Source of the DNA: an uncultured Candidatus Rokubacteria bacterium
Lineage (GTDB): Bacteria; Methylomirabilota; Methylomirabilia; Rokubacteriales; DASRDR01
Assembly: GCA_963804185.1 (NCBI GenBank)
Contig: CAWDPM010000005.1
Span: 298,769-362,768 of the forward strand
Reading direction: 5' to 3'
Length of the DNA stretch: 64,000 nt
The notes beneath the pieces were generated by a model. That model ran no database searches, was not told the origin of the DNA, and saw only the letters and a program-made list of their open reading frames with translations. Of the stretch, positions 1 through 64,000 are shown one piece after another. Within the stretch, counting starts at the first letter, position 1. The number at the start of each line of letters is the position of its first letter. A program made the position numbers and the translations under genes.

Positions 1-1471
1 CGGAGAGCCCCTTCACCTGCAGGGCGACCGGGGGTCCGACCCTCGCGAGTCCCCCGAGCTCGGCCAGGGTTCGTGCGGTCAGAAGGATTTGGCCGCCGAC
101 CGTCGCGCTCTCGACCCGGCTCGCCACGTTGACCGCGCTGCCCACCACAGCGTACTTGGCCCGCTGCTCGGAGCCGATGTTCCCCACCACCGCCTCACCC
201 GTGTGGAGCCCGATGCCCATCTCGAACGCGGGCAGTCCACGCCGGGCGTGCTCTGCGTTGATATCGATCAGGGCCGCTTGCATCGCCAGCGCGGTGGCGG
301 CCGCCCGCTCCGCGTGGTCCAGATGAGCCACCGGCGCGCCGTAGACCGCGAAGATCGCGTCGCCGATGAACTCGTTGATCGTCCCCCCGTGGGCGATGAC
401 GACTTCAGCCATCCGCGCAAGGTAGCCGTTGAGGATCTCCATCACCTCCTCCGGGTCGCCCTGCTCCGCGAATCGCGTGTAGCCCCGGAGGTCGGACATG
501 AGCACCGTCACGACCCGCTTCGCGCCGCCGAAGCGGAGGCCCTCCGGCGACTCCAGGATCGCCTGGGCCACCTCCGGCGATACGTACCGCCCGAATGCGG
601 AACGGATGAAGTCGCGCTGGCGGAGACCGTCGAGCATCGCGTTGAATGCCTGGGTGAGCCGACCCACCTCGTCCCGCGAGGTCACCGGAAGGGGCCGGGA
701 GAGGTCGCCGGCCGCGACGCGCGACACGCCTCCCGTGAGAAGCGCAATGGGCCGGGTGAGGCGACGGAGGGCCAGGAGCCCGAGCACGAGCGTGGCGAAC
801 GAGCCGACCGCCGTCGCGAACAGCAGGGTGTTCCGCAGCTCGTGGAGCCGGTCGAGGTAGATCTCGACCGGGTAGGCCACGTGGAGGAGGGCGCCGGGGC
901 GTCCATCGGGGTCGAGGATCGGTGCGAAGGCCGAGATCCAGAGCCCGCCCTGATGCCGATACACGCGCGTGTAGCGGGCCACGCCGTCGCCGAGCGTCCA
1001 GCCCATCGGCTCGATCAGCTCCGGAGCCAGGGGGTACGAGTCGCCAGGACGCCCCGGTCCGCTACTGGCGATGACCAGGCGGGCTGTCCGCGCGTCCGGC
1101 AGGACGGCGGCGAGCGTGGTGATCGGGCTCGTCAGAAGGGTCTCGTTCTGGATCGCGGCGAGGGCTTGACGGAGTTTCTGGTACCCTGCGGAGTCCGTGG
1201 ACCGGGTGGCGTCGACCTCCATGAGGAGGCGTGGGTCGAGCTGGAGTGCCGCCACCCGGGCGATGTTGAGCAGCTGCGTGCCGACCGAGTCCTCGACCTC
1301 GCCCCGCTGCCGCGTGTAGGTCAGAAAGCCCACGGCACCCACGGCCAGGAACGTCACGGCCGCGAAGAACACGGCCAGCCGGACGCTCAGCCGTTGCCAT
1401 GGCCGGAGCGGAGGTGCGGCCGCCGACTCGGGTCTCGCGGACGAGCCATTGCCATGCCCCGGGTGGGCCAT
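1..1471 (-). CDS. Class III adenylate/guanylate cyclase with N-terminal periplasmic sensor region, TM segments and HAMP-like linker; C-terminus runs off window start (partial)
   Basis: Minus-strand translation from ATG at 1471 (MAHPGHGNG...), TM helices, HAMP-like AFNAMLDGLRQRD, cyclase motifs VTVLMSDLRGYTRFAE, FIGDAIFAVYGAP, GLHTGEAVVGNIGS. The 606-aa plus-strand ORF 89..1909 is its antisense shadow. Confidence 0.85.
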   Translation of the reverse strand, partial: MAHPGHGNGSSARPESAAAPPLRPWQRLSVRLAVFFAAVTFLAVGAVGFLTYTRQRGEVEDSVGTQLLNIARVAALQLDPRLLMEVDATRSTDSAGYQKLRQALAAIQNETLLTSPITTLAAVLPDARTARLVIASSGPGRPGDSYPLAPELIEPMGWTLGDGVARYTRVYRHQGGLWISAFAPILDPDGRPGALLHVAYPVEIYLDRLHELRNTLLFATAVGSFATLVLGLLALRRLTRPIALLTGGVSRVAAGDLSRPLPVTSRDEVGRLTQAFNAMLDGLRQRDFIRSAFGRYVSPEVAQAILESPEGLRFGGAKRVVTVLMSDLRGYTRFAEQGDPEEVMEILNGYLARMAEVVIAHGGTINEFIGDAIFAVYGAPVAHLDHAERAAATALAMQAALIDINAEHARRGLPAFEMGIGLHTGEAVVGNIGSEQRAKYAVVGSAVNVASRVESATVGGQILLTARTLAELGGLARVGPPVALQVKGLS

Positions 1472-1621
1472 CGACTCCCTAGAATGCGCCGCACCGACGA
1501 TTCGGTCCACTGGCCACGCACCCCTTGGCGGGCCCTGGACTCCGACTCCGAGCATCCCGGCCCTCCGATGAGGTATCCTGTGAGGGATGGAGATCATGGG
1601 CCTGTCTCGAGGAGACAAGCG

Positions 1622-2119
1622 ATGAGGGTCAGACTACGCTTCGCGCCAGTGTTCCTGCTGCTCGTGGCCGCCGCGGTCCTGCCCGAGGCGTCGCGCGAGG
1701 TGAGCGCGCAGCAGCCGACGTTCGACGTCATCAAGGTGGCGCAGCTGGACTACCTGCTCCGGAAGGGCACCAAGATCCAGCTAGTGGACGTCCGGAGCCG
1801 CCAGGAGTACCTGACCCGGCACATCAAGAACGCCGTGTCGATCCCCCTCGACACGATCGAGTCTCGAGCCGGAGAGATCCCTCGGCAGGGACTGGTCGTC
1901 CTCTACTGAGCGTGTCCACATCACCTGGCCAGTTTGGCCTACGGCAAGCTCTACGCGATGGGTTACCGGAACCTGAAGGTGCTGGACGAGGGCATACCCG
2001 GCTGGGTGCAGCAGGGCTTGCCGACTGAGGGCTGGCAGTCACGCGGACCGTTCGTGCCGCACGGTGACGAGACTTACCGCGCGGTGGGAGTGGCCCCTCC
2101 CGCACGCCAGACGCAATGA
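1622..2119 (+). CDS. Secreted single-domain rhodanese-like sulfurtransferase with in-frame TGA (1907-1909) at the catalytic Cys position; candidate selenoprotein or nonsense pseudogene
   Basis: Signal peptide MRVRLRFAPVFLLLVAAAVLPEA. Rhodanese core IQLVDVRSRQEYLTRHIKNAVSIPLD...GLVVLY-[TGA]-ACPHHLASLAYGKLYAMGYRNLKVLDEGIPGWVQQGLP continues in the same frame. The terminal TGA overlaps the ATG of the next gene (ATGA). GC3 stays high after the TGA. Confidence 0.55.
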
Positions 2120-2592
2120 GCGCCAATCCCGCTGCGTCCCCAGCCGTCGAGGACCCTCGCGACGCCATCCCTCGGCTGCTGGCGCGCCGGGGATACCGCA
2201 TCACCGCGCCGCGCCGGGCCGTGCTCGGTGCCCTCGCGGCGAGCCAGGAGCCGCGCACCGTGGCGCAGCTACACCACGCCCTCGGCGGAGAACGCGCGAA
2301 CCTCGTGTCCGTCTATCGCACGGTGAAACTCCTCTGTGACGTGGGCCTCGTCCGGGCGACCGATGCCACCCAGGGGCAGCGCCGCTACGAGCTCGCCGAG
2401 CCGTTCATGGCGCACCACCATCACCTGATCTGCCGGCTCTGCGGTCAGATCGAGGACCTTGACGGTTGCCTCCTCGAGGCTGACGTGCTGACCCGGCTCG
2501 GGCGCCGCGTGCGGCAATCTCACCGGTTCCGCGTCACCGATCACGAGCTGCGCTTCTTCGGCGTCTGCCGCCGCTGCGACGACGGCGCCTGA
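2116..2592 (+). CDS. Fur-family metal-dependent transcriptional regulator
   Basis: N-terminal winged-helix region (R-T-R-V-L, VSVYRTVKLLCDVGLV) and C-terminal metal-binding HHHHLICRLCG...C..C motifs typical of Fur/Zur/PerR. Confidence 0.88.
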   Translation: MSANPAASPAVEDPRDAIPRLLARRGYRITAPRRAVLGALAASQEPRTVAQLHHALGGERANLVSVYRTVKLLCDVGLVRATDATQGQRRYELAEPFMAHHHHLICRLCGQIEDLDGCLLEADVLTRLGRRVRQSHRFRVTDHELRFFGVCRRCDDGA

Positions 2593-2599
2593 CCGGCGG

Positions 2600-2665
2600 G
2601 CACCAAGGCCCCGGCGGCCCGGTCCGGTGCTGGGGCCGGAGCCGAGGCCGGACCAGGGGGCCGGG
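2600..2665. terminator. GC-rich imperfect long hairpin between convergent genes; candidate bidirectional terminator
   Basis: ggcccggtccgg...ccggaccagggggccgggcc inverted repeat between the Fur stop (2592) and the OMP stop (2675). No clear U-tract. Confidence 0.3.
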
Positions 2666-2674
2666 CCGCGGGTC

Positions 2675-3472
2675 TCAGAACGACAGCGTCAGACTCGCGT
2701 AGGGCCCGTACAGGTCGACGTTCGCCTCGTCCCTGTCCCTTTCCCCTTCGGCGTGGAAGTAGCGGTAGCCGACTCGGATGGCCAGGAGCGGGATCGGCAA
2801 CCACTCGACCCCGCCTTCCGCATCGATGAAGGTTCCTCCGTCACCGATGGTACCCCCGCTGATGCGGCCGGACAGCGCGAGGGACGAGAGCAGCGGGACC
2901 GGAAACGGATGCAGGATCACGACCAGCCCCAGGGCCGGCAGGGCAGTCTCGAATTCTCCCTTGGCCTCTCCGACGAGCGGGGCCTCGATCGACGCTTCCG
3001 CACCGACGAAGCGCACGCCGATGTTGAGACCGAGGGCCGCCTGCCCCGTGTGGACCACGTCGAAGCCGTAGTCCAGGCCGGCGAAGGCGACATCGGCCTC
3101 GGACGTGACGGGGGTCGCGACGGGATACGTGCGGCCGTCGAAGGTGAACGTGCGATCCGTCTGGCGGCCTCCATCCACGCCGAAGGCGAACCCGTCGATC
3201 CGGAGCGCGTGGCGCTTGGCCAGGCGGAACGTGACGCCCCCCTGGAACACGACGTCCGGGTCGTCGATGCCGACATCGTCGTCGCTGAGCAGGTCCCCCC
3301 CGAGCCCAGCCCGTGATGATCGAACCTCGGCGTCGAGGGTCGGGAACCATGCCCCCCCTTCTACATGGATCGTGGCGTCGTGAAACGCGACGGCCGGACT
3401 TGGCGCCACCGCCAGCGTCACGACGAACGTCGCCCACAACGCGAGCGCCGTCCCGATTGACCCTCGCTTCAT
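2675..3472 (-). CDS. Outer-membrane beta-barrel protein (OmpA/OmpW-like porin family)
   Basis: Start at ATG 3472 gives signal peptide MKRGSIGTALALWATFVVTLAVAPSPAVA. Alternating amphipathic strands throughout. C-terminal LTLSF with terminal Phe, typical of OMP barrels. Confidence 0.7.
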   Translation of the reverse strand: MKRGSIGTALALWATFVVTLAVAPSPAVAFHDATIHVEGGAWFPTLDAEVRSSRAGLGGDLLSDDDVGIDDPDVVFQGGVTFRLAKRHALRIDGFAFGVDGGRQTDRTFTFDGRTYPVATPVTSEADVAFAGLDYGFDVVHTGQAALGLNIGVRFVGAEASIEAPLVGEAKGEFETALPALGLVVILHPFPVPLLSSLALSGRISGGTIGDGGTFIDAEGGVEWLPIPLLAIRVGYRYFHAEGERDRDEANVDLYGPYASLTLSF

Positions 3473-3655
3473 GCCGTGGCCTCCCAGTTCGTGGTGCACT
3501 GACCCAGTGTGCCACCAGGCCCCGCGTTTCGGCGACGAATTGGGCGATGCGTCCGGACGCCAGGACCTAAGGGCCGGTGCGATGCCGTGTCCGCTGGCCG
3601 CCGACAGCCGTCTCGTGCGACCATCTGGCTCGGTGAGATCGTAGCAGTGCATGCC

Positions 3656-4648
3656 ATGATCTTGCGTCGACAGGGGTCCATCAGCTCGCATCCGCTCGAG
3701 CGGGTGGAGCTACCGGATCCGGAGCCAGGCCGAATCGAGATTCGCGTGCGCGTCCGTGCGTGCGCGATCTGTCGAACCGACCTTCACGTCATCGAGGGCG
3801 ACCTACCCCCACGCCGCCTGCCGCTGGTGCCCGGTCACCAGGCGGTCGGCATCGTGGACCGGGTTGGCCCCGGCTGCCGCCGCTTCCATCCGGGGGATCG
3901 CGTCGGCATCGCGTGGCTCCGCGGAACGTGCGGCGCGTGCGGCTTCTGCCGGGCGGGCGCCGAGAACCTCTGCGAGGTCTCGCGATACACGGGCTACGAT
4001 GAGGACGGCGGCTACGCGGAGCTGGCCGTCGTGCCCGAGGCCTTCGCCTATCCGATCCCCGCCGGGTTCTCTGACCTCGAGGCTGCGCCGTTACTCTGCG
4101 CGGGCATCATCGGCTACCGCGCGCTCCGCCGCACGGAACTGACCCACGGCGGCCGGCTCGGACTGTACGGTTTCGGCTCCTCTGCTCACGTGGTCATCCA
4201 GATCGCCAGGCACCGTGGCACCGAGGTCTTCGTGGCGACCCGGAGCGCCCGCCACCGCGACCTCGCAAGCCGGCTCGGGGCTGCGTGGGCCGGCGATGCT
4301 ACCGAGGCGATGCCGGGCCGCCTCGACGCCGCCATAGTGTTCGCCCCGGCCGGGGAGATCGTACCGCCCGCGCTCCGAGCAGTGCGGAATGGCGGCGTCG
4401 TGGTGCTGGCCGGGATCCACATGAGCCCGCTCCCCGCGATGGAGTACGGCCCCCACCTCTTCCACGAGAAGACGCTCCGGAGCGTCGAGGCGAACACCCG
4501 GCGAGACGGCGAAGACCTCCTGCGCGAAGCGGCCGAGTTCCCCATCCGACCCTCCGTGACGGCGTTTCCGCTCGAAGCGGCCAACGAAGCACTGTGCGAG
4601 CTCAAGGGCGACCGCCTTGACGGCACTGGCGTGCTTCTGGTCACGTGA
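3656..4648 (+). CDS. Zinc-dependent alcohol dehydrogenase (MDR superfamily)
   Basis: MILRRQGSISSHPLERVELPDPEPG...CAICRTDLHVIEGDL...PGHQAVGIV, structural zinc ligands CGACGFC, Rossmann fold LYGFGSSAH. The ORF-track start at 3509 is upstream of the likely ATG at 3656. Confidence 0.85.
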   Translation: MILRRQGSISSHPLERVELPDPEPGRIEIRVRVRACAICRTDLHVIEGDLPPRRLPLVPGHQAVGIVDRVGPGCRRFHPGDRVGIAWLRGTCGACGFCRAGAENLCEVSRYTGYDEDGGYAELAVVPEAFAYPIPAGFSDLEAAPLLCAGIIGYRALRRTELTHGGRLGLYGFGSSAHVVIQIARHRGTEVFVATRSARHRDLASRLGAAWAGDATEAMPGRLDAAIVFAPAGEIVPPALRAVRNGGVVVLAGIHMSPLPAMEYGPHLFHEKTLRSVEANTRRDGEDLLREAAEFPIRPSVTAFPLEAANEALCELKGDRLDGTGVLLVT

Positions 4649-4667
4649 ACCGTGGATGGCGCCGCGA

Positions 4668-5351
4668 TCAGGGATGCCGCGTCCACCGCAGCCAGGCGGC
4701 CCGAAGCCACCAGAGCCGCTCCTCCCGACGCTTGAAGCGCGGTGCCCCCCGGTAGGCTCGCACTGCCTCGTCAAGCGCCACGCGGGCCAGATCCGTCTGG
4801 CCGGTAGCCAAGTAGGCGCGAGCCCGCTTGTACTGGCCCTCGACGCTGGACGCATGCAGCTGGCGGAAGCGCTCGAGATGCGCAAGCGCTTCCGCCGGCT
4901 GGTCGTGATCGAGGTAGTAGTCGGCGAGTCTTAGATGCGGTTCTCCGTAGCCGAGGCGCGGATCTCGGGCGAGCGCTTCCTCGATCAGCGGTCGGCCGCC
5001 TGCCGCATCGCCGAGCCGGAGCCGCGCGGCGCCGAGGTAGTAGGCGGTCTCGGCCACTTCCGGTGCCCGGGCTCGAGCGGTCTCCAGGTGGGACAGGGCG
5101 CGGGCCGGCTGTCCGGCCTCGACCAGCAGGCGCCCGAGGTCGGCCTGGGCCGTGGCGTCATGAGGGTTTGTCGCGATGGTCCTGTCGAGCTCCCGGATAC
5201 TCACCCACCGGTTCACGGCGCGCGGGATCCGGAAGAGCCGACCCGACACGTACCCGTACCCGGCCGCCGAGAGGACGAGAACGACCACGAGGGCGACGAT
5301 GGGATTGCCCGTCATCCACGTGAGAACGCCGAAGAGGAACAGCCTCCCCAT
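4668..5351 (-). CDS. Membrane-anchored TPR-repeat protein
   Basis: Start ATG 5351 (MGRLFLFGVLTWMTGNPIVALVVVLVLSAAGY = TM helix), followed by several TPR-like repeats (AQADLGRLLVEAGQPARALSHLETA...). Confidence 0.7.
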   Translation of the reverse strand: MGRLFLFGVLTWMTGNPIVALVVVLVLSAAGYGYVSGRLFRIPRAVNRWVSIRELDRTIATNPHDATAQADLGRLLVEAGQPARALSHLETARARAPEVAETAYYLGAARLRLGDAAGGRPLIEEALARDPRLGYGEPHLRLADYYLDHDQPAEALAHLERFRQLHASSVEGQYKRARAYLATGQTDLARVALDEAVRAYRGAPRFKRREERLWWLRAAWLRWTRHP

Positions 5352-5477
5352 GGACCCAACGATAGGGGTGAGACCACCACGCGGGCAAGCGCGGGGCCCG
5401 CAGCTCGGTGCGCGGCCGTGGGCGGGGCGCGGCTGGGCGCACTGCTTCACCGACCGTACACCGGCCGGATGTCCGCC

Positions 5478-5535
5478 GACCGGCTACTGACCGGCTACCT
5501 ACGTACCGACCGACCTACCGGCCGGCATACCGGCC
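5478..5535. repeat. Array of short direct repeats with about 11-bp periodicity (gaccggctac x2, taccggccgg x2 and variants) in a divergent promoter region
   Basis: gaccggctact|gaccggctacc|tacgtaccgac|cgacctaccgg|ccggcataccg|gccggctaccc, followed by the perfect palindrome cgcgcttttgcgcg. Lies between the TPR gene (minus) and the cyclase-STAND gene (plus). Confidence 0.4.
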
Positions 5536-5668
5536 GGCTACCCTTGACGCGGCGCGCTTTTGCGCGGATCCTCGGAGCCCATCGAGCGGCCCCGACAGGC
5601 GGCACTGGGCAGCCGAGGGGGAGTGACCACGATCGAAGCACCAGGTCGCGCAGACCACGAAAGGTGAC

Positions 5669-8600
5669 ATGGCCGACGAGCGCCGAATCGTGACGGTGCT
5701 GTTCGCGGATGTGACGGGCGCGACGGCGCTCGGCGACGCCCTTGATCCCGAGGACGTTCGCGCCCTTCTGACGCGCTACTACAACATCGCGAGAGAAGTC
5801 GTGAGCGTACACGGCGGCACCCTTGAAAAGTTCATCGGCGACGCCGTGATGGCGGTCTTCGGACTGCCCCAGGCGCACGGTGACGACGCGCAGCGCGCAA
5901 TGTCGGCGGCGATCGAGATCCGAGACAGGGTGCAGGCGGATCGGAAGCTCGGTCCGCGGCTACCCGTGCAAATCGGGGTGAACACCGGTGAAGTGGTCGC
6001 CACGCGAGACAGCGCCGCGAGCGACTTCCTGATCACTGGCGACGCCGTGAACGTCGCCGCGCGCCTGCAGCAGACTGCCGAGCCGTGGACCATCCTTTGC
6101 GGCGAGCGGACTGTCAGGGCGGCTCGAGACCGGTTCACCCTGGGCCCGCCCACCGAGATCGACGTGAAAGGGAAGCGGCTGCCCATCCAGGCGCTGCCCC
6201 TCCTCGGGCGGGCGGCCGCGGCGGAGCTGTCCAGCTTTCCGCTGATCGGCCGGGATGACGACCTCGCGCAGATCGAGCTGGTCGCCCGGCGAGCCTTCAC
6301 CGGTCGCCGCCCCTCTCTCGTCAGCCTCATCGCGCCCGCTGGCACCGGGAAGACCCGTCTGGTCGAGGAGTTTCTGCACAGGCTGGCCGTGCTCGCGCCC
6401 GATGCAACGGTGGCGATCGCCCAGTGTCTCCCCTACGGCCAGCGGGTCACTTATGGACCGCTGCGCACCCTGCTGTTGCGTCTCGTCGGTCTGACGAACG
6501 GGGTGACGCCGGAAGCCGTGCGCGAGGGGATCCGGGCATGGCTCCAGAGCCGCGGCGTGGACTCGCCCGAGCGTGCGGCAGACCTTCTCGCCGCGACGAT
6601 CGGCGCCGGTGAAGCCGAGGTCATCGACCGGGCTGCCCTCTTTGCCGCCTGGCGCACGGCCATCGAGGTGGCGGCGCGGCGGTCTCCGCTCGTTGTGGTG
6701 TTCGAGGACCTGCACTGGTCGAGCGACAGCCTCCTCGATCTCGTGGAATTCATCGTTCAGCCCCGGGGCGATGCCGCGGTGCTGATGATCGCCCTTACCC
6801 GTCCCGAGCTGCTCGATCGACGCCCGGCGTGGGGAGGAGGCCGGCGAAACTACGTCGCCATGTCTCTGGAGCCCCTCAGCGACGACTCGGTCGCGCAACT
6901 GGTCCACCACATGGTGGGGCCGGGGGCCCCCCAGATCGTCCAGCGTGTTGTGGCGCGCGCCGAAGGCAACCCCTTCTTCGCGGGCGAGATTGTCCAGGCC
7001 ATCAGGGAGCGCGTCGGCTCGCTGCGCGACGGCGATGACGTCGAACGCGCGCTCGCGACGCTTCCCGACACGATCCAGGCGACCATCCTGGCGCGGCTCG
7101 ATCTCCTTGCGCCCCCGGAGCGGCGAGTGTTGCAGCTGGGCGCCGTGTTCGGAGGTGCCTTCAGCGCGGCCGGGATCGCAGCCCTGGAGCCGGATCTGGC
7201 GGCCGACAGCGACTCGCTGGTGGATCGGCTCGTCCGGAAGGATCTCATCCGGCTCTCGACCGGGGACACCTTGGCCTTCCGCCACATGCTGATCCGGGAG
7301 GTGGCCTATCAGACGCTGCTTCGGACGGAACGGTCGCGCCTGCATGCGGCGGTTGCGCGCCGGCTCGAGACGCGTGCGGCCGGGCGTGAAGACGCGCTTG
7401 CTGAGCTGATCGCCTATCACTTTCGTGAGGCCGCCACCCTCACGAGCGTGTCCGAGACCGCGCAGCTCGACGCGGTCGAGATCCGGCGGAAAGCGGTGGG
7501 CTGGCTGAACCGCGCCGCCGATGTCGCCGCGGCCGGTGCCGCGACCGCCGAGGCCGCCCGACACCTGCGCGCGGCCATCGAGCTGGCGGCAGCCGACGAT
7601 CTCCCTGAGCTTCAGGAGCGTCTGGGTGACGTGTCAGGGGGAGACGCGGGGGCTGAGGCGTACCGGGTGGCGCTCCGCCTCTGCCGGGAGTCACGCCGTC
7701 CGGTCGACCAGGAGCTGCGCATCCTCGGCAGCCTGCTCGCCCGGTACATGCGCTTTCAGGGGACCGTCGGGAACCGGCCGACCGCGGAGGAGATCGAGCG
7801 TCTCCGCGCCGATGGCCGGGCGCTCCTCTCCCGGGCCCGTGACGAGCGGGCCATCGCGAGCTTCCTGATCGCGGACGGCTTCTATCCGTTCTGGCGAGGG
7901 GCGCAGGCAACCCCGGCGGACACTGCCGAAGCCGCTTTGAGCACTCGACGCGGCCTGGTGATCGCCGAGCGGCTTGACGATCCCCGGCTTCGGAGCGCCG
8001 CGCTCGACGCACTGACCGGCTGTGCGCAAGCGAGCGGGGCGTTTGCACAATCGCGACAGTTCGCCCAGGAGCGTCTTGCCTTCGAGGAGCGCCTCGATCT
8101 CCATGAGCGGCTCGACGCCTACACGATGGTGGCGTGGGCCTCCGCCGCGCTAGGGGACCTCGCCGAGGTGGACCGCGCGACCGCCTCGGCGCTGGGGCTG
8201 TTTCAATCCGGACAGGTCCACTGGTGGGGCCTCCACTCCGCCGCCTGGCGGGCATACGCCCTCACGCTCCTCGGGCGGTGGGACGAGGCGCTGGTCGTCG
8301 CTGAGCACGCGCGCAAGATCTGGGCAGAGGGCGGGCTCATCCCCGCCGCGTACTGCGTCCATGGCTTTATCGCCGCCCTGGATGTCGGACGGGCCCGGCA
8401 CGACGGCCAGCTCGTCGACCAGTATCGCGCAGTGCTCGACGAGATTCTGAAGCACTTCGCCGCGGACTCCCTCTTCGGGCGATTGCGACCCTACGGCCGC
8501 GGCGATCTCGAGGCCTTGGAGGCAGAGGTCGTCCACGGCTTCGCCACGATTCCGCGCGCTCGGCAGCAGCTTGTCGAGCGCACGCTGTCCTTGTGCGCTG

Positions 8601-8923
8601 ACCTGGACCGATCACTCTCCGTCGAGGCGCTCCGGCCGATCGTGGAATGTGCCGCCGCCGACGGCTTGCGGCTGCTGGAGGGCCAGGCGCGACGGGCGCT
8701 CGGCATTGCGGTGCGCGACCCTGCCGAGCTCGCGCGCGCCCTCGAGATCTTCGAGAAAGCGGGTGCGGCGCCCTATGCCGCGCGCGTCCGCTGCGAGCGG
8801 GCGCTCCTCACCAGCGATCGGAGCGAGCTCGAGGCTGGCATGCGCGTCCTCGAGTCACTGGGGGATCTCGACCAGCTCGCCCGGGTGGCGCGGGCCCGCG
8901 GCAAAGGCCTCGGCTCGCCGTGA
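5669..8923 (+). CDS. Adenylate cyclase / STAND (AAA) ATPase / TPR multidomain protein, 1084 aa, no C-terminal HTH
   Basis: N-terminal class III cyclase (VTVLFADVTGAT, FIGDAVMAVFGLP, GVNTGEVVA), P-loop APAGTGKTRL, Walker B VVVFEDLHWSS, long TPR/alpha-solenoid C-terminus. The 534-aa minus ORF inside it is antisense shadow. Confidence 0.9.
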   Translation: MADERRIVTVLFADVTGATALGDALDPEDVRALLTRYYNIAREVVSVHGGTLEKFIGDAVMAVFGLPQAHGDDAQRAMSAAIEIRDRVQADRKLGPRLPVQIGVNTGEVVATRDSAASDFLITGDAVNVAARLQQTAEPWTILCGERTVRAARDRFTLGPPTEIDVKGKRLPIQALPLLGRAAAAELSSFPLIGRDDDLAQIELVARRAFTGRRPSLVSLIAPAGTGKTRLVEEFLHRLAVLAPDATVAIAQCLPYGQRVTYGPLRTLLLRLVGLTNGVTPEAVREGIRAWLQSRGVDSPERAADLLAATIGAGEAEVIDRAALFAAWRTAIEVAARRSPLVVVFEDLHWSSDSLLDLVEFIVQPRGDAAVLMIALTRPELLDRRPAWGGGRRNYVAMSLEPLSDDSVAQLVHHMVGPGAPQIVQRVVARAEGNPFFAGEIVQAIRERVGSLRDGDDVERALATLPDTIQATILARLDLLAPPERRVLQLGAVFGGAFSAAGIAALEPDLAADSDSLVDRLVRKDLIRLSTGDTLAFRHMLIREVAYQTLLRTERSRLHAAVARRLETRAAGREDALAELIAYHFREAATLTSVSETAQLDAVEIRRKAVGWLNRAADVAAAGAATAEAARHLRAAIELAAADDLPELQERLGDVSGGDAGAEAYRVALRLCRESRRPVDQELRILGSLLARYMRFQGTVGNRPTAEEIERLRADGRALLSRARDERAIASFLIADGFYPFWRGAQATPADTAEAALSTRRGLVIAERLDDPRLRSAALDALTGCAQASGAFAQSRQFAQERLAFEERLDLHERLDAYTMVAWASAALGDLAEVDRATASALGLFQSGQVHWWGLHSAAWRAYALTLLGRWDEALVVAEHARKIWAEGGLIPAAYCVHGFIAALDVGRARHDGQLVDQYRAVLDEILKHFAADSLFGRLRPYGRGDLEALEAEVVHGFATIPRARQQLVERTLSLCADLDRSLSVEALRPIVECAAADGLRLLEGQARRALGIAVRDPAELARALEIFEKAGAAPYAARVRCERALLTSDRSELEAGMRVLESLGDLDQLARVARARGKGLGSP

Positions 8924-8965
8924 TACCGATGCCACCCTGCCCCGCGCTGGCTGCCAACTGGACGA

Positions 8966-9001
8966 ACGGAGCGAGCTGGTGCGCTCCGTCAACTGGCTTT
9001 T
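8966..9001 (+). terminator. Candidate rho-independent terminator downstream of the cyclase-STAND gene
   Basis: 8-bp stem acggagcg/cgctccgt with 8-nt loop, T-run cttttc about 7 nt downstream. The spacing is suboptimal. Confidence 0.3.
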
Positions 9002-9260
9002 CGCCGACGCCGGCCAGCGCCGTGACCAAGCCGCTGGGGTAACGCTCCAGTGAATCCCCATATGGGTCGTAGGAAGGGTTCCCCCGGGGAGCACCAGGCC
9101 GGCGACGCGAGGCTGGCGCAGAATGCGCTCAAGCACTGGACCGACTCGGCGAGGAACAGGGCCTGCCCGTAGTGCGGGAAATTGACGAGCGGCAGGTCGC
9201 CCGAGTGAACGACCTCCACGCCGAAGTGCACGAGCGCCGGGCGTGAATGCCCGCACAGGG
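8990..9260 (-). pseudogene. Possible remnant of a YfcE/MJ0936-type metallophosphoesterase C-terminus
   Basis: Minus frame reads ...LVALCGHSRPALVHFGVEVVHSGDLPLVNFPHYGQALFL, resembling the GHTHrp...LVNPGSvG end of calcineurin-like phosphoesterases. No intact N-terminal half in any frame. Confidence 0.25.
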
Positions 9261-9375
9261 CGACCAGCGCTGCCGCCGCGGCGCCCGCGGAGTCCGCGCG
9301 CAGGCGGGGGCCGGCGCCTGGTGCACGGGGTACGGACCAGCATCCCGCGCTCGTAATCGCCGAGGTTGGCGAGGT

Positions 9376-9792
9376 CTAGGGGCTCATCTCCTCCTGGTAC
9401 TCGAAGGAGTAGAGGCGCACCTCGAACCGTTGCTCCGTACCTCGGGGCCGGAGCGCGAGGGTGAAGAACTCCGAGTCCGAGTCGGACCGCCAGCGGACTC
9501 GGCCCGGCGCCGTGAAGCTCACGATGGAGTCCGTAGCGTCGAGCCCGACGAGCTGGATCCAGGCACTCCCGATGTGATGGTGGCGCCGCTCGATGAGACC
9601 GTCGGCCCGGACGACGCTCGGGCTCGGGCTGAGCCGCCAGTGGATCTCGAACGGGGCTGCCGTCCCGTGGAATGGAAAGTCGACCAGCTTCGGCAGCGGC
9701 GCAGACGCCAAGCAGCTCGGCAAGAGGAGCGCGAGCGTCAGCAGCGCCACCACTTCGTGCCGGACCCGGCGGCTCAATGAAGAAGGCATCAT
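9376..9792 (-). CDS. Small secreted hypothetical protein (138 aa)
   Basis: ATG at 9792/9789, signal peptide MMPSSLSRRVRHEVVALLTLALLLPSCLASAPLP. No recognisable domain. Confidence 0.55.
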   Translation of the reverse strand: MMPSSLSRRVRHEVVALLTLALLLPSCLASAPLPKLVDFPFHGTAAPFEIHWRLSPSPSVVRADGLIERRHHHIGSAWIQLVGLDATDSIVSFTAPGRVRWRSDSDSEFFTLALRPRGTEQRFEVRLYSFEYQEEMSP

Positions 9793-9803
9793 CAATGCGA
9801 CGC

Positions 9804-9893
9804 ATGGTGCCGGGGGAGGGAGTCGAACCCTCACACGTCTTGCGACGTAGCGAATTTTAAGTCCGCCGCGTCTCCCAGTTTCGCCACCCCGGC
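9804..9893 (-). tRNA. tRNA-Leu (anticodon TAA) with long variable arm
   Basis: Reverse complement GCCGGGGTGGCGAAACTGGGAGACGCGGCGGACTTAAAATTCGCTACGTCGCAAGACGTGTGAGGGTTCGACTCCCTCCCCCGGCACCA: 7-bp acceptor stem, anticodon loop CTTAAAA, T-loop GGTTCGACT, CCA end. Confidence 0.88.
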
Positions 9894-10143
9894 CGCAAAA
9901 ATCTCTCCCAAGAATACGCGAAGTTCCGGTCCCCCTGCATCGGCCTCTCCGCGACGCCGGACCCGTCGTGGGCCGGCTCCTCGGCCAGTCACCTAGGAGG
10001 TCGGGCCTAGCATCGAGACCGCCGCGTGCGGTATCGTCGACGTGCGCGACGCCCGCGCGGGGCACGGCCCCGCGGGGCCGGCGAACCCCGACCTGTTCGG
10101 CCGCCGCTGACGCGCGAGAGGTTCCCTGGAGGGCCGGCGGCGG

Positions 10144-11385
10144 ATGCTCGGAGGTCACTTGGTATCCGACCGGCTACTGCTCGGCTCGCCTCTGCGCCGG
10201 CCGCGAGTAGCCGGATGGGTCGTCACCGGGCTGCTCGCGGCCATCGTCGTCTCGGTCCTGACGCTGTTCCTCGCCGTCCAGTCGCTCAAGCTCGGAGCGG
10301 CGGGGGTGTTCGTGAGAGGTCTGGGCCTCGCCGCGCTGGCCTCGCTCGTGCCCGTGGCCGTGCTCTGGTTCCTCGACCGGCGCGAGCGGGAGTCGCCTCC
10401 GCTCTTTGCGGTGGCCATCCTGTGGGGCGCGCTCATCGGGACTGGCCTGGCCCTGCCGCTGAACACAACCATCCTAGGGGCTGTCAAGCGCTGGCTGTCG
10501 GAACACCCGATTCTCGACGCGTACCTGGGACCACAGGCGACGCTTCTCATCGGGGCGCCGCTGGCCGGTCCGCTCGTGGAGGAGATCACCAAGGGTCTGG
10601 GAGTGCTGGCGCTGTTCTGGCTGCTGCGGGCCGAGTTCGACAACATGCGCGACGGCCTCGTCTACGGCGCGTTGGTGGGGGTGGGCTTCAACCTGGTCGA
10701 GGCGCCCTTGTATGTGGCCCAGGGCTACTCCCAGTACGGCGTGGCGCCGTGGGGCCTCCAGTTCGGGGCCCGCTTCGCCCTGTTTGGGCTCGGGGGTCAC
10801 GCGCTGTTCACGGGGATCTTCGGGGCGTTTCTGGGGGTGGCGCGGCAGACCGCGCGTGGATGGCTGCGCATCACGGCCCCCTTCCTCGGGCTCCTGCTCG
10901 CGATCGTGGCGCACGCGCTGAACAACGTACTCCCCCTCCTCATCACCATCCTCCTTCGCTCTGCCGGAGAGAAGCTGCCGGAGCCCGGACCGCCCCCGTC
11001 AGTCGGGTTCATCCACGCTTGGCTGCTCGCCAGCGCTCAGAACGTGATCGTGTTCTTCCCCTTCGTTGTGCTGATGCTTGGGCTCCTGTGGCGCAGCGGC
11101 CGCTGGGAGCGACGCGTGATCCGGGAGGAGCTGGCCGACGAGGTCAGCGGCCCTGTCACACGTCCCGAGTACGAGCAGATCATGCGCGACGGGGTGTTCC
11201 GGACGCGGCGCATCGTCCGCTCGGACCGGCGCCGCTCGGCGGCGCTGGTCAACGCGCAGCACGAGCTGGCCTTCCGCAAGCGACGGGTGCGCGCGGACGG
11301 CCGCGATCCCGAGCGAGACCCGCTGGTGGCCGGATGGCGACGCGAGATCGCAGACCTCCGGAGCGCGCCACCGACGGCCGTTTAG
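10144..11385 (+). CDS. PrsW-family intramembrane metalloprotease
   Basis: Multiple TM helices with conserved motifs EEITKG, FGLGGHALFTG, HALNN (EExxK / FxxxH / HxxxN of the PrsW/CPBP family). The 621-aa ORF 10026..11891 is an out-of-frame overlap. Confidence 0.82.
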   Translation: MLGGHLVSDRLLLGSPLRRPRVAGWVVTGLLAAIVVSVLTLFLAVQSLKLGAAGVFVRGLGLAALASLVPVAVLWFLDRRERESPPLFAVAILWGALIGTGLALPLNTTILGAVKRWLSEHPILDAYLGPQATLLIGAPLAGPLVEEITKGLGVLALFWLLRAEFDNMRDGLVYGALVGVGFNLVEAPLYVAQGYSQYGVAPWGLQFGARFALFGLGGHALFTGIFGAFLGVARQTARGWLRITAPFLGLLLAIVAHALNNVLPLLITILLRSAGEKLPEPGPPPSVGFIHAWLLASAQNVIVFFPFVVLMLGLLWRSGRWERRVIREELADEVSGPVTRPEYEQIMRDGVFRTRRIVRSDRRRSAALVNAQHELAFRKRRVRADGRDPERDPLVAGWRREIADLRSAPPTAV

Positions 11386-11515
11386 CGGTTGTGCGCGCCC
11401 CGAAACACGTGGTGCCCCCCGGCGCACGTCCGGGATCGATGCGTCAGTCTGCGGGCGTGACGACCAGTGCACGTCTCGGACGGGCGAGACGGCCAAGGTC
11501 AGGACGAGGGAGGTT

Positions 11516-11591
11516 GGAGGCGGCGGGCGGATTCGAACCGCCGAGTAACGGTTTTGCAGACCGTCGCCTTAACCACTTGGCTACGCCGCCT
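11516..11591 (-). tRNA. tRNA-Cys (anticodon GCA)
   Basis: Reverse complement GGCGGCGTAGCCAAGTGGTTAAGGCGACGGTCTGCAAAACCGTTACTCGGCGGTTCGAATCCGCCCGCCGCCTCCA, 76 nt, anticodon loop CTGCAAA, T-loop GGTTCGAAT. Confidence 0.92.
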
Positions 11592-11619
11592 TTTCAACTA
11601 CTTACAGCGATTTGGCAGG

Positions 11620-11655
11620 GGAATTATACCCTATCGGACCATTCACGGTCCGATG
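11620..11655 (-). promoter_or_regulatory. Candidate -10 box (TATAAT) about 33 nt upstream of tRNA-Cys, flanked by perfect inverted repeat ggacc-attcac-ggtcc
   Basis: Minus-strand reading ...ggaccgtgaatggtccgatagggTATAATtcccctgcc. The inverted repeat could be an operator, or a terminator for the upstream small ORFs. Confidence 0.3.
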
Positions 11656-11780
11656 AACCGGGAAACTCTCCACGACTGCTGCCGGCGCCGAGGTCTCGGC
11701 GGCTGGCTCCGGCACCCCGAATCGCACCCGACTCCACCGCCCCCGAAGATGGGCGGGCGAAAGATGGGCGTACCGGGCGG

Positions 11781-11837
11781 TCATCCGGAGATCCGAGTGG
11801 CGCCGACGAGGAGCGGGGCGAGCAGGATGCGCTTCAT
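11781..11837 (-). CDS. 18-codon ORF (MKRILLAPLLVGATRISG) whose ATG overlaps the stop of the upstream Cys-rich ORF
   Basis: ATGA overlap with the gene above. The SD-like AGGAGACTCCACC lies inside the upstream ORF end. Hydrophobic, signal-peptide-like. Could be a leader peptide or the decapitated N-terminus of a lost gene. Confidence 0.2.
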   Translation of the reverse strand: MKRILLAPLLVGATRISG

Positions 11838-12127
11838 GGTGGAGTCTCCTGTTCGTGCACTGGCAGTGGTCGGCCGCACGCGCACTGGTAGAGGCTGAGC
11901 GGCCGGTACGTGCAGCGGTGGCAGAGCATGCCATCGCCGAGGCGTCCACAGCACGCGCACGGGCGCGGCGGATCGTTCGGACCGATCCACGTGACGTGGT
12001 CGATGCCCTCGCAGCCGACGGACCGATGCCAGTCGGCCCAGATCATGACCGCGTCCAGGGTCGCGCCGGTCCTGGCGCGTCCGCAGAAACAGACGGCGAG
12101 GAATGGGGGCCTAGTGTTTCGGGACAT
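11834..12127 (-). CDS. Small cysteine-rich hypothetical protein (98 aa, about 10 Cys: CxC, CxCC, CxxC, CxC)
   Basis: ATG at 12127 with AAAGG 8 nt upstream. GC3 about 85 percent, consistent with coding. Cysteine pattern suggests a zinc-binding module. No known family recognised. Confidence 0.45.
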   Translation of the reverse strand: MSRNTRPPFLAVCFCGRARTGATLDAVMIWADWHRSVGCEGIDHVTWIGPNDPPRPCACCGRLGDGMLCHRCTYRPLSLYQCACGRPLPVHEQETPP

Positions 12128-12235
12128 CGAGGACCTTTCGATATGTTTCCCAGGCTTCACGGTGGTCGGGATCGGAGTCGAGCTTGCGCCGGACTTGACA
12201 CTGACAAGGATTGGGCGTTTGCACGGCGGTGGTGG

Positions 12236-12460
12236 TCAGTGTCTCCGTGCGTCCTGCCCATCCTGGAAGCCGTGGGCATAGCCGTCGCGGTAGTACGTCT
12301 CCAGCAAAGCGGCCAACGCGCCCTCCTGATAAAGAGCCTGGGATAGGCCCTCGTCGCTCGTGCATGCGCCAGGTTCCTCGCACGTCGGCGCGTGCATCAG
12401 ACGCACGGCCGTCTCGACCTTTAAGAGCCAGGCGAACGCGTCGGCGCGCTTATCCCGCAT
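12236..12460 (-). CDS. Small hypothetical protein (74 aa)
   Basis: ATG at 12460 with GGAAGAG 6 nt upstream, GC3 about 80 percent. Same orientation as and adjacent to the Cys-rich ORF. Confidence 0.45.
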   Translation of the reverse strand: MRDKRADAFAWLLKVETAVRLMHAPTCEEPGACTSDEGLSQALYQEGALAALLETYYRDGYAHGFQDGQDARRH

Positions 12461-13266
12461 TGATTACTCTTCCGTCAGCGAACGCGGAGGGCGGTGTAAA
12501 GAATCGCGGTGACCCAGACGGCTATAGTGAGCAGGTCAGGGCGGTTCGTCGTCGATGGCGTCGTCACGTGAAACCATCCTTCCGGCTTCAGGTCGCTCGA
12601 GAGCGTGAGACCCCAAAGGGCCTGCCGCGCGACTACGCTGGCGGGTGAACGGAATCGCCTCACCCCACCGCTCCACGCGTGCAGGTTGTCTTCCAGGCCA
12701 TGGAATGAGCTGGAGACAGCTCCGTCCCGTCCTGCTCAGAGACCCAAAGCGCCAGCTCGACGCCTGGCTGCCTCTGGAGACCCTGTGAAGGGGCTACAGC
12801 ACGCGATTCGCCTTAAGCCGGGGGAGAGTCGTGCAATTGCGAGACCACCCGAGAGCCGACCTCCCAGACTGGGGCGTATTGCGCAAGATTTTTCCCAGGT
12901 ACCGCTGTCGATGTGCAGAGAGCTCGCATCTCCTGCCACACCTCCTATCTGTCCCGCCGAGACGCGGCGATTTGGTGTCCTAGGCCTGACCTCTGAGGAC
13001 CGTCTTGACACCGGAAGCAGTGTCCGCCGACCCCCAGCACTGTGTACCGCGTTGCATGACTCCCACCATGAAGGAGTAGGTTTTCTACCCGATGGACAAA
13101 GCCAGGACGTCCGCAGTGCCTCTGATCGGAGGCGACCGCCAGCAATTGACACCGTCCAGACATCAACAGGTGAGAGACGGCGCGCCGTGTCGGTCGTCTC
13201 GACACCCTTCTGGCCGCGACATACCGAACTCGGCGATCTCACCAGCTTTCAATAGCGGCAGCACCC

Positions 13267-14069
13267 ATGTCACGGGCATTAAAGAACCTCGACGTCTCCC
13301 TGGGCCTGGCCACCATTCCGGTGCAGCTCTTCACCGTCACCGGCTCGCAAGGCGTCGCCTTCCACCTGCTCCACGCGCGGTGCGGCAGCCGGATCCAGAT
13401 GCGTCTGGAGTTGCCCACTCCACGCCATCGTGGCCCGCGAAGAGACGGTGAAGGGGTACGAGATCGCCAGCAAGCATTTTCGTCGGCGCTCGTCATCGAT
13501 TCGTTCGTCCTGGAGGGCGCGATCGACCCCGTTTACTTCGAAGACACCTACTACCCGGGTACCGGCAAGAATGGCGAGCGCGGCTATCGTGTGCTTGCGC
13601 AGGCCCTCCAGAAGACGCACCGGATCGCCGTGGGCACGTTCACCTGGCGCGGCAAGACGACTCCGATCGCCGATCCGGGTGCACTAGGACGGGCTTCTCC
13701 TCCAGCGGCTGTACTTCGCGAACGAGGTGTACAACGCAACTGAGATCGACCCGGGGGACCGAGCCCAAGATCCGCGAGCAGGAACGGACGCTCTCCGAGC
13801 GGCTGATCAGCGAACTGTCGGAGACCGAGTTTCAACCCGATAAGTACGAGGACGAGTACCGGAAGCGTCTCCTGAAGGCGATCGAGCAGAAGATCGCGGG
13901 CCAAGGGATCCAGCGCGTGGAGGTCGAGAGCCGACTTCCGACGACGGCTCTGGTGGCGACGCTCGAAGCGAGTCTCGAACGGAAGGAGCTGGCCAAGGTC
14001 TCCCCCGGGAAGTCAAAGCGGGGACCCGTGTCGGAGAAACGGCCGGTCCGGCGGAAGCGCGCCTCGTAG
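13267..14069 (+). pseudogene. ku: ku (NHEJ Ku protein) with at least three frameshifts and an internal deletion
   Basis: N-terminus MSRALKNLDVSLGLATIPVQLFTVTGSQGVAFHLLHARCGSRIQMRLE (Ku core). Continues in other frames: CPLHAIVAREETVKGYEIASKHF, then ALVIDSFVLEGAIDPVYFEDTYYPGTGKNGERGYRVLAQALQKTHRIAVGTFTWRGKTTPIADPG, then EPKIREQERTLSERLISELSETEFQPDKYEDEYRKRLLKAIEQKIAG... to stop at 14069. About 20 residues between GYE and IDSFV are missing compared with typical Ku. Confidence 0.8.
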
Positions 14070-14176
14070 CCGATCTAGCTTGACGCTTACTCAAGCGGTT
14101 GAAAGACTCTCTGGCTCACCGTTGCTTTCAGCCTGGCCGCTGGGCGGACGATGTGTCCGCACTGCTCAGGGGGGTC

Positions 14177-14377
14177 TTACTTTTGCCGCGGTTGTTCCCA
14201 CCAGACCATGACCGCCAGGCTGGCAGCGAGGGCCGCCACGAGCACGCTCAGCCAGAGCGGCACGGGAGCTCCGCCTAGTGTGATCTCCCAATTGGCAATG
14301 AACAGGAGCAACTGTGGGAGCGCTATCAGCCACAGTACGACGATCGCAAGGCGCGTAAAGGGCTTCACCGTCTTCAC
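14177..14377 (-). CDS. Small two-TM membrane protein (66 aa), GTG start
   Basis: GGAGG 14 nt upstream of the GTG. Two hydrophobic helices. Weak support. Confidence 0.3.
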   Translation of the reverse strand: MKTVKPFTRLAIVVLWLIALPQLLLFIANWEITLGGAPVPLWLSVLVAALAASLAVMVWWEQPRQK

Positions 14378-15089
14378 TCACGTCAGTCGAACGTCCTCCT
14401 TCGGGCAGCAAACGAGGTGCCAGGGGTTGCTTGCGTTCCCGAGTCCGCGACCCTTAGCCACCGACCCCGCGGGGATGAGCGGGGATGAGGATGAGGAAAG
14501 AGACTGTTCGGCGACGGACGGCCCGCCTATCGTCCGCGACTCATGCTGGTATCGCACTGACACCGTGCCAGGCGGCGCACTCGGTTACCGTTGCCATCTG
14601 TCAGCAGCCTCCCGCTCGCCATAACCACGCCTGCCCACATGTCAGACGCCTGTTCGGTGCTGTCGCGACCCCGCAACAGGCCAGTCATCATCTCGGCTCC
14701 ATGGGAGCTCGTTGGTCTCCGTCTCGGTGGTGCGGATCTTGGCCTCAGCCTCAGAATGGCGGCTACGGGAACCTTGTCCTCGAGCTGATGTCCGGGTTGG
14801 GGACTCCGGCTGACCAGCTTGTCCGGAGGACGCCACCGTCGAGGGGCGCGGGGTAGCGTGGCTTTGACCGGAATGAGACATCTGGTCGCGAGGACGACGG
14901 GGTGTCGTGACCGCGGGTGCGTCGCTCGCTTCACGCGGGCGGGTGGTCCGGACAGGGTCGGGGCAGGGCTGGGGAGACGGCGGTGTTTCACCTGGCCGTC
15001 GTACAGCGAGGCGAGCCTCTATGCGCGGCTGAGGGCGGTGATGTGGGCCCGACGGGCCGCCGCCCCCCGTCGTGACTTCACTGAGGCGG

Positions 15090-15278
15090 AAGGCAACCGG
15101 GTTCGCCAGCGCGCCTACCGGCAGCGCCGGCCGGCGGCTGGCGCCGAGGGCCGGCTCGCGGTAGGGTCGGGGCTGCTTCCCCCAGGGGCCGCCGGGATGC
15201 CGAGTCCGGCGGCTCCTTGGGTTCGTGCCGCGTGATCGTGGCCGGCGGCTAGCGATCCGGAGGCGGGAGACGTTGGAC
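15090..15278 (+). promoter_or_regulatory. Conserved 5-prime leader shared with the upstream region of the GAF histidine-kinase gene (reverse complement of 35690..35900)
   Basis: Blocks ctggcgccgagggccggctcgcggtagggtcgggg and gcgatccggaggcgggagacg recur nearly identically upstream of both zinc-ribbon start codons. Confidence 0.4.
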
Positions 15279-18200
15279 ATGCACTGTCCCCGGTGCCAGC
15301 GGGAGAATCGGCCGCAGGCCAAGTTCTGCGAGGAATGCGGCGCGTCCCTCGCCCAGTCCTGTGGGCATTGCGGGGCGGCGCTCTCCACATCGGCCAAGTT
15401 CTGCTCCGAGTGTGGACGAGCTGTCGGCGTCCCTCCCGAGGCCGGGGCCCGCTTCGCGTCCCCGCACACTTACACCCCTAAGCACCTCGCCGAACGCATC
15501 CTCAGCTCGAAGTCCGCTCTCGAGGGGGAACGGAAACAGGTCACGGTGCTGTTCGCCGACCTCAAAGGATCCATGGAGATGCTGGCGGATCGAGATCCCG
15601 AGGAAGCCCGGAAGCTCCTGGATGCGGTCCTCGAGCGCATGATAGAGGCGGTCCACCGCTACGAGGGCACCGTGAACCAGGTCATGGGCGACGGGATCAT
15701 GGCGCTGTTCGGGGCGCCGGTCGCTCACGAGGACCACGCGGTGCGAGCGTGCTACGCGGCGCTTGGGATGCAGGAGTCGGTCGGCGAGTATGCAAACCGA
15801 GTCCTGAGGTCCGATGGCATTTCGATTCAGATCCGTATCGGACTGAACTCCGGTGAGGTCGTTGTTCGGTCGATTGGTAGCGATCTGCATACGGACTACA
15901 CCGTGATCGGGCTGACCACGCATCTTGCCGCCCGAGCGGAGCAGTTGGCTGTTCCCGGGACCATCCTGCTGATGGCGCAGACGTTGCGGCTCGCCGAGGG
16001 GCTTGTCCACGCCAAGCCCCTGGGCCCCGTGCCGATTAAGGGAGTGGCAGAGCCGGTCGAGGTGTTTCAGCTGATCGGGGCACGGACCCGGGCGCGCTTG
16101 CAGGTGGTGGCAACTGGGCTGACTCCCTTCGTCGGGCGGCATACCGAACTCGCCATGCTCGGCCAGGCCTTGGACAAGGTCAAAGCAGGCCACGGACAGG
16201 CCGTCGCCGTTTCTGGTGAGCCCGGCGTTGGCAAGACTCGCCTGCTTTACGAGTTCATCCATTTGCTCGATACCCAGCAATGGCACATTCTCACGACCAG
16301 CTCGGTCTCCTACGACAAGACGACTCCCTATCTGCCCGTCATCGACCTTCTGAAGACCCTTTTCCGAATTGAGGACCGAGACGACAAACGGGAAATCCGG
16401 CGGAAGATCACCACCCAAGTGCTTGGCGTCGATGCGGCCTTGCAGCCGGCGCTGCCGGCTCTCTTCGCACTCCTCGACATACCGGTTGTGGACGCGGAAC
16501 CGCCGATCGTCGATCCCCCACAAAGTCGCCAGCGGATCGTAGATGCTCTCAATCGCCTCCTATCTCGACTCGCTAGCGTCCAGTCCGTGTGCCTCGTCGT
16601 CGAGAACCTGCATTGGATCGATTCGGCGACTCAGGAGTGGCTCGACAGCCTGATCGAAAGTCTCCCACGTCTTAGGCTCCTGCTCCTAGTCAACTATCGT
16701 CCTGAGTATCAGCACGGTTGGGGAGCGAAGTCCGACTACACGTGCCTCCAGTTGGATCCCCTCCCACCGGAACGCGCCGGCGAACTCTACCGGGCCCTTC
16801 TCGGAGATGCGCCCGCCCTTCGGCCGCTGAGGCAGTTGCTGATCGGCCACACAGAGGGGAATCCCTTCTTCCTGGAGGAGATTACCCGAACGCTGGTCGA
16901 GAAGAAGATTCTGGAGGGCGAGCCGGGCAGCTATCGCCTCGCCCAGCCGGCCCTCTCCATTCAGGTCCCGGCAACGGTGCAGGCGGTGATCGCCGCGCGA
17001 ATTGACCGGCTCTCCCTTGAGGACAAGCACCTTCTCCAGGCGGCCTCCGTCATCGGTAGACGTCTACCCTTTGCACTCCTGCTCAAGATTGCCGAGATGC
17101 CACCAAACACCCTCCGAGACCGCCTCGCACATCTCCGATCAGCGGAGTTCCTATACGAAACGAGCGTGTTTCCCGATACCGAATACACTTTCAAGCATGC
17201 CCTCACTCATGAGGTGGCCTACGGGAGCCTTCTTCGCGAACGACGGCGCCATCTACATGCCCGGATTGTCGACGCCATCGAACAACTGCACGCCGATCGC
17301 CTGGACGAACACGTCGAACGGTTGGCCCATCACGCGGTCCGCGGCGAGATAGGGGAACGCGCCGTGGACTATCTCCGCAAGGCCGGAACCAAGGCGTATG
17401 CGAGAGCCGCGCTGAGTGAATCTCGAGACCGCTACCAGCATGGGCTCGATCTTCTGGCGAGACTCCCCGCAACACCCGAGAACATTCGTCGTGGGATCGA
17501 CGTGCGCTTGGATCTCCACGGCCCGCTGGTTGGACTGGCCGAGCTCTCGCGAGTGGTCCAGCTTCATCAGGAGGCAGAGGAACTCGCTCGCCAGCTTCAA
17601 GACCGGCCGCGGCTCGGACGGATTGCCTCGCGAATGGGCAATTTCGCCTGGCTGGACGCGGGATACTCCACGGCCATCGTGCGAGCGCAGGAGGCACTCC
17701 AGATCGCCGCCGCCATCGATGATCGCAACGTGCAGATCGCGGCCCGAGACGTGCAGATCACGGCCACCCATATCCTCGGGCTCACATATCTGGCGCTCGG
17801 CCAGTATCGCGCATGCGTGGAGGTGCTCAGACAGAATGTGGAAGGGCCCAATGCCTCCCTGGCGCACGAACGCATTGGCTTTACCATCCCCCCGTATATA
17901 TTCGGGTGCGGTCTGCTGGCGTGGGGGTTCTCGGCACTCGGGGAGTTCGCGACCGCGTTGATGTATGGCCAACACGGAATTGATGCCGCCGAGACCTCGG
18001 GGTACTTCCCCGCCCAGGCGGCAGCGCATCTCTACCAAGCTACGGCCCTGGTGTCCAGAGGGAAGGTTGCGGCGGCCCTCCCATTGTGCCGGCGTGGCGT
18101 CCGGCTAAGCGAACTCGGAGCGGTGGGGTTTTGGCGCGCGTTCGCCTATTCGATGTTGGGGTGGGCGCTCGCCCGCTCAGGCGAAGCCGATCAGGGCCTT

Positions 18201-18644
18201 CCGCACTTGGAGCGAGGTGCCGTGCTGCAGGAGAGCGGCGGGATCAAGGCAATCCGCTCCGTCTTCTGGACTCGATGGGCGGAGGGTCTCCTCCTGGGTG
18301 GCGATCTCCTAGAGGCCAAACGTGTGGGACGCCGGGGGCTGGAGCTTGCCGAGGCCTCCGGTGAACGGGGATTCGAGGCCGAAGCATATCACGTGTTGGC
18401 AAGGACTGCCGCAGAGGGGGATGATTCCGAGCTCGACGTCGCCTGTCTGCACTACGAACGAGCGGTGACGTTGGCCGTCGAGCTTGGCATGCGCCCCCTC
18501 GTCGCCCACTGCCACCTCGGTCTCGGCAAGCTCTACCGTCGCACAAGCGACCGAGCGAAGGCGGCCGAGCACCTGACGACCGCGAGGGTCATGTACCAAG
18601 AAATGGACATGGGGGTTGGGCTGGAGAAAGCCGACACCGAGTGA
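15279..18644 (+). CDS. Double zinc-ribbon / adenylate cyclase / STAND ATPase / TPR protein (1121 aa)
   Basis: MHCPRCQRENRPQAKFCEECG...CGHCGAAL..AKFCSECG (two zinc ribbons). Cyclase QVTVLFADLKGSME, VMGDGIMALFGAP, GLNSGEVVV. P-loop GEPGVGKTRL, Walker B LVVENLHWID, C-terminal TPR region. SD GGGAG upstream of ATG 15279. Confidence 0.9.
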   Translation: MHCPRCQRENRPQAKFCEECGASLAQSCGHCGAALSTSAKFCSECGRAVGVPPEAGARFASPHTYTPKHLAERILSSKSALEGERKQVTVLFADLKGSMEMLADRDPEEARKLLDAVLERMIEAVHRYEGTVNQVMGDGIMALFGAPVAHEDHAVRACYAALGMQESVGEYANRVLRSDGISIQIRIGLNSGEVVVRSIGSDLHTDYTVIGLTTHLAARAEQLAVPGTILLMAQTLRLAEGLVHAKPLGPVPIKGVAEPVEVFQLIGARTRARLQVVATGLTPFVGRHTELAMLGQALDKVKAGHGQAVAVSGEPGVGKTRLLYEFIHLLDTQQWHILTTSSVSYDKTTPYLPVIDLLKTLFRIEDRDDKREIRRKITTQVLGVDAALQPALPALFALLDIPVVDAEPPIVDPPQSRQRIVDALNRLLSRLASVQSVCLVVENLHWIDSATQEWLDSLIESLPRLRLLLLVNYRPEYQHGWGAKSDYTCLQLDPLPPERAGELYRALLGDAPALRPLRQLLIGHTEGNPFFLEEITRTLVEKKILEGEPGSYRLAQPALSIQVPATVQAVIAARIDRLSLEDKHLLQAASVIGRRLPFALLLKIAEMPPNTLRDRLAHLRSAEFLYETSVFPDTEYTFKHALTHEVAYGSLLRERRRHLHARIVDAIEQLHADRLDEHVERLAHHAVRGEIGERAVDYLRKAGTKAYARAALSESRDRYQHGLDLLARLPATPENIRRGIDVRLDLHGPLVGLAELSRVVQLHQEAEELARQLQDRPRLGRIASRMGNFAWLDAGYSTAIVRAQEALQIAAAIDDRNVQIAARDVQITATHILGLTYLALGQYRACVEVLRQNVEGPNASLAHERIGFTIPPYIFGCGLLAWGFSALGEFATALMYGQHGIDAAETSGYFPAQAAAHLYQATALVSRGKVAAALPLCRRGVRLSELGAVGFWRAFAYSMLGWALARSGEADQGLPHLERGAVLQESGGIKAIRSVFWTRWAEGLLLGGDLLEAKRVGRRGLELAEASGERGFEAEAYHVLARTAAEGDDSELDVACLHYERAVTLAVELGMRPLVAHCHLGLGKLYRRTSDRAKAAEHLTTARVMYQEMDMGVGLEKADTE

Positions 18645-18675
18645 GGTGGAGTCGAGCGATGACCCTACCGGGAGG

Positions 18676-19083
18676 TCAGGCAGCGATAGCCCGGCTGACC
18701 GACGGTCGTGCCGTCGATCCAGAGCTGCTGCCGCTCACGGCCGGCAGCTCCCCGATCGACCCCTTCGAGCAGACCATGCCGTGGAGCGGTGCCCCGCTGA
18801 TCCCGACGCTCGGGCGGCTCGGGATCGTGGGCACGGCCCAGACGTGGCCCGCCGGCGTGAGCACGAGCGTTGAGTCGTACTGGGTCCGGTGGCCATACCG
18901 GTAGATGTGATCGCCTGGGACGTCCCCATAGCGCACGGATGGCGCGACGTCATAGCGGGGACGGTAGCCTAGTCCCGGATCCGCCTGGGCGACTGTCACG
19001 AGCCCGAGCAGCGGCATTGGATCGCGGCGCGGAAGTCGCCGCCCGACCTGATCGGGACTGGACGACCGCGCGACCGGCGTCAA
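18676..19083 (-). CDS. Hypothetical protein, possibly exported (contains MPLLGLVTVAQA)
   Basis: Non-random Y/P/G-rich periodic composition but no clear start or SD. Weak. Confidence 0.25.
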   Translation of the reverse strand: MTPVARSSSPDQVGRRLPRRDPMPLLGLVTVAQADPGLGYRPRYDVAPSVRYGDVPGDHIYRYGHRTQYDSTLVLTPAGHVWAVPTIPSRPSVGISGAPLHGMVCSKGSIGELPAVSGSSSGSTARPSVSRAIAA

Positions 19084-19152
19084 GCGAAGACGGGGGAGTT
19101 AGGCTCAGCGACCGCGCTGCCTTGCGAACCTCCCCCGCCTGCGCCACGGGAC

Positions 19153-19227
19153 TGGAGCGGGAAACGGGATTTGAACCCGCGACCCCAACCTTGGCAAGGT
19201 TGTGCTCTACCCCTGAGCTATTCCCGC
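19153..19227 (-). tRNA. tRNA-Gly (anticodon GCC)
   Basis: Reverse complement GCGGGAATAGCTCAGGGGTAGAGCACAACCTTGCCAAGGTTGGGGTCGCGGGTTCAAATCCCGTTTCCCGCTCCA, 75 nt. Confidence 0.92.
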
Positions 19228-19274
19228 TCGACGCATCGGATTCTAACAGGGGCCCCTACGGGGGTCAACGCGCG

Positions 19275-20285
19275 CTACCGTGCCGGCGCGTCCGACGCGG
19301 CCCCCGCCAGACGCAGGAAGCGCGCCGCGTCCTCGGGCGGCGTCGGGTTGATGAAAAACCCGGTGCCGAGCTCGAACCCGGCGAGCCGCGTCAGCTTCGG
19401 CATGAGCTCGAGGTGCCAGTGGAAGTGCTCGGGGTCCGTGTCCCGAAGGGGCGCCGTATGGAGCGCGAAGTTGTACGGGGGATCCGCGAACAGCCGGCCG
19501 AGCCGGCCGACCAGCTCCCGAAGCAGCCGGGCGAGCGCGTCCACCTCGTCCGGCATGAGGCCCTCGAAGCTGGCCTGGTGAGCGGTCGGCAGGATCCACG
19601 TCTCGTAGGGGAAGCGGGAGGCGTACGGCGCCACGGCGATGAAGCCATCGTCCTCCAGGACGAGACGGCTCTCATCGCGCCGCTCCTGGCGGACAATGTC
19701 GCACCAGACGCAGCGCTCCTTCATGCGAAAGTAGCGAATCGCCCCCTGGAGCTCCTCTGCCACCAGCTCCGGCAGGATGGGCGTCGCGATGAGCTGGGAA
19801 TGCGGATGCTCGAGCGACGCGCCCGCCGCGACACCGTGGTTCTTGAAGATCAGCACGTACTCGAGGCGCGTATCCTTGCGGAGGGCGAGCAGACGCTCGC
19901 GATATGCTACCAGGACCTCGCCGACGTGCGCGACCGGAAGCGTCCCGAATCCGGCGAAGTGGTCCGGGCTCTCGATGACGACCTCGTGCGCTCCCACCCC
20001 GTCCATCCGGTCGTAGATCCCCTCGCCGGCGGACTGCACTTCCACGTCCGCGTGGAGGGCCGGAAACTTGTTCGGGACCACGCGGACCGTCCACGGGCCG
20101 TCATCCGATCCACCGGAGCGGAAGAGCTCGGGAGGGGTCCGGTCCTCGTGGCCCGGGCAGAATGGACACCCCTCGGGGCCGTTCGGGGGGACCACCTCGG
20201 GCGCGAAGTCCATCGGTCGCCGCGCACGCTCGGTGGCGATAATCACCCAGCGTTCGACGACCGGATCCTTCCGGAGCTCAGGCAC
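19275..20285 (-). CDS. galT: Galactose-1-phosphate uridylyltransferase (HIT family)
   Basis: VPELRKDPVVERWVIIATERARRP, zinc site CPFCPGHE, active site HPHSQL. GTG start at 20285 overlapping the gpsA stop. The ORF-track start at 20393 would overlap gpsA by 115 nt. Confidence 0.85.
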   Translation of the reverse strand: MPELRKDPVVERWVIIATERARRPMDFAPEVVPPNGPEGCPFCPGHEDRTPPELFRSGGSDDGPWTVRVVPNKFPALHADVEVQSAGEGIYDRMDGVGAHEVVIESPDHFAGFGTLPVAHVGEVLVAYRERLLALRKDTRLEYVLIFKNHGVAAGASLEHPHSQLIATPILPELVAEELQGAIRYFRMKERCVWCDIVRQERRDESRLVLEDDGFIAVAPYASRFPYETWILPTAHQASFEGLMPDEVDALARLLRELVGRLGRLFADPPYNFALHTAPLRDTDPEHFHWHLELMPKLTRLAGFELGTGFFINPTPPEDAARFLRLAGAASDAPAR

Positions 20286-21318
20286 GGTTGGCCCCCGTGA
20301 GGTCGTACGGCTCTTCTTCGGGCCGGGCGGAGCGCGAGAGGAGCGCGAGGAGCGCTTCCCGCGGGGGCTTGTGCTCGAAGAGCACCGCGGCAACCTCCTC
20401 GATCACCGGCGCGGATACTCCGGCCCGCCGGGCGAGGGCGAGGCCCGCCTGGGCCGTGCGCACGCCTTCCGCGACCGAGCGCGTGCTGGCCTGCCACTCG
20501 GCCAGCGACTGACCCCGCGCGAGAGCGAGGCCGAGCCGCCGGTTGCGCGACAGCTCTCCGGTGCAGGTCAGGATGAGATCGCCGAGGCCCGCCAGCCCGG
20601 CGAGCGTCCGCGGCCGGGCGCCGAGCGCGACGGCAAGGCGCGTGATCTCGGCCAGGCCACGGGTCAAGAGAGCCGCACGGGCGTTGTACCCTAGATCGAG
20701 GCCGTCCGCGATGCCGGTGGCGATGGCCATCACGTTCTTGAGCGCGCCGCCGAGCTCTACCCCGGTGACGTCCGCCTGCGTGTAGAGCCGGAAGGTCGGA
20801 GTGGCCAGCGCGCTCTGGAGCGACCGGGCGAGCTCGGCGTCTGCTGAGGCCAGGACCGCGGCCGTCGGCCGTCCGTTCCCGACCTCCTGGGCGAACGTCG
20901 GTCCGGAGAGGACAGCCACGCGACGCCCCTGCGCGGGCGGCAACACCTCCGTCAAGATCTCGGACATGCGGGCGAGGCGGTCCTCCTCGATTCCCTTCGC
21001 CGCGGAGAGCACGCACGCGCCGGGGGCGAGGTGCGGCGCCACTGCGCGTGCGATGCCCCGGAACACGTGCGACGGCACCACGATGACGACGGTCTCCGCC
21101 CCCTCCACGACGGCGGCGAGATCCCCGAGCGGCTCGACGGCGTCCGGCAGGCGGATCCCCGGCAGATACCAGGCGTTCTCGGCCGAGGCCCGGAGGATCC
21201 CGAGGAGCTCCGGCTCGAACACCCAGAGTCGCGGCGCCAACCCCGCGCGAGCCGCCTGGACCGCCAGGGCCGTGCCCCAGGCACCAGCGCCGACGATCGC
21301 GAGGCGCGCGCCCGTCAC
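20278..21318 (-). CDS. gpsA: NAD(P)H-dependent glycerol-3-phosphate dehydrogenase
   Basis: AIVGAGAWGTALA Rossmann motif, GLKNVMAIATGIADGL and EGV conserved motifs. GTG start overlapping the plsY stop (GTGA). Confidence 0.9.
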   Translation of the reverse strand: MTGARLAIVGAGAWGTALAVQAARAGLAPRLWVFEPELLGILRASAENAWYLPGIRLPDAVEPLGDLAAVVEGAETVVIVVPSHVFRGIARAVAPHLAPGACVLSAAKGIEEDRLARMSEILTEVLPPAQGRRVAVLSGPTFAQEVGNGRPTAAVLASADAELARSLQSALATPTFRLYTQADVTGVELGGALKNVMAIATGIADGLDLGYNARAALLTRGLAEITRLAVALGARPRTLAGLAGLGDLILTCTGELSRNRRLGLALARGQSLAEWQASTRSVAEGVRTAQAGLALARRAGVSAPVIEEVAAVLFEHKPPREALLALLSRSARPEEEPYDLTGANRA

Positions 21319-21914
21319 CGCTTACCGCGCGGCCCCGGGGGTATGGCCTCCGCAGCCGGCTCGGTTGCCCGCGCACCGAAGCGGGCTTCCGTGCCCGCCA
21401 GGAGCCGCCGGATGTTCTCGTGGTGCCGCGAGACGACGATCGCCGCCACGGTGAGCCCGGCCCCAGCCAGCGCCGGTGGATAGCCGAGGGCCAGGATCGC
21501 CAGCGGGAGTCCGATCACGGCGCAGATGGAGGCGAGGGACACGAACCGGAACGAGCCCACCAGGCTGCCCCACACAACCGCCGCCGGGATCAGCGCCCAG
21601 GGTGTGATGCGGAGGAACGCGCCGAGCGCGGTCGCGACCCCCTTCCCGCCCCGGAACCCGAGGAACACCGGCCAGCAGTTGCCGACCACCGCGACGATGG
21701 CGGCCGCCCCGGCCCAGCCCGGCCCCGTCCCCGCGCGGCTGCCGAGCCACGTTGCGGCGTAGCCCTTGGCGACGTCGCCGATGAGGGTCGCGATTGCGGG
21801 CGCCCAGCCCGCGGCGCGGAGGACGTTGGTCGCACCGATGTTCCCGCTGCCACGGCGGCGGATGTCCATGCCCAGGATGCGCGCGATCACGTAGCCCACC
21901 GGGATGGCGCCCAC
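21315..21914 (-). CDS. plsY: Glycerol-3-phosphate acyltransferase PlsY; true N-terminus probably extends about 8 codons upstream via a non-canonical start
   Basis: GMDIRRRGSGNIGATNVLRAAG and FRGGKGVATALG PlsY motifs. The in-frame N-terminal TM helix LALSALWLLGAYLVGAIPVGYV has no ATG/GTG/TTG upstream. A CTG sits in a CTGA overlap with the pgsA stop. Confidence 0.8.
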   Translation of the reverse strand: MGAIPVGYVIARILGMDIRRRGSGNIGATNVLRAAGWAPAIATLIGDVAKGYAATWLGSRAGTGPGWAGAAAIVAVVGNCWPVFLGFRGGKGVATALGAFLRITPWALIPAAVVWGSLVGSFRFVSLASICAVIGLPLAILALGYPPALAGAGLTVAAIVVSRHHENIRRLLAGTEARFGARATEPAAEAIPPGPRGKR

Positions 21915-21943
21915 CAGATAGGCGCCCAGGAGCCACAGCGCGC

Positions 21944-22522
21944 TCAGCGCCAGCGATCCTCTCCCCGCACCAGGGCGTCGACGTCAGAGGCGCGGTAGAA
22001 GCGAACGAAGTAGTCGACGCCCGAGAATACCGTCAGGGTGAGCGCCGCCCAGAGCATGCCGCGCGAGAGGTACACGAACTCGGAATCGATGCCGGATGGG
22101 ACGCTGCGCTCGAGGATCAGGAACGTCACCGCCAGGTACTGAGCGACGGTCTTGTACTTGCCGAGATCCGAGGCCTCGATGACGAGTCCCTGGGCCGCCG
22201 ACACGCTCCGGAGACCGGTCACCGCGAACTCCCGGCCGATCACGATAACGACCATCCAGGCCTGGACGGTGCCGACCTGGACGAGCGAGATGAGGGCGGC
22301 GGAGACCAGCACCTTGTCGGCGACCGGGTCGAGAAGCTTGCCGAGCGTGGTGACCTGGCCGCGGCGCCGCGCGATCAGCCCATCGAGCCAGTCGGTCAGC
22401 GCGGCGCCCGCGAAGAGCACCGCGGCGACCAGCGCGTGGACCGATTCGTTCGAGATGAGGAAGACAACGACGAGGGGAACGAGACAGATGCGCCCGACCG
22501 TCAGCTGCGTCGGTAGGTTCAC
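21944..22522 (-). CDS. pgsA: CDP-diacylglycerol--glycerol-3-phosphate 3-phosphatidyltransferase
   Basis: CDP-alcohol phosphatidyltransferase motif DWLDGLIARRRGQVTTLGKLLDPVADK. GTG start overlapping the stop of the gene above (GTGA). Confidence 0.85.
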   Translation of the reverse strand: MNLPTQLTVGRICLVPLVVVFLISNESVHALVAAVLFAGAALTDWLDGLIARRRGQVTTLGKLLDPVADKVLVSAALISLVQVGTVQAWMVVIVIGREFAVTGLRSVSAAQGLVIEASDLGKYKTVAQYLAVTFLILERSVPSGIDSEFVYLSRGMLWAALTLTVFSGVDYFVRFYRASDVDALVRGEDRWR

Positions 22523-23301
22523 GCCTTGCCTCCGGACGCGCCTCGCACCGCCACATTATGGCGGGGCGCCCCGAAGGGGGTCAAGTTACCGTCGCTCGCG
22601 ACGAGGGCCCCCTCGCGGAGCACCGGCACCACCCCGTAAACGTCTAGCGCCACGCAGAGGGGTAGGTCGGACCCTCGCCCCTGACTCACGAGGACCTGGG
22701 CCCACGCGGCGTCGGTCAGCATCGCGTCGAGGCTGCCCTCATACCGGTCCCAGAGCATCCGCGCCGCCCTCGCCGCGTCCGTCAGAACGGCGTCCGGCGT
22801 CGCGAGCCGGGCCACGATGAGCCCGGCGCAGACCGCGTCCTCCAGACAGAATCGCCCCCGCTCTCCCGCGCACACGAGGAGGACGTCACCGGGCTCGGCC
22901 GCCACCCAGCGGGCGACGGCCCCCGCGTTGACGAAGCCCCCAACCGCAACCCGGCGCGCGCCATCCAGGGCGAGGAGGGCCCGGGTACCGTTGGTGGTCG
23001 TGAAGACGACGGTGCGCCCCCGAACCCGGTCGGGCGTGTACTCGGCCGGGGAATTCCCGTGATCGAAGCCCGGCGGCGGCGCGCCGCCCCGCTCGCCGCC
23101 GACCAGGACTGGACCAGCGCCCCGCCTGCGGCCCCGCTTGCGCGCCTCCTCGGGCGTGGCCACCGGGATGACGGCGCGCGCCCCGCCCCCGAGCGCGGCA
23201 ACGATCGTCGTGGAGGCCCGGACGACGTCGAGGACGACGGCGGTCACGCCGGTGAGCGGCATGCGGCGCACTTCCTCGAGCGTCAGCGCGACGTCGATCA
23301 C
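22519..23301 (-). CDS. 2-phosphosulfolactate phosphatase (ComB) family protein
   Basis: [29 protein letters not shown] motifs. GTG start overlapping the argG stop. Confidence 0.7.
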
Positions 23302-24518
23302 GAGTGGGTGGCGGGTCGATCCTGGTCGCGAAGGGCGCGGATCCGCAGCCGCAGGGCGTTCAGACGGATGAACCCCTCGGCGTCCTTCTGCCGGTACACC
23401 GAGTCGGCCTCGAAGGTCACAACGTCCTGTCGGTACAGCGAGCGCGGCGAGCGCCGCCCCGCCACCGTGATATTGCCCTTGTAGAGCTTGAGGCGCACGG
23501 TCCCGGTCACGTCCTGCTGGGCCTGGTCCATGAAGACCTGCAGCGCTTCCCGTTCCGGGGCATACCAGAAGCCGTAGTAGACCATCTCCGCGTAGCGCGG
23601 CACCAGGGAGTCGCGGAGGTGCAGGAGCTCCCGGTCCATCGTGATGGACTCGATCGCCTGATGGGCCGCGTGAAGGATGGTCCCGCCCGGCGTCTCGTAC
23701 ACCCCGCGTGACTTCATGCCGACGTAGCGGTTCTCCACGAGGTCGATACGGCCGACCCCGTTCTCCCCGCCGATGCGGTTCAGCCGCTCAAGAAGCGCTA
23801 CCGGCCCGAGCCGCTGACCGTCCACCGCTACCGGATTGCCCCCGTCGAAGTCGACCTCCACCGTGGTGGCCACGTCGGGCGCTTCCTCGGGCGAGCGGGT
23901 CAGCAGAAACATCTTCTCCGGCGGCTCGGCCCACGGGTCCTCGAGGATCCCGCCCTCGTAGGAGATGTGAAACAGGTTCCGGTCCATCGAGTACGGGCGG
24001 GCAGGAGTGGTCGGGACCGCGATCCCCTGGCGCTCCGCAAAGGCCATGAGGTCGGTGCGGGAGCGGAGCTCCCAGTCCCGCCAGGGAGCGACGACCTTGA
24101 GGTCAGGCGCCAGGGCGGCGTAGGTCAGCTCGAAGCGCACTTGGTCGTTCCCCTTGCCGGTCGCTCCGTGGGCGACGGCATCCGCCCCCTCGGCGCGTGC
24201 GACCGCCACCTGTCCCTTCGCAATGAGCGGCCGCGCGAAGGAGGTGCCGAGCAGATACCCGCCCTCGTAGGAGGCATTGGCCCGCAGCACGGGGAACACG
24301 AAGTCGCGGACGAACTCCTCCCGGAGGTCCACGATGTGCACCGAGCTCGCCCCCGTCCGGAGAGCCTTCTCGCGGACGGGGATCAGCTCCTCGGCCTGGC
24401 CGAGGTCGGCAGTGTACGCCACGATCTCCGCCCCGTAGGTCTCCCTGAGCCAGGCCAGGATTACCGAGGTATCGAGCCCGCCGGAGTACGCGAGGACGAT
24501 CTTCTTGGGTCCGTTCAT
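23298..24518 (-). CDS. argG: Argininosuccinate synthase
   Basis: [19 protein letters not shown]-binding P-loop, full-length 406 aa with characteristic ArgG blocks. Confidence 0.92.
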
Positions 24519-24533
24519 GCGCGAGCCCCCGCC

Positions 24534-25445
24534 TTAGCCCTTGCCCAGCAACCGGAGCAGGACGGCTTTCTGCACGTGCAGGCGGTTCTCGGACTGATCG
24601 AGCACCACGCTCTGCGGCCCGTCGAGGACCGCGTCGGTGATTTCCTCCCCGCGGTGCGCCGGCAGGCAATGCATCACGACCGCCCCGGGTTTCGCGAAGC
24701 CGACCACCCGCTCGTTCACCTGGTAGCGCGAGAAGGCCTCCAAGCGCCGGTCCCGCTCGGCCTCCTGCCCCATGCTGGTCCAGACGTCAGTGTAGATCGC
24801 GTCGGCGCCACAGGCGGCGTCGGGAACGTCGCCAGTCACCGTCACCCGCCCGCCCCACGCCCGGGCGGTCTCGACGACCCGGGCGTCGGGCTCGAACCCT
24901 GGCGGGACCGCCATGGTCATCTCCGCTCCCAGCAACCCGGCCAGAAGAATCAGGGAATGGGAGACGTTGTTGCCGTCGCCGATCCAGGCCAGGCGCAGGC
25001 GACGGAGATCCAGCCCTCGCTCCCACAGCGTGAAGAAGTCGGCCAGCGCCTGGCAGGGGTGCTCGAAGTCCGAGAGGGCATTCACCACGGGGATCCCCGC
25101 GTGCCGCGCGAGGTCGTCCACGGTCGCCTGTGCGAACGTCCGAGCCGCGATGACGTCGACCCACCGGCCGAGGTTCCGGGCCACGTCGGCGATCGACTCC
25201 CGGCGTCCGAGGCCGATGTCCTGGCCGGAGAGGTACACGGAGGCTCCTCCGAGCTGCGCCATCCCCACCTCGAAGGTGACGCGGGTCCGGAGCGATGGCT
25301 TCTCGAACACGAGGGCCAGCGAGTAGCCGACCAGCGGCGTCCTCGCCTCGCGCGCCTTCGTGCGGGCCTTCCACTCGGCAGCGAGGCGGAACAGGTCCTC
25401 GACGTCCGCGGACGAGAGGTCCGCGATCGAGAGCAGCCGCTTCAC
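24534..25445 (-). CDS. argF: Ornithine carbamoyltransferase
   Basis: STRTR carbamoyl-phosphate motif (FEKPSLRTRVTFEVG), HCLPAHRGEE ornithine-binding motif. GTG start at 25445 overlapping the argD stop. The ORF-track N-terminal 186 aa are in-frame read-through of upstream DNA. Confidence 0.9.
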   Translation of the reverse strand: MKRLLSIADLSSADVEDLFRLAAEWKARTKAREARTPLVGYSLALVFEKPSLRTRVTFEVGMAQLGGASVYLSGQDIGLGRRESIADVARNLGRWVDVIAARTFAQATVDDLARHAGIPVVNALSDFEHPCQALADFFTLWERGLDLRRLRLAWIGDGNNVSHSLILLAGLLGAEMTMAVPPGFEPDARVVETARAWGGRVTVTGDVPDAACGADAIYTDVWTSMGQEAERDRRLEAFSRYQVNERVVGFAKPGAVVMHCLPAHRGEEITDAVLDGPQSVVLDQSENRLHVQKAVLLRLLGKG

Positions 25446-26644
25446 GGCTTGGGCTGGCGGAGGACGTCCCCGACGATCGCCACGGCCCGGTCGGCGTCGT
25501 GCTCGTCCACGATGAGCGGAGGCGTCATGCGGAGGATGTTCTCGCCCGCCGTCAGAACCAGGAGACCTCGGTCGCGGCAGCCGTCGACGACGGCGCCCGC
25601 CGGCCGGTCGAGATCGATTCCGATCAGGAGGCCCTTGCCCCGTACCTCGCGGATTCCCGGAAGCCCGGTCGCGAGGGTGCGGAGGCGCCCCGCCAGGTGC
25701 GTCCCTACCCGATCGGCGCGCTCGGCGAGCCGATCCTCGAGCATGGTCGTGAAGGTCGCCACACCAACCGTCGTGGCGAATGGATTGCCGCCGAAGGTGG
25801 TGCCATGGCTGCCTGCGACCATGACACGGGCGCACGACTCGCGTGCGACCATCGCGCCGATCGGGACCCCGCTCGCCAGCGCCTTGGCGAGCGTCATGAC
25901 ATCGGGCTCCACGTCCCAGTGCTGGTACCCCCACAGGCGACCGGTCCGTCCCATTCCCGTCTGGATCTCGTCGAAGACAAGCAGCGCCCCGCTCTCGTCG
26001 CACAGGCGCCGGAGCGCCGCGAGGTAGCCGTCAGGCGCGACGTTGACGCCGCCTTCGCCCTGGATCGGCTCGACCAGGATGGCCGCCGTCCGGTTGTCCA
26101 CCGCGCGCTCGGCCGCCTTGACGTCGCCGAACGGGACGTATTTGAAGCCCGGCACCAGCGGCTCGAAGCCGTGCTGGTATTTCTCGTTGGGGGTCGCCGA
26201 CAGGGCCCCGAGCGTCCGGCCGTGGAAGGCGCCCCGCATGGTGATGATGTCCACCACGTCCGTGGCGCGGGTTTCCTTCGCGTACTTTCGCACGAGCTTG
26301 ATCGCCGCCTCGTTTGCCTCGGTGCCCGAGTTACAGAAGAAGACGCGGTCTCCGAACGAGTGCTCGACCAGGAGCTTCGCCAGGTGGATCTGCGACGGGA
26401 TCTGGTAGAGGTTCGACACCTGGAGGAGCGCGGTCGCCTGCTCGCGGATCGCGCCGACGATCTTCGGGTGCGAGTGCCCGAGCGCGTCGACGGCGATCCC
26501 GCCTACGAAGTCGAGATACTCCTTGCCGTCGGTGTCCCAGACTCGGGCTCCCTCGCCGCGGACCAGGCAGAGCGGTGCCCGGGCGTAGTTCTGGAAGAGA
26601 TACTTGTTGCCCCACTCGAGAAGGGTCTTCGTGTCCTGGCTCAT
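25442..26644 (-). CDS. argD: Acetylornithine aminotransferase (class III PLP aminotransferase)
   Basis: FFCNSGTEANEAAIK, LLVFDEIQTGMGRTG, TTFGGNP motifs. ATG at 26644 (MSQDTKTLLEWGNKYL). Confidence 0.88.
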   Translation of the reverse strand: MSQDTKTLLEWGNKYLFQNYARAPLCLVRGEGARVWDTDGKEYLDFVGGIAVDALGHSHPKIVGAIREQATALLQVSNLYQIPSQIHLAKLLVEHSFGDRVFFCNSGTEANEAAIKLVRKYAKETRATDVVDIITMRGAFHGRTLGALSATPNEKYQHGFEPLVPGFKYVPFGDVKAAERAVDNRTAAILVEPIQGEGGVNVAPDGYLAALRRLCDESGALLVFDEIQTGMGRTGRLWGYQHWDVEPDVMTLAKALASGVPIGAMVARESCARVMVAGSHGTTFGGNPFATTVGVATFTTMLEDRLAERADRVGTHLAGRLRTLATGLPGIREVRGKGLLIGIDLDRPAGAVVDGCRDRGLLVLTAGENILRMTPPLIVDEHDADRAVAIVGDVLRQPKP

Positions 26645-27166
26645 CGAGGCCTCCGGAAGCGGCACATTCGCCGCGTGGGTTCGAAGGGAGACGCCAGCGG
26701 GGCCGCTCGGGCGTCCTGGTCTAGCGGGCGGCCCGGTCCACGTCAGGAGCCCCGGGGTGTCGGCGACGGGCGGCGCCCGGCCGCGACCCGGGGCCTGGCC
26801 TCATCCGGAGGGAGGTCTGGAGCATGGCCCGGCTATTGTACCGCATGGGGACCCGTGATCGACATGCTCGCCACTTGCCCGGCGCCCGGTTGCAGACCGC
26901 GGCAGATCGCGGCACGCGGCGCAACCGCGGCGCAACCGGGGCGGGGTCGGTCCGGCCGCGTCGGCTGCCGACCGCGCGGAGCCCGTGACCCGGGTTCCAG
27001 CCTGAGACGATACCGGCTCGGCTGGGCGCCGGACCCGTCCGACCGACCGTCGAGGGCGATGCGGGACACGCGTACGGTTGCTAACCACTAACCCATGGGA
27101 GGCGCGCAGGAGCGTGCAGGGCATCGGTCCTGACGCTCCTGCGTCGAGCCTAACAGAGGAGACGCC

Positions 27167-27361
27167 ATGTCCCAGGAGCCGATCGAGTGCGGGAACTGCG
27201 CTGCGGCAGGCGTGCCCAGCGGAGTCGTCGCGCAATTGCTGCAGGAAATCCTCGACCTCGCTGAGCACCCTGAGTCTGACCCGGATGGCGCGCTCGCACG
27301 CGATCTCGACGAGCGCCTCGTGACACTCGCTGAGATGGGGGACGAGCCATTGCCGTCGTGA
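27167..27361 (+). CDS. Small acidic hypothetical protein (64 aa) with CGNC motif
   Basis: Strong SD AGAGGAGA 6 nt before the ATG. GC3 about 78 percent. Confidence 0.55.
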   Translation: MSQEPIECGNCAAAGVPSGVVAQLLQEILDLAEHPESDPDGALARDLDERLVTLAEMGDEPLPS

Positions 27362-27464
27362 TCGTCGCCATCGGCGTGCCCATCCGCCGGCAGCACCCGA
27401 CGGGTGGCCATCACCCCGCCGCGACCGCTGGGCGCGTCGAGGGACCTCGAAAGGAGACCCCATC

Positions 27465-27800
27465 ATGAAACGGCTCGTCGTTGGCCTGCTCGTCGCCCTG
27501 CTTCTCACGATGCCAACGCTGGCGCTCGCCGGTGGGCGCGGCGGCTACTACGGAGGTGGGCGCTACTACGGCGGAGGCCACCACTCCGGTGGGCATGGTG
27601 GGCACCGCGGCCACGCGAGACATCACGGCCACGGCCATCACCATTCCCACTCGTATGCGCCGTATTTCTTCGGAGGTCTGGCGGGCGCGCTGCTGGGCGC
27701 CCTGGTGGCGCCGCGCTACGGAGCTCCGTACTACTCCCCCTACGTGCCGTATGTCCAGGGCTGGCGCGAAGCATGCCGCATCGGATCAGGAGGGTGCTGA
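27465..27800 (+). CDS. Secreted Gly/Tyr/His-rich protein (111 aa) with His-rich tract and C-terminal glycine-zipper-like segment
   Basis: SD AAAGGAGA. Signal peptide MKRLVVGLLVALLLTMPTLALA. GGRGGYYGGGRYYGGGHHSGGHGGHRGHARHHGHGHHHSH, then FFGGLAGALLGALVA and C-terminal CRIGSGGC. Confidence 0.6.
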   Translation: MKRLVVGLLVALLLTMPTLALAGGRGGYYGGGRYYGGGHHSGGHGGHRGHARHHGHGHHHSHSYAPYFFGGLAGALLGALVAPRYGAPYYSPYVPYVQGWREACRIGSGGC

Positions 27801-28258
27801 TGGACGAGGACTGGGTGGACGTGCACGGCATTGACCTCTGGGGGGACTGTGGGGACTTCGCCCTGCGCCCAGGGTGGTGGCACGCCATTCTGGGGCTGGC
27901 CCTCCAGCATGGCGGGGACCCGCAGGGCACCCAACCCCCACGGGACGACTGGGACTGGGATGGCGATCCGACCGCCTGGGACGGTCGGTACTGGCCTGGG
28001 GTGGGCCAGGAGGTTACCGACGAGGATGCGCGGAACCTCGGCGCGGCGCTCGCGCGGGGCATGGCCGACATTCCCGACCACGGTGGCAGGCCATACTTCA
28101 ACCGGCCCGGCGGCGACGCCCAGCCGGTGACGGGAGCCACATACCCGGACGTGACTGCGCTGGAACTCCTCCGCGGCGCGGAGTCCAAGGAGGTCCTCGG
28201 GTGGTTCCTCCAGCACTGCGACGGCTGCGGGGGCTTCGATATCTGTAGCTACTCGTGA
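27800..28258 (+). CDS. Trp/Asp-rich hypothetical protein (152 aa), start overlaps the stop of the upstream gene (tgATG)
   Basis: GGAGGG SD. MDEDWVDVHGIDLWGDCGDF...WFLQHCDGCGGFDICSYS. No known family recognised. Confidence 0.5.
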   Translation: MDEDWVDVHGIDLWGDCGDFALRPGWWHAILGLALQHGGDPQGTQPPRDDWDWDGDPTAWDGRYWPGVGQEVTDEDARNLGAALARGMADIPDHGGRPYFNRPGGDAQPVTGATYPDVTALELLRGAESKEVLGWFLQHCDGCGGFDICSYS

Positions 28259-28303
28259 CTGGCCATGTCGACGCGACGCCGCCCGACGAGAGCAACTAAC
28301 GCG

Positions 28304-28694
28304 ATGCCGCGACGAAGACCGGTCCCCGTCGTCAGCTGGACGGTTCCGCTCCTCGCCCTCCTCGCCCTCGTCACCGGGGTCGACGCCTTCGAGGGCCGCG
28401 TGATCGGGATCGTCGACGGCGACACGATCACCGTCCTGCACCATCAGCGCCCGGTGCGCGTGCGGCTCAACGGGATCGTTGCGCCAGAGGCGAGACAGCC
28501 CTTCAGCAGCAGGGCAAAGCAGGTCACCGCCGCACTGGTGTTCGGGCAGCTCGTCGTGCACGACTACGACCGCTATGGCCGGAGCATCGCCGACGTCCAG
28601 TTACCGGACGGCCGGAGCCTTTAACCAGGAGCTCGTACGGGCCGGGTACGCGTGGTGGTTCCGGAAGTTCCACGCGAACGGCGAAAGCCATTGA
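28304..28694 (+). pseudogene. Secreted staphylococcal-nuclease (SNase/thermonuclease)-like nuclease, +1 frameshift near 28617 in a TTT run
   Basis: Signal peptide, then GRVIGIVDGDTITVLHHQRPVRVRLNGIVAPEARQPFSSRAKQ...YDRYGRSIADVQLPDGRSL, stop, then LNQELVRAGYAWWFRKFHANGESH in the +1 frame (cctttaacc where ccttaacc would restore the frame). Confidence 0.6.
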
Positions 28695-29084
28695 AAACCA
28701 ACGAACACGGGGGAAGACGGGAGGCCCGTATTCCCCCTGTTCTACGGTCTTCGACCCCTTCGGCTTAGCAGATCCTTAGCAGCGGACGGTCGCGCGTGGC
28801 GCCCGACCTGCCCCCCGCCGCGATGTTCCTGAGCTGAGGGATGTCAGCGCGGCTCCGGCGGCGCATACCGCCGCAGCGGATTGGCCACCTGGTCCGGCTC
28901 CCAGATCGGCACCAACTGCCACCAGCCCGCGTCCACCGGCACCGGCACGTACTCCGTCGTGCAGCCGCACCAAGCGGGAATGTGGAGCGTCCGCCCAGGC
29001 TGCCATCCGTGCGGACGCAGGTGCTCAGCACGCATGCGCATGACTGCGACCTCTCGTCCGCAGGTCCAACACGCCCGGGTCGGG

Positions 29085-29125
29085 CGCCGACGGCCGGCGG
29101 CATCGAGCCAGATGGGCGGGGTCAT
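29085..29125 (-). repeat. Copy 1 of about 27-50-bp intergenic repeat (reads ATGACCCCGCCCATCTGGCTCGAYGCCGCCGGCCGTCGG on the minus strand)
   Basis: Near-identical to copy 2 at 29620..29660. Diverged copy at 36033..36059. Confidence 0.5.
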
Positions 29126-29193
29126 GTGCCAGCGCTACTGGCCGTAGCGCTCCGTGTCGCTTTGCGGGCAACCGATGCCTAGAAGCGTGATCT

Positions 29194-29580
29194 TCATGCC
29201 TCATCCGCGAGGATGGCGTAGGCCTCGATTTCGATCAGGAGTTCGGGCTTAACGAGCGCGTTGGTGCCGATCAGCGACGAGGCCGGCGTGTTGCCGCCCA
29301 TCGCCTCGAGATGACCACGTTGGAAACCCGGCAATTGCTTCATGTCGACGATGTAGGACGTGACGCGGACGATATCCTTGACGCCGGCGCCGCATTTTTC
29401 CAGCGCCGTGGCGATCTTGCGATAGGTCTCACGCGTCTGCTCGTAGACGTCCTTGCCGACGGCGTTGCCGTTCTTGTCGAGCGAGGTCGTGCCGGAGACG
29501 TGGATGTGGGGACCCACTCGCACGGCGCGCGCGTAGCCCCCCGCCACCTCGGTGCCATCGAACACGTTCTGCCGCTGCAT
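29194..29580 (-). CDS. RidA/YjgF/TdcF-family reactive-intermediate deaminase
   Basis: Strong SD AAAGGAGG. GPYSHAVRVG-like VGPHIHVSGT, GKDVYEQTRETYRKIATAL, LPGFQRGHLEAMGGNTPASSLIGTNAL. Confidence 0.85.
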   Translation of the reverse strand: MQRQNVFDGTEVAGGYARAVRVGPHIHVSGTTSLDKNGNAVGKDVYEQTRETYRKIATALEKCGAGVKDIVRVTSYIVDMKQLPGFQRGHLEAMGGNTPASSLIGTNALVKPELLIEIEAYAILADEA

Positions 29581-29619
29581 GTGCTTGCCTCCTTTACAGG
29601 TCCAGCAGGCCCCGGGTCG

Positions 29620-29660
29620 GTCACCGACGGCCGGCGGCGTCGAGCCAGATGGGCGGGGTC
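29620..29660 (-). repeat. Copy 2 of the intergenic repeat, directly after the stop of the solute-binding protein gene
   Basis: See copy 1. Confidence 0.5.
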
Positions 29661-30645
29661 ATTCGATCACCCGATCCGCCCGCGCGAGCATTGCCGACGG
29701 AATCGTGAGGCCGATGGCCTTTGCGGTCTTCAGGTTGATGACCAGTTGCAGTTGCGCGGCCCTGTCCACGGGGAGGTCGCCGACCTTGGCACCCCTCAAG
29801 ATCTTGTCGACATACCCGGCCCCCCGCCGCCACATGTCCTGCATGTCCGGGGCGTACCCGATGAGGCCCCCCGCCTCCGCGTACTCCACTAAGCTACAGG
29901 CCGAAGGGAGCCGATTCGCACGGGCGAGATTGGCGATCCGTTGCCGTTCGGCCCAAATCAGTGACGCCGCCAACACATAGAGGGCCTCGGAGCGGGTCCG
30001 CTTCATGTCCCGGAAGGCGGCGTCCAGGTCGTCGGCTGTCGCGATATCCACGCGCTGAAGACTGACACCCAACGCGGGAGCCACTGCGTCTAGCTCCTGC
30101 CAGATCACTCGATAGCCTGGCCCCATGCCCGGATGGCCCAGCACGGCCACTCGGGAGGCTCGCGGGACGGTTTGTTTAAGAAGTTCGAGAACCTTCGGCT
30201 CCAACGCGGGGTCAGTGACCACCGTAACGTTGCCGCCTGGTCGCGCGAGGCTGGCGACCAAGCCCACCGCGACAGGGTCGGCGGTGGCCAACCCGACAAT
30301 GGGCATGGTCGCGCTTGCGCTCATCGCCGCCCGAACGGCCGCCGTTGAGCACGCCGCGATGACCTCGACCTTCAGTCCGACCAGCTCCGTCGCGAGCGCG
30401 GGCAGGCGATCGGGCTTGCCTTCCGCCCAGCGGTACTCGATGGTGAGGGTCTGTCCCACGATCCAGCCATGTGCGCGCAACCCCTCCTCAAACGCCTTGA
30501 CGAGCGGTTCTGTGCCCGCCGCGCTCAAACTGCCGGGGTCGAGGTAGCCAATCCGGCGGACCTTCTCGGCCTGCTGCGCATGGGCGGGAAACCGTGCGGC
30601 GAGAAGGGTAACCGCTCCAGCAACAAACGGGCGCCGACTAATCAT
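29659..30645 (-). CDS. ABC-transporter substrate-binding protein (periplasmic, ABC_sub_bind/DUF534-like)
   Basis: Signal MISRRPFVAGAVTLLAARFPAHA, conserved C-terminus LVINLKTAKAIGLTIPSAMLARADRVIE. Its ATG overlaps the stop of the upstream paralogue (ATGA). Confidence 0.8.
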   Translation of the reverse strand: MISRRPFVAGAVTLLAARFPAHAQQAEKVRRIGYLDPGSLSAAGTEPLVKAFEEGLRAHGWIVGQTLTIEYRWAEGKPDRLPALATELVGLKVEVIAACSTAAVRAAMSASATMPIVGLATADPVAVGLVASLARPGGNVTVVTDPALEPKVLELLKQTVPRASRVAVLGHPGMGPGYRVIWQELDAVAPALGVSLQRVDIATADDLDAAFRDMKRTRSEALYVLAASLIWAERQRIANLARANRLPSACSLVEYAEAGGLIGYAPDMQDMWRRGAGYVDKILRGAKVGDLPVDRAAQLQLVINLKTAKAIGLTIPSAMLARADRVIE

Positions 30646-31839
30646 TGGATCACCTCGTCCGCCCGCGCCAGTACCGCCGGCGGGATCGTGAGGCCGAGAG
30701 CCTTGGCGGTCTTCAGGTTGATGACGAAGTCGAACTTCGTCGGTAGCTGATAGGGCAGCTCGCCCGGATTCGCCCCCTTGAGGACCCGGTCGATGTAACT
30801 GACCGCCCCCCGAAACAGGGCGGGCAAGTCCACGCCGTACGCCAAGAGTCCTCCGTTCTCCACGAATGCCCGGAAGTGGGAAATCGTGGGCAACCGGGCC
30901 TGGGTGGCCAGCTCGACGATGAGTCGTTGGTGCGTGACGTTCTCCGAGTTATCCCCTACGACCACACCCTCCACGCGGTCGCGAGCCATCACCGCAAAGA
31001 CCCGTCGGTACTCCGACTCCTGGATGGGGTCAGCTAACCCTAATCGGCGATTCCGAGAACGGTCAGGGCCACGCGAGCCACTGTCATCACGCTGGCCCGC
31101 GTCACCCAGTGACTCATCACCAAGGCCCTTCGGAGGGCCGTTGGACTGGAGCGCCGGGTGCGTTAATCACCGCGACCGGAGCGGGCCCCGCATGACTCCC
31201 TGGACTGTAAGATTCGCCGTTCAGGGCTAACAGCGCCCCGGCCATCGTGACTCCCACGCGGGCACCCGCCTGGCGCATCGCCACGCCGTAGTCGCCTTCC
31301 CAAATAGCCCGCGGGCAAAGGACGGCCATGCGCGAGGCCGTGGGGACGGCCGCCTTCAAGAGCTCCACGTGCTTCTCGAGGATCGCCCCCCCGGCGTCTA
31401 CGCTGAAGCCCGTAACGTTGCCGCCCGGTCGTGACAAGCTCGTCACGATCTTGGAGAAGATCGGGTCGGCTGTGATCCCGATGATCGGGATCGTGGTCGT
31501 GGCCGCCTGGAATGCTGTGACCATGCGGCCAGACACCAAGAAAATCAAGTCGGGCTGAAGCTGGACCACCTCGCGGGCGACCTCGGGGAAGCGCGCGGGG
31601 CGTCCTTCGCCCGATCGCCGCTCTACGATGAGGTTCTGCCCCTCGACGTAGCCGAGCCGGCGCAGCTCCGAGAAGAGCGCCTTGTAGTACGGATCCTTGG
31701 CCTCGGTCATGTCGGCGACTGCGGCGGCGGGGTTTACAAGGGCGATCCGGTACACCTTACCCGGCTGTTGCGCCTCGGCGGCGAGCGGCGCGGCGAGGAG
31801 GGCCAAGGCGAGGAGGAGGACCATCGAAACTCGCGTCAT
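30642..31839 (-). pseudogene. Second, frameshifted paralogue of the substrate-binding protein
   Basis: N-terminal half intact (MTRVSMVLLLALALLAAPLAAEA...VEGQNLIVERRSGEG...). At least two frameshifts near 31050-31160. C-terminal part (…FVINLKTAKALGLTIPPAVLARADEVIQ) readable in another frame. Confidence 0.65.
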
Positions 31840-31844
31840 GAGTC

Positions 31845-32030
31845 ACCTCCGGCGGACGCGGCCTCCGCCTTCTCCAGCCAGAACCCCATGTCCATCTCGC
31901 GGTACATCGTCGAGGCCGTCGTCAGGTGTTCGCCCGCCTTCGCTCGATCGCCAGTGCGACGGTACAGCTTGCGAGGCCGAGGTGGCAGTGGCGGGCGCAT
32001 GCCGAGCTCCAGGTCAGCGCCGCATTCCTC
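31845..32030 (-). pseudogene. C-terminal remnant (about 60 aa) of a third cyclase-STAND-TPR paralogue
   Basis: ...ELGMRP...RKLYRRTGDRAKAGEHLTTASTMYREMDMGFWLEKAEAA, compare the C-terminus of 15279..18644 (ELGMRPLVAHCHLGLGKLYRRTSDRAKAAEHLTTARVMYQEMDMGVGLEKADTE). Internal frameshift. No upstream body. Confidence 0.5.
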
Positions 32031-32078
32031 GCAGAATCTCGCGCCCTGGGGGTAATGCGCCTGACAATCGGAGACATG

Positions 32079-35000
32079 TCATGAGCGCAGAGGCTCGCCT
32101 CCGCCGCGCTCGCTCGTATTGCTGCCGTCAGACCGAACGGGTAGGGTGAAAGTGAACGTGGAACCCTGGCCGACGTGGCTCTGCACCCAGATTCGCCCAC
32201 CGTGCAGCTCCACGAACTTCTTGGCCAGCGTCAGCCCAAGTCCCGTACCCTCCTGCTTCCGGGCGTCGTCGCGCCCGGCCTGGCGGAACTCCTCGAAGAT
32301 GTTCGCCTGGTCCTCGGGCGCAATCCCGATCCCCGTGTCGCTGACGGCGATGGTGATGACGCCCTCGGCGGCCGTGGCGGTGAGGTCGACCCGACCCCCC
32401 TCCGGCGTGAACTTCACGGCGTTGGAGAGCAGGTTCAGCAGGATCTGCTTCACCTTCCGCTCGTCCGCCACGATGTCGCCTGCATCCACGTCCACATGCT
32501 GGGTGAGCGTGATCCCGTGTCGAGTCGCCCGCTCCCGCACCAGGGTCAGCGCATTGTCAAGGGCGGTGGGCAGGTGAAACCCCCCGAGCTCCAGCTCGAC
32601 CCGTCCGGCCTCCACCTTGGCCAGGTCGAGAATGTCGTTGATCAGGGAGAGGAGATGCCGGCCCGAGGAGAGGATATCCTGGAGGTACTCGGCCTGCTTC
32701 TCGTTCACCTCCCCGAACATCCGGTCGGCCAGCACTTCAGAAAAGCCGAGGATCGCGTTCAGCGGCGTCCGGAGCTCGTGGGACATGTTGGCGAGGAACT
32801 CGGACTTATGGCGACTCGCCGCCGCGAGCAGCCGGCCCTTCGCCTCGAGTTCCCGAAACAAGCGGGCGTTCTGGATGGCGAGGGCGGACTGGGTGGCGAA
32901 GGTCTGGAGCAGCTCGATGACCTCCGGCGCGAACGCGCCCGGTGTTTTCCTGTTGACCGTGAGCCCACCGATCAGCTCACCTTCCCGCAGCAGCGGGATG
33001 GCGAGGAGCGCGCGGGTCCCCGTGCGAAGGAGAATGTCGCGGCGGGGCCCATGATAGGCATCCTCCGCGGCGATGTCGGGGATCTGGACCGGCTGGCGCG
33101 TCATGGCCATGCGCCCCTGGACGCCCTCACCTTTGTGGGTCGGCGTGCGCCGGAGGTGTGCCTCGACCTCCTCGTCAAGGTTGTGGGTCGCGCGGAGGTG
33201 GAAGGTTTCGGTCGCCTCGTCGTACTCGTAGACGGAGCACGCGTCTCCACCGGCCAGCTGGCTGGCGCGCGTCACGATGGTCTGGAGCACCGTGTCCAGG
33301 TCGAGGGTCGAGCTGAGCGCCCGGCCAACCTCGCCCAGCGCCGTGAGCTGTGCCACCGAGCGGGTCAAATCGGTCGTCCGGGCCCGCAGTTCATTGAACA
33401 GGCGCACGTTCTCGATGGCGATCATGGCTTGGTTAGCGAACGTCTCGAGGAGTGCGATCTGCTTGGCCGAGAAGGGATGGACCGCGGGTCCCCGAGCGAT
33501 GTAAAGGACGCCCAGGGCCTTCCCCTCGCGCAGCAGTGGCGTGGCTAGCGGTGTCCGGATGTTGGACCCGGTCTGCCTGATGCGTGCTACGGTGACCGGG
33601 AATTCCGCCTCAGCCGCCAGGATATCCTCAACGTGGATCGTCTCGCGGTCGCACACGGCCCGTCCAACCGTGGTGTCGCGGGTGACAGGGACCGTACCGC
33701 CGATCGCCAGGGAATTGCGCAGTGGCCCGTGCTGCGCTACCTTGCGGAGGAGTTCTCCTTCGAGCCGGAAGATCGCCGAATCCGTCGCCCCGCACACGCG
33801 TGCAGCGTTCTCGGCGACGGCCTCCATGACCGGCTGGAGATCCGTCGGCGAGCTCGCGATCACGCGCAGGATCTCGCTCGTGGCCGTCTGCTGCTCGAGC
33901 GACTCGGTCACCTGCATGTGTGCTTCCGTGAGCGCCCGGTTCTTCTCCTGCAGTTCCGTGAACAGGCGAACATTCTCGATCGCGATCACCGCCTGGTCGG
34001 CGAAGGTCTTCAGGAGCTCGATCTCGCTGGCGTCGAAGGCGCCGGCCGTGGCGCGGGTGACCATGATGACGCCCGTCAGCTGTCCCTCCCGCATCATGGG
34101 CGCCGCCAGCGCCGATCGCCATCCTTGGGTCCTTCCGATCTGACGGGACTCCTCCGAGGCCTCCGGATCTGTCTCTACGTCGGCGATGTGGATCACCGCA
34201 CGGGCAAGAGCGCAGCGCCCGACCGTGAGGTTGGGGCTGGGTCGGATCGAAAACCCACTCGCCGCACCACCGACCGGCCCTCGCATGGCGCCGCGATGGA
34301 GAAGCTCGCCGTCGAACCGCATCACGTATGTCGTCAACGCGTGGAAGAGCCGCTCCGCGCTCTCCACGATGGCGTCGAACACCGGCTGCACATCGGTCGG
34401 CGAGCTCGAGATGACTCGCAAGATCTCGCTCGTCGCCGTCTGCTGCTCCAGGGCCTCTTTCGTCTCGTTGAACAGGCGAACGTTCTCGATCGCGATGACC
34501 GCTTGGTTGGCGAAGGTCTCGAGGAGCGTGATCTGCTTGGCCGAGAAAGGATGGACCTCCGGTCCTCGACTGACGAAGATGACGCCCAGCGGCGTGCCCT
34601 CGCGAAGAAGCGGCGTCCCCAGCATTGTCCGGACGGTAGCCCCGGTCTGCCTTATGCGGGACACTGCTTCCGGGAACTCCGCTTCGGCCGCCAGCATGTC
34701 CTCGACGTGGATCGTCTGCCGGTCGCACACCACCCGTCCGCTGACGAAGCCGCGATTGACTGGGATGGGTTCTCCGATCGCCACTGGGCGGCGCAGCGAT
34801 CCAAACCGCGCCACCGGGCGCAGGCGCTCCCCCTCCAGAAGCCAGATTCCCGAATCCGTCGCCCCGCACACCCGGGCGGCGTTCTCGACGACGGCCTCCA
34901 GAACCGGCTGGAGGTCGGTCGGCGAGCTCGAGATCACGCGAAGGATCTCGCTCGTGGCGGTCTGCTGGTCCAGCGATTCGGTCACCTGCGCGTGGGCCTC

Positions 35001-35689
35001 TATGACCACGCGGTTCTTCTCTTGCAGTTCCGTGACAAGCCGGACGTTTCGATGGCGATCACTGCTTGGTTGGCGAACGTTTCGAGGAGCTCGATCTGCT
35101 TCGCCGAGAACGGATGGGGCTGTGGCCCCCGCGCGATGAAAATCACGCCCAGCGGCGTGCCCTCGCGCAGCAGCGGTGTCACCAGCATTGTCCGGACGGC
35201 TATCTGGGTCTGCCCGGCGCGGGCTGCCGTTACTGGAAACTCAGCCGCTGCCGTCCTGATGTCCTCGACTTGGAGCGTGCGCCCGTCGGTCACTGCGCGT
35301 CCAACCATGGAGTCGCGATCCACCGGAACAGTGTCTCCGACGCGCAATGATCGGCGCAGCGATCCGTGTTGTGTCACCAAACGCAGATGATCCCCTTCGA
35401 GACTATAGATTGACGAATCCGTCGCCCCGCAAACCCGAGCGGCGTTCTCAGCGATCGTCTCCATGACCGGTTGCAAGTCGGTTGGCGAACGGGAGATGAC
35501 CCGCAGGATCTCGGCGGTGGCCGTCTGCTGCTCGAGCGACTCGGTCAGCGCTCGCCTGAGGCTTTCAACCTCGCTGTTCAGGTCCGCGTCTGACTGCGGG
35601 ATGGAGCTGGCTGCGGTCAAAGGGCTTGCGCATTCCTCGCAGAACTTCGCCTGCGGACGGTTCTCGCGCTGGCACCGGGGACATCGCAT
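32079..35689 (-). CDS. Double zinc-ribbon / four tandem GAF domains / histidine kinase (HisKA + HATPase_c); single frameshift near 35040-35050
   Basis: N-terminus MRCPRCQRENRPQAKFCEECASPL. Four GAF repeats each introduced by LEQQTATSEILRVISSSPTDLQPV. HK core FLANMSHELRTPLNAILGF, N-box NLLSNAVKFT, G-boxes DTGIGI and GTGLGLTL. One-nt deletion (gtttcgatggc versus gttctcgatcgc in the other repeats) splits the ORF into 35000..35689 and 32079..35009. Confidence 0.85.
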
Positions 35690-35900
35690 ACCGAGCGTCT
35701 CCCGAGTCCGGATCGCAGCTGCCGGCCAGGATCAAGCGTCACGACACCCGGGCGGTCGCCGCAGCTCGGCGGCCCTGACCGTCCCCCCTGGGGGGTACGG
35801 CAGTCCCGACCCTACCGCGAGCCGGCCCCCGGCGCCAGCCGGTAAGCCCGCTGGTGGACCCGATTCCCTTCAGCCTCGGTGGTGCAGCAACTGGGACGGC
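35690..35900 (-). promoter_or_regulatory. Conserved 5-prime leader homologous to 15090..15278
   Basis: See feature at 15090. Same conserved blocks in the same order relative to the zinc-ribbon ATG. Confidence 0.4.
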
Positions 35901-36032
35901 GCTCCGTCGCGCCAGTGGGAACCCAGGAGTGAACGGAACCCGACTCGAATCGCCAGTGATTATGCGGGTCCCGAAGGCTGATTCCTGGGACTCGGTGTCT
36001 GCCTACCGACCCCAGGCGGGCTTCGTTAGGCG

Positions 36033-36059
36033 TCAAGCCAGATCGGCGGCGTCACGCGA
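36033..36059 (-). repeat. Diverged copy 3 of the intergenic repeat (GTGACGCCGCCGATCTGGCTTGACGCC)
   Basis: Matches the core of copies at 29099..29125 and 29634..29660 with a few substitutions. Confidence 0.35.
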
Positions 36060-36437
36060 GGGTGACCGGGAAGCGGGTGCGTCCGGCGATGGCGGTCACC
36101 TACAACTCCCCTGACCCGCGGCCTCGTGTTGTTCAGACGTTGCTTGCTTGAGGCCCCCCAGGCCCCTCCGCACCCTTGGCCTTGTGCCCTCAGCTTTTCA
36201 CGCCGATTTCACGCCTCGGTCACGTTCCGCGGCTGCCGCGCCGTCTAGCCTCGACCATGGGTACACGGGGATGTCGACAGAAAGGGCTGGTCTTGGGTCT
36301 TCCCCAACTGGCGCGTGATGGCGTGGCATTCTCGCACACTGCGCCAGGTCCATCCTCCCGGTGGTGGTGCGTACAATCCCGCGCACCCCGCGACCAGACT
36401 GCTCGGCGCACGAGGCGTCCGGCCTTCTGGACACTCC

Positions 36438-36797
36438 ATGTTCTCCGACAGCATCTGGCGCCTCCTCGCGGGGTCGCTTGAGTTGTCCCAGCGCGAGTTC
36501 CAGATCCTGCAGGCGGTGTTCGACGACGAAAAGGAATCCGCTATCGCGGCCAACCTCAGTATCTCCTCCCACACTGTCCCCACGCATCTCGAACGTCTGT
36601 ACCACAAGCTTGGCGTTACGAGCCGCGACACTCTCGTTTTCGCGGGTCTTCGTCGAGTACCTGACCCGCAGCCCGGTAAGCGTCGGTCAGGGTTGAACCA
36701 GGGTGGGCGCCCCCAGCGCGGCGGGACGCCCTCGCTCCACCGAACATCCGAGTCGCTGAAGACGCCCCTGCGGCCGGCCTCGGTCCGTGGGGGTTGA
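36438..36797 (+). CDS. Small LuxR/GerE-family HTH regulator
   Basis: LSQREFQILQAVFDDEKESAIAANLSISSHTVPTHLERLYHKLGVTSRDTLV is a good LuxR-type HTH. Odd low-complexity tail after the HTH, so the true C-terminus is uncertain. Confidence 0.5.
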   Translation: MFSDSIWRLLAGSLELSQREFQILQAVFDDEKESAIAANLSISSHTVPTHLERLYHKLGVTSRDTLVFAGLRRVPDPQPGKRRSGLNQGGRPQRGGTPSLHRTSESLKTPLRPASVRGG

Positions 36798-36822
36798 CCT
36801 CTCCAGCGAAGGAGGTGGCTCC

Positions 36823-38091
36823 ATGACGACTCCTCGTGGTGCTCGGGGGATGCGCCGGGCCCCTCGGTCGACAGGCGCGTGGCTCCTGGTGTCGCTGCTG
36901 CTCGTGGCCGGGCCCCCGCCCGCCGCCGCCGACCCGGTGACCGACTGGAACCTGACCACGCTCGCCGTTGAGACCCCCGCGAACATCCTGCGCACGCTTG
37001 CCATGGTCCATTTGGCCATGTTCGACGCCGTGAATGCCGTGTCGCCCGAGTACCAGGCCTACGCGGTGAGCGGGCCGGTGGCCGGCGACGTCTCGGCGGA
37101 GGCCGCGGCCGCCAGCGCGGCGTACGGCATCCTGATCCGGCTTCTTCCCGCCCAGCAGGCATTGCTCGACGCGGCGCTGGCAGCTTCCCTCGCATCGATC
37201 CCGGACGGCCCAGCCAAGACCGCCGGGCTCGCCCTCGGCGACGCCGTGGCCGACGCGATCGTCGCGCTACGGTCCGGCGACGGCATCCTCACGCCCGGGC
37301 CGCCGTACACCCCCGGCACCGAGCCGGGTGATTACCAGCTCACGCCGCCGAACTTCCCTGCGCCGGTCGCCACGGGGGCTAAGGACTGGACCCCGTTCGC
37401 CATGACGAGCGCGTCCCAGTTCCGTCCCAACGGGCCGCCCGCGCTCCGCACCGGCCGGTACGCCCGGGAGCTGGCGGAGGTGCGGCAGCTGGGGACGGCG
37501 GAGGTGCTGCTTCGCACCCTGGAGCAAGACCTCATCGCGAACTGGCACCGCGAGCAGGCCCACTTCCAGGCGAACCGGATCGCCCGAGAGGCGGTGGCCG
37601 GCGGGACGTTCGACCTCCTGACCAGCGCCCGGATGTTCGCGCTTCTGAACGTCGCGACGATGGACGGCGTCCTGAGCGTTTTCGAGGCGAAGTACGTCTA
37701 CGACTTCTGGCGGCCGATCACGGCGATCCGCGAGGCCGGCGACGACGGCAACCCGGCCACGGCTCCCGATCCGGACTGGGCCCCGTTCCTCGGCGTCACG
37801 CCCCCGCACCCCGAGTACCCTTCCGCCCACGCCGTCGGCCAGGCCGCCGCAGCCACCGTGCTGGAGGCCTTCCTTGGTCACCACTACGGCTTCACCGCGA
37901 CGTCCGCGACCGTGCCGGGTGTGGAGCGATCGTTCGACAGCCTGGCGGCGTTCGTCGAGGACGGCAAGCTGGGCCGGGTCTACGGCGGCATCCACTTCCG
38001 ATCAGCGGTCGACGAGGGCGCCCGCCAGGGGAAGAAGCTCGGCAAGTGGGTGCTCAGGACGCTACTAGAGCCCCTTCACGGGGCGCGGTGA
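36823..38091 (+). CDS. Secreted PAP2-superfamily protein of the vanadium-dependent haloperoxidase / acid phosphatase type
   Basis: SD GGAGGTGG. Signal peptide. Motifs DFWRPITAIR, PEYPSAHA, GGIHFRSA match the PAP2/vanadium chloroperoxidase active-site signature. Confidence 0.75.
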   Translation: MTTPRGARGMRRAPRSTGAWLLVSLLLVAGPPPAAADPVTDWNLTTLAVETPANILRTLAMVHLAMFDAVNAVSPEYQAYAVSGPVAGDVSAEAAAASAAYGILIRLLPAQQALLDAALAASLASIPDGPAKTAGLALGDAVADAIVALRSGDGILTPGPPYTPGTEPGDYQLTPPNFPAPVATGAKDWTPFAMTSASQFRPNGPPALRTGRYARELAEVRQLGTAEVLLRTLEQDLIANWHREQAHFQANRIAREAVAGGTFDLLTSARMFALLNVATMDGVLSVFEAKYVYDFWRPITAIREAGDDGNPATAPDPDWAPFLGVTPPHPEYPSAHAVGQAAAATVLEAFLGHHYGFTATSATVPGVERSFDSLAAFVEDGKLGRVYGGIHFRSAVDEGARQGKKLGKWVLRTLLEPLHGAR

Positions 38092-38378
38092 GCGCCGCGT
38101 AGTCAGGACGCAGCCGTGACGGGCACGCGTAAGGTCCGCTGGTATCTCCAGGCACGGGAGGAATACGACACCCTCGCCCGCCAGCTCAACACGTCCCGAA
38201 CTCAAGGACTCGCGGCAGCACCGGCTTGCGTTGAACGAGGCCCGCGTGGCGATGCTGACCGCCCTCAACAGCCTGACCGGCGGGCAACTCGCGCAAGCGC
38301 GCCGCCTCGCTGCCTAGCAGAAGGAGACCACGGATGATGACTAACGCCGTCGGCTCAGGCTTCACGGGGGGTCTGGGG

Positions 38379-38799
38379 ATGATGAGGAAGTCCGTCGCCA
38401 TGTTTGCGCTGGGGGTGTCCGTGTTGCTCCGGCTGGACCCTATCGAGCTCCTGGTGTACCTGGATGACGCGCCCGAGGCGACGTCGATCGACACGGTCGT
38501 TGCGGAAGCGGCCTGCCAGTACATCCGGGCCGAGGAGGTTCCGCTTCCGGTGCCGTACACCGTTCGGCTGTTCCAGCGGTCAGGCGAGAGCCGGCGGTAC
38601 ATCCCGCGGAACTCGCCGGTCGCCAAGGGCCTGCTCTCGAAATGCCCGGCGACGCTCGACGATCGCCGAACTCACGGGACTGCCCTCGAGTGAGGTAACA
38701 GTGGTGGTCGAGTATTTCGGCAATCCCGTCGAGCCGGAGCGGCGAGCAGGCGGGTCGGGTACGCCGACGCGCAGCAGCCAACGAACATCCCACGAATAG
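38379..38799 (+). pseudogene. Hypothetical protein split over two frames (junction near 38655)
   Basis: Frame 1 ...IPRNSPVAKGLLSKCPATLDDR, frame 2 TIAELTGLPSSEVTVVVEYFGNPVEPE. No family assigned. Confidence 0.25.
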
Positions 38800-39127
38800 G
38801 ATTCCTCACGGCTGTCCCCTTGTCCGTGATGTCGGCCCGCACCGAGGCATTCCGGCAGGGCGTGGCGACTCCTGGTACGAGGCCGGATACTATCTCTACT
38901 CGCCGCCAGGAAGCATGGACGATGTCTACTCGGACACCGGCGGAGTGCTATTCGTCAGCCTTCCAAAGCCGCACGTCGACATGTGAACCGAGCCGCTCCG
39001 GCAGGTCTGGGAGAGGTCGAGAGCTAGTTGGTATAGGCCGATGTATCGTCGCGGGCCGTGAAGGAGAAGGCAAACCGTCTGGACCGCCATTGAAGGCGAT
39101 GATTCACAGCACGAAGGAGGCTTGGAT

Positions 39128-39541
39128 ATGAAACGGTCGACCTTTACGTTCGCTGGGACGCTCGCTCTCGGCATCGCGCTCGGGGCGGGCATGACGGGCT
39201 TCCTGAACGCAATGCAGCATGTCAAGGTGACGGAACTCTACAAGGCTGACCTCGTCACGAGTGAGGGGAAGGAAGCGAGCATGTTTCTCGCTGAGCTCGC
39301 GCCCGGGGCGAACATGGGCAAGCACTACCACCCCGGTGACGCCTTCGCCTACATCCTCGAGGGGACGATGCTGCTCGAGATCGTCGGAAAGGAATCGGTC
39401 ACCCTAAAGCCAGGACAGAGCGGCAGCTTGCCTCCGCAGACCGTGCACGACGACAAGAACGCGAGTCAAACCGCTCCGCTGAAGTTCCTGGTGTTCCACG
39501 TCGCGAAGAAGGGTGATCCACTGGCGGTTCCGGTGCAGTGA
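39128..39541 (+). CDS. Secreted cupin-domain protein
   Basis: SD AAGGAGG. Signal peptide. Cupin motifs GKHYHPGDAFAYILEGTMLLE...KPGQS. Confidence 0.75.
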   Translation: MKRSTFTFAGTLALGIALGAGMTGFLNAMQHVKVTELYKADLVTSEGKEASMFLAELAPGANMGKHYHPGDAFAYILEGTMLLEIVGKESVTLKPGQSGSLPPQTVHDDKNASQTAPLKFLVFHVAKKGDPLAVPVQ

Positions 39542-39648
39542 GCGAAGGTCCGCCGCCTCCACGATAACCTGGAGATGACGAGCACAATCGGATCCCGGGG
39601 CATCCCTAAGACAGACCGATCTAGGACCATATTCATGGAGCTTACGCC

Positions 39649-39850
39649 TTGCCGTATGCGAACCATCAAGGCATCCGGTCAAGGCCCGGCGCGGCGCTGG
39701 TCCTGCACCATGGTTTGGGCGGAAGTCTGGAAGTCTGGCGCCAGCTGGGCTATGCCGCCGCGCTCCGTGACAATTACACGCTGATCATGCTGGATGCTCG
39801 GGGCCATGGGGCAAGCGACAAGCCACACGACCGGGGAGCCTATGGTTTGC
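39649..39850 (+). pseudogene. N-terminal fragment of an alpha/beta-hydrolase gene, truncated at a ku-5-prime repeat
   Basis: ...AALVLHHGLGGSLEVWRQLGYAAALRDNYTLIMLDARGHGASDKPHDRGAYGL, then reading abruptly becomes the reverse complement of the ku start segment. Confidence 0.6.
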
Positions 39851-39932
39851 CCTGCGAGCTGGTAGCGGTGAAGAGCTGGACGGGAACCAGGTCAGGCCGA
39901 GGGTGATATCCAGGTTCTTCAGCGCGCGGGCA
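39851..39932 (-). repeat. ku 5-prime-end segment, copy B (about 82 nt, with a 1-nt deletion)
   Basis: Reverse complement atgcccgcgcgctgaagaacctggatatcaccctcggcctgacctggttcccgtccagctcttcaccgctaccagctcgcagggc, encoding ...ALKNLDITLGL..VPVQLFTATSSQG. Ends at the same position as copies A (13267..13352) and C. Confidence 0.6.
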
Positions 39933-40078
39933 TGGTGTGTTTGGAGGCGATCTCGCCTTCTGTGGGATCCGAAATTCATTATATAGCCGTCCGAAGGTCA
40001 CGGGCGGGCGCGCTCGGCGGGCTCCTCATCTAAGCACACCCCTGCGTGATTCCAGGAGCGCGACCAAGGAGGCATAGG

Positions 40079-40819
40079 ATGACCCGTACGCGAATGTTTA
40101 CTATCAGCGTTGGGATTCTAGGATTGGCGTGTGGTCTGGGACTCGGAACCGCGATCGGTCAGCAGTCTCCGCCGACAGAGATCAAAGGCGTGTCCGTGGG
40201 GAAGACGGCCGCGATGGACTTGGGTTCCGAACTCCAGGGCATGCAAGGTCGTCAGCTACGAGTACGAGTAATCACCGTGGAGCCGGGAGGCCAGATCCGC
40301 AACCACAGTCACCAGGATTGGCCCGAGGTTGTGTACGTGAGCCAAGGAGCGGTGACCGAGTACCGAGGCAGCCAGTCGAGTGACTATCGCACGGGAGACA
40401 CATTCCAGGCGGGCAAGGACACGACGCACTGGCTTGAGAACAAGGGGACCGCACCCGTGGTGATATTGTGGCGGATATCTTCAAGCAGCGGTAGCGCCGT
40501 CCGGCAAGGCACGCAGACACCCGGCAACGGAGGAAGGCGCATGCCCAAGCGCATGCGATCCGTTCCCCGCCTAAGGCTGGAAGACTTCGATCCCTGCCCC
40601 GCTGAACCTACCAGGGAGGCACCCCCCTCGGCGAGGTCGCGCCGCCCGCCGGCAGCGGGTCGGAGAACTGGGCGCCTAGTCGGTCAACTCAAGCGGCGCC
40701 TCTGCCGGCTTCAAGTCGGACCTCGATCTGACGGCGCTCCTCGCGCAGGCGGAGCTCGACGCGGTGACGATCGAGAAAGTCAACATCCCGCGCATCTGGT
40801 CGCTCGTCACCTGCATTAA
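40079..40819 (+). CDS. Secreted cupin-domain protein; C-terminal 100 aa of the ORF look like read-through and the true stop is uncertain
   Basis: SD AGGAGG. Signal/TM MFTISVGILGLACGLGLGTAIG. Cupin motifs NHSHQDWPEVVYVSQGAVTEYRG...TGDT...HW.EN.G. Confidence 0.55.
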   Translation: MTRTRMFTISVGILGLACGLGLGTAIGQQSPPTEIKGVSVGKTAAMDLGSELQGMQGRQLRVRVITVEPGGQIRNHSHQDWPEVVYVSQGAVTEYRGSQSSDYRTGDTFQAGKDTTHWLENKGTAPVVILWRISSSSGSAVRQGTQTPGNGGRRMPKRMRSVPRLRLEDFDPCPAEPTREAPPSARSRRPPAAGRRTGRLVGQLKRRLCRLQVGPRSDGAPRAGGARRGDDRESQHPAHLVARHLH

Positions 40820-40833
40820 AAGCTAGACCGGCG

Positions 40834-41928
40834 CTACGACAGCATCGCCAGAATCCTCCTCGCGGCCACGTCGGCGCCGTCCACACGCGCGCGCTCGGGC
40901 GGCCGGGACTGGCCGAGGAGGCGATCGACGTGCGCCGTCCATCGTCCCGCGAAGAGATCGTCGTGATCGATGCGGGCACAGCGCAGCCAGCGCGGCATTT
41001 CGCGAACCAGCACCGGGTACTCGCGAAACCGCCCGCGCGGCGTGTACAGGACGGCGGCGCCGTTCGCGACGCACTCGGCCACGATGCCGTACCCCGGCTT
41101 CGTCGCGACGACGGCGGCGGCAGCGACGAGGTCCTCGTACCGCAGGCCGCGGCGGTAGAGATCGGCTTCGTCGAAGATGCGTACGCCGGGCACCTCCGCC
41201 GTGCGCCCCGCCGCGGTCGCGACGAGCGCGTAACGGGACGCCAGCGTGTCGGGCACCTGCAGGCCGCTGACGCCGTATCCGCCGTACGATATGAGCACGA
41301 GCGGACGGTCGGCCGGCAGGGCCAGCATCCGCCGCACGTCCGCCGGGTCCCGGCGCGAGCGCCGCGCGACGAACGGCAGATCGTCCACGGCCCGGAACGA
41401 CTTGAATCCGCCCGCCATCGGAAGCCGCCACGCCATCGTCGCGCACGCGTACGCCTCGGCCATGCGGGGCACGACGTCGTGCGCCTCCTGCCGCGCCAGC
41501 TCCTCCTCGTATTCCGCGAGAATCCAGTCCCACGTGAAGTTGGCGATGGCGATCGAGGGGACGCCGGCGCGCGACGCAGCGGCGAAGGCGAGCGGCGGCA
41601 CGTCGCCGACGACGAGGACGGCGCCGCGGGCGGCGAGCAGCGCGGCCTCGGCCCCGACACGCTCGCTGAACCCTGCCTGGAACGCTGCGGCGCGCCGCAC
41701 CGTCTCCGCCTCGTCGAGCCGCAGGCTGTCGATCTGGGCGATGCCCGTATCGCATTCCACCGGCTCGAACGTGACGGGGGCGCGCAGCGTCAGATCGAAC
41801 AGCCACCGCGGCGCGCTTGTCCGGACGGCCAGCGCGACCGCCGGGGCCGCCGCGTGCAAGGCGTTGATGATCTCGATCTGACGGGAGGCGTGGCCGAAAC
41901 CGTGGCCTGAAATGTAGAAGATGATCAA
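40834..41928 (-). CDS. GT-B glycosyltransferase of the MGT / UDP-glucuronosyl-glucosyltransferase type, TTG start
   Basis: MIIFYISGHGFGHASRQ N-terminal motif and C-terminal nucleotide-sugar binding region. The TTG start overlaps the stop of the lon remnant (TTGA). Confidence 0.78.
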   Translation of the reverse strand: MIIFYISGHGFGHASRQIEIINALHAAAPAVALAVRTSAPRWLFDLTLRAPVTFEPVECDTGIAQIDSLRLDEAETVRRAAAFQAGFSERVGAEAALLAARGAVLVVGDVPPLAFAAASRAGVPSIAIANFTWDWILAEYEEELARQEAHDVVPRMAEAYACATMAWRLPMAGGFKSFRAVDDLPFVARRSRRDPADVRRMLALPADRPLVLISYGGYGVSGLQVPDTLASRYALVATAAGRTAEVPGVRIFDEADLYRRGLRYEDLVAAAAVVATKPGYGIVAECVANGAAVLYTPRGRFREYPVLVREMPRWLRCARIDHDDLFAGRWTAHVDRLLGQSRPPERARVDGADVAARRILAMLS

Positions 41929-42107
41929 CGGACGGCGTCGTGCGCGACGGTCTCGCGCTCATCGGCGCGGTCGGCTCCGCCGGGGGGTGGCAGGGCGATC
42001 TTCAGCACCTCTTCGAGCGTCTCGACCGGCACGAACGCCATGTCGCGCCGGACCTCCGGCAGTTCGGCCAGGTCCTGCTCGTTCAGGCGCAGCAGCACGA
42101 GCGGCCT
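41925..42107 (-). pseudogene. C-terminal about 60 codons of a Lon protease gene (remnant)
   Basis: RLNEQDLAELPEVRRDMAFVPVETLEEVLKIAL resembles the Lon C-terminus. The upstream part is replaced in-frame by ku-5-prime copy C. Confidence 0.45.
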
Positions 42108-42189
42108 TTGCGAGCTGGTGGCGGTGAAGAGCTGGACCGGAATGGTGGCCAGCCCGAGGGAGATGTCGAGGTTCAAGGCGCGCGAGGCA
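42108..42189 (-). repeat. ku 5-prime-end segment, copy C (about 82 nt)
   Basis: Reverse complement atgcctcgcgcgccttgaacctcgacatctccctcgggctggccaccattccggtccagctcttcaccgccaccagctcgcaaag. About 90 percent identical to copy A over the last 68 nt. Confidence 0.6.
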
Positions 42190-42195
42190 TTGCTG

Positions 42196-42361
42196 GTACA
42201 CCCAGCGCAATCTCGTCTGGGTGTACGGGGATTATAGCTCCGTCAATTCCCATCGGGCCGCTGGGCTCCTGGAGAGCGGGACGCGACGGGCGCCGTCGCT
42301 GCCGGTGCGCAAGCGTCTCGCGAAGGCCCTGGGCGTGCCGTTGACGCGGCTCCTGGACTAG
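42196..42361 (+). pseudogene. C-terminal two thirds of an XRE-family HTH protein (N-terminus missing at the repeat junction)
   Basis: ...SSVNSHRAAGLLESGTRRAPSLPVRKRLAKALGVPLTRLLD stop. Matches helices 3-5 of XRE/Cro-type HTH. No start codon with an intact helix 1-2. Confidence 0.35.
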
Positions 42362-42372
42362 GAGGGTCCCCG

Positions 42373-43677
42373 ATGGCGGTGAAGATCCGTGCGGTGCGGG
42401 GCGTCTGGCGAGTCGTCGTGGATTGGAAGGGGCGGCGGGTCTCGCGCAACGTCGGCCGGGGGAAGGCCGGCCAGAAGGCGGCGGCGCAGGCGGGCCAGCA
42501 GATCGCCGCCCGGCTCGCGCTGGGCGACCTGAGCGTCCTCGACGCCCCGTCGGCGTCCGCCCCGGCCGTCCCGGTTCCCGTCATGCCGACCTTCCGGCAG
42601 TATGCGGAGGCCTGGCTGACCACCGAGGCGGCGCTCCGGTGTAAGGCCTCGACCTGCCGGACTTACGGGTACGCCCTCGCGCGATACTGGTATCCCCTCC
42701 TGGGTGATCGACCGGTGGCTGAGATTACCCGGGCCGATGTGCTCGCGGCCCTGGTCCAGCTGAAGCCGAAGCTCAGGGCCGGAACGATCAAGCACTCAGG
42801 GCTCGTGGTGCTCCGTGCGGTGTTCGGCACCGCCGAGACGGCGGGGCTGGTGGTGCGGAACCCGGCGGCAAAACTGGGGCGCTATGTTCGGAGCGACGTG
42901 CCCGAACGAGAACGCGTCGACCCCTTCACCAGAGACGAACTCCAACTCCTCCTCGCCGAAGCCGAGACGACCATGCCGGAGTGGGCGCCCTTCGTGCTGT
43001 GCCTGGTCCGCACCGGCCTCCGCATCAGCGAAGCCCTCGCCCTCCAGCCGGACGATCTCGACTTTGTCCAGCGGACGATCTGGGTCCGGCGGAACGGCTA
43101 CCGTCGGCAGGTGACGACCCCGAAGAGCAACAAGTCGCGCCGGGTAGACATGAGCCGGCAGCTCGCGCGGACCCTCCAGGGCTGGCTGAGCCTGCGGCAG
43201 GCCGAGGCGATCGTCGCCGACGCCCCCGCCTCGCCCTGGCTCTTCCCGGGGGTCCAGGGCCGGCTGCTGGATGCCGACTGGTTCACCGCGCGGGTGTGGC
43301 GCCCGCTTCAGGCCCGTGCTGGCCTCCGCTATCGGACGCCGCATCAGGCCCGGCACACGTTTGCGACGCTCCTGCTCCAGCAGGGGGAGTCGCTGGACTA
43401 CGTGAAGGTCCAGCTCGGCCACAGCTCCATCCGGGTCACCGCCGACACCTACGTGCACTGGCTCCCGGGGAGCAACCGCGGGGCGGTAGACCGGCTGGAC
43501 GCGCCCGACCCCGCCGCCATCCGCAACCCCGGCGCAACAGGATCCCGCCGCGACGCGGAACCCCGCGATCTGTCGGACGGGCCGGTCAATGTACCGCAAG
43601 GCACCGCACGACAAGAACCACGGCCGGGCGGCGTGGGCGGCGTGCTGCACCGACTTCGCGAAGCCCGGACCCGCTAG
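42373..43677 (+). CDS. Phage-type tyrosine integrase / site-specific recombinase
   Basis: SD GGAGGG. N-terminal arm-binding domain, core-binding domain, catalytic R...HxxR...Y ([20 protein letters not shown]...VTADTYVH). Confidence 0.9.
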
Positions 43678-44540
43678 AGGACGATCTCCGTCCCGATCCC
43701 CTCGCGGGTGAAGATCTCCAGAAGAATCGCGTGCGGGATGCGGCCGTCCAGGATGTGGGCCTTCGCGGTGCCGACCTCGAGAGCCCGGAGCGACGACTCG
43801 ACCTTCGGCAGCATGCCCCCGTCGATCACGCCGGCGGCCATCAGGCGCCGGGCCTCGGCCTGGGACAGGGTCGAGATCAGGTCGCCGCCGGGGCCCTTGA
43901 TTCCCTCGACGTCGGTCAGGTGGATCAGCTTCTCGGCCTGGAGCGCGGCGGCGACCTCGCCGGCGACGAGGTCGGCGTTGATGTTGTAGCTCTCTCCCCC
44001 GTCGCCGACGCCGACCGGCGCGATCACCGGGATGAACCCGTGCTCGTCGAGGAGTCGGATCGGCTCGGGGTTGACGTGCGTCACGTCGCCGACCAGGCCG
44101 ATGTCGAGCTCCTCTCCGTCCGGCGTGCGGTGCACGCGGCGTCGAGCCCGGACCAGCGTGCCGTCCTTGCCGGAGAGCCCCACTGCCTTGCCGCCGTGGT
44201 GGTTGATCAGTCCTACGATCTCCTTGTTGATCCGGCCGACGAGGACCATCTCGACGATCTCCATCGTCTCCTCGTCCGTCACGCGCATGCCGCCGACGAA
44301 CCGCGGCTCCTTGCCGAGGCGTTTCATCATCGCCCCGATCTGAGGCCCGCCGCCGTGCACGATCACCGGGTTCATCCCGACGTACTTCAGGAGGACGATA
44401 TCGCGTGCGAATCCCTCGGCCAGCTGGGGGGATTCCATGGCGTGGCCCCCGTACTTGATCACGAGGGTCTTTCCCCAGAACGCCCGGATGTAAGGCAGCG
44501 CGTCCATGAGCGTGCCGGCCTTCTCGATAAGCTTTTGCAT
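43674..44540 (-). CDS. argB: Acetylglutamate kinase
   Basis: ATG at 44540 ([35 protein letters not shown]), characteristic of the amino-acid kinase family. Confidence 0.88.
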
Positions 44541-44571
44541 GGCTCCCGTCACGAGCTCTCGGCGGCCTCCC

Positions 44572-45945
44572 TCACAAGATGTACCGGCTGACGTCGTCGT
44601 CGCGGATCGCATCCGCCAGCCGGCCGTGCACGAAGCCGGCGTCAACCGTCACCGTCTTGCCGGACAGGTCGGGAGCCTGGAAGGAGACCTCCTCGAGCAC
44701 GCGCTCCAGGATCGTGTAAAGCCGGCGGGCGCCGATGTTCTCGGCGCGCTCGTTCACCCGCGTGGCGATTTCCGCCACGGCCTCCACGGCGTCCAGGGTA
44801 AAGTCGAGCGTCACGCCTTCGGTCCGGAGGAGCGCCGTGTACTGCTTGATGAGCGCGCTCTCCGGCTCGGTCAGGATCCGGACGAAATCGGCCCGCGACA
44901 GGGGCTCCAGCTCCACCCGGATAGGAAACCGGCCCTGGAGCTCCGGGATCAGGTCCGCGGGCTTCGCCACGTGGAATGCCCCGGCCGCGACGAAGAGGAT
45001 ATGGTCGGTGCGAACGACTCCGTACTTGGTGGTCACGGCCGTTCCCTCGACGATCGGCAGGAGGTCTCGCTGGACACCCTCGCGGGAGACGTCTGGCCCC
45101 TGACCTCGTTCGCGCCCGGCGATCTTGTCGATCTCGTCCAGGAACACGATGCCGGAGTCCTGGACGCGGCGGACCGCCAGGCTGGAGACCTCGTCCATGT
45201 CGATGAGCTTCTGCGTCTCCTCCTGGATGAGGAGGCGCCGAGCTTCCGACACGCGCACCTTGCGGACCTTCGTGCGAGTGGGCAGCATGTTCCCGAGCAT
45301 CTCCCGCAGGTTCTGGTCCAGCTCGCCCATGCCCGCCCCGGCGAACATCTCCACCACCGGGATCCCCTGAGTCTTGACCTCCAGCTCGATCTGGCGGTCG
45401 TCGAGACGGCCGGACCGTAGCTGCTCGCGCAGCTTCTCGCGCGTGGCGGCGCCGCTGGCCTCCGGGGAGACCGGCTCCAGGCTGCCGAGCCCGACCGCGT
45501 CCCGGATGCGGGCGCGCGGCAGGAGCAGCTCGAGGAGCCGCTCCTCGGCTGCCTGGGCCGCTCGCTCGGCCACGCTCTCGGCCATCTCGCTCTTGACCAT
45601 GTTGACGCTGAGCTCGGTCAGGTCCCGGATCATCGACTCGACGTCGCGGCCGACGTAGCCGACCTCCGTGTACTTGGAGGCCTCGACCTTCAGGAACGGC
45701 GCCTGCGCCAGCCGCGCCAGCCGCCGGGCGATCTCGGTCTTGCCCACTCCCGTCGGGCCGATCATGATGATGTTTTTCGGCGCCACCTCGTCGCGGAGCT
45801 CTGGCGGCACGTTCTGGCGCCGCCAGCGGTTCCGGAGCGCGATGGCGACCGCGCGCTTGGCCTTCGCCTGCCCGACGACGTAGCGGTCGAGCTCGATCAC
45901 GATCTGGGCCGGCGTGAGCTGGCCTCCGTCCAGGCGAACCGTCAC
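44572..45945 (-). CDS. hslU: ATP-dependent protease ATPase subunit HslU
   Basis: [17 protein letters not shown], Walker [16 protein letters not shown], sensor/Walker [16 protein letters not shown] start at 45945 overlapping the hslV stop. Confidence 0.9.
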
Positions 45946-46484
45946 AGCTCCTCCACCGTGACCTGGTCGTTCGTGTAGACGCAGATGCCCGCGGCGACCC
46001 GCATGGCCTCGATGGCGATGCCCTTGGCGTCGAGGGCGGAGTGCGCGACGAGCGCCCGCGCCGCCGCCAGCGCGAACGGTCCGCCCGAGCCGATCCCGAT
46101 CACCCCGTCGTCCGGCTCGATGATTTCGCCCGTGCCCGACACGATGAAGGAGGCCTCGGGATCCGCCACCGCCAGGAGGGCCTCGAGCCGGCGCAGGACC
46201 CGGTCGCTTCGCCACTCCTTGGCGAGCTCGACCGCCGCCCGGCGGAGGTTGCCCCGGTGCTCATCGAGGCGCGCCTCGAACCGCTCGAACAGCGTGAAGG
46301 CGTCGGCGGCCGTGCCGGCGAATCCCGCCAGCACCCGGTCGTGGTGGACGCGGCGCACCTTGCGGGCGGTATGCTTGACGATCGTCTGCCCGAGGCTCAC
46401 TTGCCCGTCCCCGGCCATCGCCACGCGCCCGCGGTGCCGGATGGACACGACCGTGGTCGCGTGCAGCCGCCCACTGGCTCTCAT
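45942..46484 (-). CDS. hslV: ATP-dependent protease subunit HslV
   Basis: [28 protein letters not shown]...[18 protein letters not shown]...[14 protein letters not shown]. Confidence 0.9.
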
Positions 46485-47380
46485 GCCCGCGCCCGGGGGT
46501 GAGCCGCGTCGTACACCTTCGCGAGCCGGTCTGCGCTCACGTGGGTGTATCGCTGCGTGGTGGCGAGCCGGGCGTGGCCCAGGAGCTCCTGGATCAGGCG
46601 GAGGTCCGCGCCGGCGTCGAGCAGATGGGTCGCGAACGTGTGACGCAGGGTGTGGGGCGTGACGTGCCCGGCGAGCCCTGCGGCGCGCGCCCGGTCCCGG
46701 ACGATCCGGTGAAGGCTGCGCACCGTGAGACGGCCGCCCCGACGGTTCCGGAAGAGCGCGCCGCGCGCGCCCTCGCGCGCGCCCAGGTACGCACGGAGCG
46801 CTTCGATGGCCTTCGTCCCGAGCGGGACCATCCGCTCCTTTCGACCCTTGCCCAGGACCCGCAGGGCTCCTTCGCGGAGGTCGACGTCTTCCAGATCCAG
46901 CCCGGCGAGCTCCGCCACCCGCACCCCGCTGGCGTAGAGCACCTCCAGGATCGCCCGGTCCCGCCGGCTGGTCTCGTCGTCGCCCAGAGGCTGGCGGAAC
47001 AGCGCCTCGCTCTGGTCGATCGGGAGGTGGACCGGTAGCCGGCCGGGCAGGGTCGGAGTGCGCACCTCCCTGGCGGGGTTCGACCGCACGCGCCCCCTGC
47101 GAACCAGGAAGCGGAAGAAGCTGCGAAGCGTGGCCAGGCGGCGGGCCATCGACGTCCGCGCCAGGCCGCGCGCGTGGAGATCCGCGAGGTATGCCCGGAG
47201 CACGCGCGCATCCGCATCGGCGAGGGCGCCGAGCGCTCGGCGCTCGAGGAAGCTGGTGCAGTCGACGAGATCCGCCCGGTAGCTCCGGACGGTGTGCGCC
47301 GAGGCGGCCCGTTCGGCCACGAGGTACCGCAGGAACGCCGCAACGGCCGGCCCTTCCTGCTGGTGGCCGGCCGGCTTCAC
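46481..47380 (-). CDS. xerC: Tyrosine recombinase XerC/XerD
   Basis: [25 protein letters not shown], catalytic [39 protein letters not shown] start overlapping the topA stop. The xerC assignment rests on the hslVU neighbourhood. Confidence 0.8.
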
Positions 47381-49629
47381 GCGCTCTCGATCTCGCGCCG
47401 GTAGTCGCAGCCCTCGCGCCAGCACGCGGCGAAGCGCTTGCCCCGCCCTCCGCGCTCCGTCACGAAGGGCGCGCCGCACTTCGGGCACGGAGTCGCGACC
47501 GGGCGCTGCCAGACGACGAAGCGGCACGTCGGGAAGTTGGCGCAGCCGAAGTACGCGCGGCCTCGCTTGGAGCGGCGCTCGGTCAGCTCCCCCCCGCAGC
47601 CTTCCTGGGGACACGCGATGCCAATCGTGATCGGCTTGACATTCTTGCACTCGGGGTATCCCGAGCAGCCGATGAACCGCCCGAAGCGGCTCTGCTTGTA
47701 GACCATTGGACGGCCGCACTTGTCGCAGGTAATGCCGGCCGGCTCGGGCTCCGCCTGGGCGTTATCCCCCGGGTTCCGCGTGTACTTGCAGTCCGGGTAC
47801 CGCTCGCACGCCAGGAACCGCCCGAAGCGACCCCACTTCTCCAGCAGCTTGCCCTCGCCGCACGTGGGACAGGTCTCGTCGGTGACCTTACCCTTCTTCA
47901 GGTCCTCCATCTCGTAGCCGGCCTGCTTGAGGTCCTTGGCGAAGGGCACGTAGAACTGGCGAACGGTGTCGACCCACTTGCGGTCCCCTTCCTCGATCTC
48001 GTCGAGGGACTCCTCCATCTGCGCGGTGAACGTGACCTCGAAGATGTCCGGGAAGGACTTCACCAGCAAGTCCGTCACCGTCTCACCAAGCTCGGTCGGC
48101 GACAAGGAGCCACGGTCCTTCTGGACGTACTCGCGCTTCTGGATCGTCGTCAGGATCTGGGCATAGGTCGAGGGCCGCCCGATACCTTTCTCCTCCAGCT
48201 CCTTGACGAGCGAGGCCTCCGTGTAGCGAGGCGGCGGCTGGGTGAAGTGCTGCTTCGGGTCGAGCCGGACCAGGCTGAGCCGCTGCCCGACCTCGAGGGG
48301 CGGCATGCCCGACACCTCGGACTCAATCTCCTCTGGAGCCGCCAGCGACTCGTCGGGCGCTTCGATGTACACGGCCATGAAGCCGGGGGCGCGAAGCGCG
48401 GAGCCCAGCGCGCGGAAGAGGTATCGCCCGGCCGTCACGTCCACGGTCAAGGTGTCGTAGAGGGCGGGACGCATCTGGCTGGCCAGGAACCGCTCCCAGA
48501 TCAGCCGATAGAGCGCGAGCTGGTCCCGGCCCAGGTGGCGGACTAGGCGCTCGGGCGGGTGGTCGAGGAGCGTCGGCCGGATCGCCTCGTGGGCTTCCTG
48601 GGCCGACTTCCGGGCCCGGTAGAACGGTGGCCGGTCGGGCAGCGTGTCCGGGCCGTAACGCGCCGCGATCGCGTCGCGGGCCGCCGCCTGGGCCTCGGCC
48701 GCCACCCGCGGCGAGTCGGTCCGCATGTAGGTGATGAGGCCAACCGGCCCGCCGTCCCCGACGTCGACGCCCTCGTACAGCTGCTGGGCGACCATCATGG
48801 TCTTCGACGCCGAGAAGCGGAGCTTCCGCCCCGCATCCTGCTGAAGGGTCGACGTGATGAAGGGCGGCGACGGGTTCTTGCGCCGCTCGCCCCGGTCCAC
48901 GGCCTTGACCACGAACGGCAAGGGCTCCAGCTCGGCGACGATGGCCCGGGTCTCGGCCTCGGTGGACGGCACGAGCTTCTCCCCGTCCCTTTCCCGGAGT
49001 GCCGCAACGAACTCCGGGGGCACGGCGGCGGCCAGGTAGGCGTGGAGGCTCCAGTACTCCTGGGGGACGAAGGCCCTGATCTCTCGCTCTCGCTCGCAGA
49101 TCAGGCGCACCGCGACCGACTGGACGCGCCCCGCCGACAGACCCCGGCGAACTCGCTCCCAGAGGAGCGGGCTGATCTTGTAGCCGACCAGTCGGTCGAG
49201 CACCCGCCGGGCCTGCTGGGCGTCCACCCTCTTCTGGTCGATTCGCCCCGGGCTCTTGAACGCGGCCTTCACCGCCTTCTCGGTGATCTCGTTGAAGAGC
49301 ACGCGGTAGACGCGCTCCGGCGGGAGGCCGAGCTCCTGGGCGATGTGCCAGCCGATCGCCTCTCCCTCGCGGTCGGGGTCCGTGGCGACGTAGAGCGCCT
49401 TCGCCCGCTTGCCCACCTTCTTCAGGTCCTCGAGCGTCTTCATCTTGGTCCGGACGGGGACGTACTGCGGAGCGAAGCTCTTCTTGACGTCGATCCCCAG
49501 CTTGCTCTTCGGCAGGTCCTTCAGGTGCCCGAGCGAGGCCTTCACCAGGAATCCCCGGTCAAGGTACTTTTGGATGGTCTTCACCTTGGTGGGTGACTCG
49601 ACCACGACCAGGGACGTGCGTCCTGCCAC
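47377..49629 (-). CDS. topA: DNA topoisomerase I with C-terminal zinc-ribbon repeats
   Basis: [23 protein letters not shown], Toprim, active-site region, C-terminal Cxx C ribbons ([25 protein letters not shown]). Confidence 0.92.
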
Positions 49630-49638
49630 GCTTCCTCC

Positions 49639-50820
49639 TCAGCTCCGGACGTACCGCTGTCCGGTCATCCGCCGTACGAGCCCGCGCAGCTCGAGCGCCG
49701 TGAGCCGCGCCGAGACCTGACCCGATGGCAGGCCGCTCCGCTCCACGACCGCGTCCACCGCGACTGGCTCGTCCCCGAGCATCGCCAGGATCACACGCTC
49801 CCCTGGCTCCACCGCGCCACTGGCTCCCCCGCCCTGCTCCGATGTCGTCGGCAGCCCCCGTAGCGCCCGCCGCCAGTCGGGGGGCCACTCGGCTACCACG
49901 TCTTCCCAGCCTTGGACGAGCTTGGCGCCGTCCTGAATCAAGCCATTCGTACCCTGGCTTCCCGGCAGGGAAACATTCCCGGGCACCGCGTAGACCTCCC
50001 GGCCAAGCTCGCCCGCGCATCGAGCGGTGATCAGGGCGCCGCTCCGCTCGGCTGCTTCGACCACGACCGTACCGAGAGTCAGCCCCGCGATGACCCGGTT
50101 CCGGGCCGGGAAGTGGTGGGGGAGCGGGGACGTGCCCATGGGGAACTGTGACACCACGGCGCCGGCTTCTGCGACCTCGGTCGCCAGGCGCCGGTTCTCG
50201 GGGGGATACACCACGTCCACGCCAGACCCCAGGACAGCGATTGTCCGTCCACCGGCGTCGAGCGCCCCGCGGTGGGCCGCCGTGTCGACGCCCCGAGCCA
50301 AGCCACTTGCCACCGTCACGCCGCGCGCCCCGAGATCAGCGGCCAGCCGCTCAGCCATCCGGAGGCCGTAAGCCGAGCCCCGGCGCGACCCGACGATGGC
50401 CACGGCCAGCCCGTCTTCGCGGAGCAGGCTGCCACGGACCAGCAGGAACGGCGGGGGCAGGTCGATCGGCCGGAGCGAGACAGGATAGTCCGAGTCGCTC
50501 AGCAAGACCAGCCGTGTCGCGCATCTGGCCGCCGCAGCCGCCTGCTCGCGCGCCGCCCGTCGCCAGTCGAAGGCCCTCAGGGCCGCGGCGGCCTCCTTCC
50601 CCACGGCGTCCGTGAGCGTCCGGTGAGACGCCCGGAAGACGTCCGCGGGCGGGCCGAGGCGCAACAGGTCGTGAAAGCGCCGGGCATTGCCGGCGATCTC
50701 GCGGACCAAGGCCATGGCCACCCATGCCCATCGCTCGTCGGTCATCGTCTCCGCCTCGAGCGGCGCCACATCGTGCTGAGAGACACTAAACATGTGCAAA
50801 GCAAGCGCCATCATATACAC
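49639..50820 (-). CDS. dprA: DNA-processing protein DprA (Smf)
   Basis: Rossmann-like DprA core VAIVGSRRGSAYGLRMAERLAADLGARGVTVASGLARGVDTAAH...VLGSGVDVVYP. Confidence 0.88.
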   Translation of the reverse strand: MYMMALALHMFSVSQHDVAPLEAETMTDERWAWVAMALVREIAGNARRFHDLLRLGPPADVFRASHRTLTDAVGKEAAAALRAFDWRRAAREQAAAAARCATRLVLLSDSDYPVSLRPIDLPPPFLLVRGSLLREDGLAVAIVGSRRGSAYGLRMAERLAADLGARGVTVASGLARGVDTAAHRGALDAGGRTIAVLGSGVDVVYPPENRRLATEVAEAGAVVSQFPMGTSPLPHHFPARNRVIAGLTLGTVVVEAAERSGALITARCAGELGREVYAVPGNVSLPGSQGTNGLIQDGAKLVQGWEDVVAEWPPDWRRALRGLPTTSEQGGGASGAVEPGERVILAMLGDEPVAVDAVVERSGLPSGQVSARLTALELRGLVRRMTGQRYVRS

Positions 50821-50915
50821 CGCCTCGGAGCAAGGTCAAGGAAAGGGGCGTCCAGTGGAAGGGGTTGGATGACAGGATTCGTCCGTATTGATCGGCCCTT
50901 TGGTAGGTGATGCTG

Positions 50916-51800
50916 CTATCGAGGCTCCGCCGGACGGACCGCCCGGCTCGGCTGTCGCAGCACTGCACGCACGCGGAGGGCCGCCTCGCTGTCCGGAAAG
51001 TCCCGCACAAGTCGGGCCCACACCTCCCGTGCCCGGTCCTCGCGGCCGAGCGAGCGGAACGCGAGACCGAGCCGGAGCAGTGCGTCGGGCGTTCGCTCCC
51101 CGGTCGCTGCGAGGTCGATCGCCTTCTGGTACTTGTTGGCAGCCTGCTCGAAGTCCCGGCTTCGGAAGTAGGCTTCCCCGATCCAGAAATGGGCGCTGGC
51201 CGCGAGCGGGTGCCCCTGGTGCTTGTCCGAGAACTCCTCGAAGTCCAGCACTGCCTGGCCGAGCTCCCCTGCGCGGAAGCTTTCCATCCCCCGATCGAAG
51301 AGCTCCTCGGCCGAGATGGAGGGTCCCCCCTGACGGGCTCTGGAGGGTCCCGCCCGAGGGACGGCCGCCACGCTCGAGCTCCCCGCCTCCAGCCTGGCGA
51401 ACTGCTCGGCCAAGGTGGAGACGGCGACCTCCATCCCCGCGATGCTGTCGGCCAGCTCCTCGACCCGCCGCTCCGTGGTCGACAGATGGCTGGCCATCGT
51501 CTCCTGGTCTTGCCGGGCTCGCGCTTCCTCCGCCCCCCGGGCCGCCGCCGCGCTTCCGAGTCCGGCCTCGATCACCGCGCGCACCCCGGCGACCTCCTCC
51601 TGGAGCCCACGGAGATCCGTACGCAGCCCATCGATTCCCCTTCGCAGGTCGGACAGGGCGGCGTCCTGTCGGACCATGTCCTCGCGGAGGGTGCCAGTGC
51701 ATCCGGCGGATCCGACCATCAGGCCGGCGGCGAGAATCCGCGCCCCGAGTCTCGCCGTGGAGCGCGGCCGCGGTCGTCTGCCGGTACCGCCTTCCCTCAC
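50916..51800 (-). CDS. Tol-Pal-associated periplasmic lipoprotein CpoB/YbgF-like (coiled coil + TPR)
   Basis: Lipobox ...GLMVGSAGC, long coiled coil, C-terminal TPR (HFWIGEAYFRSRDFEQAANKYQKAIDL). Confidence 0.65.
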   Translation of the reverse strand: MREGGTGRRPRPRSTARLGARILAAGLMVGSAGCTGTLREDMVRQDAALSDLRRGIDGLRTDLRGLQEEVAGVRAVIEAGLGSAAAARGAEEARARQDQETMASHLSTTERRVEELADSIAGMEVAVSTLAEQFARLEAGSSSVAAVPRAGPSRARQGGPSISAEELFDRGMESFRAGELGQAVLDFEEFSDKHQGHPLAASAHFWIGEAYFRSRDFEQAANKYQKAIDLAATGERTPDALLRLGLAFRSLGREDRAREVWARLVRDFPDSEAALRVRAVLRQPSRAVRPAEPR

Positions 51801-52504
51801 GCGTTGATCGCCGCTTCGGCACGCGCCGGGCTACCCATCCGGCGTTCGAGGGCCCGGCTCCAGAGCGACATCCCGTAGCACAGCACCCAGTAGACGACCG
51901 CGATGAACAGGTAGAGCTCGAAAGGCCGGATCTCCCGCTGGTTGACGGTCTGGGCGGCCTTCGTGAGGTCCATGTAGCCGATGATGGAGGCGAGCGAGGT
52001 GTCCTTGACCAGGATGATGAACTGCGTGACGAGCGAGGGCAGCATGTTCCGCACCGCCTGCGGCAGGACGACGTGCCGCATCGTGGGTGCGTAGCTCAGC
52101 CCGGTCGCCTGGGCAGCTTCGACCTGGCCGCGGGGGACGGACTGGATGCCGGCGCGAATGATCTCCCCGAGGTAGGCCGCCTCGAACACGACGAAAGCGA
52201 CGAGGGCCACCCAGTACTGGGGCAGCGGCACCCCGGTCGCGATCGGGATGAAGAACCAGAACCAGAACACCACCATCACCAGCGGCACACCCCGGATCAC
52301 CTGCACGTAGAGGGATGCGGGGTAGTAGAGCCAGCGGTAACGGGAAAGGCGGGCGAGCGCGACGCCCACCCCCAGGACGAAGCCGAGAACGATGGCTGGA
52401 ATCGCCAAGGCCAGCGTTCCGCCCCCAAAGGCACCGATCCCGAGCAATCCCTGGACGAGGAGGAACCGCCAGTTCGTCAGGATCACGCCGAAATCGAGGC
52501 TCAA
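51797..52504 (-). CDS. Amino-acid ABC transporter permease
   Basis: Polar amino-acid permease fold with EAA-like loop GLSYAPTMRHVVLPQAVRNMLP. Confidence 0.85.
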   Translation of the reverse strand: MSLDFGVILTNWRFLLVQGLLGIGAFGGGTLALAIPAIVLGFVLGVGVALARLSRYRWLYYPASLYVQVIRGVPLVMVVFWFWFFIPIATGVPLPQYWVALVAFVVFEAAYLGEIIRAGIQSVPRGQVEAAQATGLSYAPTMRHVVLPQAVRNMLPSLVTQFIILVKDTSLASIIGYMDLTKAAQTVNQREIRPFELYLFIAVVYWVLCYGMSLWSRALERRMGSPARAEAAINA

Positions 52505-53247
52505 TGTTCGCCTCCCGCACTTCGGACGATGAGGCCCGGGATTGCGACCCGGCGCTCGATCCGCCCCATCAATGCCGACACGCCCAGACAGAGCCCCAGG
52601 TAGATGAGGGTTCCCGCGGTGAGAGCCTCGAAGCCCTTCGCCGTGTAGCTCTCGATCTGCCGGGTCATGAACGTCGTTTCCGCGACGCTGATGGTGAGCG
52701 CCAGCGAGGAGTTCTTGAGCAGGTTGAGGGACTCATTGGTGAGCGGCGGCACGATGAGCCGGAGCGCGATGGGGAGCAGAACCAGCCGGTACGCCTGGAT
52801 CAGGCTGAGACCGGTGGACAGCGCCGCCTCGAGCTGCGTGGCCGGGACCGACTGTATGCCCGCGCGCACGACCTCCGCCAGCCGGGCCCCGTGGTAGACA
52901 CCGAGGGCGGCCACGGCGGCCAGGAGCTCGCCACCCGAACGGTTGAGCCAGTCCTGCGCACCGAGGGGCAGGAGCTGGGGAACGCCGAAGTACCAGAAGA
53001 ACATCCAGACCAGGAGCGGCACGTTGCGGAAGAACTCGACGTAGACGGCCCCCGCGCTCCGCAGAAGGCGAGAGGGCGCCGTCCGGACCGCCCCGAAGAC
53101 CCCGCCCAGCACGGCGGCAATCACCCAACTGAGGACGGTCAGCTTGAGCGTCGTCAGGATGCCGAACAGGAGCCACTCGAGGTACGGGCTCGTCCAGAGA
53201 ATGCTCCACTCGAACCGGTACGCGAGGGCGAAGAACGGGCGCGGCAT
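52501..53247 (-). CDS. Amino-acid ABC transporter permease (second subunit)
   Basis: Paralogous permease. GLSLIQAYRLVLLPIALRLIVPPLTN. Confidence 0.85.
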   Translation of the reverse strand: MPRPFFALAYRFEWSILWTSPYLEWLLFGILTTLKLTVLSWVIAAVLGGVFGAVRTAPSRLLRSAGAVYVEFFRNVPLLVWMFFWYFGVPQLLPLGAQDWLNRSGGELLAAVAALGVYHGARLAEVVRAGIQSVPATQLEAALSTGLSLIQAYRLVLLPIALRLIVPPLTNESLNLLKNSSLALTISVAETTFMTRQIESYTAKGFEALTAGTLIYLGLCLGVSALMGRIERRVAIPGLIVRSAGGEH

Positions 53248-53301
53248 GGATAGTCACCGCGGGGCCCCGACCGGCGGCCGGAGCCCCGCGACGATGGTCA
53301 C

Positions 53302-54165
53302 TCAGCGCGGGATGACCTGCATCTGAAGGAAGATACGGGCCGTCTCGGAAAGCGGGTAAGGCACCTCGCCCTGAGCGCCGAACCACTTGTCGTAGAGCTT
53401 CTGGTACTCGCCGCTCTCGATCGCCTCCATGAGCGTGAAGTCCACCAGATTACGGAAGTCGCTGTCGCTCTTCCGCATCGCCATGCCATAGGGCTCGTAG
53501 GTGAAGAACTCGCCGACCACGTTCCACTCGGCCGGCGTGGGGGCCTTCGCCTTGAGCCCGGCCAGCTGGACTCCGTCGTTGGTGTATGCGTCAATCTTGC
53601 CCTGGACCAGCGCGGTGAACGCCGCGGGCTGGTCGGGGAAGACGACCAGCTGGGCCTGCGGGTACTTCTCGCGAAGGACCTTTTCGTTGGTGGAGCCCTG
53701 CTGGGCGCCGATGCGCTTGCCGGCGATGCTCTGCACCCCCCGGATGGGGCTCCCCTTCTTCACGAGAAACTGGGCGCCGGTGACGAAGAACACGGCGCTG
53801 AAGTCCAGGCTATCCCGCCGGGCCCGCGTGATGGTCATCGTCCCCGCGATCAGGTCCACGGCGCCGCTCGTGAGGAGGGGGATCCGCGTCGCCGGCGTGG
53901 ACTCCTTGAGCTCGAACTTCACCGGTTTGCCTATCTTCTTCTCGACGCTCGCGTGGACCAGCTTCGCAAGGTCGACGGAGAAGCCGCCCCAGTTGTTGTT
54001 CTTGTCGATGAACCCGAAGGGCGGGGACCCGGTCCGCGTCCCCACCGTGAACGTCTCCGTGCGCCCGATCTTCTCGAGCGTCGTCTCCGCCAGGGCCGCA
54101 CCGGCTCCCGCGAGGATTCCCAGGGCCAGTCCCGCCGCCACGATCCGCCCCACCAGTGTCGCCAT
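53302..54165 (-). CDS. Amino-acid ABC transporter substrate-binding protein
   Basis: ATG at 54165 with SD AAGGGAG. Signal peptide. Family-3 SBP fold. Confidence 0.85.
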   Translation of the reverse strand: MATLVGRIVAAGLALGILAGAGAALAETTLEKIGRTETFTVGTRTGSPPFGFIDKNNNWGGFSVDLAKLVHASVEKKIGKPVKFELKESTPATRIPLLTSGAVDLIAGTMTITRARRDSLDFSAVFFVTGAQFLVKKGSPIRGVQSIAGKRIGAQQGSTNEKVLREKYPQAQLVVFPDQPAAFTALVQGKIDAYTNDGVQLAGLKAKAPTPAEWNVVGEFFTYEPYGMAMRKSDSDFRNLVDFTLMEAIESGEYQKLYDKWFGAQGEVPYPLSETARIFLQMQVIPR

Positions 54166-54193
54166 TGCTGTCGCTCCCTTCCCCCGCCGTCCG

Positions 54194-54940
54194 TCAGTGG
54201 GCGAGGACTTTCGACAGGAACTGCCGCGTCCGTTCGTGCCGCGGCCGGTCGAAGAACGTGTCCGGCGCCGCCTCCTCCACGACACGCCCCTCATCCATGA
54301 AGACCACGCGATGCGCCACCTTGCGGGCGAAGCCCATCTCGTGGGTCACCACCGCCATCGTCATCCCCTCGCGAGCGAGGGCCACCATCACGTCCAGGAC
54401 CTCGGTGATCATCTCGGGGTCCAAGGCGGAGGTCGGCTCGTCAAAGAGCATGATCTTCGGCTGCATGGCGAGGGCTCGCGCGATCGCCACTCGCTGCTGC
54501 TGACCACCGGAGAGCTGGGCCGGATACGCCGCGGCCTTGTCCGGGATGTCAACCTTGACGAGGAGATCCATCGCGATCCGATCCGCCTCCGCGCGCGGGC
54601 GCCCTCGTGCCCGGATCGGCGCCAGCGTGACGTTCTCCAGCACGGTCATGTGCGGGTAGAGGTTGAACTGCTGGAAGACCATGCCGATGTCAGCCCGGAG
54701 CCGCGGCAGATCGATGCCGGGCGCCTGCACATCGCGCCCGTCCACGGTGAGCCGGCCGGACTGGATCGGCTCGAGCCGGTTCACACAGCGGATCAGGGTG
54801 CTCTTGCCCGATCCGCTGGGCCCGCACACCACGAGGACCTCGCCCCGGGCGACGTCTAGGTCAACGTCCTTGAGGACGTGGAGCCTGCCGAACCACTTGT
54901 TCACCTGCTCGAAGCGGATGATCGGGTCGCCTGCCGACAT
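54194..54940 (-). CDS. Amino-acid ABC transporter ATP-binding protein
   Basis: Walker [10 protein letters not shown], signature [15 protein letters not shown], Walker [13 protein letters not shown]. Confidence 0.9.
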
Positions 54941-55225
54941 CGGTCTCCTTGCCTCGCGGCCTCATGCAGGGAGGGCCCACCCGCGGCCGGACTCGCCGCG
55001 CAGGCTGTCCCCCGAGCGAGCACCCGGGGGACGACGGCAGCCGCGAGCGACGAGGCGTCGCTCTTGCGGAGTATAGCCGGCCGTCCGGGGGCTCACAAGC
55101 GGAGACGCCGGGACGACTTCCGCCCGAAGGTGCGGCTGGAGCGTAACTAGCGCGCATCGATCGAGACCGGCTCGGGCTGGCTGGCGCGCTTGCCGTCGTG
55201 ATGGGGCGCGGCTAAGATCGCCGCC

Positions 55226-56223
55226 GTGGAGATCTCTGGCGTCGTCCCGATGGGCAGCGCGCTTCTCGCGGGGCTGCTCTTCGGCTACTGCGCGCAGCGC
55301 GGCGGCTTCTGCCTGACCCGGGCCCTCTCCAACTGGGTCCTCATGGGCGACACGGCGATCCTGCGCGCCTACGTTCTTGCGCTCGTGGTCGCCATCGTCG
55401 GCGTCCACGTGCTCGAGCTTGGCCTGGTCGAATCGATCCCGGTCCGACCGTTCCGCTGGCTCGCCAACGTCGCCGGCGGCTTCGTCTTCGGAGTGGGCAT
55501 GATCCTCGGCGGCGGATGCGCCGGCAGCTCCTGGTACCGTCTGGGGGAAGGTGCGCTGGGCGCCTGGGTGGTCTTGCTCGGATTCGCGATCGGGGCGAGC
55601 GCCGCGAGTGTCGGGATCCTGCAACCGGCCCGGCTCGCCCTCCAGGCTTACGAGTACGCCCTCGACGACCAGCCGGCGACTCTCGACGCCGTCCTGGGGC
55701 TTCCGGCGTGGCCGGTCATCGTCGTCCTCGTCCTCGCGCTGGGGGTCTGGCTGGTCCGCAACCGCCCCGAGGAGTCCGGCCACGGGAAGTGGCGCTGGCC
55801 GGTCACCGGCGGTGCCATCGGACTGGTCATCGTCCTGGGCTGGTACCTCTCGACCCTGGGGGGAGCCCGACCGGGATCACCTTCGCCTCCAACACCGGGC
55901 ACCTCCTGACATACCCCCTCGTGGGCTATCCGAACCGGGTCACGTGGGGCATGGTGCTGCTCATCGGGGTCGTCGCTGGCGCGGCGCTCGCTGCGTGGCG
56001 GGCGGGCGAGTTCGCGTGGAAGCCCGTGCCGGGCTTCACGATCGTGAAGATCTTCGTCGGTGGGCTCATCATGGGCGTGGGCGCCCTGGTTGCTGATGGA
56101 TGCAACGTCACCCAGGGCCTCACGAACTCCGCCACCCTGGCCCTCGGAAGCCTGACGGCGTTCGCGTCCATGCTCGCCGGCGGCTGGGTGGCGCTATGGG
56201 CACTCTTCTCGCGCTCCGGGTAG
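55226..56223 (+). CDS. YeeE/YedE-family sulfur-compound (thiosulfate) transporter; -1 frameshift in a G6 run near 55860
   Basis: Conserved Cys motifs GGFCLTRAL, GGGCAGSSWYRLGEG, ADGCNVTQGLT. Frames 55226.. and 55516..56223 join at ctggggggagcccgacc. Confidence 0.7.
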
Positions 56224-56302
56224 CGATGCTCGCCCGGATCACTTCGTGGATCCCTGCGGCCGGGCCCTGCCGAGAGCCGGGCGGACCCGTTCGGTTCAGG
56301 CC

Positions 56303-56905
56303 CTACCGCAGGGTCGAGTAGTATGCCGCGAGGTCCGCGAGCGTCTCGTCGGATAGGGTCCGGATCAGGAGCTTCACCGCCTTGAGGGATTCGTCGCCGG
56401 GGCTCCGCTGGTCCTGCTTGAACAGCAAGAGCTGGTTCCGCAGGTAGCCGGACGGCTGGCCCGTGAGGTCCGGGATCAGCTTCACGCGGTCGCCCTTTCC
56501 GTCGGCGCCGTGGCACACGGCGCACTGGGCGGCGGCTTTCCGTCCCCGCTCCACCGCTGCGGCGTCCGCCTTGACCGGCGTCGGCTGCCGGACCTGGCTC
56601 GCGAAGTACGCGGCGATGTCGTCCACGCCGAAATGGAGCGCCATCTTGCCATAGGGCTCCATCTCGGGTGACAGCCGGCGACCCGCCGCGTAGTCCCCGA
56701 GCGCCTTCTTCAGGTACGCCGCGTCGGCACCCGCCAGGATCGGCACGGTCTCTCCGCGACTGTTCCCCGCGAAGCCGTGGCACGCGCTGCACACGAGGGC
56801 CTTCTGCGCGCCCGGTCCGTCGAGGGGACCTGCAAAGACGGCGGTGGCGGTGAGGCACAGCGCCCACCCGGTTGCGCCGAACAGCAGCCGTAGTAGTGTC
56901 GGCAT
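56303..56905 (-). CDS. fccA: Dihaem cytochrome c, flavocytochrome-c sulfide dehydrogenase cytochrome subunit type
   Basis: Signal peptide. Two CxxCH (CSACHG, CAVCHG). SD AGGAGAG. Immediately downstream of fccB. Confidence 0.65.
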   Translation of the reverse strand: MPTLLRLLFGATGWALCLTATAVFAGPLDGPGAQKALVCSACHGFAGNSRGETVPILAGADAAYLKKALGDYAAGRRLSPEMEPYGKMALHFGVDDIAAYFASQVRQPTPVKADAAAVERGRKAAAQCAVCHGADGKGDRVKLIPDLTGQPSGYLRNQLLLFKQDQRSPGDESLKAVKLLIRTLSDETLADLAAYYSTLR

Positions 56906-56918
56906 CGCGCTCTCCTGT

Positions 56919-58199
56919 CTAGCCGAGGACGTCATTCCAGATGCTGGCACGCCACGCGAGGGAGTTCTGCGCCACCGACACCGTCGCACGGGGGGTCAGC
57001 TTCTGCTCGATCTGCACGACCTTCCCGTTGTCGATGCGGTACGCGTTCACGACGGCGATGGCCTCGCGGTCGCTGACCCAGCTGTAGCAGGTGTTGCCGG
57101 GGGCGAGGACCGGGGGCTCCTTGCCGTTCAGCAGGTGAACAATGGCCGTCGCGCAGATCTTGCCCGTCGCGTTCGCGATGTTGCCCGACTTCGGCACCGG
57201 CAGCCCGCTCGTGGCGTCCCCGATGACGTGCACGCCCGGCCGCTTCAGTGACTCGAAGGTGACGTGGTTCACCTCGCACCACCGGTTGTTGGCGTCGGCC
57301 AGGCCGGCCTGGATGGCGATGGCGCTCGCCTGCTGGGGCGGGATCAGGTTGAGCACGTCGTACTTGACCCGGTCCCCGATGGCCGGAACGACTTCGCGCG
57401 TCGTGAGGTCGACCCGTTCGATCTTGCTCGTCGGGCGGAAGTCGAGGTTCGGATAGCTCCGGAAGGCCGCCTTGAAGAGGGCGGTCTTCGAGACGATGTC
57501 GTTGTTTGCGTCGAGGACTATGAGCTTGGCCCCGGGCTTCTTCGTCTTGAGGTACCAGGCGATCTGGCAGGCCCGCTCGTACGGGCCCGGGGGGCAGCGA
57601 AAGGGCGCGGGAGGCACCGTCATGAGGACCACGCCGTTGTCGGGCACCGCCTGGAGCCGGCGGGCCAGTTCGACCGTCTGCGGCCCCGCCTTCCAGGCAT
57701 GGAGGATGGTGCTCTCCTGGCCAGCGACACCCTCGACCTGGTCCCACATGAAGTCGACGCCCGGCGCCACGACCAGGCGGTCATACTCGAGGTAGCCCTC
57801 GCCGATGCGCACGCGCCTGGTGTCGGGCTCGACGGCCGTCGCGGCTTCGTGGCGGACCTTGACCCCGTGCGCCCGCAAGCGGTCGTACCCAAGCGTGAGG
57901 GCGTCGATCGACTCGACCCCGCTCAGGACCAGGTTGCTGAAGGGGCACGAGACGAACGTGCGGCTTGGCTCGAGGAGGATGACCTCGATGGAGGGGTCCT
58001 GGAGCCGGACGTACTTGGCCGCCGTCCCGCCACCCCAGCCCCCGCCGATGACCACCACGCGACGCCCCGACTTCCTCGCGAGATCGCCCTTGACGGGGGT
58101 CGCGCACCCCGTAAGGCCACTGCCGGCGACTGCGCCCACTCCGATCCCGCCTGCCGCCGCCCGAAGAAAGTCTCTCCGCGAGAGCTGCGTCATGGCCAC
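56919..58199 (-). CDS. fccB: Flavocytochrome-c sulfide dehydrogenase flavoprotein subunit
   Basis: Tat signal RRDFLRAAAGG, FAD motif VVVIGGGWGGGTAA, full-length FCSD flavoprotein architecture. Confidence 0.82.
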   Translation of the reverse strand: MAMTQLSRRDFLRAAAGGIGVGAVAGSGLTGCATPVKGDLARKSGRRVVVIGGGWGGGTAAKYVRLQDPSIEVILLEPSRTFVSCPFSNLVLSGVESIDALTLGYDRLRAHGVKVRHEAATAVEPDTRRVRIGEGYLEYDRLVVAPGVDFMWDQVEGVAGQESTILHAWKAGPQTVELARRLQAVPDNGVVLMTVPPAPFRCPPGPYERACQIAWYLKTKKPGAKLIVLDANNDIVSKTALFKAAFRSYPNLDFRPTSKIERVDLTTREVVPAIGDRVKYDVLNLIPPQQASAIAIQAGLADANNRWCEVNHVTFESLKRPGVHVIGDATSGLPVPKSGNIANATGKICATAIVHLLNGKEPPVLAPGNTCYSWVSDREAIAVVNAYRIDNGKVVQIEQKLTPRATVSVAQNSLAWRASIWNDVLG

Positions 58200-58215
58200 C
58201 TCCGTGGGGGGTTGA

Positions 58216-58962
58216 TCATACGCGGATCGCCTGTGACGCTTCCCAGTGCTGCTCTTCGCTGTTCACGAACTGGACGCGCAGGGTCGCCGGGCTCGTCACC
58301 TTGAGGGGGAAGCGGATCAACGGGTTCGGGCTCACCGCCGACGTCATCTGGAACTCGCACACACGCTGGTCGTCGAGCCAGACGGTCATTCGCTTCACGT
58401 AGTACTCGGGCAGTTCGCGGACGAAACGCCCCTGCTTGAGGACGAGCCCCGTGTGCGATCCGTGGATCACCCGGGCGCGAACCTCGAACGGCTCGCCGAG
58501 CTTCACGGCGCGAGGCAGGCGAAGGTCGGGACTGCCCACTCGGTCGCGGGCACCACGCTCGGGCGGGGTGCTGCACCCACCCTCCACGACCCGAACCTCA
58601 CGTGACGCGACGAACTCGCCGTGGCGGCTGCAAACCGCGACGGCCTTGACCAGGCCCCCGGTGCCCGAGCGCATCTGATACGCCACCCAGGCGCGGCCGT
58701 TGGCCGGCAGGAAGAGGAACTTGCCCTTGGCTGGTACTGGATCACGCTCAATGCTCACCTCGATGGACTGGATGTAGTGGTCGGGCTCCATCGGGTGCTC
58801 CACGCCCACCCGGATGGGCACCGATGCAGGTTCCTCGGACAGGAGCGGCACATCGAGGTCGATTCGGTGCTCTCGCTCCGAGCGGGATTGCGCGTGGGCC
58901 CGCCTCGACATCCCAGCGACGACTCCCGTCGTGATGACCCTCAAGAAGGCTCGACGTTCCAT
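58216..58962 (-). CDS. SoxY-SoxZ fusion protein (thiosulfate-oxidation carrier)
   Basis: Tat signal MERRAFLRVITTGVVAGMSRRAHA. SoxY-like half ending VRVVEGGC (carrier Cys now internal). SoxZ-like second half. Confidence 0.6.
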   Translation of the reverse strand: MERRAFLRVITTGVVAGMSRRAHAQSRSEREHRIDLDVPLLSEEPASVPIRVGVEHPMEPDHYIQSIEVSIERDPVPAKGKFLFLPANGRAWVAYQMRSGTGGLVKAVAVCSRHGEFVASREVRVVEGGCSTPPERGARDRVGSPDLRLPRAVKLGEPFEVRARVIHGSHTGLVLKQGRFVRELPEYYVKRMTVWLDDQRVCEFQMTSAVSPNPLIRFPLKVTSPATLRVQFVNSEEQHWEASQAIRV

Positions 58963-59027
58963 TCCACCAATCCTATCGACAATACGATTATAGGGCAATG
59001 ACTTTGCCCACACGTGCCGCAAGGCGA

Positions 59028-60257
59028 TCACCCATCACTCCTTAGCAACTCATCGCTCAGGAGCAGGATGACCTCGACCTCGCCGTCGACGGGAATTCGC
59101 GTATCCCCAGGAACGACGGCGAGACCGTCGGCCAGGAGCATGGATCGCAGGATGGCGGAGCCTTGCTCCCCGGTCGGCCTGGCCCCTACTCCCCCGGCCA
59201 GTGGTTCCAGCCGGACTCGCAGGTATCCGGGTCGACTGCCGGGATTGTCGATCGGCTCAAGGGCCCGAGCCCGTATGCGAGGCCGTACCAGGGTCCGGTG
59301 CCCGCCCAGCCGCCGGAGGACTGGGCGGACGAACATCTCGAAGGTCACCATGCTGGACACGGGGTTTCCCGGAAGCCCGAAGAAGAGACGCTCGCCGACC
59401 CGGCCAAAGGTGAGGGGCTTGCCCGGCCGCATGTTCACCTTCCAGAAGTCCAGGCGGGCACCCAGGACCTCCACGGCCTCACGGACCAAGTCCCTGTCGC
59501 CCACGGACACCCCCGCGGAGGACACGAGCACGTCCGCCTCCAGCCCTTTCCTGAGGCGCTCCACGATCTCTTCGCGCCGGTCGCGTGCGATTCCGAGGGT
59601 CAGCGGGACGGCTCCGGCCTCGGTGACAAGGCCACCGAGCGCGTACGTGTTCGAATCCGGAATCTGGCCGGGCCCGGGAGGAACCTCGGGCTCGACGAGC
59701 TCGTCGCCCGTCGACAGGACAGCGACGACCGGGCGCCGGTAGACGTCGACGCGAGCTCGACCCAGCGCCGCGAGCACCCCGAGCGCGGCGGGGCGGAGCA
59801 CGGTCCCCGGCTCGAGCACCCGATCGCCCGGACGGATGTCTTCTCCGCGGGGGCGCACGTATGCGCCCGGCTGCACCGGCCGCTCAAGCGTGACGTGTCC
59901 GCGATCACGGCGAACCTCTTCCTGGGGCACGACGGCATCGCTCCCGGGAGGCAACGGCGCACCGGTGAGGATTCGGTACGCCTGGCCCGGACCGACCTCC
60001 TTCGTCGCGACGGCCCCCGCCGCCACCTCCCCCACGACCGTGAGCGTCACCGGGCGTCCGCCGCTGGCCGCCCGGGTATCGGCCGCCCGCACGGCATAAC
60101 CGTCCATCGACGAGTTGTCCCAGGGCGGGATCTCCCGCCCCGCGACCACCGGTTCGGCGACGACGCGGCCGAGGGCAGCGGCGAGTGGGACGCTTTCGTG
60201 GCCCAGGACGGACACGCCCGCAAGCACACGCTCCAGGGCCTCCGCGACAGATAGCAC
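59028..60257 (-). CDS. moeA: Molybdopterin molybdenumtransferase
   Basis: PWDNSSMDGYAVRAAD, GEVAAG, GGVSVGDRD motifs. Confidence 0.9.
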   Translation of the reverse strand: MLSVAEALERVLAGVSVLGHESVPLAAALGRVVAEPVVAGREIPPWDNSSMDGYAVRAADTRAASGGRPVTLTVVGEVAAGAVATKEVGPGQAYRILTGAPLPPGSDAVVPQEEVRRDRGHVTLERPVQPGAYVRPRGEDIRPGDRVLEPGTVLRPAALGVLAALGRARVDVYRRPVVAVLSTGDELVEPEVPPGPGQIPDSNTYALGGLVTEAGAVPLTLGIARDRREEIVERLRKGLEADVLVSSAGVSVGDRDLVREAVEVLGARLDFWKVNMRPGKPLTFGRVGERLFFGLPGNPVSSMVTFEMFVRPVLRRLGGHRTLVRPRIRARALEPIDNPGSRPGYLRVRLEPLAGGVGARPTGEQGSAILRSMLLADGLAVVPGDTRIPVDGEVEVILLLSDELLRSDG

Positions 60258-60385
60258 CGCTGCGCTCCTTTGGTCGGGCCGAGAGGGTCAGCTCCGCGGC
60301 CAGTGTAGAGCCTATCTCGGGGCTTGGGGAGAGCCTTGCGGCCGTCCGCAACGCCGATCGCTGACGGTGCCGGGCGCGGCCGGGT

Positions 60386-61900
60386 TCATCCGTAGGGTCG
60401 CTCCCAGCGGAACCGATAGAGACGCCGGAGCGGCGGTGACGGGCACCGCCCCGGATCCATCCGAGCCTCGACGAGGAAGAGATGCCGACCTCGGTCCTCC
60501 CCCGCGTGGATGGCCTGCTGCATGTCGAAGCAGTCGCGGAGCCATCGGTCGCTGGCCAGCAGCCAGCGATTCGGCGCTGCCCGGAGCCATGCCAGGGCCT
60601 GCCCGACCTGTTCCGGCCCGCCGCGGTATCCGAAGTGCACAATGGGGTTCTGGGCGAAGAGCCACTGGCCGTCCCGCCAGTGGATGAGCGCCAGCTCCCG
60701 TTCCGCGCCGATTCGACGCGCGACCGCGGCCATCACGGCCCGGCGCGGATAGTCATCGGCGCGCAGGAACGCCTCAGCGACGCCCCACGCGATCATCCCC
60801 AGGAACCAGGCGGCGACGGCCGCATGAACGAGGCGGCGACGGCCCGGAGTCCGCGCCAGCCGGCGACCAAGCCCGACAACGACCGGCGCTGCCGCCAGGG
60901 CGAGCGCCGGAACCGCCGGGAAGACGTAGAGGCTGCGCTTTCCACTGCTCAGGCTGAAGAATGTCACCACCAGGGCGACCCAGCCGACCAGCAGCAGCAC
61001 ACGGCCGTCGCCTCGCACGAGGCGACGCCGCCAAGCGGGAACCAGCCACGGCATGCCCGCGACGATCGGAAGCCAGTAAAGCGGGATGACCTGGACCAGG
61101 AAGTACCAGACTGGCTCGCGGTGCTGCCACGCCGAAACCATGCGCTCGGCTGTTTGGGTGATGAGGAGGTTCCGTGCATAGGCATGAGCATCCGGATCAC
61201 CGGAGCCGGCCACCCGGCCAAGCAGCGGCACGAGCCACGTCGCCACGGTGCCGAGCAGGCAGATCGGGCCGAGCAGCCATCGTCGATCCCTGAGCGTGAT
61301 CGGCACGAGATTCCGGAAGGCGCGCTGTCGCCCGTAGGCATAGGGCACGAGCAGGAAGAACGGCAGGAACCCCACGCCCTTGGTCATGACGCCCAGACCC
61401 ATGGCCACCGACGCCACGCCGTACCAGCCCCATGCGGGTCCCCCGGTCAGATGGCGGAGCAGGCCGTACAGGCCGAGCGTGGTCCACAGGATGAGCAGGG
61501 AATCCGTCTGGCCAGCCCTGAGAACGAGCATGCTCTGGATCGTGGCGACAAGGAGGAGGCCGGCCACGAGGCCCGCGCGACGATTCCAAAACCGCCGTCC
61601 CAAGTCGTAGACACAGATGACGCAGCCCACGGCGGCGAGGAGTCCGGGGAGGCGCAAGGCCAGGCGTGCGGAACCGGTCAGCCGGTAGGCAAGAGCCAGA
61701 ACCCACATGAAGAGTGGCGGCTTGTCCGGATACAGCTCGCCAGCTCGGTGCAGGATCAACCAGGAGCCGTCCTGGAGCATCTCCAGGGCGACCCCGAGGA
61801 ACCGCTCCTCGTCCACGCCCCACGGGTCCCGGAGTCCCATCCCGGAGCCGATCACGAGGACGGTCAGCGTGATGAGGAGCGGGAGCTGGTAGTCCTTCAG
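60386..61900 (-). CDS. Family-39 membrane glycosyltransferase (ArnT/PMT-like); start uncertain (candidate CTG in a CTGA overlap with the actF stop, or an upstream GTG)
   Basis: TM1 then RDPWGVDEERF..ALEM...G.WL..H..G..Y.DKPPL..W signature. No ATG/GTG/TTG that retains TM1 without a 90-nt overlap. Confidence 0.72.
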   Translation of the reverse strand: MKDYQLPLLITLTVLVIGSGMGLRDPWGVDEERFLGVALEMLQDGSWLILHRAGELYPDKPPLFMWVLALAYRLTGSARLALRLPGLLAAVGCVICVYDLGRRFWNRRAGLVAGLLLVATIQSMLVLRAGQTDSLLILWTTLGLYGLLRHLTGGPAWGWYGVASVAMGLGVMTKGVGFLPFFLLVPYAYGRQRAFRNLVPITLRDRRWLLGPICLLGTVATWLVPLLGRVAGSGDPDAHAYARNLLITQTAERMVSAWQHREPVWYFLVQVIPLYWLPIVAGMPWLVPAWRRRLVRGDGRVLLLVGWVALVVTFFSLSSGKRSLYVFPAVPALALAAAPVVVGLGRRLARTPGRRRLVHAAVAAWFLGMIAWGVAEAFLRADDYPRRAVMAAVARRIGAERELALIHWRDGQWLFAQNPIVHFGYRGGPEQVGQALAWLRAAPNRWLLASDRWLRDCFDMQQAIHAGEDRGRHLFLVEARMDPGRCPSPPLRRLYRFRWERPYG

Positions 61901-63051
61901 CCTCGGGGAGTCAGGCCGAACCGCGGCACAAAGATTCGGAAGGAGAGGGCAAAGAGAGCGCCGAACCCGAGCGTCATCAGGAGGGTGAGTAGGACGTCGG
62001 CCGCGCCGTACGGCCCGGCACCTGGATGCACCGTCGACGGCAGCACGAGGACGATCCGCTCGATGAAGATCGCGGTCAGCGAGAGGCAGGAGATTGCGAC
62101 GAGGATCCGGTGCCCCTCCGGCGGGCGTCCCGTCAGGCGCCCGAGGAGATAGGAGAAGGGAACGACCCACCCGATGAAGAACGCGCAGATCGCCAGGCGT
62201 CGCCAGGGATCCGTGAAGAGCCGGTCCAGCACGTACCGCGTCTCGATCGGCACGTTGCCGTACCAGATGACCAGGTACTGCGACCAGAAGAAGTACATCC
62301 ACACGATGGACGTGGCGAACACGAGCTTCGCGAGATCCTGCATCTCCTTGGGCGGCATGACCCAGCCGGGCCGGCCGGTGCTGTACAGGCCCGTCAGGAG
62401 GACCAGGAACGCAAAGCCCGAGTAGAGCATGCCGACCACGACGTAGCCGCCGAGGAGCCCGCTGAACCAGTGGGGATCGAGCGACATCACCAGGTCATAA
62501 CCAAGCAGCGAGCCGACGATGACGAACAGGAAGAGGAGCCACACGGCGAGACGCGCCCGCTCCGCCCGCCCCGGATCCTCGGCGGCCCCCGCCGGCGAGC
62601 CGTGGACCGCCTTCGCGAACCGGACGCTCACCCAGTAGAGCGCCCCCACCCCGACGACAGTCCGGAGCACGAAGAACGGGACGTTGAGCCACGCCGCCTT
62701 CTTGGGGATGGGCACGGTGACCCACGGGTACAGCACCCGCATGCCGACCATGAGCAGCAGGAACAGCACGAAGGACACCGGCATGAACGCCACCGTGGTC
62801 GTCGCGATCCGGCGTAGGCGCGCCGCCCACCGCGCCTCGGTGAGCTCGAAGATCCCCGCGATCGCGGGACCAGCGGCCGACAGCCCCGACCAGAACAGAA
62901 GGTTCGCGAGGAACACGCCCCAGGCATGGGGACCGGACCCGCCGGCCAGGGCCACGAGGAAGCTTACCGCCCCGAGGGCGACGAGTCCTCCCAGCACCAG
63001 CCCCGACTTCCCTTCGAGTCCCTGACCCGAGCCTGCGACGGGCACGCTCAT
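61897..63051 (-). CDS. Alternative complex III subunit ActF-like (NrfD/PsrC-type polytopic membrane protein)
   Basis: ATG at 63051 overlapping the actE stop (ATGA). About 10 TM helices. Follows actD and actE. Confidence 0.65.
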   Translation of the reverse strand: MSVPVAGSGQGLEGKSGLVLGGLVALGAVSFLVALAGGSGPHAWGVFLANLLFWSGLSAAGPAIAGIFELTEARWAARLRRIATTTVAFMPVSFVLFLLLMVGMRVLYPWVTVPIPKKAAWLNVPFFVLRTVVGVGALYWVSVRFAKAVHGSPAGAAEDPGRAERARLAVWLLFLFVIVGSLLGYDLVMSLDPHWFSGLLGGYVVVGMLYSGFAFLVLLTGLYSTGRPGWVMPPKEMQDLAKLVFATSIVWMYFFWSQYLVIWYGNVPIETRYVLDRLFTDPWRRLAICAFFIGWVVPFSYLLGRLTGRPPEGHRILVAISCLSLTAIFIERIVLVLPSTVHPGAGPYGAADVLLTLLMTLGFGALFALSFRIFVPRFGLTPRG

Positions 63052-63539
63052 CCCTTCCTGGCCAGCGCACGGAGGTGGTTCACGATGTCCCACCGGTCCG
63101 TCACGGACAGGGCCTCGCCGTACGCCGGCATGACCGCCCCGCCGAAGCCGATGTAGTAGGAGAAGTGCCCGTCCGACTTGGCTTGCACGGGCTGGCTCGT
63201 GAGGTCCGGCGGCGGGATGAACCGCGGGGTGACCAGTCCGTCGCCCTTGCCGGCTGCTCCATGGCACGGGGTGCAGTGGATCTCGTAGAGCTTCTTGCCG
63301 CGCGCCAGTGACTGGGCGTCGGGCGGAACGGGGTTCTTCCGGGTCGCGTACACTTCGCGGGCAACGACAAGCTCGCCGTCCCGCGGGACGGTGCCGGGTG
63401 GCTGAGCCATCGTGACCTGGCCGGGCACTAGCTTGACGTCGTTCTGCATGCTGGTCAGCCACCGGTAGGCCACCAAGCCCCCCATCGCGCCCGCGACGGC
63501 CCCGACCAGCAGGAGGCAGAGCAGGAACACCCACTTCAT
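63048..63539 (-). CDS. Alternative complex III monohaem cytochrome c subunit ActE-like
   Basis: N-terminal TM anchor, single CTPCHG haem site. ATGA overlap with the actD stop. Confidence 0.72.
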   Translation of the reverse strand: MKWVFLLCLLLVGAVAGAMGGLVAYRWLTSMQNDVKLVPGQVTMAQPPGTVPRDGELVVAREVYATRKNPVPPDAQSLARGKKLYEIHCTPCHGAAGKGDGLVTPRFIPPPDLTSQPVQAKSDGHFSYYIGFGGAVMPAYGEALSVTDRWDIVNHLRALARKG

Positions 63540-63964
63540 GCCCGGACCTCCTCGGCCCCCGCGCTCCGCAGGAGGTCCTCGACGGTCCGCCGCTCGGTCG
63601 CGTCGCACGTCACCTCGACCCCGAACCGGTCCTCGCTGAACCGGGGATCGTACCGCGCCGACACCCCGAAGCTCGGCATCCGGGCGGTGATCAGGAGGCC
63701 GAGCAGCGTGCAGAGGCCGCCGAGAAGGATGGTCAGCTCGAACGCGATGACCACGAAGGGCGGGATCGAGACGACCGGCTTGCCCCCCGTGATCAGGTTC
63801 CACTTGAGCGACGTCCAGATCGTCAGCGCGAAGCCGCTGGCCATCCCCGTCAGGGCGCCCACCAGGGTGAAGAGCCGGACCGGGCTCCGCGGCAGGCCGT
63901 AGCCGGTCAGCGCTTCCTCGAACTCATCGAGAGGGACGGGGCTGTAGGTTGCGATCGAGCGCAT
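63536..63964 (-). CDS. Alternative complex III subunit ActD-like (DUF3341 two-TM protein)
   Basis: MRSIATYSPVPLDEFEEALTGYGLPRSPVRLFTLVGALTGMASGFALTIW typical of ActD. The upstream gene continues off the window end. Confidence 0.72.
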   Translation of the reverse strand: MRSIATYSPVPLDEFEEALTGYGLPRSPVRLFTLVGALTGMASGFALTIWTSLKWNLITGGKPVVSIPPFVVIAFELTILLGGLCTLLGLLITARMPSFGVSARYDPRFSEDRFGVEVTCDATERRTVEDLLRSAGAEEVRA

Positions 63965-64000
63965 CCCCCGGGCCCGGAGCTCGCGGATCGCCCGGGTGGC

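Follow-up and report, generated by a model that had tools for sequence, protein, structure and literature searches.

The gene under study occupies positions 1622..2119 on the plus strand of the window, by which we mean the whole 64-kb stretch of DNA that was analyzed (68.6% GC). Judged from its translation and from Pfam, it comprises 165 codons, including one putative selenocysteine (Sec) UGA, and encodes one rhodanese domain. The translation starts with MRVRLRFAPVFLLLVAAAVLPEASREVSAQQ, reaches GLVVLY, meets its only internal stop (TGA, 1907..1909) and continues from ACPHHLASLAYGKLYAMGYRNLKVLDEGIPGWVQQGLPTEGW to ARQTQ and the terminal stop, so that the one continuous frame with a single in-frame TGA described in the original prediction was recovered. 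The peptide that directly follows GLVVLY and the internal TGA is ACPHHLASLAYGKLYAMGYRNLKVLDEGIPGWVQQGLP, and the Sec-site peptide, when read through, is GLVVLY-U-ACPHHLASLAYGK. On reading the sequence, a Shine-Dalgarno-like AGGAG was recognized at 1610..1614 (plus strand), 7 nt 5′ of the ATG. The N terminus combines a basic start, a hydrophobic core and VSA ahead of QQ, and by these features the interval 1622..1708 (plus strand; MRVRLRFAPVFLLLVAAAVLPEASREVSA, followed by QQ) would encode a putative Sec-type signal peptide through which the protein is probably exported.

Upstream, a divergent gene for a HAMP and class III cyclase protein occupies 2..~1420 on the minus strand. Downstream, a gene for a Fur-family metalloregulator of 158 aa lies at 2116..2592 on the plus strand, its product matching Pfam FUR with E = 1.6e-19 (70.7 bits against a cutoff of 23.1), and its best NCBIfam matches were Fur/PerR models, each scoring below its cutoff, with no equivalog cutoff reached. 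The rhodanese stop TGA at 2117..2119 overlaps the ATG of the fur-family gene at 2116..2118, forming the predicted ATGA (2116..2119), and this layout suggests that the two genes probably constitute a two-gene operon. The third-position GC was 0.91 on the 5′ side of the internal TGA and 0.77 on its 3′ side, compared with 0.86 in fur, which agrees with the claim that the downstream codons keep a high GC3. A scan of 1300..2800 for promoters and terminators returned nothing useful. Five other candidates in the window, each an in-frame TGA flanked by coding-like stretches, were considered and set aside as ordinary gene ends or adjacent genes, not selenoproteins.

For the Pfam and alignment runs, C was substituted for the internal stop. 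The Pfam Rhodanese (PF00581) match spanned the TGA (residues 48-130, E = 1.2e-15, 58.2 bits against a cutoff of 22.2), and in the alignment to solved rhodaneses the stop paired with the catalytic Cys of YgaP, so that the Sec-UGA codon (1907..1909, plus strand; residue 96) falls where the active-site loop of rhodaneses has its catalytic Cys. Between the stop and the GY(R/K)N segment, a lone one-residue gap was found relative to 6mxv. The predictions that the TGA takes the place of the catalytic Cys and that its distance to the GY motif holds to within one residue were thus both borne out, as were all other elements described there.

The fold was examined on P0001, one of six full-length Cys-type orthologues (P0001-P0006) that are 166-168 aa long. 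The AF2 model of P0001 has a core (approximately residues 40-140) with a pLDDT of about 90, in which a strand (93-97) is followed by C98 and then by a helix (103-114), and residues 8-19 form a lone helix with a disordered linker after it. Foldseek searches with this model gave top matches that were all rhodanese domains, namely, 6mxv, 3nhv (BH2092), 3ilm (Alr3790), YgaP and the periplasmic Sud. In the window protein, Sec96 starts a six-residue loop, U-A-C-P-H-H, after which comes the helix LASLAYGKL. The alignment and 79 sequences showed Y95, A97, C98, P99 and H100 to be invariant and residue 101 to be H, E or R; the codon of Cys98 (1913..1915, plus strand) supplies the second half of the U-x-C dyad within Y-U-A-C-P-H. 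The loop is devoid of the Arg/Thr usual in thiosulfate sulfurtransferases, has no basic residue and carries an extra thiol at +2. Because the typical basic residue is missing and a second thiol is in place, we favor a U-x-C redox dyad; the sulfurtransferase activity named in the original prediction is a putative one, read from the fold.

Next, we examined how the codon at position 96 is distributed among homologues. A protein search yielded 257 relatives, and the position was tallied in the best 120 protein clusters, of which 108 stop exactly at ...LY, 11 have Cys (...Y-C-A-C-P-H...) and 1 has Trp (relative P0010, TGG). Cys occupied the Sec column in P0001-P0006, P0013, P0014 and P0024. A genome scan with one genome per species returned 353 related stretches, from which 80 loci were kept, and the motif could be located in the window and in 78 of the 80 loci, giving 79 sequences. 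The Sec-position codon in these sequences was TGA in 74, TGC in 3 (L009, L011 and L074) and AGA in 1 (L017), and all 74 TGA loci read L-Y-U-A-C. The loci share approximately 40-85% protein identity with the window, and their record titles name Methylomirabilota/Rokubacteria, Binatia, "delta proteobacterium"/Thermodesulfobacteriota, Syntrophobacter, Nitrospinota, Acidiferrales, Udaeobacter, Chloroflexota and Gammaproteobacteria MAGs; these names are MAG labels and may be imperfect, and two blocks hold most of the loci. Since the flanks and the synonymous sites differ among them, the loci are not copies of one contaminating sequence. With the TGA recovered from 74 independent assemblies, the base call at 1907..1909 is very likely correct.

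The frame downstream of the TGA is conserved as well, with A-C-P-H-x-L-A-S-L-A-Y following the Sec position in frame in all located sequences, and aligned homologues carry Sec or Cys in the same column. Across the 69 codons downstream, 15 synonymous and 3 nonsynonymous codon changes separate the window from L001, and 29 synonymous and 6 nonsynonymous ones separate it from L010, with zero in-frame stops in both comparisons. This synonymous excess and the lack of stops indicated that the part after the TGA is translated and under purifying selection.

We then analyzed the RNA immediately downstream of the UGA. The hairpin ggcca-gtt-tggcc occupies 1927..1939, its first base being the 18th after the TGA, in coding sequence that spells L-A-S-L-A. 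The core of the SECIS element spans 1924..1944 (plus strand) and consists of an upper stem (1927-1931/1935-1939, GGCCA/UGGCC), an apical loop (GUU, 1932-1934) and, beyond an internal loop, the pairs C1924-G1944 and C1925-G1943. RNAalifold predicted the same 5-bp hairpin, GGCCA-GUY-UGGCC, and its stem pairs in all 58 distinct sequences. Changes within the 5-bp stem comprised 1 compensatory exchange (G-C to C-G, in L022) and 8 G-U wobbles, and C1924-G1944 and C1925-G1943 each showed one C-G to U-A double change. Taken jointly, the seven pairs were 98.8% paired with 3 compensatory changes, and the observed covariation was reached by 0 of 500 shuffles; this covariation rests on few events, since most stem columns never vary. 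The minimum-energy fold extends the structure to 1908..1951 (plus strand) through possible lower stems (GAGC/GCUC and UGUC/GGCA) that compete with C1924-G1944 and C1925-G1943. In these lower stems (1908-1916/1943-1951) the helix is 89% paired and one pair is kept in just 27 of 58 sequences, and their support is weaker than that for the SECIS core.

Synonymous sites were also compared. In the 74 TGA-type genes, such sites vary freely at most conserved residues outside the hairpin, with Ala+1 encoded by GCG (27), GCT (20), GCA (15) and GCC (12) and Gly+18 using all four codons, whereas codons +5 to +12 are nearly frozen as CAC CTG GCC AGT YTG GCC .. GGC. Here His is CAC in 70/71, Leu is CTG in 70/74, Ala is GCC in 74/74, Ser is AGT in 73/73, the second Leu is exclusively TTG or CTG, the second Ala is GCC in 64, GCT in 9 and GCG in 1, and Gly is GGC in 68/69. 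Normalized codon entropy was 0.22 for +5 to +12 versus 0.76 for the 32 conserved codons elsewhere (Mann-Whitney p = 2e-4). The three Cys-type orthologues have lost the hairpin (−0.2 to −3.4 versus −7.4 kcal/mol), and their synonymous sites have drifted, for example, to CTC GCG AGC CTC GCC in L009. The 13-nt motif matched 82 times in the window and the 80 loci, and 75 of these matches lie at the Sec site with the TGA 17 nt upstream. These data indicated that the hairpin at 1927..1939 named in the original prediction is a conserved SECIS core. When the hairpin region was folded singly, its stability did not exceed that of shuffled sequence (z = 0.63), a measure that is uninformative at 69% GC, and the significance of the hairpin therefore stands entirely on the comparison of homologues. 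The peptide HLASLAYG is kept in the Cys forms too, and part of the nucleotide conservation in the hairpin must come from it.

Compared with the bacterial SECIS consensus (bSECISearch model; PMC13188914, Fig. 2 and 2A), the window hairpin falls within all four constraints. Its apical loop has 3 (or 5) nt, GUU or AGUUU (required, 3-9 nt), and for the G called for within the first two loop positions, A-G-U-U-U fits N1-G-[G/U]-N-N2. Its upper stem has 5 (or 4) bp (required, 4-16 bp), it lies 22 nt from the UGA (required, 16-37 nt), and the minimum free energy of UGA..+45 is −15.0 kcal/mol (required, ≤ −7.5 kcal/mol). Relative to that consensus, the window-type upper stem is short (4-5 bp) and its sequence is almost invariant across lineages, so that the element is recognized more by its frozen synonymous sites than by covariation. 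In Moorella, the SECIS bound by SelB has a GCC-GGUCU-GGC loop, to which the window-type loop is presumably similar; L064 carries exactly GGCCGGUCUGGCC.

Taken together, every comparative test that was run backed the predicted Sec-decoded TGA at the rhodanese catalytic position, and the UGA at 1907..1909 is almost certainly recoded. Two readings without such recoding have next to no probability. A lineage-wide reassignment of UGA to Trp or Gly, or a leaky read-through independent of a SECIS, could draw on the Trp codon of P0010, but TGA ends 22 of the 30 coding-like long ORFs in the window (the rhodanese gene and fur included), which excludes genome-wide reassignment. In addition, several unrelated high-GC lineages that use standard codes are represented among the loci, an enzyme with Trp or Gly instead of its catalytic Cys would be inactive, and the conserved hairpin would be left unexplained. 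The other, raised in the original prediction as its alternative, is a recent nonsense mutation (TGC/TGT to TGA) that would have left a pseudogene with a dead 95-residue fragment. Such a mutation needs a single substitution from TGC, and a 95-aa product is indeed what gene callers and NCBI annotate. However, it is excluded by the identical TGA in 74 of 79 sequences, at the protein identities given above, together with the conserved, stop-free downstream frame, and it accounts neither for an RNA hairpin conserved specifically in the TGA forms nor for the retained ATGA coupling to fur.

Recoding of the UGA leaves the identity of the inserted residue to be considered, and the decoding genes were sought for this purpose. 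ARAGORN and Rfam detected no tRNA-Sec in the 64-kb window, nor did ARAGORN in the 80 homologous loci, and tblastn with E. coli SelA, SelB and SelD as queries gave no match in the window or in any locus, the locus flanks amounting to approximately 1.2 Mb. The selA, selB, selC and selD genes can sit anywhere in a genome, and their absence from the window and flanks is therefore uninformative. At L017, whose Sec position reads AGA, a 95-nt "tRNA-Arg(acg)" called by ARAGORN was considered as a recoding tRNA and discarded as a false positive, Rfam detecting no tRNA there. Selenoproteins have precedents in the phylum: 63 selenoprotein genes were predicted in one Methylomirabilota MAG (Deng et al. 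2026, as cited in PMC13188914), and Methylomirabilota are among the phyla that have Sec-type group 4 hydrogenases (PMC13582414).

SelB can also deliver tRNA-ReC, inserting Cys at a SECIS-linked UGA, and tRNAs of this kind turned up in 13-17% of surveyed genomes (PMC13582414). A selC-like tRNA-ReC acting through SelB at the same SECIS would turn the UGA into Cys and give an ordinary C-x-C rhodanese, and the conserved UGA, the SECIS and the Cys orthologues would fit that outcome equally well. Against it, the system is a minority one that still requires SelB and a SECIS, it came on top of canonical tRNA-Sec where it was reported (PMC13582414), and neither the window nor the loci yielded a tRNA of the tRNA-ReC kind. 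Furthermore, a costly UGA and its SECIS have been kept for long across lineages even though TGC works, as it does in three loci, which argues that the inserted residue differs from Cys. We thus consider recoding to Cys quite improbable and infer that Sec is inserted; with this step included, the gene very probably encodes an exported rhodanese-fold selenoprotein in which the UGA stands for Sec rather than Cys.

The genomic neighborhood bears on what this selenoprotein does. Ten Methylomirabilota/Rokubacteria loci, among them the two Cys-type loci there, have the rhodanese gene paired with fur, in most cases through an identical overlap. In the other block of loci, genes for SCO1/SenC (52 loci) and for a VKOR-family protein (55 loci) precede the rhodanese gene on the same strand and queC (52 loci) follows it, and the linked VKOR-family protein has in addition a thioredoxin-like motif, WCPHC. 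SCO1 is both a thiol-disulfide protein and a chaperone for copper, and VKOR is a quinone-linked enzyme that generates disulfides. The linkage to both would point to extracytoplasmic thiol/selenol redox chemistry or to copper handling. Neither this linkage in other lineages nor the U-x-C dyad motif had been part of the original prediction.

The same neighborhood gives the strongest of the competing readings its footing. With recoding taken as real, the protein might mainly bind or handle a metal such as copper through Sec96, Cys98 and His100 instead of transferring sulfur. The invariant U-x-C-P-H, the operon pairing with a Fur-family metalloregulator in Methylomirabilota, its place immediately behind the genes for the copper chaperone SCO1/SenC and for VKOR in 52-55 loci and the loop devoid of the usual Arg/Thr would all suit such a function. 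However, catalytic rhodaneses have this fold and a loop of the same six-residue length, and the synteny with SCO1 and VKOR suits a thiol/selenol redox relay equally well. We regard a mainly metal-handling protein as unlikely, although it keeps an appreciable share of the probability.

Sec-containing rhodanese-like proteins are already an established class, as the original prediction had noted (PMC13188914). Five forms of rhodanese selenoprotein appear in the 2026 catalogue, UxxS, UxxG, CxU (NF041203), UxxG and UxxxxU/TsoB, none of which is UxC (PMC13188914). In our literature searches we came across neither a UxC rhodanese selenoprotein nor a VKOR-linked one, and rhodaneses are not mentioned in the deep-Sep paper.

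The best curated NCBIfam family over the whole domain was NF041203 (rhodanese_LYCAU, "rhodanese-related (seleno)protein"), with residues 29-136 aligning to profile positions 15-124 of 126. The curated cutoff is 115 bits, whereas the window protein scored 50.2 bits and its Cys-type orthologues 43-50 bits; membership was therefore rejected, and the window motif is LYUAC rather than LYCAU. The window protein and NF041203 (form 3, CxU; PMC13188914) both have a single rhodanese domain and, after L-Y, a dyad of Sec and Cys spaced by one residue; in NF041203, however, Cys is catalytic and Sec lies at +2, whereas the window gene places Sec at the catalytic position and Cys at +2. The CxU type is represented by more distant relatives, truncated at ...YCT or ...YCS, whose matches to NF041203 extend as far as profile position 84.

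With forms 1, 2 and 4 (UxxS and UxxG; Kryukov and Gladyshev 2004; Zhang et al. 2005; PMC13188914, PMC1088965), the window gene shares Sec in place of the catalytic Cys of PF00581 and a bacterial SECIS within the coding sequence. Its motif, in contrast, is U-A-C-P-H (UxxP with Cys at +2), a distinction drawn by the published motif labels alone. The UxU rhodanese-related sulfurtransferase selenoprotein of Olavius symbionts (PMC1976440) illustrates that both positions of the x-A-x dyad can hold Sec among these rhodaneses; it has two Sec residues, whereas the window form has one Sec and one Cys.

Compared with GlpE, PspE, YgaP and the Wolinella Sud protein, the window protein has the same fold, nucleophile position and six-residue loop, and like PspE and Sud it is probably periplasmic. 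It differs from all four in having Sec as its nucleophile instead of Cys and in the extra Cys and His of a loop without a basic residue. Membership in GlpE (NF001195) and PspE (NF007627) was rejected, with scores of 24.0 and 22.6 bits, respectively, against a cutoff of 102. The UxC form is an addition to the known class of rhodanese selenoproteins, "unlisted" in the sense of the published motif labels of forms 1, 2 and 4, and its decoding mechanism is not new.

On the strength of these comparisons, we propose the following scheme. The UGA at 1907..1909 would be read as Sec, and read-through would depend on the hairpin stretch GGCCAGUUUGGCC. The hairpin GGCCA-GUU-UGGCC, 22 nt downstream within the coding sequence, would recruit SelB carrying Sec-tRNA(Sec), so that translation would run to the true stop at 2117..2119 and couple into the overlapping fur-family gene. 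In the exported product, Sec96 would be the nucleophile that takes up sulfane sulfur, or possibly another chalcogen or an electrophile, and Cys98 would resolve the Sec96 adduct through a selenenylsulfide. By this chemistry, the protein would act as a periplasmic redox or sulfur-transfer enzyme and not as a plain GlpE-type thiosulfate sulfurtransferase.

We put forward as hypotheses both the dyad chemistry and a partnership of the protein, be it with Fur or with SCO1 and VKOR. A fuller version of them, which we offer tentatively and consider possible though somewhat doubtful, is that the family constitutes a sixth, uncatalogued rhodanese selenoprotein form (Y-U-A-C-P-H, UxC) mirroring LYCAU (CxU). 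In that proposal, a Sec-x-Cys selenenylsulfide cycle would operate in an extracytoplasmic relay with SCO1/SenC and the quinone-linked VKOR, serving, e.g., copper-enzyme maturation or periplasmic sulfur/selenium handling, and the gene would have been rewired under a Fur-family regulator in Methylomirabilota.

The gene is common in abundant uncultured lineages of soil and groundwater (Methylomirabilota/Rokubacteria, Binatia and relatives). Gene callers routinely split it, and databases nearly always carry it as a fragment of 95 residues without its active site; the NCBI entry for a family member is a 95-aa "rhodanese-like domain-containing protein," so the family goes unrecognized there as a selenoprotein. 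Recognition of the full-length gene corrects this annotation and adds the UxC form to the rhodanese selenoproteins, what is known of Sec decoding itself being unchanged. The near-invariant SECIS sequence GGCCAGUYUGGCC could seed searches, and the gene order SCO1/SenC-VKOR-rhodanese(Sec) hints that selenium may be linked to periplasmic thiol or copper biochemistry in these bacteria.

The gene order around the selenocysteine-containing rhodanese gene, rhodanese(Sec), was found to be conserved. On one strand, the order SCO1/SenC, VKOR family protein, rhodanese(Sec), QueC, DUF58 and BatA/VWA was shared by the homologous locus L060 (8337..13686) and 52-55 other loci, examples being L016, L018-L025, L027-L029, L031-L033 and L035-L076. 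The VKOR family protein of this block carries a WCPHC thioredoxin-like motif, and in L060 QueC and DUF58 are encoded in a single 532-aa ORF (10340..11938).

In the window, the rhodanese(Sec) gene (1622..2119, +) and the Fur-family gene (2116..2592, +) are followed by three tRNA genes, all on the minus strand, namely tRNA-Leu(taa) at 9805..9893, tRNA-Cys(gca) at 11515..11590 and tRNA-Gly(gcc) at 19153..19227. In L007, L008 and L010 the rhodanese and fur genes are followed by the same trio; L009 and L011 have the Leu and Cys tRNAs and L005 has Leu only. This pattern demonstrates that synteny extends further within the phylum. Convergent with fur is a 338-aa ORF (2675..3691, -), syntenic in six Methylomirabilota loci; it had no Pfam match, and its C-terminus, ...YASLTLSF, is typical of outer-membrane beta-barrels. 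Two class III nucleotide cyclase genes were also observed nearby: one encoding a HAMP and class III cyclase membrane sensor that continues past the left end of the window (2..1420, -), the other a candidate, a 1084-aa ORF with cyclase-like sequence at its start (5669..8923, +).

In a single homologue, L017 (Thermodesulfobacteriota MAG, DASVDK010000237.1), the codon at the Sec position is AGA (Arg) instead of TGA (10226..10228), even though the SECIS hairpin is preserved; L015, to which it is closely related, carries TGA (1811..1813). An error in base calling, a recent inactivating mutation or the recoding of a sense codon might account for the AGA. At the same locus, ARAGORN called a 95-nt "tRNA-Arg (acg)" (6499..6593). 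Rfam at the gathering threshold reported no tRNA at this site, so the call is probably spurious and lies in coding sequence rich in GC. Protein P0010, from a 946-nt JGI metagenome contig and related to the Nitrospinota-type gene (L013), has Trp at the Sec position (LVVLYWACPHE), presumably encoded by TGG.

Among the more distant rhodanese relatives, P0232, P0244 and P0260 matched NF041203 (rhodanese_LYCAU) up to profile position 84, and their ends, ...YCT or ...YCS, lie two residues beyond those of the UxC family. The three are apparently truncated CxU-type selenoproteins, in which Cys would precede Sec, the reverse of the UxC order in the window gene.
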